From the sequence record OP795442: a stretch of 64,000 nucleotides of DNA. One strand, given 5' to 3'. Of the stretch, positions 1 to 64,000 are shown one piece after another. Origin of the DNA: Escherichia phage A7_1. The position numbers and the translations under genes are program-made. Numbering within the stretch: position 1 is the first letter of the stretch; the number at the start of each line of letters is the position of its first letter. The notes below the pieces were generated by a model. That model was not told where the DNA came from, made no database searches, and was given only the letters and a program-made list of their open reading frames with translations.

Positions 1-894
1 GAGGTTTCAGGGATAGGCAACATTGATCAAGTCATCACCGATGATATCCGTGCTGGTAAAGTGACTTCCGGTAACACTGTTATCACTCGCACTGTCGGGT
101 CTAATGACCCCGCTCTTGAAGTTCGTGGACCAGGTGAGATTCAGGGCGACCTTAATGTAACCGGAACTGTAACTGGTAACATCGATCTTAGCTCTCAGGA
201 CGTTAACGTTGCTTCTATGACCTCAACGGGAACAGTAAATGCCCTTTCCATTGAGTCTCGTACATCGGTAACTGGATTATCTGGTACATTCGGTGAAGAT
301 TATGAAGGTGCACCTACATACGGGATAACTTCTCTTTCCGGCGCAAACATCAACAAGAACCTTCGAGTTGGTGGAAACCTGACTGTTGTTGGTAACATCT
401 CTGGCAATATCGACTTGTCTGGAAAGGCGATCGAGCCTGCATCTTTGTCTACCACGACAGCTACGTTAACGACGGCGAACATAACAGACCTGACTGTAAC
501 TGGTCAGTTTAATATCCCGACTGTACCGTTAAATGTTCAATCCCTTAGTTCTGAAAACGCTATTTCCGCAAGCAAGTTCAGCACCACACCAAAAGAAGTA
601 AGCACCACCTCTTCTTCTTATATCCCAGACGGCTCAACGAGCATATATAACGTAAACGTTATAAATGATGTTGAAGTGAAAGCGCCGATTGGCCTGTTGA
701 GTTCAGGAAAAGGTGAGTCAGTATTCCTCTTCTTTGAACAGGATGGTACTGGTGGACATGCGGTAACATTCGGATCGGAGTTTGTTGTGCACGGTACTGA
801 AACCATCAACACAGATGCAAACACTGTATCGGTAGTTAACATGGTTTATCGTGGCAAAGGCCCATTGATTGACGTATTCATCACTCGTCGCTAA
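1..894 (+). CDS. tail fibre protein, C-terminal part (5' end lies outside the window)
   Basis: Frame is open from base 1 into track ORF 61..894; Gly/Thr/Ser/Asn-rich with repeated G-N-(I/L)-x-(V/L)-x-G motifs; followed by a terminator. Confidence 0.7.
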   Translation, partial: EVSGIGNIDQVITDDIRAGKVTSGNTVITRTVGSNDPALEVRGPGEIQGDLNVTGTVTGNIDLSSQDVNVASMTSTGTVNALSIESRTSVTGLSGTFGEDYEGAPTYGITSLSGANINKNLRVGGNLTVVGNISGNIDLSGKAIEPASLSTTTATLTTANITDLTVTGQFNIPTVPLNVQSLSSENAISASKFSTTPKEVSTTSSSYIPDGSTSIYNVNVINDVEVKAPIGLLSSGKGESVFLFFEQDGTGGHAVTFGSEFVVHGTETINTDANTVSVVNMVYRGKGPLIDVFITRR

Positions 895-895
895 T

Positions 896-922
896 AGAGG
901 CCCTTCGGGGCCTTTTCTTTTT
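896..922 (+). terminator. rho-independent terminator
   Basis: GC hairpin gaggcccttcggggcctt followed by a T-run. Confidence 0.8.
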
Positions 923-933
923 AGGAGGACAAC

Positions 934-2169
934 ATGATCCCTTTTCCAATTATTAATTTCGGTGGCGGTGTTCCACTACCTGTAGGCGTTACAATCAAGT
1001 ATGCAGTAAGTACCAGCACCGGAAATATTTTTATTCTGCTTACCAATGGGCATCTATATGTAACCGGATCTAATTATCTAAACGGGCTTGGTAAAACAGG
1101 GACCACAAATAATGCAACTTCGGGATGGTCACTTACTAACACAGGTGTTGAAGAAGTTTATGAGGTAGGAACAGAAAGTACACTGTACGGCGGTGTGTGG
1201 GTTAAGAAAAATAATAACCACTATGAATATATCTCTGCTGTAGTCTTTCCCGCTGTTGACACAACTCTCCAAAACAGTTGGAACGTCTTGCCTGAATCCG
1301 CATACATCGTTGGTGGTGTAAATATCTTATCTTCAGCAATACAAATAGCCAGATCATACGCGATCCAACCCGACGGCACTGTTTACAGACTGCTTCCAGA
1401 GGGGCCGCAAGTAGCTTGGCCTGAAAAAACAAAATACCTGTATTTTGCAAACTATAATGCTATTCGTGTCGAGGTGGATGGGACTTTAAAATACCGAGGC
1501 GACAATGGTGTAGATCAAGTGGCAGGCACTTCTGCCGGAACAACATTATCAACTTGGACAACCATCGGGGATTCTTCTGTAAGGTATATTAGGGCAAAAT
1601 GTGCTCGTGGTCAAGTGGCTAACACGAGTGGCGGTTCAGGTGCTCAATCTATTGTACTTGTTGTTGCACAGAGGGAAGATGGGTCATGGGATGCAGTTGG
1701 ATCGGCAGCAAGAGCAGGGATAAACTCAACCAACGTCCTCGGTCCTAATTTAGCACCTATGACAAGCATACCTGCGGGGGTTGAAGTTTATGTCACCAAC
1801 CAGATCAGCTATACAAACGCAAGTGTGAGCACAAGGGCAGCACTGCAAGTATTCATCTCTGACAGGGTTAATGGCATCTATCAATCAACGGGTGGACAAG
1901 GGGGATACACCTATTCTTTATTTAGGAATCTTCCTATAACCACCAACGCAACATCTTTCGAGAACATATCCGAAGATATTATAAACGATGGCGGTATCCT
2001 CAACATGACAGGTTCATTATCCGACACTTTCAAAGTGATTGTTAGTGGTAATGGTAATCTTTACTGGACAGGGAGAGGTTACACAGGGGCTATGTACCCT
2101 GCTGACTTTACGGCCTCTAATACGATAGCTCAGAAGTTTAACTTGGAAGGTATAGTTATTCCAGCATAA
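934..2169 (+). CDS. tail fibre / receptor-binding protein paralogue
   Basis: 411 aa; Gly/Thr/Asn-rich repeats (LYVTGSNYLNGLG, LYWTGRGYTG) shared with the paralogues at 61364-63707. Confidence 0.7.
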   Translation: MIPFPIINFGGGVPLPVGVTIKYAVSTSTGNIFILLTNGHLYVTGSNYLNGLGKTGTTNNATSGWSLTNTGVEEVYEVGTESTLYGGVWVKKNNNHYEYISAVVFPAVDTTLQNSWNVLPESAYIVGGVNILSSAIQIARSYAIQPDGTVYRLLPEGPQVAWPEKTKYLYFANYNAIRVEVDGTLKYRGDNGVDQVAGTSAGTTLSTWTTIGDSSVRYIRAKCARGQVANTSGGSGAQSIVLVVAQREDGSWDAVGSAARAGINSTNVLGPNLAPMTSIPAGVEVYVTNQISYTNASVSTRAALQVFISDRVNGIYQSTGGQGGYTYSLFRNLPITTNATSFENISEDIINDGGILNMTGSLSDTFKVIVSGNGNLYWTGRGYTGAMYPADFTASNTIAQKFNLEGIVIPA

Positions 2170-2171
2170 AG

Positions 2172-2205
2172 AAAAGGCGCTCAAATGAGCGCCTTTATTT
2201 TTATC
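2172..2205. terminator. bidirectional terminator
   Basis: Hairpin aggcgctcaaatgagcgcct flanked by an A-run and a T-run, between convergent genes. Confidence 0.75.
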
Positions 2206-2217
2206 TAAATTTTACGA

Positions 2218-3393
2218 TCAAAACGGAATATCGTCGTCAAAATCCATATCATCTACAGACATATTTACATGTCCTTCAATATCAGGGGTAGGTGAATCTT
2301 CTGCTGACGGAGTTAACTGCGGTTCCGGCTCAGGTTTCTTTTCCTCTTGCTTAGGAGTTGAAGCACCGTTACGGATCTTATCTTCCAATTGACAGATGAA
2401 TCGGAAATTCTCTTCAGTCTTAGCAATAAAGGTTTCGATATTGTCACGACCCCAACGGGCAGAAAGAATGCCACACTGGCCTAAACGAGCACCGAAAGAG
2501 TAATCATCCATAGATTTAAACTCTTCACGCAGTTTTGCTTTGATCGAATCCATCGCTGCAAGAACTTGTTCTACGATCACACCCTGATTTGCAATAGTTT
2601 CATCAGGGAACATTGCATCGGTAATAGACAGTGCATTACCTAAACGAATAGGTAGATCATCTTTACCTTTACCTGAACGTGATCCTGTTCCAGTACTTGC
2701 ACCTTTTGGACCGTAAGCTTTAAAGCCTGTAACCGTACCATCATCTGAACGAACACCTGCAATACGACCACCTTCTGTAATCTGACCCGCCTGTTCATCA
2801 GTGAGGTTTACAGTAACTTCTGTGCCGTCTTCCAGCTTAACAACTACCTTATTGCCTTCAATAGATGTGATATCACCATAAATCTTCTTAGCTGCACCAC
2901 CAGACGGCTTTTGCTGCTGTTGGGAACCACTTGATTGCTGCTGTTTCTGACGAGGCTCACGAGCACCGGATGCGTCAGTAATTTTGATACGTGCTTTCTT
3001 ACCTTCTGTAGAAGAACCTTGACTACCATCTTCTTTGGTATAGGTCTTGATAACAACAGGTAAACGAATTTTCATACCCTCTTTAAGATCAGTGTAACCA
3101 CCTTCAGGATTTTTAATCTGGAACTGATTCTCATACTTCAGGTTTTTAACTTCACCCTCACCAAAAGAAATCCATGCTTGATCTTCACCTTCTTTAAGAA
3201 GAACCGCATAGCGGTGGGTATTGTTAATGCTTTTCTGCTGACCAGTATTCTTGTCTTTGAAGGTAGTCACTCGTGGGCTACCATCTTCATTAATACGTTT
3301 GATCATGATACGTTCAATCGTACCTGCTGCAATGTTTACTGTGGTATCGGAAACAGCATCGTATACAGCATTGATAACTTTAACTTCAGACAT
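2218..3393 (-). CDS. SSB-like DNA-binding protein with acidic C-terminal tail
   Basis: 391 aa ending DMDFDDDIPF, the acidic tail typical of SSB proteins; Gln/Gly/Ser-rich linker; the N-terminal domain is not obviously an OB fold to me. Confidence 0.6.
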   Translation of the reverse strand: MSEVKVINAVYDAVSDTTVNIAAGTIERIMIKRINEDGSPRVTTFKDKNTGQQKSINNTHRYAVLLKEGEDQAWISFGEGEVKNLKYENQFQIKNPEGGYTDLKEGMKIRLPVVIKTYTKEDGSQGSSTEGKKARIKITDASGAREPRQKQQQSSGSQQQQKPSGGAAKKIYGDITSIEGNKVVVKLEDGTEVTVNLTDEQAGQITEGGRIAGVRSDDGTVTGFKAYGPKGASTGTGSRSGKGKDDLPIRLGNALSITDAMFPDETIANQGVIVEQVLAAMDSIKAKLREEFKSMDDYSFGARLGQCGILSARWGRDNIETFIAKTEENFRFICQLEDKIRNGASTPKQEEKKPEPEPQLTPSAEDSPTPDIEGHVNMSVDDMDFDDDIPF

Positions 3394-3476
3394 TTAAATC
3401 TCCTTTAACTATTGAACACACCACTTAAGGCCGAGAAACTATATTACAACTAACTTATTTGAATTGCAAATAACTT

Positions 3477-3857
3477 TTAGAGATAAACTCGCTTAACTTT
3501 TTCATGAACATTATCAAACAAAGTGTTGATCATCTGCAAGTCTTTAATAAGTTCTTCCGTAAATTGTTCTTCTTTGTGAGCAAACACACGAGAACGGTCA
3601 ATGTTTACGGGATCTGCACTTTGGTCACCAGACAGGTCGAAAATGTCGATACCAATACGAGCACGACCTTTTTCAATCTTATTCTCATCATCAATACCAT
3701 AAACACTCATGATTTGCATTTCACGATCTTCTTCACTGTTTGTGTAAATGATCGTCGTATTCAAATTCTTAACACCATCGTAAATGTGAATGTTACGTGT
3801 CGCAGAGATAGGAATCCAATCAGCAACCAAATAATCTTTACCGTCGAAAATACTCAT
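3477..3857 (-). CDS. hypothetical protein
   Basis: Track ORF, 126 aa, fits leftward gene packing. Confidence 0.5.
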   Translation of the reverse strand: MSIFDGKDYLVADWIPISATRNIHIYDGVKNLNTTIIYTNSEEDREMQIMSVYGIDDENKIEKGRARIGIDIFDLSGDQSADPVNIDRSRVFAHKEEQFTEELIKDLQMINTLFDNVHEKVKRVYL

Positions 3858-3911
3858 CTTCTTTCCTCTTTTGTTTAAGTGGGGCCATTATGCCCCACAC
3901 TTAACTTTCTG

Positions 3912-4499
3912 TCAAGGACGTTTCGGTGGACTAACGACACCTTTTTTAGATAAAGGTAATTCGTCTGCATCTTTTCCACGAAGAGATTCTAGCCACTCAT
4001 CTAAAGACAGGGGTACTTTACCATCACCTTTGGACCATACAGATAAGCAATACAGATCGTATGCAGATGGACCTCGATCACCTTTGTCACCATTCAACCC
4101 TTTTAAACTATCCAGCCAATCCTTCTCATTTAGTGGGATAGCGCCAGGATCTTCTTTACGAAGAACTCTCAGGTATGTTTCATAAGCAGACTCTCCACGG
4201 GGACCAATTGGACCAGGTAAACCTTGCGGTCCCTTTGCATACTCAAGACACTTAGAATCTAAATATGCAGACTTTGAACCATCATTAACCACTGAAACTT
4301 TATACAATGACCAAGCCAACAGAACTATCCAACAAGCAAACAATGCAAGCGGGTAAGGGATCATTGAAGTAAAGAATGACAGGGCTAAAATTACAACCTT
4401 GTTCTTGTGATCACGACGGAAAGCGATGATCACAGGGGCTAACCAGATAGCAAAGATAACCCACGCAGATAAGATAAACAACCAACTAATGTATTCCAT
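3912..4499 (-). CDS. membrane protein, superinfection-immunity-like N-terminus plus two short collagen-like G-X-Y segments
   Basis: Two N-terminal TM helices around an FRRDHKNK motif; GPQGLPGPIGPRGES and GLNGDKGDRGPS each followed by SAY(E/D). Confidence 0.6.
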   Translation of the reverse strand: MEYISWLFILSAWVIFAIWLAPVIIAFRRDHKNKVVILALSFFTSMIPYPLALFACWIVLLAWSLYKVSVVNDGSKSAYLDSKCLEYAKGPQGLPGPIGPRGESAYETYLRVLRKEDPGAIPLNEKDWLDSLKGLNGDKGDRGPSAYDLYCLSVWSKGDGKVPLSLDEWLESLRGKDADELPLSKKGVVSPPKRP

Positions 4500-4687
4500 T
4501 AAGCCTCCTCAGTATCGTCTTTAAAGTAATCTAACATCCAACTCTCTACAGGTTTCGCATAGTAACCTGTTCGCCCTTTCTTTTGGAACTCCATAACAAT
4601 TTCATTTGCAATACTTTTTGTGATTGCGATCCCGATTAGTGCTCCACCAGGACCCATTACTGCGTGTGAACTAAAAACATTACTCAT
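4499..4687 (-). CDS. hypothetical small protein
   Basis: Track ORF, 62 aa, start overlaps the upstream stop. Confidence 0.45.
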   Translation of the reverse strand: MSNVFSSHAVMGPGGALIGIAITKSIANEIVMEFQKKGRTGYYAKPVESWMLDYFKDDTEEA

Positions 4688-4750
4688 ATTTAACCCCCTT
4701 TATTCTCTCCGCAACCGACAAGAAGAAGTATACATAAAATGATTAACCTC

Positions 4751-4908
4751 TTCAATAGCTACCTCCAAAATATTTTGTAGCCTCTACTGCAAATATTGTC
4801 CCAAGTATGAACCATGTCGCACTTAGCACGTTGAAAGGTAAAAACCTCGATCCTGCAAGAGAAACCATAATAAAAAATGTTACAAAAATCTCTGGAGAAA
4901 TCATCATT
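4751..4908 (-). CDS. small hydrophobic protein (about 52 aa, not in track)
   Basis: Hand-translated MMISPEIFVTFFIMVSLAGSRF...; ATG overlaps the stop of 4904..5305 (ATGA); approximate coordinates. Confidence 0.4.
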
Positions 4909-5305
4909 GTTTGATAGCCCCTTTGGCAATCATCTCGTCAAGTTCATCTTCCGCACGACACATGATTTGGTAGATAGTTTCTGGATTGTTTAAGAATTCT
5001 GTGTACTTCTTGATACGACAAACTAAACGTGCACGAACTTTACGCTCACGGGCCACATGATTAAAGTAATGTCCCTTTTGTCTGTAGACCCAAGCATAAT
5101 ATACAGTTTTTGCTCTCTGGCGATCAGAACCTAAACGTTCAGCTAATTCCGTGTACGGGTCATTGTTGGTTGGACCAAACAAAAATATTTCTGCAAAACT
5201 TTCCTTCATGATACGAGCTTCTTCATCCGTAACTCGCGGACATTCTTCAGAACCGTAACGTGGGGTTTTAGTGGCATTTGGCTTCTTAGGGTATACTTTA
5301 CGCAT
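4904..5305 (-). CDS. hypothetical protein
   Basis: Track ORF, 133 aa. Confidence 0.5.
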   Translation of the reverse strand: MRKVYPKKPNATKTPRYGSEECPRVTDEEARIMKESFAEIFLFGPTNNDPYTELAERLGSDRQRAKTVYYAWVYRQKGHYFNHVARERKVRARLVCRIKKYTEFLNNPETIYQIMCRAEDELDEMIAKGAIKQ

Positions 5306-5372
5306 TTCATCACTCCTCTAATTAAAACTCTTACTCCCGATGTGAGGAGCCTTTCGGCCCCTCCCTTAAATA

Positions 5373-5981
5373 TCAATCACAACTGCTTGAAGAACTGCTA
5401 CTGCTACTATCCGAAGAATAACTATCGTAAGATGATGAGCTATCATACGAACTTGATCGACTTGAAGAACAGTAAGAACTTGAACTACTTGTACGATCTT
5501 CACTGGATGACATTACGGCAGCATACGTTGCCACACCACCTAAAGCTGCCACCTGAGGATCAACCTGGCTAGTTCCATATCCGTTTGGAGAGTCGCTCAT
5601 TTTACGTGGCGCTGCCCGACGTGCCTGATCAATATATTGTCGCTTTGCCTTCGGTGGTAATTTCTTACCTTGAGCATAAGACGGCAGTTCAACACCCTTC
5701 AGTTGTTCATCCAAAGGTTTCGGCGGCGTAGCCTGTGATTTTGGTCGTTCAACAGAGATATCAACAACCTTCATCGTCTTATCTTTGATGTTTAACCCAA
5801 CCAATACCTCATTTTCTTTTAATGGTTCTTCCAGATCGCGTGTTTCAACTGGACCGAATTTAACGCTTTCAGTTTCCTGACGCTGTTCGGCCTGCTTTGC
5901 AATATACTTGTCGATCGCCGCAGTTTCTACTTCCAGCGGAATAAACAGTGATTTTACCCAAGCAACAAACTTCTTGATCAT
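5373..5981 (-). CDS. hypothetical protein with Ser/Tyr/Asp low-complexity C-terminal tail
   Basis: 202 aa; last ~45 residues are about 70% Ser. Confidence 0.5.
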   Translation of the reverse strand: MIKKFVAWVKSLFIPLEVETAAIDKYIAKQAEQRQETESVKFGPVETRDLEEPLKENEVLVGLNIKDKTMKVVDISVERPKSQATPPKPLDEQLKGVELPSYAQGKKLPPKAKRQYIDQARRAAPRKMSDSPNGYGTSQVDPQVAALGGVATYAAVMSSSEDRTSSSSSYCSSSRSSSYDSSSSYDSYSSDSSSSSSSSSCD

Positions 5982-6202
5982 ACTCTTTCTCCTTTTTCAT
6001 CAATAACAATCAGTGGCTCAATAACTAAAAGACGTTGCTTCATAAGACTTTTTATAGTCTCATCAATGTCAGACAGAAGAATATCTTTTTGACCTTCTAT
6101 CCAATTGAGTGCTGCCTTTTCTGAAACAAATGCAATACCTTCTTGACCAATATCCCATTCACAGAATACTTTATACACCATCATCTTCTCCCTTGTCAAC
6201 AT
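5978..6202 (-). CDS. hypothetical protein
   Basis: Track ORF, 74 aa, overlaps neighbours by 4 nt. Confidence 0.45.
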   Translation of the reverse strand: MLTREKMMVYKVFCEWDIGQEGIAFVSEKAALNWIEGQKDILLSDIDETIKSLMKQRLLVIEPLIVIDEKGERV

Positions 6203-6488
6203 TATTCGGGTTAAGTTTCTTTTCTGCGGCCTTCAAAATAATATCCAGCTTTTCAATTTCCTTATGTAAAGGCTCAGATAATAACTTCTCACCAAAAAGC
6301 CAGAATTTCTTCATGCCTTTCTTAACGCACTTTCCCATAAAGCCCGCGAGGTCTTCTAGTCGCCAAGCAATAAAACTAAATATTGCAGCTAAAAGGTGAA
6401 TCAAGGCCAGCAGTAAACGATGCGGGTTTAGTACAGCAAGGCACAGGATCATAAAGATTATTTTAGTAAAACCCCAAATAATTTTCAT
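6171..6488 (-). CDS. small membrane protein
   Basis: 105 aa with two hydrophobic helices. Confidence 0.45.
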   Translation of the reverse strand: MKIIWGFTKIIFMILCLAVLNPHRLLLALIHLLAAIFSFIAWRLEDLAGFMGKCVKKGMKKFWLFGEKLLSEPLHKEIEKLDIILKAAEKKLNPNNVDKGEDDGV

Positions 6489-6871
6489 TCGTAATTGATC
6501 TCCACTTTAACAATTTTACCAGTTTTATCATTGAATACTTCAATATCGTAGTATTCAATAACACCTTCATCATCAAAAGAACTTTTTTGTTTGCAAGGTG
6601 ATACCCAAAAACCGTGGATTACTGCCTCCTCCAGTCCGTCGGTATGTGATACAACACTCAATGTCGGGTAAGGAACCATAATAGGTTTTACCTCACCACA
6701 ACCACACGTACAGCAAAATACTTCATCTTCTTCCAGTTGGTACAGTCGCTTTTCTGGAACAAAAGTCAGATGCGCCAAAGGATATTTAGAAACGATGGCA
6801 TTAATATAAGGCTTTCCTGCCAAGCTGTCAATAAAATCATTAAATTCTTTTCTATTTTTTGATAATCTCAT
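6485..6871 (-). CDS. hypothetical protein with Cys cluster
   Basis: 128 aa; CCTCGCGE motif; 4-nt overlaps with neighbours. Confidence 0.5.
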   Translation of the reverse strand: MRLSKNRKEFNDFIDSLAGKPYINAIVSKYPLAHLTFVPEKRLYQLEEDEVFCCTCGCGEVKPIMVPYPTLSVVSHTDGLEEAVIHGFWVSPCKQKSSFDDEGVIEYYDIEVFNDKTGKIVKVEINYE

Positions 6872-7104
6872 CGAGTACCTCCAAAAATATTTAAAGCTTT
6901 AGAATAATCAATGTGACCTGGAACAGTGTGGGCCTCTTGTACAAGGCATTGCCGACAAATACGTGACACAACTGTTGTCTTGATCTCTTCTGTATCGTAG
7001 AAGCGAGACATTACCTTTGTAACTTGATTACATTGAGTAATAACAAAATCGTGTTTACAACTTGGTTTGTTTTCTTCAGTTTCTTTCTTTTTAAAAGGCC
7101 ACAT
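6868..7104 (-). CDS. small zinc-ribbon-like protein
   Basis: 78 aa; CxxC-like cysteine pairs (CKHD...CNQ, CRQC). Confidence 0.45.
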   Translation of the reverse strand: MWPFKKKETEENKPSCKHDFVITQCNQVTKVMSRFYDTEEIKTTVVSRICRQCLVQEAHTVPGHIDYSKALNIFGGTR

Positions 7105-7112
7105 GGTGACTC

Positions 7113-7295
7113 CTATTCTTCAACTATTTCGTATTCATCTTTCAAGAGCATAAATTGATAGCCCTTGCCCTTATTCGCAATAATAGTACCAGACGCGCTT
7201 TCTTTTGTCACGAAAAGAATTGAATCTTTTTGGACACCGTAATACTTAAGTTGCTCAAGCAGTTTGGTCTTTGATTCTAAGATTTTGACTTTCAT
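7113..7295 (-). CDS. hypothetical small protein
   Basis: Track ORF, 60 aa. Confidence 0.4.
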   Translation of the reverse strand: MKVKILESKTKLLEQLKYYGVQKDSILFVTKESASGTIIANKGKGYQFMLLKDEYEIVEE

Positions 7296-7552
7296 CAGAT
7301 ATCAATTACTACGATTTCAAGCATTGAATTTTCAACAGCTTCCTTAAGCTCATCGTATACAATAATAGACCAATCATTGTTAAGATTACCTTTGATCAGT
7401 TTGGCTATCTGTTCTAACGAGGTCACAAAAGGTGTGTCACTCTCGTTATTGGAAAGACTTAACTTTGTATGGATAAAGCCATCATCGTCGGCAGTCTGCC
7501 AAAATGAAACAAATTCACCACTGACTTTATGTTTTGCTGAGTAAAATTTCAT
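7295..7552 (-). CDS. hypothetical protein
   Basis: Track ORF, 85 aa. Confidence 0.45.
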   Translation of the reverse strand: MKFYSAKHKVSGEFVSFWQTADDDGFIHTKLSLSNNESDTPFVTSLEQIAKLIKGNLNNDWSIIVYDELKEAVENSMLEIVVIDI

Positions 7553-7573
7553 TTAATTATCCTCTCTGCCAGT

Positions 7574-7840
7574 TTATAACTTTTCTTTACCTAAAGTAAG
7601 ACTAATTTCGAAAGTTTTTGTTATAACTTTGTCGTCTTTGTCGAAGAAATCGAATTGGACATAACTCTCGGTCGAACTGACAACCAGACCTACAGAGACA
7701 GTCCCTTCTGGTACGAGAGCCTTATATTCTTCTTTTAGCACAACGTCGTAAAAATACAACGCTCCACAATAAACTTCATCCCAACCATCAAAAGATTCGA
7801 TGAAAGCTTTTTCAATACCAACTAAAGTATTTTCTGACAT
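7574..7840 (-). CDS. hypothetical protein
   Basis: Track ORF, 88 aa. Confidence 0.45.
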   Translation of the reverse strand: MSENTLVGIEKAFIESFDGWDEVYCGALYFYDVVLKEEYKALVPEGTVSVGLVVSSTESYVQFDFFDKDDKVITKTFEISLTLGKEKL

Positions 7841-7863
7841 TATATTATCCTCTTCGTTTCAAG

Positions 7864-8130
7864 TTAGATATAGTCTACACCAGCTTGTTCCAACAAGTCA
7901 AGTCTCAATTTAAGTTCTTTTTCACGATAATCGGAAACAAGTTTATCCTTTTTCTTTTCTTCTTCCTCAAACTGTTCGAGAGGAAGAATACGAATAATGT
8001 GTTCTGCCTTCATGTAGGACGTTGAACCAATAAGCTGAACATTACCATTTGGTAACAATCGGCCCTTGATCACCCGATAACGAGGGAACAAGTCATATTT
8101 AACAATCGCGGTAACTGCTAGATTACTCAT
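7864..8130 (-). CDS. hypothetical protein
   Basis: Track ORF, 88 aa. Confidence 0.45.
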   Translation of the reverse strand: MSNLAVTAIVKYDLFPRYRVIKGRLLPNGNVQLIGSTSYMKAEHIIRILPLEQFEEEEKKKDKLVSDYREKELKLRLDLLEQAGVDYI

Positions 8131-8449
8131 GTGTATTCTCCATATCGCGAATTCGATCTTCTACCCAACCACGACGATAAATGTTGAGGTAAGATTTACC
8201 TTTTGAACCATGATGGGCATATTCGTCAAAATCAAAATCGAAAGGTGTCTCGGTGTTAAGACCTGCATCAAAGAATTGATTCTTCATTTCGAATTGCACT
8301 TTCATATCTGGATCATTTTTACCTAAAAATGAGGACAAATTAAAACAAAGGCCAGCACCTCGGTAAAAAGCCCCATCTTTTGGTGCACCGATATCTAACC
8401 ATTTTTTATATTCTCGGTAGAAATTCAGAAGTTGCGGACTGCTTTTCAT
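8123..8449 (-). CDS. hypothetical protein (paralogue of 18204..18500)
   Basis: Track ORF 8123..8500 begins at a TTG inside a palindrome; likely start is the ATG about 51 nt downstream (MKSSPQLL) behind a GAGGAG SD; shares WLD-GAP / GLC / F-DAGLN / PFD motifs with 18204..18500. Confidence 0.5.
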   Translation of the reverse strand: MKSSPQLLNFYREYKKWLDIGAPKDGAFYRGAGLCFNLSSFLGKNDPDMKVQFEMKNQFFDAGLNTETPFDFDFDEYAHHGSKGKSYLNIYRRGWVEDRIRDMENTHE

Positions 8450-8470
8450 TTTGTTCTCCTCATTTGTTTT

Positions 8471-8498
8471 GATAGGACTACTATAACATAGTCCTATC
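8471..8498. promoter_or_regulatory. perfect 9-bp inverted repeat (GATAGGACT / AGTCCTATC) in the leader of gene 8123..8449
   Basis: Read directly; 10-nt spacer; no flanking T-run so not a terminator; possible operator or RNA structure. Confidence 0.4.
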
Positions 8499-8582
8499 AA
8501 CTTGTATACTATTTAATTAAAGATTTTATGAATACTTGGTAGGACCCTTCTTTAAATACTCATCTGGATAATAAAAATCATC

Positions 8583-8960
8583 CTATACTCCAAATGTGGA
8601 TTTGATTTCAGCAATAACCTCATGCACATTGTTTTCGTTTACTTCAAATGTGTAGGACGTTGGTTTAAGGAACGTCTGAGGTGAAACATTAACAAAGAAT
8701 TCAAATTCATCATCAAAAATTTCAAAGTATTTTCCCGGTGTTGATTCTTGACTTTTGAAAACAGTACCATCTTCCATAGTAACAGAAGAAACAGATTTTT
8801 CACCAAGGGTGTATGTTTTTAACTCATCAACAACGAAACTAGGACCGTGACGACGTAGTATTTCAACCATAGTTCGGTTGGCCCCGCAAATACCTGTCCG
8901 CTTAATAAATAACTCTTCACACCGAGGATTGAGAATATAAGTTTTTCCTACTTGCATCAT
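8583..8960 (-). CDS. hypothetical protein, tandem paralogue 1 of 3
   Basis: 125 aa; N-terminus M-x-(V/I)-GKTY-x-LN shared with the next two genes. Confidence 0.55.
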   Translation of the reverse strand: MMQVGKTYILNPRCEELFIKRTGICGANRTMVEILRRHGPSFVVDELKTYTLGEKSVSSVTMEDGTVFKSQESTPGKYFEIFDDEFEFFVNVSPQTFLKPTSYTFEVNENNVHEVIAEIKSTFGV

Positions 8961-8970
8961 AACAACCCCC

Positions 8971-9330
8971 TTAGGATAAGTTAAATGTGGATTTGATCAG
9001 GTCGATAGTTTCTTGTGCGTTTTGCTCAGATACTGACACCTGGATAATTTTAAGATCACTGACCTCTTCGAAGTATTTGAACTCAGATTCACGAAGTTCA
9101 AAGTACATTGCCCCACAGCCCACACTGAATGAATCACACCCTACAGCACCATCTTCTGTTGTGATGTTATTAACATACTCATCACCTTCGATCATACTCA
9201 TGTTATTAACAATAAATCGCGGCCCGTGCTCATCCAGAAAAGAAACAATCTCGTGATTGTAACTTGGGTCAGCCTTAATAAATTCTTCCACGAATTTTGG
9301 ATTAAGTTTATAAGTTTTACCTACTTCCAT
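8971..9330 (-). CDS. hypothetical protein, tandem paralogue 2 of 3
   Basis: 119 aa; aligns with 9342..9716 (GKTY, HGP-F-VNN, EDG, YFEL-ESEF, NAQET-DLIK-TFNL). Confidence 0.55.
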   Translation of the reverse strand: MEVGKTYKLNPKFVEEFIKADPSYNHEIVSFLDEHGPRFIVNNMSMIEGDEYVNNITTEDGAVGCDSFSVGCGAMYFELRESEFKYFEEVSDLKIIQVSVSEQNAQETIDLIKSTFNLS

Positions 9331-9341
9331 CTTTGTTCTCC

Positions 9342-9716
9342 TTACGCCAGGTTAAAGGTAGCTTTAATCAAATCTAAAGTTTCTTGTGCATTACTACGAG
9401 AGACGGCAACCTGAATAATAACAGGGTCTTCATCTTCCCCGACTTCTTTGAAGAAGGGAAATTCACTCTCTGCAAGTTCAAAGTATACACACTTGTTACC
9501 TTCGCAGTCGTGAAAAACGTCACTACCTAAAGTACCATCTTCAAATATGACATTGTTAACATATGCAACATTATCATAGAAGTGGGTGGTGTTGACAACA
9601 AATTTAGGACCGTGCTTATAAATAAGGTCAACCAATTCTTGATTGTAGCTAGGGTCCATATTGATAAAAGCTTTTTCTAAGTCTTTATTAAGAATGTAAG
9701 TTTTTCCGATTTCCAT
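9342..9716 (-). CDS. hypothetical protein, tandem paralogue 3 of 3
   Basis: 124 aa; same motif set. Confidence 0.55.
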   Translation of the reverse strand: MEIGKTYILNKDLEKAFINMDPSYNQELVDLIYKHGPKFVVNTTHFYDNVAYVNNVIFEDGTLGSDVFHDCEGNKCVYFELAESEFPFFKEVGEDEDPVIIQVAVSRSNAQETLDLIKATFNLA

Positions 9717-9729
9717 CTTTGCTCTCCTC

Positions 9730-9905
9730 TTATTTGTTGATGAATTGGCTAAGGATTTCGATAAGATCTTTAGCTTGTTTCTTGTCGAGAATCACGCTGT
9801 CTCCTGCATGGCAGATTTCAATAACATCCTCTTCTGCATGATATTCAACTTCCTTTGCATGAAAATCTTCAGTTTCTTTAATCACTTTTACAATGCGCTG
9901 TGTCA
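9730..9905 (-). CDS. small protein (about 58 aa, not in track)
   Basis: Hand-translated MTQRIVKVIKETEDFHAKEVEYH...; GGGAGAG SD upstream; approximate coordinates. Confidence 0.4.
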
Positions 9906-10016
9906 TCTTGTTTCTCTCCCTTTCTCTCTTTCATCGTTTAGTTTCGATAAGGTGATAGTACATCAACTAACCAATTATTATTTAGCAATTAGTGCTAAAC
10001 GCCATAATCAATCTTA

Positions 10017-10259
10017 TTAATTTTCATTTAATACCCTTAGTGCTCTCTTTTCACAAATATCCCTGAGCCTGATTACCTCTCCTATTAGATAGGAAATAGC
10101 CTTAGCTTGTACTGGTTCATCGTAATCCCCAACCGTCCCAAACACTTCATCGAGAGATAGGAAGAACTCTGAAGAGTAAATACTGTTTTGATCTTCTATA
10201 GCACGGTCTGCATTAAATTTAATATCTTCCAGGGCGCTATTACTGATATTCATAGTCAA
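10017..10259 (-). CDS. hypothetical protein
   Basis: Track ORF, 80 aa. Confidence 0.45.
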   Translation of the reverse strand: MTMNISNSALEDIKFNADRAIEDQNSIYSSEFFLSLDEVFGTVGDYDEPVQAKAISYLIGEVIRLRDICEKRALRVLNEN

Positions 10260-10681
10260 ACTCCATAATCTATCTTAACAAGCTTCCCTTTGTAGTATCC
10301 AAAGTTTTTAGGAAATGCGTCGTACTCGAAGAAATCTCGGTCAAGGGTTCTATCTTTATCGTTATCAATCTCATCATAAAGTTTTTGTAGATCAGCTGTA
10401 AATAATTCCTTATTCTCTACTGATTTAGCCTTGTGCATCACAACCATAAGTCCGAATCTGTTTGAGTAAGCTATTGGGCATAGATGCGGGTTATTATACC
10501 CTTTCCACTGACCCTCTGTCATATTGCTGAGCATTCCCTGAACAAACGCCTTCCATGAATTAAATCTTGGGAACTTAATCGCATACTTGTTTGTGATTAT
10601 GACAATTCTCGTCCCACCACTCCTGTTTATCTGCATCTTAATATCTCCAGACCTCGTTACTTGTTTCGATGAGGGCATCAT
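10256..10681 (-). CDS. hypothetical protein
   Basis: Track ORF, 141 aa. Confidence 0.5.
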   Translation of the reverse strand: MMPSSKQVTRSGDIKMQINRSGGTRIVIITNKYAIKFPRFNSWKAFVQGMLSNMTEGQWKGYNNPHLCPIAYSNRFGLMVVMHKAKSVENKELFTADLQKLYDEIDNDKDRTLDRDFFEYDAFPKNFGYYKGKLVKIDYGV

Positions 10682-10723
10682 ACCAGAATGAATCTGTGTG
10701 TCAACACTTTTTATTCAGATAAT

Positions 10724-10750
10724 AAAAAACCACCCCGAAGGGTGGTTTAA
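10724..10750. terminator. bidirectional terminator
   Basis: Hairpin accaccccgaagggtggt with A-run before and T-run after. Confidence 0.75.
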
Positions 10751-10751
10751 A

Positions 10752-11276
10752 TTAATTGCACAGGATGGTCTTTATAGCTGCATCAACTTCTGGACCTTCC
10801 TTACCGATAAAAGAAGCAAGACCCTTAAGTTTACAGGCTTCATACACTGCCCTAGCTTCTTCTTTTGTCCTGTATCTCCCAATATGTTTTTTGTTGATCT
10901 TGACCCTCCATTTCTGGCGATCTTCTTCCCAAGATATGCCTTTTCTTTTTGTCCAGTAACGATTAAGGTCACCGGAGATAAACAGGCAGGTTTCTGGTGA
11001 ATATACCTTACCGCCTTTTAAATCTTTATCAAGGCACTTCCCCTTCCAATCCTTTGTTTGCATCCACGCTTTGAAATTGCTAAACCTGAGCCACTCTTCA
11101 CAGACGGTAGTCCCCTCATAAGAGGGGTCCCTTGACAAAGCGCCCTGATCGTAACAACGTTGAAGCATACTCATCCATCGCATGTAGAATGGGCACATCT
11201 TTTCGTCTGGCCTAACATTGTAACCTGCGTCGTTTATACCCTTTCCGTAAACCATAAAAAACTCCTTATAAATCAA
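10752..11276 (-). CDS. AP2-like DNA-binding domain protein, homing-endonuclease-related
   Basis: C-terminal ISWEEDRQKWRVKINKKHIGRYRTKEEARAVYEA resembles AP2 domains of phage homing endonucleases; no clear HNH or GIY-YIG catalytic motif seen. Confidence 0.5.
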   Translation of the reverse strand: MIYKEFFMVYGKGINDAGYNVRPDEKMCPFYMRWMSMLQRCYDQGALSRDPSYEGTTVCEEWLRFSNFKAWMQTKDWKGKCLDKDLKGGKVYSPETCLFISGDLNRYWTKRKGISWEEDRQKWRVKINKKHIGRYRTKEEARAVYEACKLKGLASFIGKEGPEVDAAIKTILCN

Positions 11277-11282
11277 TAACTA

Positions 11283-13937
11283 CTAATGGCACGCCCCCCA
11301 GTTCATCCCTGTGAGGTATTCTCCAGTTATCATCACTGGTGATTTCATCATCTTAGCTGCTTGTTCGACACAACGAACAACCATCTCTCCTACAGGGCAG
11401 TATGTAATAGTGAAGATACCATTTTCATCAGGATCACACTTAAACTTCCCTTCTTTCACACAATGACCATCTAAGACCATCTTCTTAGCCAAGCAAGCTT
11501 CTACAAATTTTTTCGCGTCAGCTTCGTTGTCAAAGGTCCAGGTCTTCTTGAACTTGTGTGGCACTTCAAGCTGGTATTCATCATGATAGTAAATGATACG
11601 GCGAACACCTTCATCATACCAACCTTTCTTAACCAACTGCCAGTGCAGGAGGATACCTACCAAGTCAAACAGTGCAGCACCACCATTCTGCTGATAAGCA
11701 TTAAGCAATGAGTGTTTGGAACGAGTGTAGATCTTACGTCCATCAAGACCGTAGATGAATCGCTTACCGTTAGCTTCCCAAAACTTCTCTAGTGCTTCTT
11801 TACGACCTTTCAAGCCGATGTTGCTATCCCAGAATGCGTCGATTACTGCCTGGGCCTTCTCAAGAGTGATCCCCAGCATTGATGCAATCTTCGCTGCCTG
11901 TGCCCCGTACATAATTCCGTATGTCACACCTTTACCTTCACCACGAGAAACCTTCTTCCCTGCCGCTTTGGTATACGCTTCTGCGTTTCGGGAGTGAGCA
12001 TCTCCAGATTCCATGATACGAAGATAAGCGCCACCATCGAAATCATACGCGCCCCATGCCGCGATCATACCTTCCAAGTTTGAACCGTCGATACCTACCT
12101 GATATTTACCCTCGGAGGCTCTAAACAGTTCACGCATCTCTTTACCGAGAAGAACTTTCTCATCCGGCTTAGGTACGTTTGCTACGATCGTATGCTTACG
12201 ACGACCTGTGTTAGTTATTCCACTATAACGGGCCGGAAGTTTACCGTCAACCCGTAGACGTGGATGGTTAAGCCATCCGGTATCAACCTTCTCTTCTTTC
12301 AGTGGGTCAAGAACAGATCGTCGGTTACGTAAAGACAGCCATTTAACAATCTGTTTAGCCATTTCACCATCTACTCGCTCAAGGTTAGGGCAAAGACCCT
12401 GCTGATCCTTAAGTTGTGGAGATGTTGGTAATGCACGGGCTTTCTTCCTGAAGAACTTATACATCTTCTCTTTATCTTGCCACTGCTTACCACTGATACC
12501 TAAACTTTTCAGAATCAGATCGCGATATTCAGTCTGGTCAAGATCATCAATATATTGACGAACAATGATATCGACTTCGTTATCGGGACGTTGTTTCTTA
12601 AACTGGTCCTTCGTCGCATCTTTAGTTCGCCACAATGTTGGGACCCAACCAGCATCACGAATAAGGAATTTTTTAACGTCATCCTGATTACCAATACGCA
12701 TCGGGATCATAATGTCCGGCATCTTTTGTTCTTTGATATCCATCAAAGCACGAGCCATATCTTCCGGCGGCAAAGGAACAAGCCCTTGCTGCTTAACGTT
12801 TTGTGCACGGATAAAATCACCCATTTTGGATTCATCTTCTACACCGTGTTCAACACAATACTTGATCGCGGCGGCAGTAAGAGATCCGTCAGCCTTAAAC
12901 GGCTTACTTGGTGCACCTTTAAACTCTAATGCTTCCCAATTGATATTATAACCTAACTTCTCTAACCATTTCCAACCTGTACCGGAAAGAGATCCATCAC
13001 CCTTGAAAGGCTTAGATGGGAATGTCGGTTGTGCTGATTTCGACATTTCTTTCTTCGGTAACTTAGGTTCAACCTCTAACTCAATGTCTGTCATCATCTT
13101 ATCGATACGATCACGGAGCTTGAGTGCTTTTTCTTCATCAAATGAAACACCCTGAATCTCTTGCTCAATCATCAGGTAGTCGGTCAGCATACCTCGACGC
13201 AGGGCATTCTTCCAGTTGATCATTTTAAACTTCTTCTGATCTTTGTCTGTTTCATCCTTAAACATGAAGCGTTTATCATCTGGCATGGATTCACAAGAGA
13301 TCTCTTTCATCAGAGCATCCCACACCATTTCGTTGATAATTACGTCTTCAATAATACGATCGCAATATTTCCAAAGTGGAAGGCCACGCCAATCTTCAAT
13401 CGCCACTTTCTGGTTGGCTACTCGCATACCCCAAGCTTCAAGCCCGTGAGGGCCTACAGGCTTCATTTTACCTGTGACTGGGTTCTTTACCATCTCGGGA
13501 CAACCACGAGGCAGAGGGCGATCTGGATACAATGTACGGGACATTGAAAGTGTATCGAAGATGTTTACTTGTTTACCATTAATCGTACCCATGCAACCAG
13601 GGTCTGCAAACATATCGTAAGTTGTTCCAAGCATCTTCTTAAACAACTGGAGGTCGTAGCCGAAGATGTTGTGGATAGCAATTGCTTTAGGCTCTGTGAC
13701 AAACCACTCGTTTAATTCCTCAATGGTCCGAATCTTAAAGTTTTTACCTTTAGATTGGATAAATTTAACAGCTTGATCGTAACCTTCCCGCTGGGGATCA
13801 AGAAAGATGTTCCAGTTATCTTTTTTATACTCTTTAAACAAGACGCAGTGAATCAGATCAACCTCTGTCAATAGACCATTCGCTTCCGCATCTCCAATAA
13901 ATAAGCCTTTCATTTTTTCTCCTTCTTCAAGCTCCAA
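11283..13937 (-). CDS. DNA polymerase, family A, with 3'-5' exonuclease domain
   Basis: 884 aa; N-terminal FIGDAEANGL (Exo I D-x-E); motif A DGSNLEGM; motif B R-GEGKGVTYGIMYG; motif C YHDEYQLE. Confidence 0.9.
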   Translation of the reverse strand: MELEEGEKMKGLFIGDAEANGLLTEVDLIHCVLFKEYKKDNWNIFLDPQREGYDQAVKFIQSKGKNFKIRTIEELNEWFVTEPKAIAIHNIFGYDLQLFKKMLGTTYDMFADPGCMGTINGKQVNIFDTLSMSRTLYPDRPLPRGCPEMVKNPVTGKMKPVGPHGLEAWGMRVANQKVAIEDWRGLPLWKYCDRIIEDVIINEMVWDALMKEISCESMPDDKRFMFKDETDKDQKKFKMINWKNALRRGMLTDYLMIEQEIQGVSFDEEKALKLRDRIDKMMTDIELEVEPKLPKKEMSKSAQPTFPSKPFKGDGSLSGTGWKWLEKLGYNINWEALEFKGAPSKPFKADGSLTAAAIKYCVEHGVEDESKMGDFIRAQNVKQQGLVPLPPEDMARALMDIKEQKMPDIMIPMRIGNQDDVKKFLIRDAGWVPTLWRTKDATKDQFKKQRPDNEVDIIVRQYIDDLDQTEYRDLILKSLGISGKQWQDKEKMYKFFRKKARALPTSPQLKDQQGLCPNLERVDGEMAKQIVKWLSLRNRRSVLDPLKEEKVDTGWLNHPRLRVDGKLPARYSGITNTGRRKHTIVANVPKPDEKVLLGKEMRELFRASEGKYQVGIDGSNLEGMIAAWGAYDFDGGAYLRIMESGDAHSRNAEAYTKAAGKKVSRGEGKGVTYGIMYGAQAAKIASMLGITLEKAQAVIDAFWDSNIGLKGRKEALEKFWEANGKRFIYGLDGRKIYTRSKHSLLNAYQQNGGAALFDLVGILLHWQLVKKGWYDEGVRRIIYYHDEYQLEVPHKFKKTWTFDNEADAKKFVEACLAKKMVLDGHCVKEGKFKCDPDENGIFTITYCPVGEMVVRCVEQAAKMMKSPVMITGEYLTGMNWGACH

Positions 13938-13947
13938 CTAGACTAAA

Positions 13948-13975
13948 ACAAAGCCCAGCCGGAGGTATGACCCTT
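13948..13975 (-). terminator. terminator-like hairpin just upstream of the polymerase gene
   Basis: On minus strand agccgaagggtcatacctccggct followed by gggctttgtttt; approximate coordinates. Confidence 0.4.
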
Positions 13976-13986
13976 CGGCTAGGTTA

Positions 13987-14079
13987 TCAAAAGTGTCGGT
14001 ATCCTTCATCAATAAAATAAAGCATCACTAACAGGGCGAATACCCCACATAAGAAGATCAAGCCCAATAAGGTGGGCAT
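13987..14079 (-). CDS. tiny hydrophobic peptide (about 30 aa, not in track)
   Basis: MPTLLGLIFLCGVFALLVMLYF...; ATG overlaps upstream stop (TGATG); approximate. Confidence 0.3.
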   Translation of the reverse strand: MPTLLGLIFLCGVFALLVMLYFIDEGYRHF

Positions 14080-14312
14080 CAGTCTTCTATTACCTCAAAT
14101 TCACCACTAAAAGCTACGATAGTTTCACCGTAGCCCATGTTCAATCGGGCAGTTGTAGGTTTGCCATTCCTAGATAGATAGTACACCCTCGCTTCGTAAA
14201 TGTCACCAACTTTTACACCGTAAGCCTGTAGGTCTTTGTTATTGATATCTTTATTTTCAGCATTGATTATTCGAACACTGCTGATCTCTGAGTATACAGA
14301 ATTATCTTTCAT
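14079..14312 (-). CDS. hypothetical protein
   Basis: Track ORF 14079..14354 overlaps its upstream neighbour; the internal ATG (MKDNSVYSE) abuts the upstream stop and is the likelier start. Confidence 0.45.
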   Translation of the reverse strand: MKDNSVYSEISSVRIINAENKDINNKDLQAYGVKVGDIYEARVYYLSRNGKPTTARLNMGYGETIVAFSGEFEVIED

Positions 14313-14596
14313 CAGTATTTTTCCTCTGGACGGAAAACTCCACGGCAAGCCCACATACTTGCTTCTTTGAGGCGATCTTTAGCCTTAGATAAGCAATCAG
14401 ATGCAAAAAGCACGGAATCTAGATCCCCTTCGGGAATCGAAGAGTCATTAGCCAGTCGATTATATTCCTCAATAATCTCGTCTTCTAATGCTTTTAAAAT
14501 AAGACCTAAACGAATTTCAGCATCTTTAATGGCATTCACCTTACCGATTTTTTCATCGGTGTGTGGTTTGTAGCCCTTAATGTCATCAATAGCCAT
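14312..14596 (-). CDS. hypothetical protein
   Basis: Track ORF, 94 aa. Confidence 0.45.
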   Translation of the reverse strand: MAIDDIKGYKPHTDEKIGKVNAIKDAEIRLGLILKALEDEIIEEYNRLANDSSIPEGDLDSVLFASDCLSKAKDRLKEASMWACRGVFRPEEKY

Positions 14597-15090
14597 TACC
14601 AGTCCTCCTCTGTTTGTTCATACTCTGAAGGGGTGATGAAGTAATTCTGACCCCGCTTGCACTGGTTGAAAGTCCCAACATACCAAGTACCGATATCCAT
14701 GTTGATGAAAGTTTCTTCTTGAACAAAGATCAGATCAGCAAGATTATTGTCTGATCGTTGGGTCGCTAACAAAATATGCTCAAAATCTGCCAACGTCATG
14801 TTATAAGAGAAACCATCTTCGTCCTCCATAACCGCAACAACAGAACTGCGCCCCTGAGTGAATTGACGAAACTGTAAACGTAAATGACGATGCTCATGTT
14901 CATTCGTCTTTACCTTTTTCCGATTTTCAAAGTATTCTTCGGAATAATACGGATGCTTTAACTTTAGCTTTTCAATCTCTTCTAAAGAAAGAGCGTCCTT
15001 GTCCCAACCAGTGAACCATTTACCGTTATGATCAAATACCGCAGGGTATTTACGCTTACTTAAATCTTTAAACATCATAATCCTCCCCAT
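14596..15090 (-). CDS. hypothetical protein
   Basis: Track ORF, 164 aa. Confidence 0.5.
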   Translation of the reverse strand: MGRIMMFKDLSKRKYPAVFDHNGKWFTGWDKDALSLEEIEKLKLKHPYYSEEYFENRKKVKTNEHEHRHLRLQFRQFTQGRSSVVAVMEDEDGFSYNMTLADFEHILLATQRSDNNLADLIFVQEETFINMDIGTWYVGTFNQCKRGQNYFITPSEYEQTEEDW

Positions 15091-15400
15091 AAATATCTTG
15101 AATTTTTGAACTTAGGTATTCAGGATCGCTACCATCATACCAGACTTCTACGAAAACCTTTTGGGAACCTTTAACGATCTTTGCACCGACTCTTTCAATA
15201 CCTTTAAAGAAAGATTGCAAGATGTAATCATCTAACACGTTTACTCCATAAGCATCGTGGAGGGATTTTTCATTGTGAACATACACAACCATCTTACCAT
15301 CATAGGTGATTTGGATATGGGGATCATCTTCCCAAGTAATAGCCGGAGAATCCGGCTCAAGCTTTGCAATAACACCAATAGTCAATCGGTTGTCACTCAC
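15068..15400 (-). CDS. hypothetical protein
   Basis: Track ORF, 110 aa. Confidence 0.5.
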   Translation of the reverse strand: MSDNRLTIGVIAKLEPDSPAITWEDDPHIQITYDGKMVVYVHNEKSLHDAYGVNVLDDYILQSFFKGIERVGAKIVKGSQKVFVEVWYDGSDPEYLSSKIQDIYGEDYDV

Positions 15401-16614
15401 TCTTTACCCCCTGCGATGCGTAACATTTTGATAGTTTTCTCCAGTTCTTTACGAGGTTTAGCAACTAAACGACGTTCGTGTCGCTTCAGGAAGCCTTCTA
15501 AGAACTCTAGCGGTTTAAAGGATAACACTTCCTGTACTGATTCGTCAACAGCATACTCTTTCTGGACCATACGATAAACCGGATTTTTTACAGTTACAGG
15601 AGTATAACCCTTCGTGATCGCCATCTGAGTAACAACACGTTTCTTACCGTCGGTCCACGAATCGTCAATAGGGAAAGAATCTTTTCCGTATTTTTCAGCG
15701 AACAACTTAACTGCTGTCTTTGTCAGGTCGTCCTGATCTTCTTGTGACCGACTTTGACCCCAATAATAGCCACCAGAGGTCTTAGCACGACGTTCTGAGA
15801 ACAAAGCAAGGTCATCGTACTGCTCAAGAGCTAAACGCGCCAGAAGCTCGATATCGTCGCTTTCTGACAGTAGTCGGTTTGCTTCATACTTAACCTCAAA
15901 AGTATTTGCACTATCACGATCACGGTCAAGAGTAAAGGCTTCCGGCTTAAAATCATAATCGAATTTAAAATTACCTGGAACACGAGTAACGAACAGTCCA
16001 TTTACAAACAGGTTGCAGTCGCCACCTGTGATAGAGCCATCCTCTTCTTCATTTTGGTATTCGTCCGCAGCATTGTATAGCTTAGTATAAGCTTTACCGC
16101 GGTCATTCTGAATAACGACTGTACGTTCAGTAGTTGGTGCATAGTTATCCATAATTTCCGACATAGCGTACTGAGGGATGTTTTCAATGATAACGGTCAC
16201 AGTATTTGAATCACGACCCGATAAGGCGTTTTCATGGATATCCACCGCCAAAATGTTCTGTTCGTATGTGGTATCGTAAACCATATTTGGAATCCAAAGA
16301 TCATTACCATTTTCGATAACGATATCTGCGCCTTCACGAACAAGCACCAGAAGACCCACTTTCAGACCTTCACCAAACTTACCGATCTTACTGTCATCAT
16401 CACGTTTGGTTGAAACACCCATCAAAAGGCCGGAAACAGGAACAACACCGCCACGAGAGATGATTGTGATCTTACCTTGATTACTATCATCATTCCCAAA
16501 ATAAATATTGAAATCTTCTGTATCGATAGCATTTTGCATGAGTTCACGAGCACCTTGCCACCATGACCAGTGGCTGACGTAATTTTCAGTGATGCTCAAT
16601 TTAATCTGTTTCAT
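15397..16614 (-). CDS. GHKL-superfamily (Bergerat fold) ATPase
   Basis: 405 aa; N-box RELMQNAIDT (E-x-x-x-N-x-x-D); G2-like box GKFGEGLKVG. Confidence 0.65.
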   Translation of the reverse strand: MKQIKLSITENYVSHWSWWQGARELMQNAIDTEDFNIYFGNDDSNQGKITIISRGGVVPVSGLLMGVSTKRDDDSKIGKFGEGLKVGLLVLVREGADIVIENGNDLWIPNMVYDTTYEQNILAVDIHENALSGRDSNTVTVIIENIPQYAMSEIMDNYAPTTERTVVIQNDRGKAYTKLYNAADEYQNEEEDGSITGGDCNLFVNGLFVTRVPGNFKFDYDFKPEAFTLDRDRDSANTFEVKYEANRLLSESDDIELLARLALEQYDDLALFSERRAKTSGGYYWGQSRSQEDQDDLTKTAVKLFAEKYGKDSFPIDDSWTDGKKRVVTQMAITKGYTPVTVKNPVYRMVQKEYAVDESVQEVLSFKPLEFLEGFLKRHERRLVAKPRKELEKTIKMLRIAGGKE

Positions 16615-16626
16615 TTATTTGTCCTC

Positions 16627-17343
16627 TTATTTGTTGTATTGATAAATTGCTTCAGCTAAGCCCCGTGGGGTTAGTGACCGGATCATCTTAGTTCTTGCTG
16701 ACTTACCTCCTAACTTATTCTGCTGATCTGACCAACCAGGTGCAACAGGAACCGGAGAGGTTTTTGGAATTATAAACCCATTTCCTGTCCAAAGTCCAGT
16801 CTTTTTCGGATAAGCATCCCTTGGTTTAATGTATTGAGGAAAATAAGGGTTAACATCATTTACCGGAAGGTAACCGCCATATTCCCAAGGGTTAAAATAT
16901 ACAGTAGGTTTTCGCCATTGTCCAGCTAAAACACTTACTGGGTTTTCAATCATATACGGACAATCGAAAACAAATTCAGCAAGCCAAGCTGCAATCTTCG
17001 CAGTTCTTACCGCCTTGACCTGGAAGAAAGGATCTTTTGCTTTCTTCGATGCAAAGTGACGAGAACCACTAACAGCCATATCGGTACATGGAGGATAGGC
17101 AAGGATCAGGTCCGGCGCAGGCAATCCTAAGTTCTCTACATTCTCCATCCATTCAATATCGATAAAGGCGTTAACGTAAGTGATGTTGGGATGAATTTCC
17201 TTTACGCCTTCATAATCCCCGTGATCAGCATCGTCATAGTTGAAGCAGTAGCATTTGTGCCCTGCCTTCGCCCAGGGAAGAACATCAATCCCTGAACCAG
17301 AAAAGAGACTCCAGATAATCTTTTTATTCATCGTAGCATCCAA
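16627..17343 (-). CDS. minimal C5-cytosine methyltransferase-like protein
   Basis: 238 aa; motif I LFSGSG, motif IV AYPPCTDMAVSG (Pro-Cys), motif VI-like MIENPV, C-terminal TPRGLAEA; unusually short with no obvious target-recognition domain. Confidence 0.55.
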   Translation of the reverse strand: MDATMNKKIIWSLFSGSGIDVLPWAKAGHKCYCFNYDDADHGDYEGVKEIHPNITYVNAFIDIEWMENVENLGLPAPDLILAYPPCTDMAVSGSRHFASKKAKDPFFQVKAVRTAKIAAWLAEFVFDCPYMIENPVSVLAGQWRKPTVYFNPWEYGGYLPVNDVNPYFPQYIKPRDAYPKKTGLWTGNGFIIPKTSPVPVAPGWSDQQNKLGGKSARTKMIRSLTPRGLAEAIYQYNK

Positions 17344-17636
17344 ATAGTGGTTAATTTACAAATACACCAGAAAATCCCGATCAGTGTAGCCAGAGTAATA
17401 ACACAAGTCAATACTATAGGTAAGAATATCGTCATAATCACTGCAAAAACTGAAATACCTATGCTTGCAATAAGATCCGGCACGAAATAGTGAAATGGAT
17501 CTCTTGCCTTTTTAATGTTGTCCCATGTTATTACTACGGAGCTAAGGACGAGCCAGAATAAAAAGTACAAAATGCAAGGAAATAAAGTCATGTGTGACTT
17601 AACCATATCAAACCACATGTTGTAGAATTCAATCAT
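17328..17636 (-). CDS. membrane protein
   Basis: 102 aa, three hydrophobic helices. Confidence 0.5.
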   Translation of the reverse strand: MIEFYNMWFDMVKSHMTLFPCILYFLFWLVLSSVVITWDNIKKARDPFHYFVPDLIASIGISVFAVIMTIFLPIVLTCVITLATLIGIFWCICKLTTIWMLR

Positions 17637-17956
17637 TCAGTTTTCCTCGGTACAGATGCAATAACAGCCTTTTCGACGAGACATACAATAAATCTCCCAA
17701 TCCCTGCCAAAAGGAGAGCAAAGACTGTAAAAGGCAACCCATAAATAAGAACCAAAATCATCAATCCAAAACAAGCGGAAAACAGGACTTCTGTGCCTAG
17801 CCACATTTTGGAGTAATTGATATAATTATGCCGCAATTTTAAAAACAGTCCAGCAATAGAGCCTACAGAAAATATACCAATCAACCAAGGTGCAGTTACA
17901 AATGAACGACTGAACCCTTCCCAAAAAACAAAAACATTAATGATTGCTTCGATCAT
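17633..17956 (-). CDS. membrane protein
   Basis: 107 aa, multiple hydrophobic helices. Confidence 0.5.
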   Translation of the reverse strand: MIEAIINVFVFWEGFSRSFVTAPWLIGIFSVGSIAGLFLKLRHNYINYSKMWLGTEVLFSACFGLMILVLIYGLPFTVFALLLAGIGRFIVCLVEKAVIASVPRKTE

Positions 17957-18207
17957 AAACCATACCTCGCTTCATATAAGAATTCATCAAGATCTTTACT
18001 GTCGTCGGAACCTTCTACTGTCAACGGCATCAGGTGTTCTTTGAAATAATAGCAAAGATTGCCGGAACTCGTTTCCACTAAACATGTGGTTTTGCAAACC
18101 ATCTTAACTTTCACCGATAGTCCCGCATCTTCATGGCTGTGGACCATTGCAAGACAACCATCATAAAGCTTATCCTCGTAAGGTAAGCAAGGATCTGGAT
18201 TTTTCAT
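17953..18207 (-). CDS. hypothetical protein
   Basis: Track ORF, 84 aa. Confidence 0.45.
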   Translation of the reverse strand: MKNPDPCLPYEDKLYDGCLAMVHSHEDAGLSVKVKMVCKTTCLVETSSGNLCYYFKEHLMPLTVEGSDDSKDLDEFLYEARYGL

Positions 18208-18500
18208 CGTGAACTTTCCTCCTCCGCATGTTTACGCACCCATTCTACACGGGACGCGTTCAGGTGTTTGTTATCGTCGTAGTGATACGCTTTCCAACCT
18301 TCGTCGAAAGGGAACTCCCAGTTCAGTCCGGCATCGGTAAACTGTTGCTGCATCTCTTTGAGTAACTTATAGTCACACTCTGAAAACTCTTCCAGTGCGT
18401 TACACAGACCGCAGGTCCGATCAAACGTCTCGGAGTGTGGTGCACCAGCGTCAAGCCACTCAGCATAGGCTTTATAGAATGCTTTAAGTTGCTCGCTCAT
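18204..18500 (-). CDS. hypothetical protein (paralogue of 8123..8449)
   Basis: 98 aa; shared motifs with 8123..8449. Confidence 0.5.
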   Translation of the reverse strand: MSEQLKAFYKAYAEWLDAGAPHSETFDRTCGLCNALEEFSECDYKLLKEMQQQFTDAGLNWEFPFDEGWKAYHYDDNKHLNASRVEWVRKHAEEESSR

Positions 18501-18896
18501 TTATTTATCCTCTGCATATGCAATCTTAGTCATGTAGTCAATACAATCATATTGAACATTGTGGCTATTAAAAACAGCCTTGTCTTTGTAAATAACTTGC
18601 CAATAATCAATGCTTTCAATTTCGGAAAGGTATGCAACACACTCCCCTTTTGGATTAATAAGTTCAACTCGATCAGTTTCTCGTAATTTCCAACCAGTAG
18701 GTAACTGAACAGCTTGTTCCTTAAAAATCACAATATCGTCACGGTGACCAGTTGCCCTTTTAAATGCCCGCAGTAATTCTTTGTATTCACGATATTTCAC
18801 ATAAAGGCCGTCCTCTGATTTTTCCATACGGGCTTCATTGATATTGCAATTACCATCCATATCTCCAACCAGGTCGTAACGATATACAGGTTTCAT
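18501..18896 (-). CDS. hypothetical protein
   Basis: Track ORF, 131 aa. Confidence 0.5.
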   Translation of the reverse strand: MKPVYRYDLVGDMDGNCNINEARMEKSEDGLYVKYREYKELLRAFKRATGHRDDIVIFKEQAVQLPTGWKLRETDRVELINPKGECVAYLSEIESIDYWQVIYKDKAVFNSHNVQYDCIDYMTKIAYAEDK

Positions 18897-19105
18897 TTTT
18901 TAACTTTCTCCTTTTTCTCAGGTTTTACATCGCAAACTTTTTGTTGATAACTGATCGGTGTTACATAGCGCCACGTCTTTTTAAGGTTCTCAACGAGGAT
19001 TCGCATTTGTTCCTCATCAGCACCCCAGCCTGCGGTATGTGCTATTTCATCAACACTCATCTGGCATTTAACGTACCATCTTGTAATTGTCTTCGATTGT
19101 ATCAT
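18893..19105 (-). CDS. hypothetical protein
   Basis: Track ORF, 70 aa. Confidence 0.45.
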   Translation of the reverse strand: MIQSKTITRWYVKCQMSVDEIAHTAGWGADEEQMRILVENLKKTWRYVTPISYQQKVCDVKPEKKEKVKK

Positions 19106-19132
19106 TATCGTTTCCTTAAGGTCAAGAGATTT

Positions 19133-19429
19133 TTATTTAATACCTAATTCTTTTGCACTGTAAATATCATTACCTTCATAGCCTTTGTAGTAGATCAGGA
19201 TATCTTTGACAATCTCTCCCGTCGGTCCGCTCCGGCGAGTACGTGGTCGCTGTGCATTGACCAAATAAACTTCACCACGAGTATTTATTTTTGTTGTACG
19301 ATGGCCTTCGACAAAGGTCAAAGTTGTATATGCAGGAACCTTAACAAGAACTTCTACCTGGTCACCAGCAGTATTCTGTTGTTCATTTGCCATATCGTCT
19401 TTAACAACAGTCGTCATAAGTTTGGTCAT
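19133..19429 (-). CDS. hypothetical protein
   Basis: Track ORF, 98 aa. Confidence 0.5.
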   Translation of the reverse strand: MTKLMTTVVKDDMANEQQNTAGDQVEVLVKVPAYTTLTFVEGHRTTKINTRGEVYLVNAQRPRTRRSGPTGEIVKDILIYYKGYEGNDIYSAKELGIK

Positions 19430-19431
19430 TT

Positions 19432-19695
19432 TTATTCTCCTTTGTTCAATGTGGATACGAATTCGATATAAGATTCTGCATTTCGTTTATGATAAATCTG
19501 AGGATAGCTGTCGGTTACTTTGCCGTATTTGATGTATCGCTCAAGCATACCGACAACACCACCAATGGAATGCACAACAACGCCTTCTTCACCGACAAAG
19601 GTAACCACTTCTACGAATGGACTGTTATCATAAGAACGATTTACAATCAGATCGCCGACTTCAAATTCGATTTTATCATTTTGTGAGTAGTGCAT
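19432..19695 (-). CDS. hypothetical protein
   Basis: Track ORF, 87 aa. Confidence 0.5.
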   Translation of the reverse strand: MHYSQNDKIEFEVGDLIVNRSYDNSPFVEVVTFVGEEGVVVHSIGGVVGMLERYIKYGKVTDSYPQIYHKRNAESYIEFVSTLNKGE

Positions 19696-19756
19696 TTGTT
19701 TCTCCTTTCTGTTTGGTATGGGAGAAGTATAGGGGAGTTTAGGAGGGGTGTCAATA

Positions 19757-19785
19757 GAAAAACCGCCCGAAGGCGGTTTATTTTG
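19757..19785. terminator. bidirectional terminator
   Basis: aaccgcccgaaggcggtt hairpin flanked by A-run and T-run. Confidence 0.8.
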
Positions 19786-19792
19786 AAAAATA

Positions 19793-20902
19793 TCAGAAAG
19801 GTGCTTCGTCGTCGAAATCTACATCTTCAACTTCCGGTACATCAGGAATGTCACCTGCGGATTCAACGATACTCTGTTGTTCCCACGTAGGTTCCTCTGA
19901 AGGTTGGTCCATTTCTTCCATAACCTTCTTGATCTCTTCCTCTTGCTCACGTAGGAAGTTATCATCCGGCTCAGGAATATCTTCCTCTTTAATATCTGAA
20001 CGAGTGAGATCACTGTTTTGTTCAGACAAAGGTTGAATCTCTGCGGCCTTAGGTTTGAAATCTGGAGAACGATGATCATCTTCTGGATGAGCGGCATACC
20101 ACTCACGAAGAGTTTCATAAGGACTCTCTAGGAAGCCCTCTGGCGGTTCCAGATAATCACCTGTATCAATGTCATAGAACACAGGGAATTTACCAGCACG
20201 ACCGTGTTTACGGTCATCCAGGATAACAAAGTAAGAAGTGTTACGTTGTTTCATCGGAAGCTCTGGATCTTTGTTACGTTCAATACCCCACATATAGTAA
20301 GTGTTTCGCATCATTGCACGGCTACCAGCAAACTGCGCCGACTGGACTTGACCACCAAATTCATGAGGCTTACCAGATTCAGGCTTGTTAAGGTGACAGA
20401 AGCAATAATAAGTAAAGCCAAGCTCTTTTGCCAGTTTGGAGATCTCATCCGAGAATCGTTCCAGTTCCTGGTTAGCTTCAGAAGCACTCATACCTTGCAC
20501 AAGACGAGTGATCGGGTCAATAAAGATATCTTCACAACCTTCTACGATCACTGCGTGACGGATAGCACCTTTCAGTTCATCCCATACTGCACGACCATAG
20601 TTGTTATAATAGATAACACTATCACCAACTTCATCAGTAGCTTTGATCAGTTCTTCTTGCTTAAAGTAGCCACGTTGACCTTCAAATACTTCATTACCCC
20701 AAATGTCACGGAAAGTTCCATCTTCTTGAGGAATCATTACCTTTTCTGCGTTAACAAAGTCTTTATGATAACGCTTACCTGCGATCTTCTTACAAGTGAT
20801 CTCGTTCTCTTCTTCAAACTTAAACACCGCAGCTTTTGACTTCTCAATACCCGTGATGTGTTCAACCATTTGGTTAAGAAGTTCAGACTTGCCCATTTTC
20901 AC
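19793..20902 (-). CDS. replicative helicase domain (T7 gp4-like), 3' exon of split primase-helicase
   Basis: Begins (V/M)KMGKSELL, the second half of a Walker A box; RecA-like core; ends with acidic tail DVDFDDEAPF. Confidence 0.8.
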   Translation of the reverse strand: MKMGKSELLNQMVEHITGIEKSKAAVFKFEEENEITCKKIAGKRYHKDFVNAEKVMIPQEDGTFRDIWGNEVFEGQRGYFKQEELIKATDEVGDSVIYYNNYGRAVWDELKGAIRHAVIVEGCEDIFIDPITRLVQGMSASEANQELERFSDEISKLAKELGFTYYCFCHLNKPESGKPHEFGGQVQSAQFAGSRAMMRNTYYMWGIERNKDPELPMKQRNTSYFVILDDRKHGRAGKFPVFYDIDTGDYLEPPEGFLESPYETLREWYAAHPEDDHRSPDFKPKAAEIQPLSEQNSDLTRSDIKEEDIPEPDDNFLREQEEEIKKVMEEMDQPSEEPTWEQQSIVESAGDIPDVPEVEDVDFDDEAPF

Positions 20903-21643
20903 CGTTATGTTCGACAGGGTTCGCTACTCCCTGCCCGTTCTCTTACGAACTGCTACATGTCCCCATGCAGACCAGACTATATCTTCAACCTGTTTCCAGG
21001 TGCTATGCACTTCGGACCGCTTGGTCCTACTCTACTCGATTCAAGAGTCTAGCTCTTGTCTTTCGATAGTCGTTGCTCCTTCCTCTCAACCGCTTTGTAA
21101 TTTGTCTTACGGTATCTCTGTGTATCCCAAAATGCTCTGCAATTTCTTTTTGTTGAAGCGTGGTATTAATAACCATTTCGTAAACCTGCTTCTCAAAATC
21201 ATCAGCATATCTATTTGGATTTCTTCTACCGTTGGCCCAACCATGATCGACATTTTCTTTCGTGGTTGTCCATTCCAAATTAACATCGTTGTTGTTTTGC
21301 CTGTCGCTATCTTTATGATTAACAACAGGAAGGTTATGAGGGTTATCAACGTAGTGTTCAGCCACCAATTGGTGAATAAATCTACGTGTAACCTTACCAT
21401 CTTTACTTAACGAAACTCTAAGATACCCTGAACTATTGGTATCCGGTTTGAGTTTTTTAAGCTTCCGGTAAACATCTCCCCTTCGGGTAATGATGTAATT
21501 TTCAAAACCTTTTATTCTTTTCATTTCCCCCTCCTTGCAATAAACAAAGAGGTTGAGAGGCTTGGATCAGGATTACGTGTTCTACGCTTCCCCTGAGTTC
21601 ACATAGTATTTAGTCGAGGCATCTCTGCCAAGGCTGGCTAGAC
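20903..21643 (-). mobile_element. intervening sequence in primase-helicase gene, candidate group I intron with HNH homing endonuclease ORF
   Basis: About 740 nt between primase stop and helicase start; contains an independent ORF with its own SD; approximate boundaries. Confidence 0.6.
21027..21524 (-). CDS. HNH-family homing endonuclease (intron-encoded candidate)
   Basis: 165 aa; N-terminal GFENYIITRRGDVY (NUMOD4-like), HNH-type core, basic C-terminal DNA-binding tail; AAGGAGGGGG SD. Confidence 0.8.
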   Translation of the reverse strand: MKRIKGFENYIITRRGDVYRKLKKLKPDTNSSGYLRVSLSKDGKVTRRFIHQLVAEHYVDNPHNLPVVNHKDSDRQNNNDVNLEWTTTKENVDHGWANGRRNPNRYADDFEKQVYEMVINTTLQQKEIAEHFGIHRDTVRQITKRLRGRSNDYRKTRARLLNRVE

Positions 21644-22588
21644 TTAATGTTTACCAGCACCGATGAAGTAACCTTCACCTGGACGACGACCCAAGGTAAG
21701 CTTGGTCATGGTGGGCCAAGGGAACTTCTTGCCGAGTTTAGGGATCTCATGTGCCTTTTCGCGGAACTGTGAATAAGTCGAGAAACCATCCGGCACATAT
21801 TCCTTTGGCTTCATTGCAGCCCAAAACAACTGATCAGAAAGTCCTTTGTTATACATGTCGCAAGGGTCCATATCTTCTGGAATGTCCACGACCTTCATTT
21901 GTGGAATTACAGAGTATACCGCTGCAACTGCATCTTTACCTTTCATGATCCCTTTGGCCTTCTCTGCTTCTGTCGCACGGTCAGCATCGAAAGCTACGAT
22001 AATCTCTTCAAACTTACTCAGAAGCTTATAGTTATTCTTCTGTGATAAGTTTTGCACGGCATTGGATGTACCGTTAGAGATAGATACAACTGTGAAGTTT
22101 GGTTTACGAGTGGAACCATCCTTCGGTTTGTACTTCTCTGTCAATACCTGCCACAAGATTGCAGCATCGTATTCACCTTCAGTGATAAAGATCATACGTT
22201 TGGAAGACTTGTTTGCACCTTCCAGACCAAACATATCACAGGCTACAGATTGGAAACCGATAGTTGTAAAGTGCCCTTTCTGTTGCTTAGGGATCGTAAG
22301 ATCACGCTTTTTAAAACCTACAACCTTACCTTCCAATGTGTACGGAAAATAATGTGCTTCTGGAGTCATACCGTCTTTAGCTGACAACTTGGTACGAATA
22401 CCAAATCGTTTAGCTGTCTTTTCGTCGATACCACGCTCAGGGATACTTTTACACGGGTAAGTCAATACATCTTCAACTGTTTCTTCCACACGAGACACAC
22501 CACCACCATAATTACGTGCTACTGAAGCTTTAGGATTTTTATGTCCGAACTTATAACCGCCAAACAAACTTTCGCCAATAGTGCTCAT
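21644..22588 (-). CDS. DNA primase (TOPRIM) domain, 5' exon of split primase-helicase
   Basis: 314 aa; TOPRIM motifs IFITEGEYDA and VAFDADRA; ends GEGYFIGAGKH-stop, the first half of a Walker A box. Confidence 0.8.
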   Translation of the reverse strand: MSTIGESLFGGYKFGHKNPKASVARNYGGGVSRVEETVEDVLTYPCKSIPERGIDEKTAKRFGIRTKLSAKDGMTPEAHYFPYTLEGKVVGFKKRDLTIPKQQKGHFTTIGFQSVACDMFGLEGANKSSKRMIFITEGEYDAAILWQVLTEKYKPKDGSTRKPNFTVVSISNGTSNAVQNLSQKNNYKLLSKFEEIIVAFDADRATEAEKAKGIMKGKDAVAAVYSVIPQMKVVDIPEDMDPCDMYNKGLSDQLFWAAMKPKEYVPDGFSTYSQFREKAHEIPKLGKKFPWPTMTKLTLGRRPGEGYFIGAGKH

Positions 22589-22746
22589 TACTGCTCCTTG
22601 ATCATCGTCGCCAAATAAATAGTGTTACCGTTTGAATTAATACCTGTTGTTACAGAACCCATCAATTTATAACCGTAATCGTAATATTCTACAATACGCC
22701 TTTCAAGAGATAGTGTATTTGTATAAGTCAGGATCTTAACGTCCAT
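22588..22746 (-). CDS. small protein (about 52 aa, not in track)
   Basis: MDVKILTYTNTLSLERRIVEYYDYGYKLMGS...; overlapping stop/start codons with both neighbours; approximate. Confidence 0.4.
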   Translation of the reverse strand: MDVKILTYTNTLSLERRIVEYYDYGYKLMGSVTTGINSNGNTIYLATMIKEQ

Positions 22747-23021
22747 CAAAAACCTCCAGTTTCTTCATTAAATGCCTGACTTACTTGTGCATCACGGACA
22801 CGTTCTTCAATACAACGATACACCACTTCATAAGGGATATCAAGAGCAATTTCTTCACCATCTTCATAAACAGTGATTGAAAAAATATCTAAGTAATCTT
22901 CGGCATCCCAATCTGATTCTGCATCTGGAATACCCTTGTACATAATAACCTCGGCCTCAACTACTACCTCTTTACCGATCGCTTTATGAAAATGTGTGAA
23001 TTCGAAGTTTACTGTACGCAT
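22746..23021 (-). CDS. hypothetical protein
   Basis: Track ORF, 91 aa. Confidence 0.5.
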   Translation of the reverse strand: MRTVNFEFTHFHKAIGKEVVVEAEVIMYKGIPDAESDWDAEDYLDIFSITVYEDGEEIALDIPYEVVYRCIEERVRDAQVSQAFNEETGGF

Positions 23022-23057
23022 TTTATTTTCTCCTGATAATTTATATTTATTTACTGC

Positions 23058-23249
23058 TTACTTTTTGGAAATGATATGTTCTTCACGAACTTGAAGCTTA
23101 GTGCCATCTGTCATCTCGACAAGGTAGGCATTGCAAAGAATGTATTCTTGCAGCATCAAGATCTTACCATCACCTTTCTTACCGTACTTTTCGCCAACTT
23201 GATCGAAGCTCACATCATCATTGATTGCATATTTGAACACATTATTCAT
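23058..23249 (-). CDS. hypothetical protein
   Basis: Track ORF, 63 aa. Confidence 0.45.
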   Translation of the reverse strand: MNNVFKYAINDDVSFDQVGEKYGKKGDGKILMLQEYILCNAYLVEMTDGTKLQVREEHIISKK

Positions 23250-23614
23250 GCGTATTCAACCTCACTGATCATTTCAAAGCCGTCATTTTGGATTAATGTT
23301 TTAACAAAGCCAATATTACCTTCTTCTATGTTTCGATGCAACCACATATAACCTTCAGCACAGTAAACATTAACACCGTAGCCTAGTTTAGCTGCCCGTT
23401 CAAAATCACCGCTTTCTTTCTTAACCAAACAACGAACCGTCTTTTTCATTAGTCTTTCCCCCTTATGATCAGGAACAACGTGTTTATTGATTACTTTAAC
23501 AATACGTTCCCGTAATTGTTGTGTATGCCCATATTTTGAAAAAGTCCCCATGATCTCACCAATATGCTTACTGAATAGGTGAGGTGGGATTTTTAACTTT
23601 CCGAGTTGATCCAT
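23246..23614 (-). CDS. hypothetical protein
   Basis: Track ORF 23246..23677 overlaps upstream gene by 62 nt; internal ATG (MDQLGKLK) behind a GAGGA SD is the likelier start. Confidence 0.5.
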   Translation of the reverse strand: MDQLGKLKIPPHLFSKHIGEIMGTFSKYGHTQQLRERIVKVINKHVVPDHKGERLMKKTVRCLVKKESGDFERAAKLGYGVNVYCAEGYMWLHRNIEEGNIGFVKTLIQNDGFEMISEVEYA

Positions 23615-23615
23615 A

Positions 23616-23840
23616 TCATTCCTCAATAATCTCAAGTTTACCGTTGATAGTGTACAACGTAGTTGCTTTATCTTCAATGGCTTTTAAAGCCTGAATGACA
23701 GAATCATAAAACTGTTCAGATTCCTTAACTTCTTGTTTGCACTTCTGGATATGATCAGCACTAATGTCGCGAAGACTCAGCAGTTGTGCACGGTTCAGTA
23801 CAGATAGGTCTACAGAAAAATCATCAACTTTAAAACTCAT
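23616..23840 (-). CDS. hypothetical protein
   Basis: Track ORF, 74 aa. Confidence 0.45.
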   Translation of the reverse strand: MSFKVDDFSVDLSVLNRAQLLSLRDISADHIQKCKQEVKESEQFYDSVIQALKAIEDKATTLYTINGKLEIIEE

Positions 23841-23885
23841 CTCTAATCTCCTTGTTTGTGTTCAGTTACTTTATCATTTTAAGAT

Positions 23886-23916
23886 AAAGATGCAACAAGT
23901 TTATTGCATCTTTTTG
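23886..23916. terminator. bidirectional terminator downstream of the helicase gene
   Basis: gatgcaacaagtttattgcatc hairpin with flanking T/A runs; approximate. Confidence 0.6.
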
Positions 23917-23922
23917 AATTAT

Positions 23923-25281
23923 TTATTGATCCTTGAAGATACTGGGGAACTTCTCGTGATAGAAGTTTACAACATCTTGGTCAACAATGATATCTTTTAC
24001 TCGTAAGCGTTTCAAAAGGCGAAGACCTTCTACACTCGTGGCACGGGAGAGCATAACATATGCTTGACCAGGTGTGAAAGTACCAAAGCCGAGATCGATG
24101 TTTACCTTACCTAAAGTTAAACCTTGTGCCTTGTGACCAGTGATCGCATAGCCCAACTTGAATGGGTATTGAATGTATTCACCAATAGATTTATCAACAA
24201 GAACAGTCTTTTCAACCATCTTCTTGATCATCTTTTTAGTCCCGTCCGGCATATCAACCTCTTCCTCTTCAAGCATCATCTTTTTCTCAGGTACTTGAGC
24301 AACGTTGTTCCATGTTGCAGGACCAATTGGGACCATCTTGCCATCGATATCTACAACAACAAAGGTTTTTGCGATACGACGCACAATACCGACTGTACCA
24401 TTGACATAATCAGGAACTTTCTTCTTCTGATCATTGTCGTTAACAACGATCATTACTTTAAGACCTTCTTTGAGAAAGAGCTTTTCGTTAACTGGACGTT
24501 CAACAAACTCACCAGTAATACGAGCATTAAATTCATGCTGTTCAGCATTAATCTTTGCGTATTCTTTGTTGTTGATCTCTTCTGCCAGCTTGTTCGTGGT
24601 AGTTAAAGTTACTGCTCCATCAAGTGGACGACCAAAGCAACGCTGATTAAAGAAGTTAACAGCATCGGGGATGTTCTTCCCGATACGGATATTATTAAGG
24701 TGTTCTGCAAACACAGGATCACTTTGACGATGCACTTTGGGAAGATAGGCATAGGTCAAATTCAAGGATTCCCAACTTTCACAACCAAAAGGAATTTCCT
24801 TGCCATGTAGCTCACGGAACAGGGGAACTTCTTCTTTCTTAAGAACAGGCTTGATCTGGAAACCATCGCCAAACATGATGATCTGGAGTCCACCAAAAGG
24901 CTTATCGGATTTACGATGATGGCGAAGTTTCATATCGATTTCCTTCAGTTTGTCACTTCGAGTCATACCGATCTCATCAAACACGATACCATCCAGTGCA
25001 TCAGATGCCATAAGCATAGCTGCCTTTTTAGATTTTGCCTTATAATCCTCGGAAGTTGTGACACCAAAGGTTAAACCAAACGCCTTGTGAGCCGTAACAC
25101 CACGGATGTTTAATGATGCTACACCTGTAGGACCAACAAACAGAAAACTATCGGCAAAGAAGTCACGCAATGCAGCGATCATCATACTTTTACCACTACC
25201 ACCAGGTCCGGTGATAAAAACGTTTTCACCATTCATGATTGCCTGCATCGCTGCTTCGTTACCGATCACTGTCTTAGTCAT
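23923..25281 (-). CDS. SF1B helicase, Dda/RecD/Pif1-like
   Basis: 452 aa; Walker A ITGPGGSGKS; C-terminal AITGHKAQGLT (RecD-like motif). Confidence 0.85.
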   Translation of the reverse strand: MTKTVIGNEAAMQAIMNGENVFITGPGGSGKSMMIAALRDFFADSFLFVGPTGVASLNIRGVTAHKAFGLTFGVTTSEDYKAKSKKAAMLMASDALDGIVFDEIGMTRSDKLKEIDMKLRHHRKSDKPFGGLQIIMFGDGFQIKPVLKKEEVPLFRELHGKEIPFGCESWESLNLTYAYLPKVHRQSDPVFAEHLNNIRIGKNIPDAVNFFNQRCFGRPLDGAVTLTTTNKLAEEINNKEYAKINAEQHEFNARITGEFVERPVNEKLFLKEGLKVMIVVNDNDQKKKVPDYVNGTVGIVRRIAKTFVVVDIDGKMVPIGPATWNNVAQVPEKKMMLEEEEVDMPDGTKKMIKKMVEKTVLVDKSIGEYIQYPFKLGYAITGHKAQGLTLGKVNIDLGFGTFTPGQAYVMLSRATSVEGLRLLKRLRVKDIIVDQDVVNFYHEKFPSIFKDQ

Positions 25282-25492
25282 TATTTAGTTCCTCATATTC
25301 ATATGGGTAGAGTAGATATCCTTTGTTGTCTTTTAGTGCTACGGCTATAACACTCTCAAGGTAAAAATCATCATCATAGTGAATTTCTTCAATTACAAGA
25401 ATATCACCTTTCTTTGGATGGTCATCGCGATCACTGAAATCATTTAGTAGCTTTATTTTTACGTTTTTCATATAACATCTCCGCTGCCACAA
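25274..25492 (-). CDS. hypothetical small protein
   Basis: Track ORF, 72 aa; true start may be the internal MKNVKIKLL. Confidence 0.4.
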   Translation of the reverse strand: MWQRRCYMKNVKIKLLNDFSDRDDHPKKGDILVIEEIHYDDDFYLESVIAVALKDNKGYLLYPYEYEELNND

Positions 25493-25652
25493 GGGTTAAG
25501 ATCATTGCCATATACATTACAATAGAGGTCACACTGATTTGAATGAATAGTTCATCAGTAACATGATTGAAGTAAACATTCTTTACATATCGAACCCCTA
25601 TAAGCCAAAATGCCATCACCACAGCAAATGTTAGTATCATACGTTTTATCAT
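25440..25652 (-). CDS. small membrane protein (holin-like candidate)
   Basis: 70 aa, two hydrophobic helices, charged C-terminus; directly upstream of the cell-wall hydrolase gene. Confidence 0.45.
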   Translation of the reverse strand: MIKRMILTFAVVMAFWLIGVRYVKNVYFNHVTDELFIQISVTSIVMYMAMILTLVAAEMLYEKRKNKATK

Positions 25653-26164
25653 TTCTTCTTCTCCTCTTTGTCTTTATAAAAGATGTGATTTTCTATGGTT
25701 ACTGTTCTTTTTAGAAGTTTACGCCAAACGGGTTTAACCTTCTTCGTATGATAATACAGAGATCCATATGTCGGGTCAAACCTTTTGTACAAAATCTCGT
25801 TATTTTTTAGCTTATGTACGAATTTTGATATACTAAGAGCACCCTCCCAAGAATCTTTATCTGTTATATTATAGGAAGATTTGGTTAGTGTCCACGAGAA
25901 CTGAGAGGCTTGATACACAACACCCTTCATAGTGGTTGGGAACTTATCATGCTTCATACGATTCATAGTTACGAATGCAACAGCCATTTGACCATTGACC
26001 GTTTCTCCTCTCGCTTCCATATAAACATTGCAAGCTAAGGCATTAATAGAGTTATCCTTTTTAGTGCATTTGTGGATAACTTTCTGTGCTCTCTCTTTGG
26101 CATAAGTAACGCCTGGTGCCAGAGACAGAGTACAAATAAAACTATATAATACTAATTTCTTCAT
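25649..26164 (-). CDS. SleB-like cell-wall hydrolase with N-terminal signal peptide
   Basis: 171 aa; signal-like MKKLVLYSFICTLSLAPGVTYA; conserved NVYMEARGE...AVAFV-MNR core. Confidence 0.7.
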   Translation of the reverse strand: MKKLVLYSFICTLSLAPGVTYAKERAQKVIHKCTKKDNSINALACNVYMEARGETVNGQMAVAFVTMNRMKHDKFPTTMKGVVYQASQFSWTLTKSSYNITDKDSWEGALSISKFVHKLKNNEILYKRFDPTYGSLYYHTKKVKPVWRKLLKRTVTIENHIFYKDKEEKKK

Positions 26165-26210
26165 TTTCCCTCCAATTGAGGACCCAGCTTATCACTGGGT
26201 CGCTCTCTTG

Positions 26211-26597
26211 TCAACTACCTTCTGTATGCTTTTTAATTTGGTCAGCGATCCCTTTCCATAGGCCGTTAAGGAAAGGGTTGCTTGTGATTACCTCGCCTAA
26301 CCAGGGGCCGTACAGGCGATATACGTAGTCATCTGTGATCGCATAGATACTTCCATCCCGTACAGCCAGTCCACGCACAAGAGATGTTGTTACACGACGG
26401 CCTGCGAATCCAGTTTTTTGATATTCCACTTCTGTATTCTCAATATAACCGACCAAATTCACAAGGTTTTTTGTCCCATCAATTGTAAAACCACACTTAT
26501 TTTCAAGATCTTCTGAAATAGTGCTGATCCCTTCTAGTGAGAAGTTGCCACCGAACTTTAGGCCATACTTAGCTGCAAGTTTATCGTGCGCTGTCAT
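26211..26597 (-). CDS. hypothetical protein
   Basis: Track ORF, 128 aa. Confidence 0.5.
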   Translation of the reverse strand: MTAHDKLAAKYGLKFGGNFSLEGISTISEDLENKCGFTIDGTKNLVNLVGYIENTEVEYQKTGFAGRRVTTSLVRGLAVRDGSIYAITDDYVYRLYGPWLGEVITSNPFLNGLWKGIADQIKKHTEGS

Positions 26598-26788
26598 TTT
26601 ACACTTTCCTTGATCAGTTGCTCAAAAGTTTCAACATCCTGAGTGATATGTGCTGTACTTCCATCACGGAAGACAACAACGGTAGTTTCTTCACCAAAAT
26701 GATTACCTTCACGAAAGAGAAGAATCTCTTCTACACGTAGAGCAACTTTAAGACCACCCTCACCTGTCAAATTTGCTTTTACGAACAT
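26594..26788 (-). CDS. hypothetical protein
   Basis: Track ORF, 64 aa. Confidence 0.45.
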   Translation of the reverse strand: MFVKANLTGEGGLKVALRVEEILLFREGNHFGEETTVVVFRDGSTAHITQDVETFEQLIKESVK

Positions 26789-26979
26789 TATAAACCTCCC
26801 ATGCTACGAAGAATAACATCTTTCATACGAATAAGAATTTCATTCTTATCCACCTCAGGAAAAATTTCAACCAGTTTAATAAGTAAACTTCTTCCACTTT
26901 TATACTCACCCGATCTTGCAAGGTGTAGAACAGTTCTTGCAAACTCTAACTCGTCTAAAGGTACTTTTCCTTCAACCAT
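26788..26979 (-). CDS. hypothetical protein
   Basis: Track ORF, 63 aa. Confidence 0.45.
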   Translation of the reverse strand: MVEGKVPLDELEFARTVLHLARSGEYKSGRSLLIKLVEIFPEVDKNEILIRMKDVILRSMGGL

Positions 26980-27233
26980 TCCGCAGCCTCCTTCAAGTTG
27001 TCAAACACTTTATAAGCAACACCTGTATATTCTGAATCCCAATCGTCACTTGGGTCATAATCCTCGTTAATCTCTTCTACATCAACATGATACTTATTTT
27101 CGTAGTCCTTTTCAACAAGAATACGAAGATCATGATAAACAGATGCTTCAACTTGGTCTGCTATTTTATCAAAGTAATCTCGATCTGTCATCTTTATACC
27201 CCACAACGTTGGAGAAAAGCTTCGCAAATGCAC
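26955..27233 (-). CDS. hypothetical protein
   Basis: Track ORF, 92 aa. Confidence 0.45.
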   Translation of the reverse strand: MHLRSFSPTLWGIKMTDRDYFDKIADQVEASVYHDLRILVEKDYENKYHVDVEEINEDYDPSDDWDSEYTGVAYKVFDNLKEAAEWLKEKYL

Positions 27234-27445
27234 AAAAAATCTTCTTTTTCTACATTCTTGATATCCATACCGATCTCTTTAAAAAGTTTAGGAAGATCAA
27301 GAGCCTTCGCGTCCTTTTCTAACTTGAAATAGCCGTTCTTATCATACGGAATTTTTTGGAGGAATAGAACATCTGGATTATCAGAGCCTTTTGTTTTTGT
27401 TGCTAGATAATCATAAATATCTTCACGAGGTACTGGCTTCTTCAT
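27194..27445 (-). CDS. hypothetical protein
   Basis: Track ORF, 83 aa. Confidence 0.45.
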   Translation of the reverse strand: MKKPVPREDIYDYLATKTKGSDNPDVLFLQKIPYDKNGYFKLEKDAKALDLPKLFKEIGMDIKNVEKEDFLCICEAFLQRCGV

Positions 27446-27446
27446 A

Positions 27447-27890
27447 TTATTCTCCTGTCAAATTTAATTTGTCACCTTTTCGCATCTCAAGGAAGGCTTT
27501 GAGATCTCCAAACTTAGTTTCCGTAAACGCAGAACCTGCCGGAGCTTTGTTATAATCCCATGTTTCCTTTGCTTCGTCAATATCTCCCACACGAGATTCA
27601 ATTTTCTTTCTGAATTCGTAAACGGAATACTTTGAACGAATAACTTTCGGCGGTACGTAACGCATAATGCCTGCGTCGCTTGATCTCTTTGATAATGAAA
27701 CCTTTTGTTGATGCATTTTAACACATCTTAAAACGTACTCCTCGAATTCCTTTTTAAAAGCCAGGTGAATCAAGGATTCTGGTGCAGAGAAGTGAACCTT
27801 GCGATAAGACCCATCATCATCCATAAGGTAACACACTTCTGGTTTTCCTGCAAAAACTTCAACATCAAAACTTTCAATCTGGAACTTCAT
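27447..27890 (-). CDS. hypothetical protein
   Basis: Track ORF, 147 aa. Confidence 0.5.
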   Translation of the reverse strand: MKFQIESFDVEVFAGKPEVCYLMDDDGSYRKVHFSAPESLIHLAFKKEFEEYVLRCVKMHQQKVSLSKRSSDAGIMRYVPPKVIRSKYSVYEFRKKIESRVGDIDEAKETWDYNKAPAGSAFTETKFGDLKAFLEMRKGDKLNLTGE

Positions 27891-27934
27891 AAAGTAAAAC
27901 CCCCATCGGTTAGGATAGGGGTATATTACATTGG

Positions 27935-28129
27935 TTACTCTACAGAGTCAACCGTTTCAACAAAGATAATATCACCATATTTCAGCTTACGGCGGTTGTC
28001 ACCTTTGTGGGTGTGGTCCACAGGGTTAAATGATCCAATATCATTGGAATGTTTCCAGCCAGATTTAACAGAAAACTGCTTAACAACAGCAGCAAAATCT
28101 TCCGGCTTTAACTCAATCATATGCTCCAT
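27935..28129 (-). CDS. hypothetical protein
   Basis: Track ORF, 64 aa. Confidence 0.45.
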   Translation of the reverse strand: MEHMIELKPEDFAAVVKQFSVKSGWKHSNDIGSFNPVDHTHKGDNRRKLKYGDIIFVETVDSVE

Positions 28130-28216
28130 TACATACTCCTTTCATAAGAAATTTCTCTATAGGGGCTTCATAGAGTAAAACCCCTATTGATTAAGATAGA
28201 ACCTATTATCAGTTAT

Positions 28217-28606
28217 TTACTCGTCAACAACTTTCCAACTCCAAAGATAACCATCTTTAGGCATAGTGGAACCTTTAACAAATATCATTTCGTCATAAAG
28301 ATCATCTTCGTTCGGCAAATCTTCTAAAAGTTTAAACTCAACATTGTTATACTCATTATAGATGATTTGTGCACGGAGTTTCTTGCCTACCTTAATGGAG
28401 TTAGTTTCTGATCGAACACATTCAATAATGTATCCCTTTTCATAAGAAATTTCTTCACGAGATACCTTATAGACCTTGACCAACGCAGGAAATTCCTTTT
28501 GTATTTTCAAAGCTGTATGCTGCGCTTCTTGTTCACTATCATAACCCTTGAAGAATTTAAAAACTTCACCTTCCCACTTGATCCAGACTTCATATTCTTT
28601 TTCCAT
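28217..28606 (-). CDS. hypothetical protein
   Basis: Track ORF, 129 aa. Confidence 0.5.
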   Translation of the reverse strand: MEKEYEVWIKWEGEVFKFFKGYDSEQEAQHTALKIQKEFPALVKVYKVSREEISYEKGYIIECVRSETNSIKVGKKLRAQIIYNEYNNVEFKLLEDLPNEDDLYDEMIFVKGSTMPKDGYLWSWKVVDE

Positions 28607-28616
28607 GTATCACCTC

Positions 28617-28934
28617 TTAAGAAATAAGTTGGATTTTTGGACCTTTTTCTTTTTCTGCTTGACGCAGGCGTTCACGAACGTACAGTTCGATATCAGTTGG
28701 TCGCCACAATTCAACTATAACCACATCGAAACGGTTTTCGTGAGCACCAGGTTGTTTATTCATGTAGCTTGCCATCAGGTCTGCACTTTCTTGATCAGCA
28801 AATACAGCTTTTGCTACGATTGGCTTACCATCTTCAGTTTGTCCCATACTCATGCTCGGAATGTTGTGACCTGCATCATTATCACGAATAGCAAACACAA
28901 GAGTAGTTTCAGCATTTTTCAGAAAGTCAGTCAT
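28617..28934 (-). CDS. hypothetical protein
   Basis: Track ORF, 105 aa. Confidence 0.5.
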   Translation of the reverse strand: MTDFLKNAETTLVFAIRDNDAGHNIPSMSMGQTEDGKPIVAKAVFADQESADLMASYMNKQPGAHENRFDVVIVELWRPTDIELYVRERLRQAEKEKGPKIQLIS

Positions 28935-29154
28935 TAATAATCTCCACGTCAGAATTGATATCAGTTTTATAAAACAGTCCCAGAGTTTCTGCGACCCCTA
29001 TCTCTATGAAAACAGCATCCTCATACACAACTGCATCAGAGGTTGCGTATACTTTATTATAAATTGGCTGGCCTGTAAAGTCACAATCAACAATATATTT
29101 AAACTTTTGGCCTTTCTTTACATCACGGGCCTTGATCAGCTTAACATTAATCAT
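28927..29154 (-). CDS. hypothetical protein
   Basis: Track ORF, 75 aa. Confidence 0.45.
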   Translation of the reverse strand: MINVKLIKARDVKKGQKFKYIVDCDFTGQPIYNKVYATSDAVVYEDAVFIEIGVAETLGLFYKTDINSDVEIIND

Positions 29155-29842
29155 CGGTACTCCCTATTTGTAATGGTACAATACCTAAAGCTTCCAAACC
29201 TGCCTCCACGACCTTACGATTTACAGAAGCCTCAAACTCTGCTTGTGCTTTCGCCTTAACAACCTCGGAGTTTTCCTTAAACACGTTAATCGCATGTTGA
29301 GTGATATCCGGCAGCTTTGAATGAACACGAGTGATCTTATTCTTAAGTTCAGTCAATTCTTTCTTTGTTGCCTTACCTTTCTCAATAAGTTGCTGGACTT
29401 CAATTACGGCTTCCAGATGGTCCTTTAAAAGATCTTTTAAGTCTTTATCCACGTTCAAGCCGATCATGTCAGAACTGTTTTGTTGTCCCTCAATGCCAGG
29501 AACATATCCATCGCCCTTGATATATCTTAATGTGATTGGTACGCCTTGTCCACTATGGGATGCCACTAACTCTGCCCATTGGTAAGATGTTAATTCAATC
29601 TCAATGACACGAGAGTTTCGTGACGTATAATAAGACGGCAAACCATAAGAGATCTCCTGGTATGCGGTATCAATACGTAAACAAACACGTTGATTATGGG
29701 TCGTGTCTGATCCGAACATTTCCACATTCCCACCAGTTGGGTGAGTGATTGATGCCAACCCATAAGCTGGGTGTGTCTGGATTACACGCTCAAATACTCC
29801 AGCTTCAGATAATTTTACTTCGGGCTTCATTACGTTTCTCAT
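29147..29842 (-). CDS. hypothetical protein
   Basis: Track ORF, 231 aa, coiled-coil-like C-terminal half. Confidence 0.55.
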   Translation of the reverse strand: MRNVMKPEVKLSEAGVFERVIQTHPAYGLASITHPTGGNVEMFGSDTTHNQRVCLRIDTAYQEISYGLPSYYTSRNSRVIEIELTSYQWAELVASHSGQGVPITLRYIKGDGYVPGIEGQQNSSDMIGLNVDKDLKDLLKDHLEAVIEVQQLIEKGKATKKELTELKNKITRVHSKLPDITQHAINVFKENSEVVKAKAQAEFEASVNRKVVEAGLEALGIVPLQIGSTDD

Positions 29843-29850
29843 AAAATCCC

Positions 29851-30051
29851 CTATTTTATTTTTACAATGTATTTAGAAGTTCTTCGGATTCTTTGGGTCC
29901 TTGTCCAAGTTGGGTCAACATACTCTATTCCTGCCATACCCTTACTCGGGATGATTCTGGTGATAATCCCCTTAAATATAGTTTTACGATCGTCATAAGT
30001 AAAAGCTACTTTGTCACCAACTTTCATCTCTATACCCATTAAATCTTTCAA
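29851..30051 (-). CDS. hypothetical protein
   Basis: Track ORF, 66 aa. Confidence 0.45.
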   Translation of the reverse strand: MKDLMGIEMKVGDKVAFTYDDRKTIFKGIITRIIPSKGMAGIEYVDPTWTRTQRIRRTSKYIVKIK

Positions 30052-30055
30052 ATCA

Positions 30056-30280
30056 TCAACCCCGTCTTTCTTTCAGTTCCTGTAAGAACAACTCATCAGC
30101 AAGATTATTTAAACTATTTGCCAGATTTCGGGCTTGTTCACGAGTAACACGAATACCAACAGAATCACAACCCTCACGATCGCAGTAGTCAATTCCGATC
30201 AGGATTTTACCTTTTTCAGTTGAGGGTGTAATATTAATTTCTGCCTGATAATCTACGCCAATATCCTGGAATGTCATCAT
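30056..30280 (-). CDS. hypothetical protein
   Basis: Track ORF, 74 aa. Confidence 0.45.
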   Translation of the reverse strand: MMTFQDIGVDYQAEINITPSTEKGKILIGIDYCDREGCDSVGIRVTREQARNLANSLNNLADELFLQELKERRG

Positions 30281-30435
30281 TTTGTGTATACCTCTTGTAT
30301 TTCTGCGATTAATGTTTCAGAGGAACTGGCAATTTCTGCTCGGACTTCCTCTGCTTTTTCTTTATCTTCAAATAGGGTCGGATGAATTTGAGCATCCTCA
30401 CCACAATGAAGACACAGTATAGCATAATACTTCAT
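30277..30435 (-). CDS. small protein (about 51 aa, not in track)
   Basis: MKYYAILCLHCGEDAQIHPTLFEDKEKAEEV...; overlapping stop/start with both neighbours; approximate. Confidence 0.35.
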   Translation of the reverse strand: MKYYAILCLHCGEDAQIHPTLFEDKEKAEEVRAEIASSSETLIAEIQEVYTK

Positions 30436-30797
30436 CACTTATTACCTTTTTCTTCTTCATGCGGCTTAACAATAATCTCTTCAATAATCTCAGGATCAAT
30501 GTTTTTAGTATACATAAAAGTATAAAGCGCCGTTTTCAAAGCGGCACGTTTACCATAGTAATGATCTGCGATGCCATTCTGTTTTGATAGTTTATGAATC
30601 TCCACTATTTTGCTTTCAACTTCTTCGTTGGAGATCTCTATATACTCGACTGCTGACATGCGTTCAATAAATATTGCATTAAGACCGTATAACTTGGCAT
30701 CTCGCTCCACGTATTCTTTGAATCGCTGCCACTCTACCTCATCTTTGATAAGGTCTGCAATTTTAAAGATTACTGGGTGCTTACGTGATTTGGTCAT
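30435..30797 (-). CDS. hypothetical protein
   Basis: Track ORF, 120 aa. Confidence 0.5.
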   Translation of the reverse strand: MTKSRKHPVIFKIADLIKDEVEWQRFKEYVERDAKLYGLNAIFIERMSAVEYIEISNEEVESKIVEIHKLSKQNGIADHYYGKRAALKTALYTFMYTKNIDPEIIEEIIVKPHEEEKGNK

Positions 30798-30853
30798 TTA
30801 TTCTCTCCTCGTTTGTTTTGATAGGGTCATATTACACGACCCTTGATATGTTG

Positions 30854-31111
30854 TCAACTAAAAATTAAAGAAACAACGTGGTAAATTACTTGGGGAAAGA
30901 TAACTACGAAGTACAGATCAACAAATCCAGAGATAAAGTGATAAGCCTTCAGTTTTGTACGTTTACCTTTGTAAAAATCAGAGATGATTTTGAAATATTT
31001 ATAAAGATTCCTTAAAAGTGCAAAACCGATCAACCCCAATCCACTAAGAACCACAACAAAAAGTGAAAACTGGACGTCCGCACTAAAAACACCAACAATA
31101 AGATCTAACAT
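30854..31111 (-). CDS. small membrane protein
   Basis: 85 aa, three hydrophobic segments. Confidence 0.5.
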   Translation of the reverse strand: MLDLIVGVFSADVQFSLFVVVLSGLGLIGFALLRNLYKYFKIISDFYKGKRTKLKAYHFISGFVDLYFVVIFPQVIYHVVSLIFS

Positions 31112-31392
31112 TAAATTTCCTCCAAATCAGCTTCTACGACATAGATACCTGGTAAAACTCTATAAGCCCAGGTGTTAAAAGTACAAGAATACATAATTCC
31201 TTTTACCTTGTAAGTTTTATTTGCAAACTGGCTTACAGGGTCAGTGACTTTAACTACGGTGTCACTTGCAAACTTAGGCATACCGTGCTTTGAAATTGCT
31301 TCACGATCAACTTTGTAAACATCCCTCCCAAAGAACTTTTCTAGTGGACAAAGATTATTCTCAAAATCAGTACCCATAGTCAACATCTCCAT
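31111..31392 (-). CDS. hypothetical protein
   Basis: Track ORF, 93 aa. Confidence 0.45.
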   Translation of the reverse strand: MEMLTMGTDFENNLCPLEKFFGRDVYKVDREAISKHGMPKFASDTVVKVTDPVSQFANKTYKVKGIMYSCTFNTWAYRVLPGIYVVEADLEEI

Positions 31393-31633
31393 TAATTACC
31401 GAGGTGCTTTTGTTTGTCTTACCATTTGAAGTCTTGATATGAGTATCTGCATGAGGACAATACACCACATTCAGACTCATATCTCCTGGGTTAGCTTTGA
31501 GACGATAAATCTTACAACCTGCCTCTTTCATTTCTTGCGGTAAAATGTAATTAGTAGTCTTATCGACAACGCCCTTTTGATCACAACCGGAAATGAAACA
31601 TACCATAAAAATCGCAGCAATAATCTTTTTCAT
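31367..31633 (-). CDS. putative lipoprotein
   Basis: 88 aa; signal peptide with lipobox-like FISGC (MKKIIAAIFMVCFISGCDQ). Confidence 0.55.
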   Translation of the reverse strand: MKKIIAAIFMVCFISGCDQKGVVDKTTNYILPQEMKEAGCKIYRLKANPGDMSLNVVYCPHADTHIKTSNGKTNKSTSVINGDVDYGY

Positions 31634-31980
31634 TTTACCTCCATCATAAATACTTTAACTTTTCGTACCTCTAATCTTACTTTATTAGAGCCTTGAAGTC
31701 TATTTCTTTTTTCAATTGCGTCATTAATGTCGCCATAGAAGTAGTGATCCTTACCTATTGTTGGTATTCCATTGCCGCCTTGCATAGCCAGTGTATACAT
31801 TTCTTTTCCACCTTGCAACCCTTTTGATACTTTTTCTTCAAAATATTTATTGAATTGGGTTGGTGAAGTGTCAATTTCTACATCATCTTCCCATCCCATA
31901 ACTTTATCCCAAAAACGGTCAATCTTGTCAAGAACTTTGTTACTAATCTTTTTAATCTTCTTCAACATAATCTTCCCCAT
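31630..31980 (-). CDS. hypothetical protein
   Basis: Track ORF, 116 aa. Confidence 0.5.
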   Translation of the reverse strand: MGKIMLKKIKKISNKVLDKIDRFWDKVMGWEDDVEIDTSPTQFNKYFEEKVSKGLQGGKEMYTLAMQGGNGIPTIGKDHYFYGDINDAIEKRNRLQGSNKVRLEVRKVKVFMMEVK

Positions 31981-32440
31981 TATTTATTTGGATACCGAAA
32001 CGATTTTCGTTAGTGGAAAAGAAACCATTTTCCATGCGGCGAATCTCTTCTTTCATCACTTCCTGCATCGTTAATTTAAGGATTTCTTTGTTTAATTTTG
32101 GCTTAACTTCACGAAGCTTGTCAAGAAGTTTTTCCATTTCTTCTTTTACTTTTTCTTCCTCATTTTCTATCTCTAATTGGTCCATTGCATCTTTACAAAC
32201 ACAGCAATGACCTGTTACTCTTAAAATGTGATTTTGTATAGGTAGTGCTTTTCTACCGCAATACCCACAAAGAATAGAACCACCAGAGTTTCGAGCATCT
32301 ACTGTCAATGTAGGTTTAGCCCCTTCTGCTTGAGAATCCCAAGTCTTTTTACCCTGGTAATCATACATAAAGAATTCGTAGGATCTTTCATCAACGTGGT
32401 CTTCGAGCATATGTAAAGTTCGTGTATTGAAATGTTTCAT
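31952..32440 (-). CDS. hypothetical protein with zinc-ribbon-like Cys cluster
   Basis: 162 aa; CGYCG...CCVC; first gene of the leftward unit. Confidence 0.5.
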   Translation of the reverse strand: MKHFNTRTLHMLEDHVDERSYEFFMYDYQGKKTWDSQAEGAKPTLTVDARNSGGSILCGYCGRKALPIQNHILRVTGHCCVCKDAMDQLEIENEEEKVKEEMEKLLDKLREVKPKLNKEILKLTMQEVMKEEIRRMENGFFSTNENRFGIQINNGEDYVEED

Positions 32441-32560
32441 TTTTAACTCCTCGTCGTTTGTATGTGCTAACTATACGAGAACTTGAGGGGAAGATCAATA
32501 CTTGATTTGCATTTTATTTTCATTATACTGTGCACATCTAAAACGAGAAGGAGATAACAA
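32441..32560. promoter_or_regulatory. divergent promoter region
   Basis: Rightward TTGATT-17-TATACT plus AAGGAG SD before 32561; leftward TTGATC-17-TATAGT plus GAGGAG SD before 32440. Confidence 0.55.
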
Positions 32561-33124
32561 ATGAGTCAAGATAAAGAGTTAGCCATTGCGATATCCGTAG
32601 CTGCTTCTGCCCATGTTGACCAAGTAGATAAAGGGGGGAATATCTATATTCTTCATCCTTTGCAGGTGATGCAAACATTGCAGCAAAAGGGAAGGGGAGA
32701 TTTAATGGCAGCAGGAGTTTTGCATGATGTGATTGAAGATACTGAAATCACTATGGAACACCTCTTTAAAAAGGGGATTTCAGAAAGAACCTTAGTGATT
32801 GTCGATGCAGTGACAAAGAAACGTAAGCAATCTTCATCTGATTACCTAGAGGGGATTTTAGAGAGTGAGGGTGCTTGTCATGTTAAGCTTGCGGATCTTA
32901 AACACAACTTAGATATTCTGCGAACTTGTAGCACCACAGAAAAAGACTTGCAACGGGTCAGGAAGTATGTAACAATGCACTTGTTGATTACGGAGATGGT
33001 TGATTGGTATGAAAGTATCGGAAGGTATCTCGATTATTGTGATTCTTTTGCCTATTCTAGCTATCTCGACGAACGTAAAGAATTTGTTCAGAAACTTATT
33101 AAAAAATGGAAGGAGTTTAAATGA
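32561..33124 (+). CDS. HD-domain (p)ppGpp hydrolase, SpoT/Mesh1-like small alarmone hydrolase
   Basis: 187 aa; AHVDQVDKGGNIYILHPL, AAGVLHDVIEDTE, VIVDAVTK, KLADLKHNL match the RelA/SpoT hydrolase HD signature. Confidence 0.8.
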   Translation: MSQDKELAIAISVAASAHVDQVDKGGNIYILHPLQVMQTLQQKGRGDLMAAGVLHDVIEDTEITMEHLFKKGISERTLVIVDAVTKKRKQSSSDYLEGILESEGACHVKLADLKHNLDILRTCSTTEKDLQRVRKYVTMHLLITEMVDWYESIGRYLDYCDSFAYSSYLDERKEFVQKLIKKWKEFK

Positions 33125-33654
33125 AAAAGGTATTGAGTATTGAGCCGTTCACAACAACATACTTTGACGATTTGGAACGTCATGGTGATTATGGGGTACA
33201 AGACGCTGATGGTTGGAAAGAATTCCCTGAAGAAACAAAAGGTGACATTACAAAGCTCGGTTGTAAGATCAATGGATCTGAACCAAAAGGTGTTTACACC
33301 ATGTTTTCTTTCCTTGAAGCTATGAACCCAACGTACAAGGGAGATCGGCAATTTGGTTTTTCTTTTGCATCATTCCTTACTTGTAGCTGTGGTCATGGGG
33401 GTTGTGCAGGCTATCATGATAATGTGGTTATTCGACGTAAAAAGAATACCGTGATGGTCATGGGTAAAAAGGGAGATGGTTATGACGAAGGTGTTGTATT
33501 GACAGGTGAATCTGTTGTATACTTCGATAAAAAGCAGTGGGACGGTGTTCTAGAACACTACCTTAAACTCTTCAAAGAAAATCCTGATGGTGTTTTTGAA
33601 GATGCGGGTTTTATGTTTACTGGTCGTTGGGGGACTAAAAATTTTTCAAAATAA
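33121..33654 (+). CDS. hypothetical protein
   Basis: Track ORF, 177 aa; Cys/His cluster CSCGHGGCAGYH. Confidence 0.5.
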   Translation: MKKVLSIEPFTTTYFDDLERHGDYGVQDADGWKEFPEETKGDITKLGCKINGSEPKGVYTMFSFLEAMNPTYKGDRQFGFSFASFLTCSCGHGGCAGYHDNVVIRRKKNTVMVMGKKGDGYDEGVVLTGESVVYFDKKQWDGVLEHYLKLFKENPDGVFEDAGFMFTGRWGTKNFSK

Positions 33655-33724
33655 TTTAAAAACTTGTTGACTTAAGAAATAGAAAAGATATACTTATCAC
33701 ATCAAAAACAAGAGGAGATATAAA

Positions 33725-34954
33725 ATGCAAGCAACTTATCAACGTATGGACCAAACCATGTTCAAAAAACGTATCAGTGTTCGTGATATGGAATCACTGA
33801 TTCGCCTAGGAGCTTCCATCGGAAAGACCGTATTCTTTTTTGGTGGCGCTGGTCTTGGTAAGTCTGAAAAAGTAAAACAGATCGCTGATTCCATGTTCCC
33901 ACATCGTGTAGGTAATAACCTTTGTGATGTTCGTCTGTCGGATAAAGAGCCACAAGATATCGCAGGTATTCCGATTCCGATCTCTTATCCAGATCCGAAA
34001 ACTGGTAAAGAAGTCACTCGTACCGTATATGCAGTTCCAAACTTTTGGCCTACTGATCCTGATTGGGAAGGTATCGTGTTCTTGGATGAACTGCCAAATG
34101 CACCATTGGGCACTCAGCACTCTGCATATCAGGTTATTCTTGATCACGTTGCAGGTGAGCATAAGTTCCCGAAAGGTACTGTGTTTGTAGGTGCAGGTAA
34201 CCGTGATACTGATGGAGCAGGGACTACTTCTATGCCTGGCCCATTGGTTAACCGTATGATCATTGCAGAAGTTGATTATAATCTGGATGTGTGGATCGAA
34301 GACTATGCGATTCCGTTCCGTCTGCACCCGAACATTATTGGTTTCTTGAAGCAGTTTCCAGAGCATTTCTATACTGGTGACGTAGAAAACCGAAGTACTC
34401 CGGTTTATTCATCTCCTCGTCAATGGAAAACAGCATCTGACATTCTGTACAAGTATGATGCGGGTGAGATTAATGAATTTATCGCAGAGGTTGCTCTTGC
34501 AGGTACAGTTGGTGAAGGCCTGGAAGTACAGATCCTTGCTTATCATTTACGTGCTAAAGAACTTCCTCCGATTGAAGATATCTTTAGTGGTGCAGTTGAA
34601 GAACATAAACTTGATCGCAGTAAGAACGACCTTGTTTACGTCCTGGCACAAACTGGCCTTCGTCGCATGGAAGATGAGGTTATGGATAATGACATGACGG
34701 ATGATAAGTTCCTTGAACGTGCAGGTAACTTCCTTACGTTCATGTACAATAACTATTATGCAAACAACAAGGATACGATGATTGCTTTGATCTTGGGCGT
34801 GTTCCGTGGTCCAAACGATAAGCCATCTATCTTGACTGTTAACCCGAAACGTCAGAAAATGATTCCGCTTATGCGTAAGAGTTGCCCGACTGTTTCTGCC
34901 GCAGTTATGGAATACATGACTCGATATGGTCAACTGATTAAAGAATTCGAATAA
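33725..34954 (+). CDS. MoxR-like AAA+ ATPase
   Basis: 409 aa; Walker A GGAGLGKS, Walker B VFLDELPNA, sensor region VGAGNRD. Confidence 0.8.
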   Translation: MQATYQRMDQTMFKKRISVRDMESLIRLGASIGKTVFFFGGAGLGKSEKVKQIADSMFPHRVGNNLCDVRLSDKEPQDIAGIPIPISYPDPKTGKEVTRTVYAVPNFWPTDPDWEGIVFLDELPNAPLGTQHSAYQVILDHVAGEHKFPKGTVFVGAGNRDTDGAGTTSMPGPLVNRMIIAEVDYNLDVWIEDYAIPFRLHPNIIGFLKQFPEHFYTGDVENRSTPVYSSPRQWKTASDILYKYDAGEINEFIAEVALAGTVGEGLEVQILAYHLRAKELPPIEDIFSGAVEEHKLDRSKNDLVYVLAQTGLRRMEDEVMDNDMTDDKFLERAGNFLTFMYNNYYANNKDTMIALILGVFRGPNDKPSILTVNPKRQKMIPLMRKSCPTVSAAVMEYMTRYGQLIKEFE

Positions 34955-34959
34955 TCTCT

Positions 34960-35020
34960 TGACAACGAAAAACAGTTAACTTAATATAAGGGCATCTCGA
35001 AAGAGGTGTCCTTTTTTAAT
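34960..35020 (+). promoter_or_regulatory. promoter plus leader hairpin for the HNH endonuclease gene
   Basis: TTGACA-17-TAATAT followed by a catctc/gaggtg hairpin and T-run; approximate. Confidence 0.4.
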
Positions 35021-35029
35021 TTGGAGAAA

Positions 35030-35524
35030 ATGATGGATTTCATAAAAGAAGGATTTTCTTTCGACCCCCTTGCAAAGTTTCTACTAAGGAGAAATGGAAG
35101 AGAAGTAGGGAATGTAGTAAAGAATCATAAAGGTTATGATAAAGACTATGTACGTGTAACATGGTCAAGGGAAAGGAAAAGAAAATCTGCGTATGCTCAC
35201 AGGATCATTTGGGAATTGCATTATGGCAAGATACCTGATGGTTATTGTATAGACCACATAAATGGAGATGGTTTGGATAACAGGATTGAAAACTTAAGAT
35301 TGGCAACTAAGAGTCAGAATGGTCAAAACAGGAAAAACAACAAGAATAAAAAGGATGGTCTTCCTAAAGGTGTAGTTATGAATCATGGAAAATACACAGG
35401 AAGGGTCTATGTAAATGGAAAAAGGTTACAGAAAATTAGTTCCGACCTTGACGAAATAGTCAATTGGTTGGAGAATAAACGTAAAGAAAATCACGGTGTG
35501 TTCATGAACAATGGAGAACAATAA
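35030..35524 (+). CDS. HNH homing endonuclease, free-standing
   Basis: Track ORF 35006..35524 begins at GTG inside a hairpin; ATG at about 35030 behind GGAG; core HRIIWELHYGKIPDGYCIDHINGDGLDNRIENLRLATKSQN. Confidence 0.8.
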   Translation: MMDFIKEGFSFDPLAKFLLRRNGREVGNVVKNHKGYDKDYVRVTWSRERKRKSAYAHRIIWELHYGKIPDGYCIDHINGDGLDNRIENLRLATKSQNGQNRKNNKNKKDGLPKGVVMNHGKYTGRVYVNGKRLQKISSDLDEIVNWLENKRKENHGVFMNNGEQ

Positions 35525-37062
35525 TGTCAAAAATTAGTCAAGAAGAAAAAGATATGATCGAAATGCAAGTCTTCGAAGCTGAACGTATTATTGAAGCTGC
35601 AAGTCTTCAACTTATGCGCTTCAAAGCGTTCTACGGGGTTATGCTTTCGTCTATGCCTGTTAAAAAGGCGACGGAGTGGTGTAGTACAATGGCGACTGAT
35701 GGACGTAACCTGTATTACCATCCAGAGTTCGTTGCAGGTATGACAGAAGAACGTAAAAAATTGGTACTTGAGCGACTTTCCAAATCTGAGAAAGATCCTA
35801 AAAAGCTGAAAGAGGGTATTGAGTTTATCAATGTCTTCTATCGTCGAAAGACTGCTCGTGAGCTTGCTCTTATTCTTGAGCACGAATGCGATCATGTGAT
35901 CTCTGATCACGCTTCTCGTGGTAAAGGGTTTAATCATGAGCTTTACAATATTGCAGCGGATCATCGTATCAATACAACGGCTGTGCTTATTCACCAGAAA
36001 GGGGATGAGCTAGGTAAAGCCTGGTTCCCTGCCGGAGAGAGAACGGTATTTGATAAAAATGCTGAATTTGGATTTATGGCCTGGTCTTACTGTGATTTCC
36101 GATTCAAAGATATGTATACTGAGCAGATCTATGAAATCCTGAATAAAGAGCAAGATGATAAAGAAAAATCCAAAGGGAAAGGTTCTGGTTCTGGAAGTGG
36201 AGAGGGTGATGGTGAAGAAGGTGGTCAAGGTCGTAAAGGTGTTGATCAACACATGGATCAGAATGGTGATCCAGAAGATTCAGAAGGTGATGATATCGAA
36301 GATGCACTGGGAATCGACCGTAAAGCGAAGCCTAAGCAAACAGCAGAGGAACGCCAGTATAACGATGGGGTTATGCGTCGAGCCATTGAGAATGCCGTAC
36401 AGGCAGCAGGAAGCGGTGCACCGGAAGATGCTCGTCGTTTTGTAGAAGCGGCGGGTAAACCAAAGATTAATTATCTTCGTTTGTTGCGTAAAACTATTGA
36501 ACGTCTGTTCAAAGATGATGTATCATATCGTCGTTTGTCACGCCGTAGTCACTCGTTAACTCGGACTCTTCGTGGCTCGGGTTACTTATCTGGACGACAG
36601 ACGATTGGTTTACCCTCAAAGAATAAACAGAAGACTATTCGTGCAGGTGTCTTCTTCGACGTATCTGGATCATTTAACGATGATCTGTTAAGACCAACAA
36701 TGCGTGAGATTCGTGGATTGTGTAATCTTTACGATGAGTTTGAAGTTACAATGGCTTGCTGGTCAACAAAGGTTGGTAACATTGAAACGTATACGAAGAA
36801 GAATGTGAATGAGATTGCTAACTACAAGATCAAGACCACATTTGGTACGGATGTTTCTTGTGTGTTCGAGGCATTAGATGAAATGAAAGACCCTATGGAT
36901 CAGATCATCATCTACACTGACGGTTACTTTGCTGATGTATCCCAAAAGAAAGATTGGGCCAAAAAGTATGGTAAGAATGTTCTTTGGATTATCCTGGGTC
37001 GTGGGTCTTCGTTCACCCCGCCTTTTGGCAAGGCAATTGATTTTGACAAGTATCTTAAATAA
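35524..37062 (+). CDS. VWA-domain protein with N-terminal HExxH metallopeptidase-like domain (MoxR partner)
   Basis: 512 aa; HECDH zincin-like motif; C-terminal VFFDVSGSF MIDAS motif; Gly/Asp/Glu-rich linker. Confidence 0.8.
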   Translation: MSKISQEEKDMIEMQVFEAERIIEAASLQLMRFKAFYGVMLSSMPVKKATEWCSTMATDGRNLYYHPEFVAGMTEERKKLVLERLSKSEKDPKKLKEGIEFINVFYRRKTARELALILEHECDHVISDHASRGKGFNHELYNIAADHRINTTAVLIHQKGDELGKAWFPAGERTVFDKNAEFGFMAWSYCDFRFKDMYTEQIYEILNKEQDDKEKSKGKGSGSGSGEGDGEEGGQGRKGVDQHMDQNGDPEDSEGDDIEDALGIDRKAKPKQTAEERQYNDGVMRRAIENAVQAAGSGAPEDARRFVEAAGKPKINYLRLLRKTIERLFKDDVSYRRLSRRSHSLTRTLRGSGYLSGRQTIGLPSKNKQKTIRAGVFFDVSGSFNDDLLRPTMREIRGLCNLYDEFEVTMACWSTKVGNIETYTKKNVNEIANYKIKTTFGTDVSCVFEALDEMKDPMDQIIIYTDGYFADVSQKKDWAKKYGKNVLWIILGRGSSFTPPFGKAIDFDKYLK

Positions 37063-37071
37063 GGAGGATCT

Positions 37072-37443
37072 TTGAGCGAGTATACTTACAAGTTGTCAGT
37101 CGGTAGGCGTGGAGTGGTTATGACTATCAACATGATTAATGAAAGTGCGGAGGCTGTGAAATGGTGGGCCTCCACCTTTAACGGGAAAGGTTTTACTTTA
37201 TCTCGTCATAAGGTTGGATCAGGAAAGCCAATAGATCTTGTCAAGGAGGACACTTTCTTGTATCCTGATCGTATTGCTGATGAAGATATTGATTTCCTAT
37301 CTGCTACGGTTGGTAGTTTGTTGGATGAGGAGCCAGACATTGTAAGGTTACTCTCTTTACTTACAGCAATGTGGTCAGCAGGTCATGATGAGGAAAGTAT
37401 GCATACGATGGTAAGGAATACGTTGAGACGTTGGTCTAAGTAA
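37072..37443 (+). CDS. hypothetical protein
   Basis: Track ORF, 123 aa, TTG start 3-5 nt after AAGGAGGA. Confidence 0.45.
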   Translation: MSEYTYKLSVGRRGVVMTINMINESAEAVKWWASTFNGKGFTLSRHKVGSGKPIDLVKEDTFLYPDRIADEDIDFLSATVGSLLDEEPDIVRLLSLLTAMWSAGHDEESMHTMVRNTLRRWSK

Positions 37444-37489
37444 CAACATTTCCTTTATGCCCATTTAGGCATACAATACTATATTAGAT

Positions 37490-37535
37490 GATAAACCCCT
37501 CAACCTGCTCGGTTGCTTCGACGGGGTTTATATAT
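37490..37535 (+). terminator. terminator-like hairpins
   Basis: aaacccc...ggggttt stem then an AT-rich palindrome aaaaaattaa/ttaatttttt; approximate. Confidence 0.45.
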
Positions 37536-37652
37536 CTATTAAAAAATTAACCACACTCACATTCGTTCGGTACTTAATTTTTTAAGTCACCACAAAATTG
37601 TGTTGACACCACAATGAAACAGATGTAGAGTTAACAAGAGAAGGAAAGTCAA

Positions 37653-37751
37653 TTGGATAAGTTTTACATATACTGTCTAACATTGGGATTGATCTTCATG
37701 ATTGTTGGATCAGTGGGTAAAGTTTTACTCAATAGTTTTGGAATTTATTAA
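37653..37751 (+). CDS. tiny hydrophobic peptide (about 32 aa, not in track)
   Basis: TTG start after AGAAGGAAAG SD; (M)DKFYIYCLTLGLIFMIVGSVGKVLLNSFGIY; approximate. Confidence 0.3.
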   Translation: MDKFYIYCLTLGLIFMIVGSVGKVLLNSFGIY

Positions 37752-37763
37752 GAGGAGATCGTA

Positions 37764-38006
37764 ATGAGAGTACGTCAACATCGTGGTACATTGATCGAAA
37801 GTTTGAAAACTGTTAAACAGATTGAAGGTACAAAACAAGCTCTTGTGGATCATATCAACAAAGAGTTAGGTAAACCGTTTAACTTCTCTGTTGATTCGAT
37901 CAGTATTGTGGAAAAAGGAGTTGATGAGCGTATCAACTGGAACAACCATCTGATCCTGATTGATGGATTTGGTGTATTTGGTTATTGTGATCAACATCCT
38001 GTTTAA
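37764..38006 (+). CDS. hypothetical protein
   Basis: Track ORF, 80 aa, GAGGAG SD. Confidence 0.5.
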   Translation: MRVRQHRGTLIESLKTVKQIEGTKQALVDHINKELGKPFNFSVDSISIVEKGVDERINWNNHLILIDGFGVFGYCDQHPV

Positions 38007-38015
38007 GAGGTGGTT

Positions 38016-38117
38016 ATGGGTATTAAATGGTGGTTGTTTGTAGTTCCTGCAAATGATAATGCAGGTGGTGATGGTAAACGTGCAGTCGCACAAACCTATG
38101 TCTATGGTCGTCATTAA
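38016..38117 (+). CDS. tiny protein (about 33 aa, not in track)
   Basis: MGIKWWLFVVPANDNAGGDGKRAVAQTYVYGRH behind AAGAGGTGG SD; approximate. Confidence 0.3.
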   Translation: MGIKWWLFVVPANDNAGGDGKRAVAQTYVYGRH

Positions 38118-38126
38118 GGGGTTATT

Positions 38127-38534
38127 ATGGATGCTTTTTTGAGTATGGTGTTTGCACTAACAGTGGTTGATTGGGTATTTATCGGTATCTATTTACTGTG
38201 TATTCCTTTTGTGATCTGGTTTTACATTGACCTTTTGGCAGGTACTGGCAAGGTAAGTGGGATGGATTACTTCATGTTTATTGTTGTGATCCTGATGGGA
38301 CCTTTAGCTTTGTTGTCTTTCCTTATTGCAAACATTGTGGTAAGAGGGGGCGCTATCAAACAAGCCATTCTTTTAAAGGTGAGTGGAACTGATATCGGTA
38401 AGAAGATCATTGTCTGGAACATTACACGTAAGCTTAAGAAGACTGATACCAAATGGGTTAATCCTTTAGAGCGAGCCGTTCAGAAACGTCACAAAGTCTT
38501 AATAGGGAGAAAACATGGGAAATGCAATCCGTAA
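38127..38534 (+). CDS. membrane protein
   Basis: 135 aa, three hydrophobic helices. Confidence 0.5.
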   Translation: MDAFLSMVFALTVVDWVFIGIYLLCIPFVIWFYIDLLAGTGKVSGMDYFMFIVVILMGPLALLSFLIANIVVRGGAIKQAILLKVSGTDIGKKIIVWNITRKLKKTDTKWVNPLERAVQKRHKVLIGRKHGKCNP

Positions 38535-38678
38535 AATCAAGTGGAAGTTTTGGGAATACGCGCTGGTTGTTGCTGGATATCTTTTCGGATACGGTCATGA
38601 AGTGTACTATGGTGTGAAGCATAATCGAAACATGGCGTACTTCGCGTGGAAGTTTCCAGAGCGTAAGGAAAAGAAATG
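38515..38678 (+). CDS. small protein (about 54 aa, not in track)
   Basis: MGNAIRKIKWKFWEYALVVAGYLFGYGHEV... behind AGGGAGA SD; stop overlaps next ATG; approximate. Confidence 0.35.
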
Positions 38679-39197
38679 AAAGTCACAGAAAGCTTAGTTA
38701 AAAAGCTTCGAATAGAAGAACTCCAGGAAGAAAGGCTCGATCCTATCGAGGTTATCATTGAGAACTACGAGAATGGTAGAGGTAAGCTTATAGTCACCTC
38801 AAGTGGTAAGTCTTGGGTAGGCCAATGGAATGCAATGGGAGGTAGTGTAGAGTCCTTCATCCAACGGGTAGATAATGACTACCTTATCGGATGTATGGGG
38901 CGAGCGCCTAAATTCATTGAAGACAAGGATGAAGATCCTGTCTTCATTAAGAAGATGATCTTGAAGCAACGCCGGACCGATTCAATAACTAAAGGGCAGG
39001 CGAGATGGGCTTGGGATTATACGGAGACGTTTGCCCCTGACCGTGATCACATCCTTCATGGGGTTCCTTTTGCGCTTCAACCCCTGAGGGAGTTAGAAGA
39101 ACCTTGGTATCTGGACTGGCCCACAAAAATCAATACGGATTATGTACACCAAAGTAAGATCCTGGATGTTGTTCGTAAAGTCATAAAGCCAAATTAA
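38676..39197 (+). CDS. hypothetical protein
   Basis: Track ORF, 173 aa. Confidence 0.5.
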   Translation: MKVTESLVKKLRIEELQEERLDPIEVIIENYENGRGKLIVTSSGKSWVGQWNAMGGSVESFIQRVDNDYLIGCMGRAPKFIEDKDEDPVFIKKMILKQRRTDSITKGQARWAWDYTETFAPDRDHILHGVPFALQPLRELEEPWYLDWPTKINTDYVHQSKILDVVRKVIKPN

Positions 39198-39204
39198 TCA
39201 CAAA

Positions 39205-39235
39205 AAGGGGTTGACGGGAGTCGCCCCTTAAGTTA
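39205..39235 (+). terminator. terminator-like hairpin
   Basis: aggggttgacgggagtcgcccct, weak T-run; approximate. Confidence 0.45.
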
Positions 39236-39272
39236 GACTTCAGTTATCGAAACAAAGAGGGGGAAACACATA

Positions 39273-39488
39273 ATGACTAAGATTGTAACTTACGTGTTCG
39301 AAGGTGATTCTGTACCCAGTGAATTTTTTGAAGATGTTTACAGCAATGATCGTGGAGTGGAACCTTTAAAGGTTTTACTTGTTGATGTTACCAACTACGG
39401 TGATGATATCGAAGTCACAGTGCAAGGAACAACCCGAGAAGTCATTGATGAACGTATGAAGTATTGGACACTGTTGCTGAAAAAATAA
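39273..39488 (+). CDS. hypothetical protein
   Basis: Track ORF, 71 aa. Confidence 0.5.
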   Translation: MTKIVTYVFEGDSVPSEFFEDVYSNDRGVEPLKVLLVDVTNYGDDIEVTVQGTTREVIDERMKYWTLLLKK

Positions 39489-39520
39489 AAAAGTTATTTT
39501 AAATTACATAGGAGAAAGAA

Positions 39521-40162
39521 ATGGCTATCTATGCAAAACTGAAAGAAAGTAAGAAAAGTTATTTTATTTCAATGGACCCATCTAACCGACGTATGATTGA
39601 AAATCATGGTGATCGATTCATTGTTCGACCTTCTGAGAATAACGATTCTTACTTACGTCCGGTGGGTCCACGTATTGAGGGTCAGTTCTTAACATCCCGA
39701 GATATCGAAGAGTATTTTACATTCTTCCCTGAATGGTCAGCAGAGTCAGCAGAATACATCGTTAACTTGGCGATCCCGCAGGGTCAGGTGTCTATTGATG
39801 ATCAGTATCTGTTGGGTGATTTAACTGGGGACTATAGAATTAAAACAAGCCACCCGAATATGTGGCGACTCTATAACAACTCTACTAACCCTGATGATTA
39901 TGTCCTAATCAAGCAGAGTAATTTGGAGAAATACTTCACCTTAGAGGAAGATTGCTTAAAGAGAGCATTGAATAAGTTTGACAATTACACCTCTTCTTCT
40001 TCTTCTTCTTCTTCTTCTGTTGAAAAGGAACAGGAACTCGCAGATGATGATGTTTTTGAATTGAAGATTAAACGCACAGTAAGGGTTAAGGATGCAGAAA
40101 TCACAGAGGACAATCTGGATCAGTTCATTGCACAGCTTACTAAACTGGTTAAAGGAGAATAA
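39521..40162 (+). CDS. hypothetical protein with poly-Ser tract
   Basis: 213 aa; internal run of 9 Ser encoded by a (TCT)n repeat. Confidence 0.55.
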   Translation: MAIYAKLKESKKSYFISMDPSNRRMIENHGDRFIVRPSENNDSYLRPVGPRIEGQFLTSRDIEEYFTFFPEWSAESAEYIVNLAIPQGQVSIDDQYLLGDLTGDYRIKTSHPNMWRLYNNSTNPDDYVLIKQSNLEKYFTLEEDCLKRALNKFDNYTSSSSSSSSSVEKEQELADDDVFELKIKRTVRVKDAEITEDNLDQFIAQLTKLVKGE

Positions 40163-40165
40163 AAG

Positions 40166-40480
40166 ATGATTATCGATCAAAGAACGCAAGTAGTTATTGA
40201 CAAGACTTTCAGTGTACGTAAAAGTATCATTGCAGACATTAGTCTTGAGCGTATGACCGAAGAGGGTATTGATACTTCTGTAAACTACCCCTTGATGGAA
40301 GAAGACTTCCTACGTAAAATTATGAAGCAGAGTTTTACCGACTACGTTCGGGTAGAAACGAACAAAGACATGTGGTTAGTCTTTAAACTATCTGCCGATA
40401 CTGATCACGAACAAGAATTCAATGCGGCATTAGCCTGGATTCTTAAATACTGTAATGACAATGATCTGGAGGTAATGTAA
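40166..40480 (+). CDS. hypothetical protein
   Basis: Track ORF, 104 aa. Confidence 0.5.
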   Translation: MIIDQRTQVVIDKTFSVRKSIIADISLERMTEEGIDTSVNYPLMEEDFLRKIMKQSFTDYVRVETNKDMWLVFKLSADTDHEQEFNAALAWILKYCNDNDLEVM

Positions 40481-40707
40481 TGCACAAGCTTCCAAAGAAC
40501 TTTCGATTCTATCGTGATCTGAAATTAAAGTCTGTGCTGTTTGTCGAGAATTTAGAGTTAGAGGAGTTTTATGGTTTTGAATGGTACGAAGGGGATATGG
40601 GAGAGATGAACCTCAAGAATGTTCTCGAATTTTGGGGCAACGATGATGGAGAAGGATACAGCCCCACTCCAAAACACGAGCTTTCCCTTGTTGAGATTAG
40701 ACAGTAA
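40480..40707 (+). CDS. hypothetical protein
   Basis: Track ORF, 75 aa, ATG overlaps upstream stop. Confidence 0.45.
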   Translation: MHKLPKNFRFYRDLKLKSVLFVENLELEEFYGFEWYEGDMGEMNLKNVLEFWGNDDGEGYSPTPKHELSLVEIRQ

Positions 40708-40812
40708 CAAAAGAAGGGGCCTAAACAGGCCCCTGTAAGCATAAACAAGCACAAGACGATAAATGACCTTACCAAAGATAAAAGGTCCTCACAAACGCAT
40801 ACAGGAGCTTAC

Positions 40813-41631
40813 ATGGCCTATCGTAAATTTGACCCACTAATCATTTATGAAGTTGTCCCAATGAGTGTCTCCAATCCTCATGGTTTGCAATCACCTACCC
40901 CACTTGACCATAAGACAATGATCAGGAATGCAGAGTACACCTTAAGAGATCTTGAGAACGAAGAGATTGAAAGTGCTGTGCATGGATTGAAAGACCTGAT
41001 CCGTGAACTTGATACGGATGATTCTGTTCAAGAATATATTGAAAAGTCAGAGGCGCTAATCACGAAGTTTCATGAGTACCGCACTAAGGTATCGCGTATT
41101 CTTGATGAAGCTTTTGATCCTTCATCAAAAGACCCGATAAATGATGACAAGGCAATAGCCTTACTCAGCCAAATAGCTGACGCTACTGACAGCATGGACC
41201 CTGGTTTTGTAAGGGCTGATCATACCTGTGTAGATCAGTTTCCTTTAGCCTATCTTAAATCCAAAAAAGCATTCGGTAGTCTGGCTTTTGTCTGGGAGTA
41301 TGAGAAAGATTCCCTTACTCGTTACATCAATCGGGTAGGTAAGAAAGATACTTCAGTTACGTTAAATATCTTTTGTGATGGTTCCTTGATGGTCCATAAC
41401 AACTGGACAAAAGAGAGCATCCTCTTTGGTAAAGAAAGAGATCAGAAATTTAAACTGGTAAACTATATCCGTTTCGCAACAGAGGATAGTAAAATGGGTA
41501 AGTCATTTAAAGAGGAGGACTTTAAAACTTTCTTTGAGGATTGGCTTTCCCCAACAGAAGAAGAGATCCAACTCTTCAAGGCTGTAAATGGGGATGTTTC
41601 GTTCGACCTCTACACACTTTTTAATGAGTGA
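40813..41631 (+). CDS. hypothetical protein
   Basis: Track ORF, 272 aa; last gene of the rightward unit. Confidence 0.55.
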   Translation: MAYRKFDPLIIYEVVPMSVSNPHGLQSPTPLDHKTMIRNAEYTLRDLENEEIESAVHGLKDLIRELDTDDSVQEYIEKSEALITKFHEYRTKVSRILDEAFDPSSKDPINDDKAIALLSQIADATDSMDPGFVRADHTCVDQFPLAYLKSKKAFGSLAFVWEYEKDSLTRYINRVGKKDTSVTLNIFCDGSLMVHNNWTKESILFGKERDQKFKLVNYIRFATEDSKMGKSFKEEDFKTFFEDWLSPTEEEIQLFKAVNGDVSFDLYTLFNE

Positions 41632-41651
41632 TATTTGTTCGCTGAAACAAA

Positions 41652-41748
41652 TTCAGATTTCAGATCCAAAATCTATTTGAGATATTTCCCTGTGATATTT
41701 GTTTCATGGGGAATTTTCAGATTTCAATTTGAAATTCTATTTGAGATA
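41652..41748. repeat. two about 33-bp imperfect direct repeats
   Basis: ttcagatttca(g/a)at...aaat(c/t)ctatttgagata occurs twice about 63 bp apart; approximate. Confidence 0.6.
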
Positions 41749-41926
41749 AATTTAAGACTCCTGCCACCGTGCCCCATCCATACTGTGTCATTCCTGCATA
41801 CCTGCACCACTAGATCAACTTAGTTGATGCCCCTCTTACAGACTCACCCTCCAGATTCAATACGTTACTGCTCCACTATACATACGATACAAAGCAAACA
41901 TACGACACTCATGACCAGAATAATTT

Positions 41927-42094
41927 GAGAACTTGAGAGGTTTTTCATTTTTGAGATCGTAACCTGAAAACTGTGCACGAGAACTTGAGAGGTTTTTCGA
42001 TACAGGGATTAGGAACTTGAGAGCTTTTTCATTTTTGAGTTTGCATTTGAACTTGAGAACTTGAGCTACAGGCCAGATACTTGAGAGGTTTTTC
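41927..42094. repeat. iteron array, five copies of about 17-bp gaacttgagaggtttttc
   Basis: Direct repeats at about 41930, 41980, 42013, 42049 and 42077; interspersed catttttgag and gaaaaatttttc palindromes; no ORF. Confidence 0.7.
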
Positions 42095-42451
42095 AAATTT
42101 CAGTTTCATTTCAAAATTGAAAAATTTTTCATAAGCATAAAAGTATAGAGGTTGTCAAGGTCTTTGATAAGAAATTTTTCAGGGGGTGAGAATTATTCTC
42201 ATTTGCAAAATAGCGGGCAGGGGTGGTGATTGCCTCGTGAAACCGTCCTCATCACCGTGAATATATAATAGCACCGTTTTTGATTCGAAAGCAACAACAT
42301 TTTAAAAATATTTTTCGGTAAATTTTAGGCGAGCTACCAGCGATTATAGCTATCGATGCCCTTCGGCTATCATCACCCAAGTTTAACGCCGTTGGTAGGC
42401 GATTGTTTTCCTATGTAGGCATTATGGCCCCTGGCGGGGCCGTTGTCAACA

Positions 42452-42730
42452 TTATTTTTTATCTTCTTGCCAGGTAAGAACGCCTAACCAAAAATACACG
42501 TCGCCCTTAGCGTTCGGCGGTATCTTGCTTTCTTTCCCGCCAGCACACGCCCAAAGGTAACCATCGGTAAACGTATCAAGGTAGTCCATATCTTCCACCT
42601 TTCGATCCGCCAGGTTAAGGATAGTATTAACGTCTAAGCCTGTTGCGCTTGCTACCTGGTAGACCGTGCCACCTTGCCAGCCTAACGAGTGCATAAGATG
42701 CAAAGTAGTAGTAGTGGTGATGGTAGTCAT
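42452..42730 (-). CDS. hypothetical protein, leftward orphan gene
   Basis: Track ORF, 92 aa; own TTGCCA-17-TATAGT promoter on minus strand; locally higher GC. Confidence 0.45.
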   Translation of the reverse strand: MTTITTTTTLHLMHSLGWQGGTVYQVASATGLDVNTILNLADRKVEDMDYLDTFTDGYLWACAGGKESKIPPNAKGDVYFWLGVLTWQEDKK

Positions 42731-42778
42731 AGTATCGCCCTTTCTTCTGTTGTGCGCCCTGGTTGGCGCGGTAAAAAG

Positions 42779-42870
42779 ACTATAAATGATCTTCCTTTAT
42801 ATGGCAAGGAAAAAGAAAATTAAAAAAGATTGAAAATAATGTTGACGTGGTGAATCTGGTAGCGTAGTAT
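42779..42870. promoter_or_regulatory. divergent promoter pair
   Basis: Rightward TTGACG-17-TAGTAT; leftward TTGCCA-17-TATAGT. Confidence 0.55.
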
Positions 42871-42927
42871 TCATCTCATCGAACGGCGACATGCCAACAA
42901 GTAAACAAATAAAAGGGCAACAACAAA

Positions 42928-43113
42928 ATGAATAAAAGAATTACAAACGTAAATCCTGGCGAACGTTTCCAACATGAGGGGCATTTGCACACTGTAGTAA
43001 GCAACAAAGAGCATACTGTAAGAGTAAATAGAAATATCTTGCAACTTCGCGATCGTTTTGGTATCGTACAGACTTACACTTTCGAAGCAAATAAAACAGT
43101 TAAAACTTTCTGA
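42928..43113 (+). CDS. hypothetical small protein
   Basis: Track ORF, 61 aa. Confidence 0.5.
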   Translation: MNKRITNVNPGERFQHEGHLHTVVSNKEHTVRVNRNILQLRDRFGIVQTYTFEANKTVKTF

Positions 43114-43124
43114 GGATTTTTAAA

Positions 43125-43460
43125 ATGGCACTAGTCACTAAGTATTTCATTGAAGGCCAGCAAGCGGCGCAACAAGGTTACAGCCGTGTTACTCGTTACA
43201 AGAAAGAAGAAAACAAGATTGAATTTTTCAAGGGTTACGATAGTGTAAACCGTGATGCAATGGTCCTACGCTTCGAATCCGATCCAGTGGGCAAGCCTGT
43301 TACCTCTTACCAGGCATCACCGCAGATTGTTTATGTTGGTACTGTTAAAGAATGTAACGACAAGTTAATCACTTTGAAGCAGGCCGATCGTGCGGGTTAC
43401 TTTGTTGTTTACACTGCTGACGGTAAGCCTTACCAGTACGAAAGCAAATATTTTAAATAA
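43125..43460 (+). CDS. hypothetical protein
   Basis: Track ORF, 111 aa. Confidence 0.55.
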   Translation: MALVTKYFIEGQQAAQQGYSRVTRYKKEENKIEFFKGYDSVNRDAMVLRFESDPVGKPVTSYQASPQIVYVGTVKECNDKLITLKQADRAGYFVVYTADGKPYQYESKYFK

Positions 43461-43466
43461 AAAGTA

Positions 43467-43523
43467 TTGACAGAAAGAAAGAAGTAAATTAAATTATACC
43501 ACGTAACGCCGCAATCGTGCGGC
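43467..43523 (+). promoter_or_regulatory. sigma70-like promoter plus 5' GC hairpin cassette
   Basis: TTGACA-17-TAAATT then hairpin gccgca-atcg-tgcggc. Confidence 0.55.
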
Positions 43524-43550
43524 AATAAAAACTGATAGGAATTGAACAAA

Positions 43551-43763
43551 ATGGCTAAAATCATCATTAAAAAATCCCGTGTATCTTCTGTTGCTCGCGT
43601 CGAAATGGTAAACACTATGCCAGGTTACCGGACTCGCGAGGAAGCCCGAAGCGTTGCAAAACAGATTAAAGCCCGTGGCTTAACTGTAAGTGCACCGACC
43701 AAAACACAAGAAGGATGGAAGGTATCTATTAAATCCGGTACACTGTCAATCAATAAACACTAA
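43551..43763 (+). CDS. hypothetical basic small protein
   Basis: Track ORF 43542 has a TTG start; ATG at 43551 (MAKIIIKKSR) is likelier. Confidence 0.5.
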   Translation: MAKIIIKKSRVSSVARVEMVNTMPGYRTREEARSVAKQIKARGLTVSAPTKTQEGWKVSIKSGTLSINKH

Positions 43764-43825
43764 TAGCCAAAACATTAACGGGGCAACTTTGCCCTCATTA
43801 AATAACATTATCCAGGAGTATTAAC

Positions 43826-43984
43826 ATGACTAGCCAAAACACTAACATTGAAAAAATCAACATTACTAAAGAGCGTAAAGCATGGAATGAAACATTAAAT
43901 CTCAAAGGTAAGAAGCTGAATAAAACTAAACGCGATCGCAGTACAAAGCGGGCCTTTTGTGAATTTACAGCGGATCAAGAGTGA
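43826..43984 (+). CDS. small basic protein (about 52 aa, not in track)
   Basis: MTSQNTNIEKINITKERKAWNETLNLKGKK... behind CCAGGAGT SD; approximate. Confidence 0.35.
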   Translation: MTSQNTNIEKINITKERKAWNETLNLKGKKLNKTKRDRSTKRAFCEFTADQE

Positions 43985-44175
43985 TGATTAAAGTTATTGC
44001 ACTTACTGCTTTATTGTGTATACCATTTTTGGCGCACGGTACTAAGTTTTACGGTGCTAACTTGATAGATTGTAAAGCTCATATGCTGGACCATGAAACA
44101 GGCAACAAATTTCTTAAGCCTTTCCAGATCAATCCAGCGGCATTTAGTGACCGGTGTTTTGTATCAGGAAGGTAA
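43984..44175 (+). CDS. small protein with signal-peptide-like N-terminus
   Basis: Track ORF 43981..44175; MIKVIALTALLCIPFLAHG. Confidence 0.45.
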   Translation: MIKVIALTALLCIPFLAHGTKFYGANLIDCKAHMLDHETGNKFLKPFQINPAAFSDRCFVSGR

Positions 44176-44287
44176 AGCCAGTACGCTGATAATGCATTAC
44201 GATCCGACAACAAAGAAAGGTAGTCTATCAATCCAGGTTGGAGAGGTGGAAGAGTTTTCCGGTGAAATAGTCTGTAATTAATATCTT

Positions 44288-44319
44288 GAGGCCCGTCATT
44301 GTACGGGCCTTTTTCTTTT
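44288..44319 (+). terminator. rho-independent terminator
   Basis: aggcccgtcattgtacgggcct followed by T-run. Confidence 0.8.
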
Positions 44320-44343
44320 ATGAAAATAATTTTGAAAATGTTG

Positions 44344-44411
44344 TTGACAGTAAAATCGATTCTGTTAAGATGTATCACATCAGGACGGGGAACGAAGTAA
44401 ACACTCCCCGT
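44344..44411 (+). promoter_or_regulatory. promoter plus hairpin cassette with no downstream ORF
   Basis: TTGACA-16/17-TAAGAT then acgggga...tccccgt hairpin; next start codon is after a second cassette. Confidence 0.5.
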
Positions 44412-44470
44412 TAAGTAGTCCAGGAGTAAGACATACGAAAAACTCCCCTGATAAAAAGATTTAAAAGTGG

Positions 44471-44527
44471 TTGACACAAAATTAAAAACTGTTAAGATGT
44501 ATCACATACGGCGGCAATAGTGCCGCC
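44471..44527 (+). promoter_or_regulatory. promoter plus 5' GC hairpin cassette
   Basis: TTGACA-16-TAAGAT then ggcggca-atag-tgccgcc. Confidence 0.6.
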
Positions 44528-44547
44528 TCCAACAAAGAGAAATTATC

Positions 44548-44799
44548 ATGGCTAACAAAACTAAAACCACTAAAACTTATAACGGTCACAAAAACAAAAA
44601 TCATTGGAACGTTTCTCTATGGCTTAACAATGATTCATCACTTTACCAGCTGGCGAAAGAATTTATTAACGCTAACACTAATCGTAATGATGCGGCGCGG
44701 GATATGATGATTTTTCTGGAACAAACTGGACAATATAAAACTCCAGACGGTTTCAAGTACAGCACTACGGCGATCCGTGCTGCAATGGTTGGAATGTAA
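44548..44799 (+). CDS. hypothetical protein (paralogue of 46366..46605)
   Basis: 83 aa; shares HWNVSLW and C-terminal TPDGFKYSTTAIRAAMVGM. Confidence 0.55.
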   Translation: MANKTKTTKTYNGHKNKNHWNVSLWLNNDSSLYQLAKEFINANTNRNDAARDMMIFLEQTGQYKTPDGFKYSTTAIRAAMVGM

Positions 44800-44817
44800 T
44801 ATTCAATACTGTAACAA

Positions 44818-44836
44818 TGGCGGGATTAGTTCCCGC
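44818..44836 (+). promoter_or_regulatory. 5' leader GC hairpin
   Basis: ggcggga-ttagt-tcccgcc. Confidence 0.5.
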
Positions 44837-44855
44837 CTTTGCGGAGAAATATCTA

Positions 44856-45143
44856 ATGAGCAAAGTAATTGACTGTAAAGTGTTAACCAAATCATTGTCA
44901 ATCAGTGAGTGCACCAATGGTTATTGGCTTTATGATGAAACACGCGGCATGAATCTAGCTATGGAAGCTAAAACGGCTGAGGCGGCGTATGTGCAAGCCC
45001 TGGAATACTACCAGAGACGTTTAAAGGAAGTAGAAAACAATTATCAGAATCTCAAAGAGAAAGTAGATCATTTCGTTGGTCAATTCGTTGACGATGACGA
45101 GGAAGACGGGCACTACTGCAACCGCTGCGGATCTTACAGTTAA
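44856..45143 (+). CDS. hypothetical protein
   Basis: Track ORF 44817 begins inside the hairpin; ATG at about 44856 behind GGAG is likelier (MSKVIDCKVL). Confidence 0.5.
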   Translation: MSKVIDCKVLTKSLSISECTNGYWLYDETRGMNLAMEAKTAEAAYVQALEYYQRRLKEVENNYQNLKEKVDHFVGQFVDDDEEDGHYCNRCGSYS

Positions 45144-45147
45144 GTAC

Positions 45148-45207
45148 TTGCAATTAGTTTTAAGTACTGTATAATGTTTTACATCGAGAGCGGGAATAGT
45201 TCCCGCC
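45148..45207 (+). promoter_or_regulatory. promoter plus 5' GC hairpin cassette
   Basis: TTGCAA-16-TATAAT then gcgggaa-tag-ttcccgc. Confidence 0.6.
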
Positions 45208-45229
45208 TCACATCAAAGAGATTAAAATT

Positions 45230-45457
45230 ATGGCTATCCTTATTGTTCGTGTATCCGGTACAGTTGGTAACTCCCAGGTTGTAGCAGTTGTAACAAGCAA
45301 AAAGATTAATGAATCTTCTAAAATCTTGAACGAATGGGCCGTTGCTAACTTTGGTCAATGGTCGAGCGTCGAGTATCTCGAATCTTACCAGGTGCCAACT
45401 ATTAGCCTAACCGATCTCAATGTTGATCGCCTGTTATGCCTGGATGAATTGATTTAA
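45230..45457 (+). CDS. hypothetical protein
   Basis: Track ORF, 75 aa. Confidence 0.5.
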   Translation: MAILIVRVSGTVGNSQVVAVVTSKKINESSKILNEWAVANFGQWSSVEYLESYQVPTISLTDLNVDRLLCLDELI

Positions 45458-45464
45458 AAAGTAG

Positions 45465-45524
45465 TTGCAAAGTAAAACGAATAAAGTATAATACATTACA
45501 TCAGGGGGAGAAATGATTCTCCCC
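45465..45524 (+). promoter_or_regulatory. promoter plus 5' GC hairpin cassette
   Basis: TTGCAA-16-TATAAT then gggggaga-aatga-ttctcccc. Confidence 0.6.
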
Positions 45525-45541
45525 ACTAAAAGGAAACTAAA

Positions 45542-45685
45542 ATGAAAACTTGTCAGTGTGGTAAAAAGTCTATTGCTGGTCTGCGTCGCGGTGTTGCTTT
45601 ATGCCAGTATCATTACAATAGTCAAGTATGGGGTAAAACGTGGGCTGACCAGGTTGAAGCAGCAAAGAAAGCAAAAAGTAATTGA
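45542..45685 (+). CDS. small Cys-rich protein (about 47 aa, not in track)
   Basis: MKTCQCGKKSIAGLRRGVALCQYHYNSQVW... behind AAGGA SD; the antisense track ORF 45570..45887 is rejected; approximate. Confidence 0.4.
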   Translation: MKTCQCGKKSIAGLRRGVALCQYHYNSQVWGKTWADQVEAAKKAKSN

Positions 45686-45738
45686 CAGCAAGAAGAAAAA
45701 GAGTAAACTGTATTACGTAGGGCGGCAATAGCGCCGCC
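45682..45738 (+). promoter_or_regulatory. promoter plus 5' GC hairpin cassette
   Basis: TTGACA then ggcggc-aatagc-gccgcc. Confidence 0.55.
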
Positions 45739-45762
45739 ACATCAAAGATAGAGAGAATCAAA

Positions 45763-45981
45763 ATGGCCAATATCCGCACTGTACTGAAAAATGCAAAACA
45801 AGTTTTATTTTCTGACGATGAATATTTTAATCGCAATATCAAAGGCGTTCGGAACATTGAGGATGTAAAGGAATTATTTGGAATCAAAGGTAACGTATAT
45901 CGTAAAGGATTGCACGGTAATAATTTTGAATATAAGTTGGCTGATAGTGATTATAATTTTACACTGACCACCATTAGTTGA
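45763..45981 (+). CDS. hypothetical protein
   Basis: Track ORF, 72 aa. Confidence 0.5.
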   Translation: MANIRTVLKNAKQVLFSDDEYFNRNIKGVRNIEDVKELFGIKGNVYRKGLHGNNFEYKLADSDYNFTLTTIS

Positions 45982-46000
45982 AAGTTTTAACCTAGCGCTA

Positions 46001-46029
46001 TTGACTTAAGCCGATAGTGCTGGCATAAT
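46001..46029 (+). promoter_or_regulatory. sigma70-like promoter (copy 1 of a duplicated promoter)
   Basis: TTGACT-17-CATAAT; about 40-bp leader nearly identical to the promoter at 46294. Confidence 0.6.
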
Positions 46030-46061
46030 AACTTTTATCAAGAACATCAAAGGAAAGTAAA

Positions 46062-46274
46062 ATGGCTATCATTACTAAAATCAAAGTAAACAAAACACTG
46101 GTTAAGCTGGAAGAAGTGAAAGCAGGTTATAAAGTATCTTGGTGTGGCATGTATCGGATGTTCACAGATATAGACGATGCAATCAATTACTACACTAACA
46201 CGATTAAAAACTTTGTTCGTGCTGATGTGATTATTGCAGTGGAAGCACATAAAGCATCGAAAGAAAGTAAGTAA
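46062..46274 (+). CDS. hypothetical protein
   Basis: Track ORF, 70 aa. Confidence 0.5.
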   Translation: MAIITKIKVNKTLVKLEEVKAGYKVSWCGMYRMFTDIDDAINYYTNTIKNFVRADVIIAVEAHKASKESK

Positions 46275-46293
46275 AATTATTACCACAGTACTA

Positions 46294-46322
46294 TTGACAA
46301 CTACTGATAGTACTGACATAAT
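46294..46322 (+). promoter_or_regulatory. sigma70-like promoter (copy 2 of a duplicated promoter)
   Basis: TTGACA-17-CATAAT followed by the same ataacttttatcaag leader. Confidence 0.6.
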
Positions 46323-46365
46323 AACTTTTATCAAGTAGTACAAATCAAAAAGAGAGAATATCATC

Positions 46366-46605
46366 ATGGCTAAATCTAAAACTTTCAACGATCACAAAAA
46401 CAAAACTCATTGGAATGTTTCCTTGTGGATTAATAATGGTGAAGCACTGTATCGGCTTGCTCAAAATTGCATTGCACAAAGTAAAACTAAAGATATTGCT
46501 GCGGAATGTATGTACCGCAGATTAAAAGCGAACGGCACTACAACAACGCCGGACGGATTTAAGTATAGCACCACTGCGATCCGTGCCGCGATGGTTGGAA
46601 TGTAA
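46366..46605 (+). CDS. hypothetical protein (paralogue of 44548..44799)
   Basis: 79 aa; HWNVSLW and C-terminal TPDGFKYSTTAIRAAMVGM shared. Confidence 0.55.
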   Translation: MAKSKTFNDHKNKTHWNVSLWINNGEALYRLAQNCIAQSKTKDIAAECMYRRLKANGTTTTPDGFKYSTTAIRAAMVGM

Positions 46606-46624
46606 AAAGAAAAAGTAAAAGTAG

Positions 46625-46682
46625 TTGACACAAAGAAACAAAACAAGTAAATTAATCACATCAGGCGGGGAATGGCCCCGCT
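46625..46682 (+). promoter_or_regulatory. promoter plus 5' GC hairpin cassette
   Basis: TTGACA-17-TAAATT then gcgggg-aatgg-ccccgc; nearly identical to the cassette at 48749. Confidence 0.65.
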
Positions 46683-46703
46683 AAAAGAGAAGAGAGAAAT
46701 CAA

Positions 46704-47036
46704 ATGAGCTTTTTATCTATCGTGCAGACTAACTTTGAAAATGATTTTATTGCTCAAGCTATCAACATTGACAAAGGTATCCCAAATATCAATTTTGGTT
46801 TTAATAGTGGTGGTTATGAGAGATACCAGTATTTTGTAACTGACGATGGAAGTGTTTTAGGTATCAATACGGTGATGGCTAATATCCAAAACATTAATTT
46901 CAATGATCCCGATGAGCGCTCATTCTATATCGTCGGTATCCAGGTGAACTACAATGATGACTCTTTAATCGATGATTACACTGGCGAGACGTTAGAGAGT
47001 GCTTACGGTGATGAATCAGAAGAAGAAGAAGAATAA
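46704..47036 (+). CDS. strongly acidic small protein
   Basis: 110 aa; many Asp/Glu, almost no Lys/Arg; ends DESEEEEE. Confidence 0.55.
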   Translation: MSFLSIVQTNFENDFIAQAINIDKGIPNINFGFNSGGYERYQYFVTDDGSVLGINTVMANIQNINFNDPDERSFYIVGIQVNYNDDSLIDDYTGETLESAYGDESEEEEE

Positions 47037-47050
47037 GATTAAAAAAGTAG

Positions 47051-47110
47051 TTGACTGAAAGAGTATAAAGAAGTAAGATAATTAACGAATAGGGGGAAAC
47101 ATCTTCCCCC
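47051..47110 (+). promoter_or_regulatory. promoter plus 5' GC hairpin cassette
   Basis: TTGACT-17-TAAGAT then ggggga-aacatc-ttccccc. Confidence 0.6.
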
Positions 47111-47136
47111 ATAAACAAAAGAAAGAGAGATTAAAA

Positions 47137-47319
47137 ATGACAGAACTGATTGCAACTACAAAGATCGAAGGCGTTAACGATGTTACTTTGTCCTATGATC
47201 CTTCTACTCTGGTTTATGTTGTGAAATATGGCAGAATGATCGCAGAACTTGATTGCATTGATGAGGCTTTCGAAAAATATTTCGAACTTATCAATATTGC
47301 TTATGATGACTACCGTTAA
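47137..47319 (+). CDS. hypothetical protein
   Basis: Track ORF, 60 aa. Confidence 0.5.
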   Translation: MTELIATTKIEGVNDVTLSYDPSTLVYVVKYGRMIAELDCIDEAFEKYFELINIAYDDYR

Positions 47320-47349
47320 TATACAACGCAAAAATAGAAAGGTGATAAA

Positions 47350-47559
47350 ATGATCAATGAAAAAACAATCAATGACGTTCGAGAGGAAGTTTTAGCCGTT
47401 GCCGTAGAATCTGGCGCACGTCAGGCATTTTGGAAAGCTACTGATCTTTACCCTGAGCAAGCCGAAAATATTCTCAATCAGGTCAGCGTTAAACTTGAAA
47501 AAATGGGAAAACTGAAAACAAGTGAGCGCCTCGACCAAATCATTAAAGAAAGTTTTTGA
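47350..47559 (+). CDS. hypothetical protein
   Basis: Track ORF, 69 aa. Confidence 0.5.
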   Translation: MINEKTINDVREEVLAVAVESGARQAFWKATDLYPEQAENILNQVSVKLEKMGKLKTSERLDQIIKESF

Positions 47560-47596
47560 TTGACTTTTAACATTGCCCCTATTAGTATTCAGGGGC
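47560..47596 (+). promoter_or_regulatory. promoter overlapped by a hairpin
   Basis: TTGACT-17-TAGTAT with gcccct...aggggc stem spanning the -10 element. Confidence 0.5.
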
Positions 47597-47623
47597 AAGA
47601 TTAAAAGAAACAAGGACACAAAG

Positions 47624-47935
47624 ATGAATGATATTGTTAGCATCATAGGTTTACTCGGCATAGGTTACATCGCCACATCAATTACAATGAGTTACTTCAA
47701 TAAAAGGCGTGATAAAATGTTTTGTTACTTTGAATACCGTTACCGTGGTAAGGTTGGATCATCCCGTGACTATGGTCCGATGTTAGAGATTGATGCGGTA
47801 GGAGCAATGCAGTATCGCCAGTCACTTGGGGCTGAGATAATTTTTGAAGTGTACCGCAGTACAGAAGAAGAGATCCACGACATTATTGACGAGCGTCAAT
47901 ATTACCACGAACAACAAACTAAACGCAGGGCTTAA
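47624..47935 (+). CDS. small membrane protein
   Basis: Track ORF 47573 begins in the promoter; ATG at about 47624 (MNDIVSIIGLLGIGYIATSI) is likelier. Confidence 0.5.
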   Translation: MNDIVSIIGLLGIGYIATSITMSYFNKRRDKMFCYFEYRYRGKVGSSRDYGPMLEIDAVGAMQYRQSLGAEIIFEVYRSTEEEIHDIIDERQYYHEQQTKRRA

Positions 47936-47938
47936 CAT

Positions 47939-48079
47939 ATGACTAATACAAACCGACAAAAAATCATCAAAACTAAAAAACTTGATTTCAATACTTATCA
48001 AGAATGTAAGAAGAAGAAAGTAAAAGATAAGCGAGAGAACAAGCGGCACGAATGGATCACTAATACAATCGATCTTTAA
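47939..48079 (+). CDS. small basic protein (about 46 aa, not in track)
   Basis: MTNTNRQKIIKTKKLDFNTYQECKKKKVKDKRENKRHEW...; weak SD; approximate. Confidence 0.3.
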   Translation: MTNTNRQKIIKTKKLDFNTYQECKKKKVKDKRENKRHEWITNTIDL

Positions 48080-48084
48080 CAATC

Positions 48085-48112
48085 AAGGCCCGCTATAATG
48101 TGGGCCTTTCTT
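48085..48112 (+). terminator. rho-independent terminator
   Basis: aggcccgctataatgtgggcct then ttcttt. Confidence 0.7.
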
Positions 48113-48126
48113 TATGGAGAACAGAC

Positions 48127-48354
48127 ATGATTAATATTCTTTCACTTACAGAAGTGATCCGCTTCCTCAAAAACAACGCCCTGGGAACGTCTATAGCGTA
48201 TCTAATCCCTCAAGGTAAAGATTATGCCAGCGTTACACGTTCAATCACTGCTACGGCTTCCAGGGAAGAAATAAAGGTCAGCGTAAGCCAATTGTTGATT
48301 GTTGATCCATCATCTTGCGAGACTATCCAGGCAGTAAAGATAATTAGAAAATAA
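48127..48354 (+). CDS. hypothetical protein
   Basis: Track ORF 48100 overlaps the terminator; ATG at about 48127 behind GGAGA (MINILSLTEV). Confidence 0.45.
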   Translation: MINILSLTEVIRFLKNNALGTSIAYLIPQGKDYASVTRSITATASREEIKVSVSQLLIVDPSSCETIQAVKIIRK

Positions 48355-48367
48355 TTTAAAAAACTTC

Positions 48368-48396
48368 TTGCATCCATTATTGAGAGGATGTATATT
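48368..48396 (+). promoter_or_regulatory. sigma70-like promoter
   Basis: TTGCAT-17-TATATT. Confidence 0.5.
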
Positions 48397-48439
48397 AGTT
48401 TCATCAAGACGAAATGATGATAATCAAAAGGTGATTGCT

Positions 48440-48733
48440 ATGTTATACGAAGTTTTTGCAGGTTTCTGTTTTTATGGTGCTGCCGCCGTTCGCCAGTGTG
48501 ATGATTATGTAGTTGAATCATTCGATGATCCTTTGGCGTGTGAGATTGTTACTACGGCGTATGAGCAAGATCGCCGTTGGATTAATCCGGCCTGTATCGC
48601 ATCGCCTGAGGTTGAACCTATGCCGGAAGGTGAGGAATTAACAGAGGAAGACTTGCAAGAAGTAAAAGAAGTTATGAGCTACATGATTGATAATCTGGAC
48701 GCTGAAAACTTACAACGTGCATTGCAAAAATAA
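48440..48733 (+). CDS. hypothetical acidic protein
   Basis: Track ORF 48368 begins in the promoter; ATG at about 48440 (MLYEVFAGF) is likelier. Confidence 0.5.
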   Translation: MLYEVFAGFCFYGAAAVRQCDDYVVESFDDPLACEIVTTAYEQDRRWINPACIASPEVEPMPEGEELTEEDLQEVKEVMSYMIDNLDAENLQRALQK

Positions 48734-48748
48734 TTTAAAAAAAAGTAG

Positions 48749-48805
48749 TTGACTCGAAGAAACAAAACAAGTAAATTATTCACATCAGGCGGGGAATGGC
48801 CCCGC
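48749..48805 (+). promoter_or_regulatory. promoter plus 5' GC hairpin cassette
   Basis: TTGACT-17-TAAATT then ggcgggg-aatg-gccccgc; duplicate of the cassette at 46625. Confidence 0.65.
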
Positions 48806-48821
48806 TGAACAAAAAGAGATT

Positions 48822-49202
48822 ATGAAAATGGCTAAAAATACTAACGTTTGTGATTACGCTGATCTGGTTACTCTGAATGCAGATTCTAAAATCAACCTGT
48901 CAAACGTGGAAGCGGTGCACGTCCTGGCCCGCCGCTGGTTCCAAAAGTTATATGGTAATACTTATTTCTCTTTAAGTGTAGATGTGGAGATCGCTGGTAA
49001 ATTGGTAGAAGTAGTTAACGTCCCGTTTACATATGGTTATGGTGATCATTTCGATACCGTGGCACTGGAAGAATTTAGCAAGGTTATCAACATGGAAGGA
49101 AAAGAGTTTTCAGAGTATAGTTACCTTTCCCGTTTTTGCCGTGACAATAACATCCCTGTTTATTCGAACGCTGTTGATGTTAAACGCAAAAAAGATATGT
49201 AA
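48822..49202 (+). CDS. hypothetical protein
   Basis: Track ORF, 126 aa. Confidence 0.55.
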   Translation: MKMAKNTNVCDYADLVTLNADSKINLSNVEAVHVLARRWFQKLYGNTYFSLSVDVEIAGKLVEVVNVPFTYGYGDHFDTVALEEFSKVINMEGKEFSEYSYLSRFCRDNNIPVYSNAVDVKRKKDM

Positions 49203-49208
49203 TTATTA

Positions 49209-49267
49209 TTGACAGTACATAGAAAACAAGTAAACGGTATTACATAGAAAGCGGGAACACTTCCCGC
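49209..49267 (+). promoter_or_regulatory. promoter plus 5' GC hairpin cassette
   Basis: TTGACA then gcgggaa-cac-ttcccgc. Confidence 0.55.
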
Positions 49268-49289
49268 TTATATTCCAGGAGTAAGAGAA

Positions 49290-49541
49290 ATGATCGAACA
49301 AATCAAAACTACGACGGCTAATGTAACGGGTACAATATCGCACTTTATTAGTGATGAATCGCGGGGCGTTCCTTATTGTGCAGTACATGTAAACAAAAAT
49401 GGCGACTACTGGTTAACGGCGTATGGATCTTATTCTTTCGGACGTAGTGCACACCAAAAGATCCTGGATAAAGTACAACCAACGGGTAAAAATATTACCG
49501 CTGAGATGTTTAATAAATCACTTGCAAAGTTAAAAGCGTAA
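49290..49541 (+). CDS. hypothetical protein
   Basis: Track ORF, 83 aa. Confidence 0.5.
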   Translation: MIEQIKTTTANVTGTISHFISDESRGVPYCAVHVNKNGDYWLTAYGSYSFGRSAHQKILDKVQPTGKNITAEMFNKSLAKLKA

Positions 49542-49581
49542 AGTATAATACATCACATCAGGCGGGGAGTGTTTCCCCGCC
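49523..49581 (+). promoter_or_regulatory. promoter plus 5' GC hairpin cassette
   Basis: TTGCAA-15-TATAAT then ggcgggga-gtgtt-tccccgcc. Confidence 0.55.
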
Positions 49582-49602
49582 ACAAAATGAAAGGCCAACA
49601 AA

Positions 49603-49782
49603 ATGAAATCAAGCATGATGGTAGCGACTGTAAACATTATCATTGGTAACGGAACTGGACACCACGAAATCATAAAAAACAAGGCTTACTCTATTAGCTC
49701 CCTCAAAAACGACATGCGTTTATCTTTGGGCCAAATCCGCGCTTACTTTCGTGAAGGCTATCAGAAAAAAGTAGCAAATTAA
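49603..49782 (+). CDS. small protein (about 59 aa, not in track)
   Basis: MKSSMMVATVNIIIGNGTGHHEIIKNKAYSISS...; approximate. Confidence 0.4.
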   Translation: MKSSMMVATVNIIIGNGTGHHEIIKNKAYSISSLKNDMRLSLGQIRAYFREGYQKKVAN

Positions 49783-49785
49783 TAG

Positions 49786-49819
49786 TTGACGCAAAGGTCA
49801 TTTTAATTTAATCTATAAC
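49786..49819 (+). promoter_or_regulatory. sigma70-like promoter
   Basis: TTGACG with AT-rich -10 region; approximate. Confidence 0.45.
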
Positions 49820-49842
49820 AAATCGACAAATGAGGCATAATC

Positions 49843-50145
49843 ATGTTTACCAAAGCAAATGAGTATTTCTTTTTAGATTTACTTGATGAAAGTATCTTTG
49901 TAGCTATGGGCAAAAAGTCAATGGTCTTTAAACGCAAAAAAGATAATGGTGACTTTGAAGATAGCGAAGCCGTGCTAACAGTCAAGGAAGGTAAAGATCC
50001 TGCAACGTCTGTTTTAATCTACACCTTGACCAACGGCGGTGAAGTTATCGCATCAGGGAGTAGCCATCCGATCCCAAAATCGGAAGTGAACACTGTAATT
50101 ATTGGTTTTGTTGCAGCTTGTTTCTACGAGGAAAAAAGCAAATGA
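49843..50145 (+). CDS. hypothetical protein
   Basis: Track ORF, 100 aa. Confidence 0.5.
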   Translation: MFTKANEYFFLDLLDESIFVAMGKKSMVFKRKKDNGDFEDSEAVLTVKEGKDPATSVLIYTLTNGGEVIASGSSHPIPKSEVNTVIIGFVAACFYEEKSK

Positions 50146-50306
50146 ATCCGCAAAATTTATCTTATGTAAACTGGCCCAATAAGGCTGAGAAGAAAGAAAA
50201 CTTGAAACGTCTGGTTAACTTTTATCGTGAAGCTGGTCATAGTAAAGTAACAGCGGTTAAAATGGCAAAGCGCCACCTTAACAAGCCAAGTACTAAACTA
50301 ATTTAA
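50142..50306 (+). CDS. small basic protein
   Basis: Track ORF 50118 extended; ATG at 50142 overlaps upstream stop (ATGA); MNPQNLSYVNWPNK. Confidence 0.45.
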   Translation: MNPQNLSYVNWPNKAEKKENLKRLVNFYREAGHSKVTAVKMAKRHLNKPSTKLI

Positions 50307-50314
50307 AAAACTTG

Positions 50315-50343
50315 TTGACGTTGGCTTGTGCCGTACCTATAAT
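50315..50343 (+). promoter_or_regulatory. sigma70-like promoter
   Basis: TTGACG-17-TATAAT. Confidence 0.6.
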
Positions 50344-50378
50344 GGACGGCATAGGCAAACGAAATAGGATTTATAGAA

Positions 50379-50585
50379 ATGAAAAAGAAAATTGTATATA
50401 ATATTATTAGCTTTATCGCAACTATCCTCCTGGCTATTGCTGGTCTATCTTTGATTGTTGCAGTAGGATCTCTGTTTCCTGGGGCAATAAGTATTAGCAT
50501 AGCTTTCGCCGCATTGTCTGTTTTTACAGGGTATGCAGGGATTAAAGTTACTTACTGGTCAGAAGATTACAAATATTCAAACTAA
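50379..50585 (+). CDS. small membrane protein
   Basis: 68 aa, two hydrophobic helices. Confidence 0.5.
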   Translation: MKKKIVYNIISFIATILLAIAGLSLIVAVGSLFPGAISISIAFAALSVFTGYAGIKVTYWSEDYKYSN

Positions 50586-50598
50586 ATTGAGGTGTAAG

Positions 50599-50748
50599 AT
50601 GTACAAGCTATTAACCTGGGAAACAGAATCATCGTCACCGATCAGCCGGACCTTTTTTGATTTGTGCACGGCTTACAGGCTGGCAAAGGGAGGATATCAT
50701 AAGGCCCAAATCATTGATGAATTTAATGTTATCCTTTATGAATTTTAA
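50599..50748 (+). CDS. hypothetical small protein
   Basis: Track ORF 50533 extended; ATG at about 50599 behind GAGGTG (MYKLLTWETESS). Confidence 0.4.
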   Translation: MYKLLTWETESSSPISRTFFDLCTAYRLAKGGYHKAQIIDEFNVILYEF

Positions 50749-50795
50749 TCAATTCATACACTTAAAAGAAAGTTAGAAAAAGTTTTAAAAAGTGG

Positions 50796-50848
50796 TTGCA
50801 ACAGGTATTGGATAGTAGTATAGTACTTTCAACGGGGCGAGATGGCCC
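50796..50848 (+). promoter_or_regulatory. promoter plus weak 5' hairpin
   Basis: TTGCAA then TAGTAT-like -10, then gggc-gagatg-gccc; approximate. Confidence 0.45.
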
Positions 50849-50877
50849 AAAACGAAAAAACTTGAAAGGTGATTATC

Positions 50878-50970
50878 ATGATGGCAATTTTCTTAGTTTC
50901 TCTTCTGGTTGCTGTATGTTCTGCCACTGCTGCCGCTGTACTTTATGACACTCGCTACAATGAGGAATAA
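50878..50970 (+). CDS. tiny hydrophobic peptide (about 30 aa, not in track)
   Basis: MMAIFLVSLLVAVCSATAAAVLYDTRYNEE behind AAAGGTGA SD; approximate. Confidence 0.3.
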   Translation: MMAIFLVSLLVAVCSATAAAVLYDTRYNEE

Positions 50971-50975
50971 TAAAA

Positions 50976-51194
50976 ATGAATATTGTCAACATTACAGGTA
51001 AGACCGAGATCCTTAAGAATCTTGCACCAGGTGAGTCCACCGTATGGATCTGCAAAGATGGAGAAGTAGAAAAACAAATGAGATTGTTTACCGCTATTTG
51101 TTGTCGGTTAAATATGAAAGTTACACAAATCCGATCGATGATTGTTAGTGTGGGAAACATTCCGACTGAATGCATAATTCTTACAAAGATTTAA
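50976..51194 (+). CDS. hypothetical protein
   Basis: Track ORF, 72 aa. Confidence 0.5.
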   Translation: MNIVNITGKTEILKNLAPGESTVWICKDGEVEKQMRLFTAICCRLNMKVTQIRSMIVSVGNIPTECIILTKI

Positions 51195-51201
51195 AAATAG
51201 C

Positions 51202-51229
51202 TTTACAACAACGATAAAATCAGTACAAT
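51202..51229 (+). promoter_or_regulatory. sigma70-like promoter
   Basis: TTTACA-16-TACAAT. Confidence 0.45.
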
Positions 51230-51270
51230 ACAAATCAGGCAATAAAGCCAACTAAAGAAAGGTAAAGACC

Positions 51271-51510
51271 ATGCAAACTATTATCACTAAGTTTCTTCCT
51301 CCTACGAATACCCGTGGCGCTCGCATCAAAGCAAAATGTTGGTTGACAGATATCACTATCGCCTATCCGGTAGCCGAGATCAACGAAGCCCATAAACTGG
51401 CGGCAGAAGTGTTAATTACAAAATTGAAGATGACAACAGATATTGATTGGAAAATTGTTGCAAGTGGTGAAACACCGGACGGATCAGGTTATGCATTTAT
51501 CATCAAATAA
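51271..51510 (+). CDS. hypothetical protein
   Basis: Track ORF, 79 aa. Confidence 0.5.
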   Translation: MQTIITKFLPPTNTRGARIKAKCWLTDITIAYPVAEINEAHKLAAEVLITKLKMTTDIDWKIVASGETPDGSGYAFIIK

Positions 51511-51513
51511 TTG

Positions 51514-51569
51514 TTGACAACAGCAAAGTAAGCGCGTAGTATTCATTTTACAGGGGCGACAAGCGCCCC
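51514..51569 (+). promoter_or_regulatory. promoter plus 5' GC hairpin cassette
   Basis: TTGACA-17-TAGTAT then ggggcg-acaa-gcgcccc. Confidence 0.65.
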
Positions 51570-51578
51570 GCTTATCAG

Positions 51579-51860
51579 ATGAGACAAATCATGAAAATAT
51601 CATTGGACGTTGCAATCAAGGCCATCGAATCCGGTTACACTCTGGTTAAGGACGATAAGGCTAAAATCGTGCATCACGTTAACAAGGAAACAGGCGAAAG
51701 CATGATCACATATAAAGCCGCCTACTTTCTCCAATCAGTAGCAGATCCGCGCCTGCAACGCCAGGTTACGGCGGCTATCGCTAAAAAATTATGTGCTTTA
51801 CAAGGTACAAGTTTTAACGAGATCGCCCCGTGTTTTGATTGGTCAAGCTTGAAAAAATAG
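51579..51860 (+). CDS. hypothetical protein
   Basis: Track ORF, 93 aa; start may be the second ATG at about 51591. Confidence 0.5.
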   Translation: MRQIMKISLDVAIKAIESGYTLVKDDKAKIVHHVNKETGESMITYKAAYFLQSVADPRLQRQVTAAIAKKLCALQGTSFNEIAPCFDWSSLKK

Positions 51861-51861
51861 T

Positions 51862-51920
51862 TTGACAATACGCAGTTATCTGGTAAAGTGTACTACATAG
51901 CGCGGAAATACTTCCCGCCA
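51862..51920 (+). promoter_or_regulatory. promoter plus 5' GC hairpin cassette
   Basis: TTGACA then gcgcggaa-ata-cttcccgcc (imperfect). Confidence 0.5.
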
Positions 51921-51937
51921 TTAATGAGGATAATTTA

Positions 51938-52075
51938 ATGAAAACTTTCAACGCAACAGCCTCGACAATTGGTTATATTATTACAGTGCAAGCCGTAGAT
52001 CTGGTAGCAGCAGCAAACAAGATTAAAAGAATGATCCCGCTAGGTAGTGAATTTTCCGTTTGGGAAGTAAAATAA
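51938..52075 (+). CDS. small protein (about 45 aa, not in track)
   Basis: MKTFNATASTIGYIITVQAVDLVAAANKIKRM... behind GAGGA SD; approximate. Confidence 0.35.
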   Translation: MKTFNATASTIGYIITVQAVDLVAAANKIKRMIPLGSEFSVWEVK

Positions 52076-52078
52076 TTC

Positions 52079-52140
52079 TTGACAATAGTTTGTTACTTGA
52101 TAGAATGTATTTCGTAGGGCGGGGCAATGGAGCAACGCCC
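52079..52140 (+). promoter_or_regulatory. promoter plus 5' GC hairpin cassette
   Basis: TTGACA-16-TAGAAT then gggcg...cgccc stem. Confidence 0.55.
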
Positions 52141-52158
52141 ATTAATGAGGCTAGCATC

Positions 52159-52263
52159 ATGTTAGAGAAAATTTTCACGGTTGCAGTGGTTGGCCTGGCG
52201 TTATCGGTTGGAGTGGTTGCAACTATGGCTAATATGATCCTATCTTCCCACGGTATCGGTTAA
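52159..52263 (+). CDS. tiny membrane peptide (about 34 aa)
   Basis: Track ORF 52060 begins at TTG upstream of the promoter; ATG at about 52159 behind GAGG (MLEKIFTVAVVGLALSVGVVATMANMILS). Confidence 0.35.
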   Translation: MLEKIFTVAVVGLALSVGVVATMANMILSSHGIG

Positions 52264-52275
52264 GAGAGACACATC

Positions 52276-52662
52276 ATGAAAACAGAAATCATTATTGAAA
52301 TCATCAACGGTTACAAAGAGGCTTTTATCTTTGCTGAATCAGCCAGGAATCACGAAGGTGATTTTATAGATGACATGACTGATTATGATTTTTCAGATCA
52401 AGCCCAGCAACGGATCATTCGTGACGTGGCGGCTTTTTGTGACGCCAATGATGCCGCTATCTCTGAGGCAATGAGCGACGGCGCAACAGCCAACCAGATC
52501 GGGAATGATTTACATTTTACCCGTAACGGTCACAGCGTAGGCTTTTGGGATCGCCCTGAGATATACACTACTAACACGGCTAACCGTTTGACCAATGCCG
52601 CTAAATTTATGCCAAACGTGTCAGCCTACATTGGGAAAGATAATCTGATTTATATTGAATAA
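52276..52662 (+). CDS. hypothetical acidic protein
   Basis: Track ORF, 128 aa. Confidence 0.55.
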   Translation: MKTEIIIEIINGYKEAFIFAESARNHEGDFIDDMTDYDFSDQAQQRIIRDVAAFCDANDAAISEAMSDGATANQIGNDLHFTRNGHSVGFWDRPEIYTTNTANRLTNAAKFMPNVSAYIGKDNLIYIE

Positions 52663-52668
52663 AAAGTA

Positions 52669-52723
52669 TTGACAAGCTGAATCAACCTGACAAGATGTAT
52701 CACATAGGGGCGATAAACGCCCC
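52669..52723 (+). promoter_or_regulatory. promoter plus 5' GC hairpin cassette
   Basis: TTGACA-17-AAGATG-like -10 then ggggcg-ataaa-cgcccc. Confidence 0.6.
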
Positions 52724-52743
52724 ATAACAGAAAGGGTAATCTT

Positions 52744-52938
52744 ATGACGTTAGCAACATGTACCGGATCAAAAATTGCTTGCTTTGAGTTTATGGAAGAC
52801 TACCACACGACCGCAATCACTGACCAATATATTACAGTGATCACGCGTGACGGTATCGCCTGGCATGTTCCGGTTTATGATGGGGATACCTATGAAGTCA
52901 CCGACAGCGACGGCAATACAGCTATCTTTGTTGTCTAA
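52744..52938 (+). CDS. hypothetical protein
   Basis: Track ORF, 64 aa. Confidence 0.5.
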   Translation: MTLATCTGSKIACFEFMEDYHTTAITDQYITVITRDGIAWHVPVYDGDTYEVTDSDGNTAIFVV

Positions 52939-52949
52939 GGGGGAACACT

Positions 52950-53177
52950 ATGCACAATAACATCATTACCGATCGTGCCGCCACTATGCGCCCTGGCGAT
53001 CGGGCACGTTTACAGGTTGGCGCTTATCCGTTCCCTACTTATGACTTTTGCAAGGTGACGGCAGTCGAAAACAATCCCTTTGATCCTGATACTGTGATCA
53101 TATGGTACGAAGGAAGGGGAAATAAGTATGAAGATGTTTTATGGCGGGATGAGCATATCAACATTATTCGTTACTAA
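52950..53177 (+). CDS. hypothetical protein
   Basis: Track ORF, 75 aa, GGGGGA SD. Confidence 0.5.
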   Translation: MHNNIITDRAATMRPGDRARLQVGAYPFPTYDFCKVTAVENNPFDPDTVIIWYEGRGNKYEDVLWRDEHINIIRY

Positions 53178-53237
53178 TCGCCACCTAACAGCCTAAATAG
53201 TAGGAGGCAATGCAATCCCTACTCAATGAGAATGGAG

Positions 53238-53264
53238 CGCCCTGGCTTATGCTGGGGCGTTTTA
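53238..53264 (+). terminator. terminator-like hairpin
   Basis: cgccc-tggcttatgctg-gggcg then tttt; approximate. Confidence 0.4.
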
Positions 53265-53294
53265 TGTTGTATGGAAATAATTTAGAAAATAAGC

Positions 53295-53351
53295 TTGACG
53301 CCGGGAATGTTAGCGCGTATAGTTTATCACATAGGGCGGCAATAGTGCCGC
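53295..53351 (+). promoter_or_regulatory. promoter plus 5' GC hairpin cassette
   Basis: TTGACG-17-TATAGT then ggcggc-aatag-tgccgc. Confidence 0.65.
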
Positions 53352-53371
53352 TCATAATTGGAGTAGAGATC

Positions 53372-53545
53372 ATGGCAATTCTGGCGAAAGATGTAAAAGT
53401 AGGTATGACCTTTAATGATTGTGAAGTTGTCTATGTTGCCGCGCACGGCGACGGTATCATTACCATTGAAACAGAACACTTTGATCGAGATTGTGGCGAG
53501 ATGGAATATTTTTCTTGCGAGTATCATGAAAACGATGAGTTTTAA
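53372..53545 (+). CDS. hypothetical small protein
   Basis: ATG at about 53372 behind GGAGTAGAG; track ORF 53210..53545 is the same frame extended upstream through terminator, promoter and hairpin. Confidence 0.45.
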   Translation: MAILAKDVKVGMTFNDCEVVYVAAHGDGIITIETEHFDRDCGEMEYFSCEYHENDEF

Positions 53546-53549
53546 ACTA

Positions 53550-53604
53550 TTGACACTGTAAGTAATTGTGTTAATATTTTTGTGTAGGGCGGCAATGTTG
53601 CCGC
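53550..53604 (+). promoter_or_regulatory. promoter plus 5' GC hairpin cassette
   Basis: TTGACA-16-TAATAT then gggcggc-aatgt-tgccgc. Confidence 0.6.
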
Positions 53605-53625
53605 TCACTGACTGGAGCTATCACC

Positions 53626-54027
53626 ATGACCTTTACAATCACCTCTTACACTGACGTTGCCAGCATTGCTAAAACTTTCGGCCCTGAAGCCCTTAAATAT
53701 GCGGTATCCAATGGTAATCTGACAAAAGAGGAATGTTATCTGATTGGAAGCTGTAAACGTTGGGCGGTATCTCGTAACATCGAGATTGAAAACGTAAATG
53801 ATGGCAACATCGAATATAGCGTTGATGCAGTATTCCAAGTTGTTGATTTAGGTGGTATCTATAATACCAATCTTAATGATGTGCGTATCGTTCGCACTGG
53901 CTTTGGGGCTTATGATGTTCCAGTTCGTGAAGCTATGGAAAAAGGTTATATTAATCCAGCCATTTTAAGCATGATCATGACTGAGGCCAAACAACGTAAC
54001 GAGATACGGGCTATCCTGGGCCTGTAA
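53626..54027 (+). CDS. hypothetical protein
   Basis: Track ORF, 133 aa. Confidence 0.55.
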   Translation: MTFTITSYTDVASIAKTFGPEALKYAVSNGNLTKEECYLIGSCKRWAVSRNIEIENVNDGNIEYSVDAVFQVVDLGGIYNTNLNDVRIVRTGFGAYDVPVREAMEKGYINPAILSMIMTEAKQRNEIRAILGL

Positions 54028-54048
54028 TGAAATATTAATGGAAAACTA

Positions 54049-54101
54049 TTGACACGGATCGTCAATATGCTAATATTTATCACGTAGGGCGGCAACGCCC
54101 C
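54049..54101 (+). promoter_or_regulatory. promoter plus 5' GC hairpin cassette
   Basis: TTGACA-16-TAATAT then gggcg-gcaa-cgccc. Confidence 0.6.
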
Positions 54102-54126
54102 AGATTAATAAAAATAGGAAATAAAT

Positions 54127-54333
54127 ATGACTACTTCAATGATCAGATCTTCCGACATTAAAAAGGCTTTATCTGCATTGCGTTATCATCATAGAATGAA
54201 AGTAATCAACGATGAGAGCTATCTAGATTCATCGTTAGAAAGCGATACGTTGGAAGCCATTTCAAAATTATCTGATTTGCATAAACGCATGACCGAAAGC
54301 AACCGATCCGACTTCATAGGGGGCGAAATATGA
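54127..54333 (+). CDS. hypothetical protein
   Basis: Track ORF, 68 aa. Confidence 0.5.
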   Translation: MTTSMIRSSDIKKALSALRYHHRMKVINDESYLDSSLESDTLEAISKLSDLHKRMTESNRSDFIGGEI

Positions 54334-54590
54334 GCATTGCAATGTTAATCAATACCGTAGAAGAGGCGAAAGCATTAAAGTTACGTGTTGAACTGATTGA
54401 TCAGCCAGGTGGAGATCTCCTTGTACAAATCTATCCCCCAAAGGATGATTCTGGCGCTTATGATTGGTGCTACTCTGACACGTTCGAACAAGTAGACATT
54501 AAAGCAATAACATCATTTATCAATAGGGCTATACTTGAGCAAACGATAGAACTTAACGGGATGTTAAAAACACCCTGGCACATTTACTGA
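54330..54590 (+). CDS. hypothetical protein
   Basis: Track ORF, 86 aa, 4-nt overlap with upstream gene. Confidence 0.5.
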   Translation: MSIAMLINTVEEAKALKLRVELIDQPGGDLLVQIYPPKDDSGAYDWCYSDTFEQVDIKAITSFINRAILEQTIELNGMLKTPWHIY

Positions 54591-54597
54591 GTTCGAC

Positions 54598-54629
54598 AAA
54601 AGGGCTTGACTTGTTCAGCCCTTTTTTGC
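54598..54629 (+). terminator. rho-independent terminator
   Basis: agggcttgacttgttcagccct then tttttt. Confidence 0.8.
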
Positions 54630-54767
54630 TATTCTTATCAAACGGGCGGCACCTGGGAACAGGGGGGAGGTAATCACTGGACGACTCCGCTATATAGTGA
54701 TAGTAAATAGCTATCAATAATCTCCAAAAATAAAATAAAACATATCGAATCTTTACAATTCTTTCTG

Positions 54768-54796
54768 TTGACACAACAACCGCATTACAGTATTAT
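54768..54796 (+). promoter_or_regulatory. sigma70-like promoter driving an ORF-less leader
   Basis: TTGACA-17-TATTAT; no plausible ORF for about 340 nt downstream. Confidence 0.55.
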
Positions 54797-54804
54797 TTAT
54801 CTCG

Positions 54805-55069
54805 TAGGGCAGCGAAGCAGTGATGTAAAGTAGTTACTCTATGATGTAAGTTCTGAGAAGTCGAATCCGATAAAGTATCAGAAAGTTTCTAAGTTTTCGA
54901 ATCGTCCAGATGAAAAAGGCTGGCAAGTGTTGAGAAAGGGCACGTTGAGTAAGTCCTGAACAGGGGCGCTCCTAGACACCTTCTACTGAGATTGCGATCG
55001 AAGTGTTAAACTGTGAGAAACGATAAAGAGTACCAGGAAAGAAAGAAGTAAAAGAAGTGAAAAAGATTG
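54805..55069 (+). ncRNA. candidate non-coding RNA or long untranslated leader
   Basis: Promoter-proximal stretch with no ORF longer than about 10 codons, then a second promoter; inferred from sequence only. Confidence 0.3.
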
Positions 55070-55099
55070 TTGACACGAAGGTAAGTTTTGTACTATTAT
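55070..55099 (+). promoter_or_regulatory. sigma70-like promoter
   Basis: TTGACA-18-TATTAT. Confidence 0.55.
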
Positions 55100-55143
55100 C
55101 TATCTTGTAGGGCAAACTTCAAAAACATTAAAAAGGGTACAAA

Positions 55144-55419
55144 ATGTTACAGCTTAACGCCAAATTAGACAAAGAAATCACTGAATTTTGGGATATGGTA
55201 GTAGCTACAGATGTTGACGGTGTAGCAAGTCCTTACCTCAACAACATCGAATACCACAATGTTGCTGCAATGAATGCAGAATACGCAGAAGAAGGCGGCG
55301 CGGATAAGTTTGCTAAAAGCAACGGTTTCACTGATGCTAACGACATGATGCAATCAGTATTGTGGCAAGCCCAGGAAGATTTTCAAGAAAAAACCCTTGA
55401 ATTCGCCAGACGTTCATAA
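55144..55419 (+). CDS. hypothetical acidic protein
   Basis: Track ORF, 91 aa. Confidence 0.5.
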   Translation: MLQLNAKLDKEITEFWDMVVATDVDGVASPYLNNIEYHNVAAMNAEYAEEGGADKFAKSNGFTDANDMMQSVLWQAQEDFQEKTLEFARRS

Positions 55420-55471
55420 TAGAATAATCAAACGGGCCGAAAGGCCCACTAACTAACCTAACAGGATTATC

Positions 55472-55744
55472 ATGATGAATCGCATCGACCAATTGAAAGT
55501 AGTTCAGCATATGGCCTACCGTATCCTTGAAGTTCAGAAAGGAAGCAAAAAAGAAGTATGTGAGAAAGCGTACAAGGTATTCAGCCATAAATCTGACGAT
55601 TGGAAGTTGCAGAAAGTCAAAAAGGCCGACATTCTGGGCTATCTTGAAGAAGAGATCCGACTTGCAGACCAAAAACAGATTCGTCGTGATGAGGCTGAAC
55701 ATAACCAGGCTTGGAAAGAATGGTTTAAAGGGTACACTAAGTAA
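55472..55744 (+). CDS. hypothetical protein
   Basis: Track ORF, 90 aa. Confidence 0.5.
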   Translation: MMNRIDQLKVVQHMAYRILEVQKGSKKEVCEKAYKVFSHKSDDWKLQKVKKADILGYLEEEIRLADQKQIRRDEAEHNQAWKEWFKGYTK

Positions 55745-55752
55745 TACTAAAA

Positions 55753-55778
55753 CAGGGGTCATATGGCCCCTTTGTAAA
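55753..55778 (+). terminator. terminator-like hairpin
   Basis: aggggtcatatggcccct then ttgtaaat. Confidence 0.55.
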
Positions 55779-55805
55779 TATCCTATTAATTTACAATTTT
55801 CCCTA

Positions 55806-55835
55806 TTGACAGAGAAGTCAGTTTTGCACTATAGT
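55806..55835 (+). promoter_or_regulatory. sigma70-like promoter
   Basis: TTGACA-18-TATAGT. Confidence 0.55.
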
Positions 55836-55875
55836 TAAGTTCCTGGCAGCAAACAACAAAACAAAGGATAATAGC

Positions 55876-56295
55876 ATGAACATCAAATCAACTAATCCAG
55901 CATACTCTTTCGATAACGCCTTTTGTCACGGTAGCGCCGCCAAAGGTTTTGAAATTGATGGTAAACTGGTTATCGTCAATGTTGATGGGGAAGAGGTTGC
56001 AGTTTATCCAGTAGCAGACGTTAAAAGCCGTTTACAATGCCGCATGGATGTTAACGATTATCGCCTTGATCCGGTTCGTGTAGTTGCCCTGGTTCTGGAA
56101 GAGGAAATTAAAGCAATGCAGCACAGCAACAAATTTATCGGCGATGCACAGGACAACATGAAAGTAAGCCGCCACAAAGTTAATGAAGCACTGAAAGATT
56201 TTGGCTTTAAAGATCTAGTTATCAAACGTGATGAAAAATTCCGCTTTCGTAATGATCTGGCAAATCGCTACTATGAAATATATGAAGCACTTTAA
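55876..56295 (+). CDS. hypothetical protein
   Basis: Track ORF, 139 aa. Confidence 0.55.
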   Translation: MNIKSTNPAYSFDNAFCHGSAAKGFEIDGKLVIVNVDGEEVAVYPVADVKSRLQCRMDVNDYRLDPVRVVALVLEEEIKAMQHSNKFIGDAQDNMKVSRHKVNEALKDFGFKDLVIKRDEKFRFRNDLANRYYEIYEAL

Positions 56296-56298
56296 TAA

Positions 56299-56322
56299 AA
56301 AGGCCGCAATAGCGGCCTTTGT
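56299..56322 (+). terminator. terminator-like hairpin
   Basis: aggccgcaatagcggcct then ttgtct. Confidence 0.6.
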
Positions 56323-56325
56323 CTA

Positions 56326-56354
56326 TTGACACCTGGTAAGCATTTCTTTAATAT
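56326..56354 (+). promoter_or_regulatory. sigma70-like promoter
   Basis: TTGACA-17-TAATAT. Confidence 0.6.
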
Positions 56355-56406
56355 GTATCTTGTAGGGCAAGCAATAACGCAAGCCTATAAACAGGACAAA
56401 CTAATC

Positions 56407-56604
56407 ATGACCATCGCTAATGAACTGATCGCTGTACTGAATGAAGCCAAATCTAATGATATCGATGTACAGATTAAAGAGTTACCCAATGGTCTGATCG
56501 GTTGTACTTGCACTTGTGTCGGAAGTGACTACACAGAAGTAAGCTCACTAGAATCTTTGATCCGTCACCTCAAGGCGATAGTAGAAGATTGGAGAATCAT
56601 CTAA
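56407..56604 (+). CDS. hypothetical small protein
   Basis: Track ORF 56326 begins at the TTG of the -35 element; ATG at about 56407 (MTIANELIAVLNEAK) is likelier. Confidence 0.45.
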   Translation: MTIANELIAVLNEAKSNDIDVQIKELPNGLIGCTCTCVGSDYTEVSSLESLIRHLKAIVEDWRII

Positions 56605-56612
56605 TCAACAAA

Positions 56613-56640
56613 GGGGCCGCTATTGCGGCCCTTATTATAT
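56613..56640 (+). terminator. rho-independent terminator ending the rightward array
   Basis: ggggccgctattgcggcccc then ttattatat. Confidence 0.7.
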
Positions 56641-57328
56641 CCATCGGCGTGACTCCCCCAACTCTATTAATCCCTTCCCCATTTGGATCATCATATCTTA
56701 CCCTATCTAATCATCAATCCAATCACCCTTTGGAATCTCTCTCCCAAAAATCTAAACTAATCTGATAGCTTACCACAACATAACACACAAAGAAAGAACT
56801 ATTTTGCCCACAAAGAAAGGCAGTTTTAAAGAGATACCATTGCCAGAGTATGGAGGTGGCGCGACCGTAGGGAGCGACACTATAAAACGAGTATACCCCT
56901 CCTACCGCTATGCGGTCATCGGTGATAACCGATATCGTTACACGCTATCTGTTCTCTTCGTTTCCTCGTTTTATAGTGTCTATCTGTAGTAATCTTTTAT
57001 CCTTTGTCAACAGATTAATTGGCTTATAGACAATTATTTATAGTGATTTATTATGCATAGCTACTGATTATGTATGCAATAAGGATACAATAAGGATACA
57101 GTAGCGGTAGTGTAGCGACGCTGTAAATATCAACAAAGAGATGCCGTATTTGCCCACAGAATGAACAAGTAAGCAGGGCGGTACGCCCTTTTGCTAATGA
57201 GCGTAGCTCTTTTGCTAGGTAAAACTCTCTTCTCTCTTCTTTCCCAAAATAAATTTTTTCTTGCTTTTATTGCCAGAGTATGGCGGGGCGCTCAGGCTAT
57301 TGATGGCCCTGATGGAGTCGCTCCTGTA

Positions 57329-57432
57329 CAGTTGGAATAGTTCACAGTTGGATAGTCACAAGTTGGTATTATTCTTCCCACTAGTTGGAACAGGCCAGAA
57401 CTGGCAAGGCTTAGAGTCGCTCCACTTGTTGG
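57329..57432. repeat. five AGTTGG-containing iterons
   Basis: cagttggaat, cacagttggat, cacaagttggt, cactagttggaac, cacttgttggac; approximate. Confidence 0.55.
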
Positions 57433-57638
57433 ACGGAAGAAGGGCGCTTGCAGTGCGTATAAGTTGTATTATGTTAAATGCAGATCGAAATCGGTATTCT
57501 AAATCAGATTCAGAAGTCAATAGAAATCTTTAACTTTATTGTTGGGGTAGCACAACATTTTTCTTGACAAGTCGAATCAAAGATGTATTGTGGATTGAAA
57601 ATAAATGAAGATAATGCTTGACTTCTTGGATATTTTGA

Positions 57639-57655
57639 AAACATCGGACCCCCTC
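57639..57655. repeat. homopolymeric C tract (C5 T C5 T C5)
   Basis: Read directly; approximate. Confidence 0.7.
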
Positions 57656-58064
57656 CCCCTCCCCCACGGTCGCCGTGCCTGGCAGCAGTGCCAACGCACT
57701 CAACAAAAAAGAGGCAAACATCCTGTTCTTATCGACGAAGACAACTGACCTCTACTGACGTGACTACAATTGGTGCGTCTCTTCAGGCCATCACCTTTGG
57801 GCACAGATATATTTGGGCAGGATAAATAATGGACCCACCCCGTCATTAGTGACTCAAAATTTTGGCGGGAGGGTATAAAAACTAAAAAGTGGTCGTTTAA
57901 AATTTATGGCAGAGGTCCACTCAGGGTAGACATATACTAAAAATTCTAAACTACTGGAAATTATAAACTACAAGACGGGTGGATGTATAGGGAAGGGAGG
58001 TGACTCAGTGGGAAGTGGTATGTGGTAAGGGATTTATACACACGAGCCTCACTAGGCAAATGTG

Positions 58065-58226
58065 ACTCTGTGGACAATAGGTATTACTCTGTGGACAATC
58101 GGAATAACATGAAGTAGGTCAGTCTCTTCAGAAAGTCTTGACCATTGTGGAAATATATGAAGTAATCCGTCAACCAAAATGGTTTACATTGTGGAAAGTA
58201 AACCAAAATGGTTTAGATGTGGGTAA
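58065..58226. promoter_or_regulatory. cluster of DnaA-box-like TGTGGA(C/A/T)AA motifs
   Basis: TGTGGACAA x2, TGTGGAAAT, TGTGGAAAG, TGTGGGTAA, each 1-2 mismatches from the TGTGGATAA complement of the DnaA R-box; approximate. Confidence 0.35.
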
Positions 58227-58508
58227 ACAGATGTGACTCGACAGGCAAAGTGGTGTGTCTCAGTAGGCCAACAGTGGTTACTCTTTAGGCAAACTACCTG
58301 ATTTTGGGATGAATCGATATTTGTGGGAATCGTTGTACGATATTTGGGCATTATTGTAGGTGGAGTACAACAGTTTGGAAGGACTATATAGTTTGGTGAG
58401 CACAACATTTTTGGTACTGGTACAGTATTTTTGGGGGAAGCATGGTGGCTTGGTTGCAATCCAGATGCAAAAAGCACCCACAATTGGGGTGCTCTCTGTA
58501 GTTCAGGA

Positions 58509-58907
58509 TCATACAGCCAGTCGTCTGAGGGCATACGTTGGATTGTCAATGTCAAATAGATTGACAAGCTTAACAATTCTGTAGCTCTGGGCTTTTACTG
58601 ACTTGTATTGAGATTTATCTTTATCTTCTTGAAGGATGATAGATTCAATTCCGTTATCATAGGCATACTCAAGGTAGCTTTGAGTGAACCCAAGGGCATC
58701 TGCATCCTTCTTGGCTATTTGGTAGACAAATTGCGCCTCTGTTCCGTCATAAATTACCTTCTTGTCTTTCGGTTCTATATAGATTCTACGTGCAGAGCCA
58801 GAACCAATCTTCTGCTCTTGTTCTTTACGTTTTTCAGCCTCTTCTGCCAAAGATTTCCGTGTACCATTCCAACGATGTGCGATTTTACTTACCATTCCGG
58901 CCTCCAA
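58509..58907 (-). CDS. hypothetical protein
   Basis: Track ORF, 132 aa; last gene of the leftward unit. Confidence 0.45.
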   Translation of the reverse strand: MEAGMVSKIAHRWNGTRKSLAEEAEKRKEQEQKIGSGSARRIYIEPKDKKVIYDGTEAQFVYQIAKKDADALGFTQSYLEYAYDNGIESIILQEDKDKSQYKSVKAQSYRIVKLVNLFDIDNPTYALRRLAV

Positions 58908-59152
58908 GTGATATCAACTTTAATTTCTACCTGTGCCAACACGAAAGGGCGGTCATCACCACTGAAGTTATGTCGCCAATCCGTCTCTCGAATGTCCAGA
59001 TAGTCTTTGCTCTTAACGTCATAGAACGTAAACGTACCCGATTTCCTGAACACTTCGTCAATAGGGCCGTCTACATGACCGAAGTATGCGCCTCTTTTAA
59101 TTTCCTGAAAGTTATAGTGTGCCATATTACCCCTTAATAATGTACCTGTCAA
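58889..59152 (-). CDS. hypothetical protein
   Basis: Track ORF, 87 aa. Confidence 0.5.
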   Translation of the reverse strand: MTGTLLRGNMAHYNFQEIKRGAYFGHVDGPIDEVFRKSGTFTFYDVKSKDYLDIRETDWRHNFSGDDRPFVLAQVEIKVDITWRPEW

Positions 59153-59343
59153 TAGTATTCATATTCATCGCCCATGTACCATGAATCGTAACCTTGACCA
59201 TAGGTGTATGATTTAGTTGGTGTTTTCTTTGTCTGTTCTTTAGAAAATAGTGCCGTACCGTCCTTAAGGAAGCCAGTAGCTTCCTCTCCTTTTACTACGA
59301 CACGTCCTTTCTTTTTCCACTCTTCAAATGTACGGTATACCAT
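59149..59343 (-). CDS. hypothetical protein
   Basis: Track ORF, 64 aa. Confidence 0.45.
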   Translation of the reverse strand: MVYRTFEEWKKKGRVVVKGEEATGFLKDGTALFSKEQTKKTPTKSYTYGQGYDSWYMGDEYEYY

Positions 59344-59346
59344 ATC

Positions 59347-59466
59347 TAATCCTCAATTTCTAATTTAACAATTGAAGTTAATGTATCGCCGCAACAAACG
59401 TTAATGTATCCGTTATTAAGGTCAAACAGGACGTGCTCAACTGTTACCATTTCGTAAATGTTCATA
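59347..59466 (-). CDS. tiny protein (about 39 aa, not in track)
   Basis: MNIYEMVTVEHVLFDLNNGYINVCCGDTLTS... behind GGAGAG SD; approximate. Confidence 0.3.
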
Positions 59467-59468
59467 TC

Positions 59469-59678
59469 TCACTTCTCTCCGTGCTCCGCTTCGTCTGCTG
59501 CGGTGATAAGTGCTGCCGCAAGCTTACGTGCTGCCTCTGGTGTATAGTACATTAATGTATTTCCTTCTTCATATTCATCGGGATTGAAGTCTACAGAGAC
59601 GAGGTTGCCGATCCCAGACTTCTTGATGCTAACCTCGGTTTCGTCGAAATCAACGTCTTCAATGCGTACAGTTTTCAT
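59469..59678 (-). CDS. hypothetical protein
   Basis: Track ORF, 69 aa. Confidence 0.45.
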   Translation of the reverse strand: MKTVRIEDVDFDETEVSIKKSGIGNLVSVDFNPDEYEEGNTLMYYTPEAARKLAAALITAADEAEHGEK

Positions 59679-59864
59679 AGTAATTTCCTCTTTATTGTCG
59701 GTAGGGTAATTATGATTTAAACCCTGATGTTAAGTGCTCACCAAGTGCCCCACTGACCCTTCTTTGTGTCAGTGTGATTCATCGTCCTTTCTCCATAATG
59801 TACACCATAATCATGGAGAACGCCAGTATCAGTAGTGGTAGCGCGATCACTACCCCAGCAGTTA

Positions 59865-60011
59865 TCATAGTTGCTCCAGAGCCGACAGCACGGCGACGGA
59901 TGCGAGTAACACTAAGATAATGCCATAAGTCAAGTAGTGATACCAGTTAGGCCATAAAAGGTAGTCACAATTCTCCCAACGGGCGTTCGGGTTATCGTCA
60001 GTATCCTTCAT
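59865..60011 (-). CDS. small membrane protein (about 48 aa)
   Basis: C-terminal part of track ORF 59865..60152 from internal ATG (MKDTDDNPNARWEN...ILVLLASVAVLSAL); the upstream part clashes with 60013..60246; approximate. Confidence 0.3.
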   Translation of the reverse strand: MKDTDDNPNARWENCDYLLWPNWYHYLTYGIILVLLASVAVLSALEQL

Positions 60012-60012
60012 T

Positions 60013-60210
60013 TTACTTCTTACTCGCCCAAGGTAATTCAAGCTTAGTGGGCCGGATGGTAAATTTACGCTCAGGGTTTCCGGTACACAGTTTAGCGACA
60101 ACGATCGCAGCAGCTTGCATACTTCCAAATACGAGGAATTGTCCATCAACAATACAAATTTCTTCTTGCCCTTCCTGCGTGATTACGTATGCGTCATGAT
60201 ATTTGCTCAT
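60013..60210 (-). CDS. hypothetical protein
   Basis: Track ORF 60013..60246; likelier start is the internal ATG (MSKYHDAYVITQEG) behind GAGAGGTGG. Confidence 0.4.
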   Translation of the reverse strand: MSKYHDAYVITQEGQEEICIVDGQFLVFGSMQAAAIVVAKLCTGNPERKFTIRPTKLELPWASKK

Positions 60211-60476
60211 AAATCCACCTCTCGACAACCTAAATAGTCTGTGCAATAGGTACGGAATGAGGTCTTTGCATCTTCCAGAGTAAACCCTGCTGGCATAGCG
60301 AGGTCTGACTCATCCCAAAAGATGTACTCTACGTGACCATCACCGTAGATCACCTCTTGAATGCTTGCCAGATTAGTAGCCTTCATCTCAAATTCTCCTC
60401 GATTATACTCCGCATGAAACTTAAATGGACAGAAAAATTGATTATCTAACATACCCGCACGACGTTTCTTTTCCAT
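60207..60476 (-). CDS. hypothetical protein
   Basis: Track ORF, 89 aa. Confidence 0.5.
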   Translation of the reverse strand: MEKKRRAGMLDNQFFCPFKFHAEYNRGEFEMKATNLASIQEVIYGDGHVEYIFWDESDLAMPAGFTLEDAKTSFRTYCTDYLGCREVDL

Positions 60477-60485
60477 TATAACCCC

Positions 60486-60953
60486 TCACTTTTTGCTGAT
60501 GATTAATTTCTGAATGTTTTCAACGGCTTGGTCGAAGGGAATCTCATATTCTTCGATCAGTGCCAGAAGTTTTGCTTTTGCTTCTTGATTGCGCTCTTCT
60601 TGCACCTCTTTAAGAAGTTCGCCATACTTATCTTTCAGCATTTGCTCAGAGATATCATATGCCTCTGCCAGAATAGCATCGATTTTGTCGTCGAGTTCTA
60701 AACATTCCGGCGTTGCAGTCTTGCCACTTGACCAGCAAGCACCCATATAGCCATCTATACCAACGATGAAGTCATTCCAGTTAGTGTAGTAGCTTACTCC
60801 CTTGGAAATATCGTAATCCTGAGCTAAGGCTTCTTTGAACATCTCATCTGCAAGCTTCTGGATCAGTTCTTTACGATCAGGAGTGCAGAAAGCAAAGAAA
60901 TAGCTGGACGTATGTTCAGGAAATTCACGACGATAGACTGTTAAGCTGTACAT
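60486..60953 (-). CDS. hypothetical protein
   Basis: Track ORF, 155 aa. Confidence 0.5.
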   Translation of the reverse strand: MYSLTVYRREFPEHTSSYFFAFCTPDRKELIQKLADEMFKEALAQDYDISKGVSYYTNWNDFIVGIDGYMGACWSSGKTATPECLELDDKIDAILAEAYDISEQMLKDKYGELLKEVQEERNQEAKAKLLALIEEYEIPFDQAVENIQKLIISKK

Positions 60954-60988
60954 TTTGTTCTCCTCTTTGATTTGATATGCTCAGTATA

Positions 60989-61153
60989 TTAGTTTCCGGT
61001 GTACTCTGCAACCTTTTCTTGCAATTCTGTGTGAATTTTTGCCAGTTTCTGCATTTTGTCCCTGTCCCAAGGCTTCTTCTCAAAGTCAGAAACAGCATCT
61101 GCGTAAGTCTCGATCATTGCCATCAGGTCGTAGTATTTTTCTTGTGGTGTCAT
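60989..61153 (-). CDS. hypothetical protein
   Basis: Track ORF 60989..61243; internal ATG (MTPQEKYYDLMAMIE) behind AGGAGA is the likelier start. Confidence 0.45.
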   Translation of the reverse strand: MTPQEKYYDLMAMIETYADAVSDFEKKPWDRDKMQKLAKIHTELQEKVAEYTGN

Positions 61154-61324
61154 GTTAGTCTCCTGTTTAGTTGATGAACTTAATGTACAGGACAAAAAGG
61201 GAGAATGCAAGAACTTTTTAAAGCCTCTTAGAAGGCTTCTCACGAGGTTATTTAAGTAGGGTATACATTCGGGTAGGTTAGTCAGCTTAGGTCGTTACAG
61301 TGCACCTTGTGAAGCCACAGGCAA

Positions 61325-61353
61325 TAAAAAACCGCCCGAAGGCGGTTTGTGTT
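61325..61353. terminator. bidirectional terminator
   Basis: aaccgcccgaaggcggtt hairpin flanked by A-run and T-run. Confidence 0.8.
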
Positions 61354-61363
61354 TATTGAGTTG

Positions 61364-62561
61364 TTATTCCGGCAATTCCAAGGGTGTAAACTCGAAGAGT
61401 TGCATACCTATGTAACCTGGGAGCAATCCTGCACTGCTATTACCGACACCATATAGGATTCCTTTATCTACATAGTAGTGTGCAACATAGCCACCTTTTA
61501 GTGATGAATATTCTCCACCATATGGTACAGTCGCTGCAAGCTGTGTAAATACTGAATATGAAGACTGGAATTGTGCGCCTGCGCCTTGTAAACTACCCGT
61601 AGCTGCTCCTGTATAGTATACCCTTTTTTCTTCCGGGTGGAGAATACGGGCGCTAAAGTGACCAATGTACAAAGGAGGTAATGAAGGTACATTGGAAAAT
61701 ACCAACGTTGGCGCAACAACGTTTATATTACCCGAGTTGTTTACCCCGAGACTTCCTGACACACTTTGTCCTTGTGCGTAAACGGAGTAACTACCATTTG
61801 AAAGCACAATCCTAAAAAATCCAAACGTTGTCGCAATTATGTCAACTACCGTACCACCGCTAATTTGGCTTTGCCTAAGCCAAGTTGTATTGCTTGAAGT
61901 TGTTCCATTTTGTCCATTATTTGAAAGACCTGCGACATAAACTTCACCACTTTTGGTCAGAAGATAGGATGTATCGTATGTTGACCAGTCAAGATCTATT
62001 TTTTCAACATTCGTGAAGTCAGTCCTTAAGGTTAAGGTTTTTACCGTAGAGGTATCTCCTTTCCCCAAACCCCCTGAGTTGTTAGTACCAGGTTTTTACC
62101 GTAGAGGTATCTCCTTTCCCCAAACCCCCTGAGTTGTTAGTACCACACATTGCATACTGCCCATTGGTAAAGACAACAGCCAGATTACGATGCCCGATCG
62201 CCACCTGCTTAACTATAAGTCCTCTAGGTATAGGCATATCGGCAGTTACATCCGTGGGTGTCCTTATCGTAGTCCCATAACCCGTATTGAAATATTGATT
62301 AAACCCCATAAACAGCCACCTACCTGCGGTTGTCCTCATGAGAACAGCACTAGATGCAGTCCATATCTCTTCCACTTCTCTTGCCAGATAGCGCCATGTT
62401 GTAGCATTTCCCCCTGTACCGCTGAAGTATTGATCTCCTATACCATAGACGTTACCGGAGTTCATAAGCACAACAATGCCACCATTGCCAGCGGCAAACT
62501 TCTTAACGTTACCTTCCACCACTGGCAATTCGGCAGAGCCTAAGTTCATCATTTCTAACAT
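61364..62561 (-). pseudogene. tail-fibre paralogue disrupted by a 55-bp tandem duplication
   Basis: Track ORFs 62082..62561 and 61364..62068 both encode GLGKGDTSTVKT at the junction; removing one 55-bp copy joins them in frame. Confidence 0.7.
62036..62145. repeat. perfect 55-bp tandem duplication
   Basis: ggtttttaccgtagaggtatctcctttccccaaaccccctgagttgttagtacca occurs twice back to back. Confidence 0.9.
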
Positions 62562-62570
62562 AATTTTTCC

Positions 62571-64000: not shown

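Follow-up and report, generated by a model that had tools for sequence, protein, structure and literature searches.

A perfect 55-nt tandem repeat splitting a virion protein gene in the genome record of Escherichia phage A7-1 is very probably an untrimmed assembly overlap

The split gene and the tandem repeat

The window, by which we mean the whole analyzed stretch of 64,000 nt, is part of the genome record of the Escherichia phage A7-1, a Septuagintavirus (OP795442, 144,828 bp, 273 ORFs; PMC11370258). Three tandem paralogues, mutually 25-28% identical, lie on the minus strand at its end. The first is a split gene at 61364..62561, the second is intact and encodes 378 aa (62571..63707; PHROG 4219), and the third, an orthologue of A54_121 and W70_237 with 399 aa, runs off the window and is represented by its C-terminal part (63721..64000). 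The phage vB_EcoM-LTH01 contains a fourth paralogue.

The split gene harbors a perfect 2 x 55-nt tandem repeat at 62036-62145. String comparison showed that 62036-62090 is identical to 62091-62145, and Tandem Repeats Finder reported the repeat at 62035-62145 with a period of 55, 2.0 copies, 100% matches, no indels, and a score of 222, which confirmed the preliminary description of this DNA, according to which the unit is present twice without mismatch. The identity extends by 1 nt to the left (A at 62035 equals A at 62090) and by 0 nt to the right, and the microhomology at the junction is thus 1 nt. The junction between the copies reads ...GTTGTTAGTACC|AGGTTTTTACCG..., and the junction 35-mer CCTGAGTTGTTAGTACCAGGTTTTTACCGTAGAGG was found a single time in the window, whereas 100 dinucleotide-preserving shuffles did not contain it. 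A perfect match of 55 nt cannot have a chance origin.

On the minus strand, the ORF 62082..62561 encodes ...NNSGGLGKGDTSTVKT through the copy that is read first, and then the frame shifts at the second copy, as 55 = 3x18+1, resulting in W-Y-stop. The apparent N-terminal fragment has 159 aa, ends with GDTSTVKT-WY-stop, and begins with the native ATG that is preceded by an AAGGA ribosome-binding site. The rest of the gene runs on in another frame to 61364. This frame is open from 62089, and its first start codon is a TTG at 62068, which gives an apparent C-terminal fragment of 234 aa (61364..62068, minus strand). We searched for a convincing ribosome-binding site for this fragment and found none at a usable distance from the TTG. 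Programmed frameshifting or a translational restart at this TTG were considered and rejected, as a usable ribosome-binding site is lacking and the arrangement is found in no relative.

When one copy of the unit was deleted in silico, a single minus-strand ORF of 1143 nt (61364..62561 minus 55 nt) resulted that encodes 380 aa. The preliminary description had thus read the locus correctly, both with respect to the frame shift in the second copy and to the fusion of 62082..62561 and 61364..62068 into a protein of roughly 380 aa upon removal of one copy. It had also described the fused protein as collinear with the paralogue at 62571..63707, which holds true, although the two are only 27% identical.

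The encoded protein is predicted to be an RCC1-like propeller

The repaired protein matches Pfam PF13540 (RCC1_2) with 31.4 bits, which is above the cutoff of 22, and PHROG 4219, "regulator of chromosome condensation", with an E-value of 3e-35. PF25390 (WD40_RLD) was also hit with an E-value of 2e-25, but here the 90 bits remained below the cutoff of 150. The family profile matches the PDB structures of RPGR, HERC1/2, UVR8, and RCC1. An AF2 model, which was made of a protein (P0001) that is 99% identical to the repaired protein, had a pLDDT of 91.1 and a pTM of 0.89 and is all-beta with about 28 strands, only residues 1-13 being unstructured. The best Foldseek matches of this model were UVR8, the HERC2 RLD, the RPGR RLD, and RCC1, with E-values of 1e-22 to 1e-15 and TM scores of 0.6-0.78. 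As the confident model matches UVR8, HERC2, RPGR, and RCC1, the protein is predicted to be a seven-bladed RCC1-like beta-propeller. The apparent break follows residue 157, just beyond a GGLGKGD motif, and according to the model a truncated product would contain less than half of the propeller blades.

The phage protein thus resembles the eukaryotic RCC1-like propellers (RCC1, UVR8, the HERC2 RLD, and the RPGR RLD; PF00415/PF13540/PF25390) in profile and fold, but it shares only 15-22% sequence identity with them and is a virion component (PMC11370258). No Ran-like partner would be expected in bacteria, and guanine-nucleotide exchange or chromatin binding would have no basis in a phage virion protein. 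The names "chromosome condensation protein" or "DNA condensation protein" in phage records have probably been carried over from the eukaryotic family.

The orthologue W70_239 as well as W70_238 and W70_237 have been detected in purified W70 virions by ESI-MS/MS, with 141, 196, and 233 spectra, respectively (PMC11370258), which supports the label "virion/structural protein". The preliminary description had gone further and had called the gene a tail-fibre paralogue and the product a receptor-binding protein. This label is not supported as it stands, as we are dealing with a standalone propeller encoded about 60 kb away from the annotated tail-fibre gene, and a role in a fibre or in receptor binding would be hypothetical. 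The only nearby annotated tail-fibre gene, the orthologue of A54_248, ends at about position 880 of the window, and the RCC1-like cluster at 61.3-64 kb is surrounded by small hypothetical genes. Tail fibres have an N-terminal attachment domain and a fibrous shaft, and the model predicts a single globular propeller of 380 aa instead. Among the viral proteins with matching fold, standalone "RCC1 / DNA condensation" proteins from large myoviruses predominate, and there are a few long tail-fibre proteins of Pseudomonas podophages with the propeller as a domain. In the Pseudomonas phages Littlefix and PollyC (BFVD), the same fold forms the C-terminal domain of tail fibre or T7-tail-fibre-like proteins; unlike these fibres, the A7-1 protein is standalone, lacks an N-terminal attachment domain, and is encoded far from the tail-fibre module.

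Related phages contain a single copy of the unit

The region matches that of five Vequintavirinae phages at 88-95% identity, namely A5-4, A73, W70, vB_EcoM-LTH01, and UPEC06, all of which annotate an intact gene of 1143-1152 nt at this position, followed by further paralogues. A5-4, A73, and W70 contain exactly one copy of the 55-nt unit with 100% identity, resulting in a clean 55-nt gap relative to the window, and the more distant LTH01 and UPEC06 also have one copy. In the BLAST alignments, the match to each relative stops at 62090 and then starts over on 55-56 subject bases that have already been aligned. The intact gene for 380 aa is also encoded by two independent Logan contigs that come from other samples, and none of the 32 homologues found is truncated, their lengths being 374-388 aa. 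The junction 35-mer was not found in the contigs of three public collections (viral, metagenome, and genome).

The repaired gene is orthologous to A54_119, A73_254, and W70_239, and the repaired protein is 100% identical to these three (UZZ64359.1, WBF77700.1, and WBF77952.1). At the DNA level, it differs from A54_119, A73_254, and W70_239 by 3, 1, and 2 of the 1143 nt, respectively, and all of these differences are synonymous. Beyond the duplication, no decay was seen in the remainder of the split gene, and in the phage itself the whole gene is likely present.

The locus tags wrap at the split gene

Proteins of the window could be assigned to A7-1 locus tags by exact matches (A71_135 at 934, A71_206 at 33725, and A71_261 at 55876, followed by A71_269, A71_271, and A71_272 at 60486). 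The tags climb with the window coordinate up to A71_273 (UZZ64079.1), the last tag of the record, which is an exact match to a 54-aa minus-strand ORF at 60989..61153 and sets the lower bound of the wrap. Directly after the split gene, they restart at A71_2 (UZZ64080.1), the first deposited tag beyond the wrap and an exact match to the intact paralogue at 62571..63707. As the protein accessions are consecutive (UZZ64078 is A71_272, UZZ64079 is A71_273, and UZZ64080 is A71_2), nothing from 61154-62570 was deposited as protein, and A71_1 is missing. The fragment 62082..62561 probably corresponds to the gene call A71_1 that was never deposited.

We also searched a collection of 15 billion proteins for twelve plausible versions of the two fragments, and none of the twelve matched. 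The N-terminal fragment was absent as exact 159-, 157-, 156-, and 155-aa versions from this collection and from the index of encoding contigs, and the C-terminal fragment had no record in the collection as 241-, 234-, 147-, 132-, 113-, and 102-aa versions.

As the tags wrap within 61154-62570, and as A71_1 and the fragments are missing, the ends of the original contig must lie in this interval, which comprises about 1% of the genome and holds only the split gene including the repeat. A7-1 was therefore annotated on a contig that had both ends inside the split gene, and the record was rotated afterwards. The contig start is on the side of copy 2, since the tags rise with the window coordinate. 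Copy 2 (62091..62145) would accordingly represent the initial 55 nt of the metaSPAdes contig before rotation, as suggested by its identity and the tag order, and copy 1 (62036..62090) would represent the last 55 nt, as suggested by identity, the locus-tag wrap, and the single copy in relatives.

The repeat is as long as the largest k of the assembler

By default, metaSPAdes uses k-mers of 21, 33, and 55, and the largest k is thus 55. The repeat has exactly this length. Terminal overlaps of 55 bp have been described for SPAdes (PMC12509680), and overlapping ends of 55 bp have been trimmed in independent phage genome work (PMC8483715). The A7-1 genome was assembled de novo with metaSPAdes at default parameters, and ORFs were called by RAST (PMC11370258). 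Like the circular-contig overlaps of SPAdes and metaSPAdes, the A7-1 repeat is exact, has the length of the largest k, and lies at the original contig ends; relatives lack it, and the use of this assembler for A7-1 is on record. Unlike a terminal overlap, however, it is internal, as the record was rotated after the ends had been joined, and it is thereby disguised as a gene-disrupting tandem duplication.

The most plausible course of events would be as follows. In the de Bruijn graph, a circular or circularly permuted genome would appear as a cycle, from which the assembler would output a linear contig with the same 55 nt at its start and its end. In the case of A7-1, the contig would by chance have ended inside the gene for one of the three RCC1-like virion proteins. 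RAST annotation of the linear contig would then have fixed the locus-tag numbers, before the contig was closed and rotated in order to make the four genomes of the study collinear. If the overlap was not trimmed when the ends were joined, the 55-nt unit would be directly followed by itself, which would appear as an internal tandem repeat. The duplication is thus, with high confidence, an untrimmed 55-nt circular overlap of metaSPAdes, i.e., an artefact of assembly and curation, and we infer that the overlap was retained when the contig was rotated and that only one copy exists in the phage itself, where the split gene is very probably unbroken. In the record, this gene looks frameshifted and split, with both halves undeposited, because the contig ended inside it and the overlap was retained. 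For the same reason, A7-1 has been reported to lack an orthologue of W70_239 (PMC11370258): the contig ends and the retained overlap split precisely that gene.

The joins of the sister records

The records of A73, W70, and A5-4 were also rotated after annotation, as their tags wrap mid-record. The wraps are at record positions 86,567-86,652 in A73 (A73_1 to A73_264), 80,481-80,592 in W70 (W70_1 to W70_251), and 46,082-46,085 in A5-4 (A54_276 to A54_1). At the start of the window, the four records align collinearly, with window position 1 corresponding to 31,989-31,999 in the three sisters.

At the tag wrap of A73, an exact 55-nt direct repeat (positions 4505 and 4608 of the compared locus L007) flanks a 48-nt insert. 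The whole lesion at L007 4505-4662 corresponds to about 86,504-86,661 of OP778609.1, with window equivalents at 57,235-57,289 and 61,959-62,012. The insert matches the RCC1-like gene of A73 itself in reverse complement with 100% identity, and 6 nt of microhomology (TCTTCT) are found where it passes into the second copy. At the equivalent position, this 55-nt repeat is present only once, with no insert, in W70, A5-4, and the window. The arrangement could be explained by a contig path with its start in a short chimeric dead-end, from which it would join the cycle at a 55-mer vertex and go round until this vertex is reached again; abutting the ends would generate the observed order of repeat, 48 nt, and repeat. 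The A73 lesion is thus probably a chimeric graph tip combined with an untrimmed k=55 overlap, and the A73 record likely holds 103 spurious bases, namely the 55-nt repeat and the chimeric 48-mer.

In A5-4, a unique 1-nt deletion of one T lies within 10 nt of the tag wrap (L009 about 14092, which is about 46,092 in OP744025.1 and about 13,472 in the window). This T is present in the window, W70, and UPEC06. As a result of the deletion, the DNA polymerase gene falls into two parts, A54_276 and A54_1. In the W70 and UPEC06 annotations, a single polymerase CDS spans the site, which is also intact in the window. The loss of this T in an essential gene probably goes back to an error at the join or contig end. 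At the W70 join, no lesion was found.

Tandem Repeats Finder detected no tandem repeat at the joins of A73, W70, and A5-4; the A73 repeat is interrupted by 48 nt and was detected by BLAST and an exact-repeat search. When we searched the window and 12 related loci (about 188 kb) for exact direct repeats of at least 30 nt, the 55-nt repeats of A7-1 and A73 were the only ones found. Three of the four genomes of the study thus have join lesions, two of which have the length of the assembler's k.

The A73 insert derives from the same stretch of about 130 nt of the RCC1-like gene in which the A7-1 contig ends lie, the two being about 25 nt apart. This coincidence within 61,951-62,145 of the window could be due to chance, or it could reflect a site that is prone to odd reads, for example because it is a physical terminus or is used for packaging. 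As a further observation at the joins, W70 lacks about 6.6 kb that are present in the window (about 49.5-56.2 kb) and is 7.5 kb shorter than A7-1. The deletion boundary is inside W70_1, 100-200 nt from the W70 tag wrap (L008 about 2364-2376, record about 80,363-80,375), and corresponds to positions 49,537 / 56,175 of the window. This deletion may be real, or it may be tied to the contig join.

Alternative explanations of the duplication

The preliminary description had left three readings open, namely a very recent duplication, an assembly artefact, and a reversible switch. The repeat length that equals k, the position at the contig join, and the lesions in the sister records argue for the assembly artefact, and the single copy everywhere else argues against the switch. 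As mentioned, the error is not uniform within the study: the W70 join is clean, and A5-4 has lost 1 nt at its join without any duplication, which is a point against the assembly artefact.

It is very unlikely that a real, very recent 55-nt tandem duplication, generated by replication slippage or illegitimate recombination, inactivated one of the three RCC1-like paralogues. The loss would then have to be tolerated, either because the paralogues are redundant or because the protein is dispensable on K-12. Such an event would be in line with the two copies in the deposited sequence and with the multi-copy nature of the gene family (three paralogues here, four in LTH01), and a perfect repeat in an otherwise undecayed gene is what one would expect if it was very young. 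Moreover, a real exact duplication of length k would branch the k=55 assembly graph and could thereby have placed the contig ends at this site. However, the agreement with the assembler's k would then be a coincidence, the gene is intact in all relatives, the junction occurs in no other contig of the viral, metagenome, and genome collections, and the microhomology at the junction is only 1 nt. A real duplication that caused the contig break was for this reason rejected as the main reading: the duplication would have to be exactly k in length, and the same exact length of 55 nt is found in A73 at its own, unrelated join.

We regard it as most improbable that the two copies are real in A7-1, originated very recently, and represent a heritable but precisely revertible on/off state of a structural, possibly host-interacting protein, with the match to k being coincidental. 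The chance that gain and loss of a 55-nt copy in fact toggle this virion protein, possibly a receptor-binding one, within the population is extremely remote. Slippage or recombination can remove one copy of a perfect tandem duplication, and the frame would thereby be restored exactly; furthermore, the orthologue is a virion protein, and RCC1-like propellers are domains of some phage tail-fibre proteins (positions 435-798 of 867 in the PHROG 4219 profile). As in contingency loci, a change in repeat number would toggle the reading frame. Contingency loci, however, consist of many copies of 1-10-nt units that vary between isolates, whereas A7-1 has only two copies of a long, 55-nt unit in one single record, and copy number varied in none of the seven related sequences (A5-4, A73, W70, LTH01, UPEC06, and the two Logan contigs). 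All points against a real duplication apply here as well.

Taken as an untrimmed overlap, the duplication carries little biological weight, since the gene is most likely intact. In OP795442, a virion-protein gene is very probably disrupted by 55 spurious bases, and, together with the join lesions of A73 and A5-4, this merits correction in all three public records and in one published statement. As a rule for scanning other records, a perfect tandem or near-tandem repeat that has the length of a common assembler k (55, 77, 127, or 141) and lies at a locus-tag wrap should be presumed to be an untrimmed circularisation overlap until the reads say otherwise.

Further observations in the window

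The DNA polymerase gene of the window (11,283-13,937, minus strand) was compared with L009 11,131-14,556 and L011 1-3,252. Both the window and UPEC06 contain it as a single uninterrupted ORF. A5-4 and W70 have about 0.7 kb with a 172-aa ORF (A54_275 / W70_85) between a 116-aa C-terminal piece of the polymerase and the remaining part, and no match to A54_275 was found in the window. The interrupted polymerase is probably also present in A73 and LTH01, judging from their duplicated polymerase annotations. The 0.7-kb stretch looks like a mobile insertion of the intron or homing-endonuclease type that is variable among close relatives.

ARAGORN found no tRNA genes in the 64,000-nt window, and a tRNA gene thus plays no part in the duplication. 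As five tRNA genes per genome have been reported (PMC11370258), those of A7-1 must be located elsewhere in the genome.

Between 43,000 and 54,100 (plus strand), families of repeated intergenic cassettes (D1-D3, D5-D7) precede many small plus-strand genes. Each cassette consists of a TTGACA-like box, followed by a TAAGATGTATCACAT / GTATAAT-like box and then by a GC-rich hairpin (GGCGGCAATAGTGCCGC). The cassettes are probably a reiterated module of promoter and 5' stem-loop that belongs to a block of early genes.
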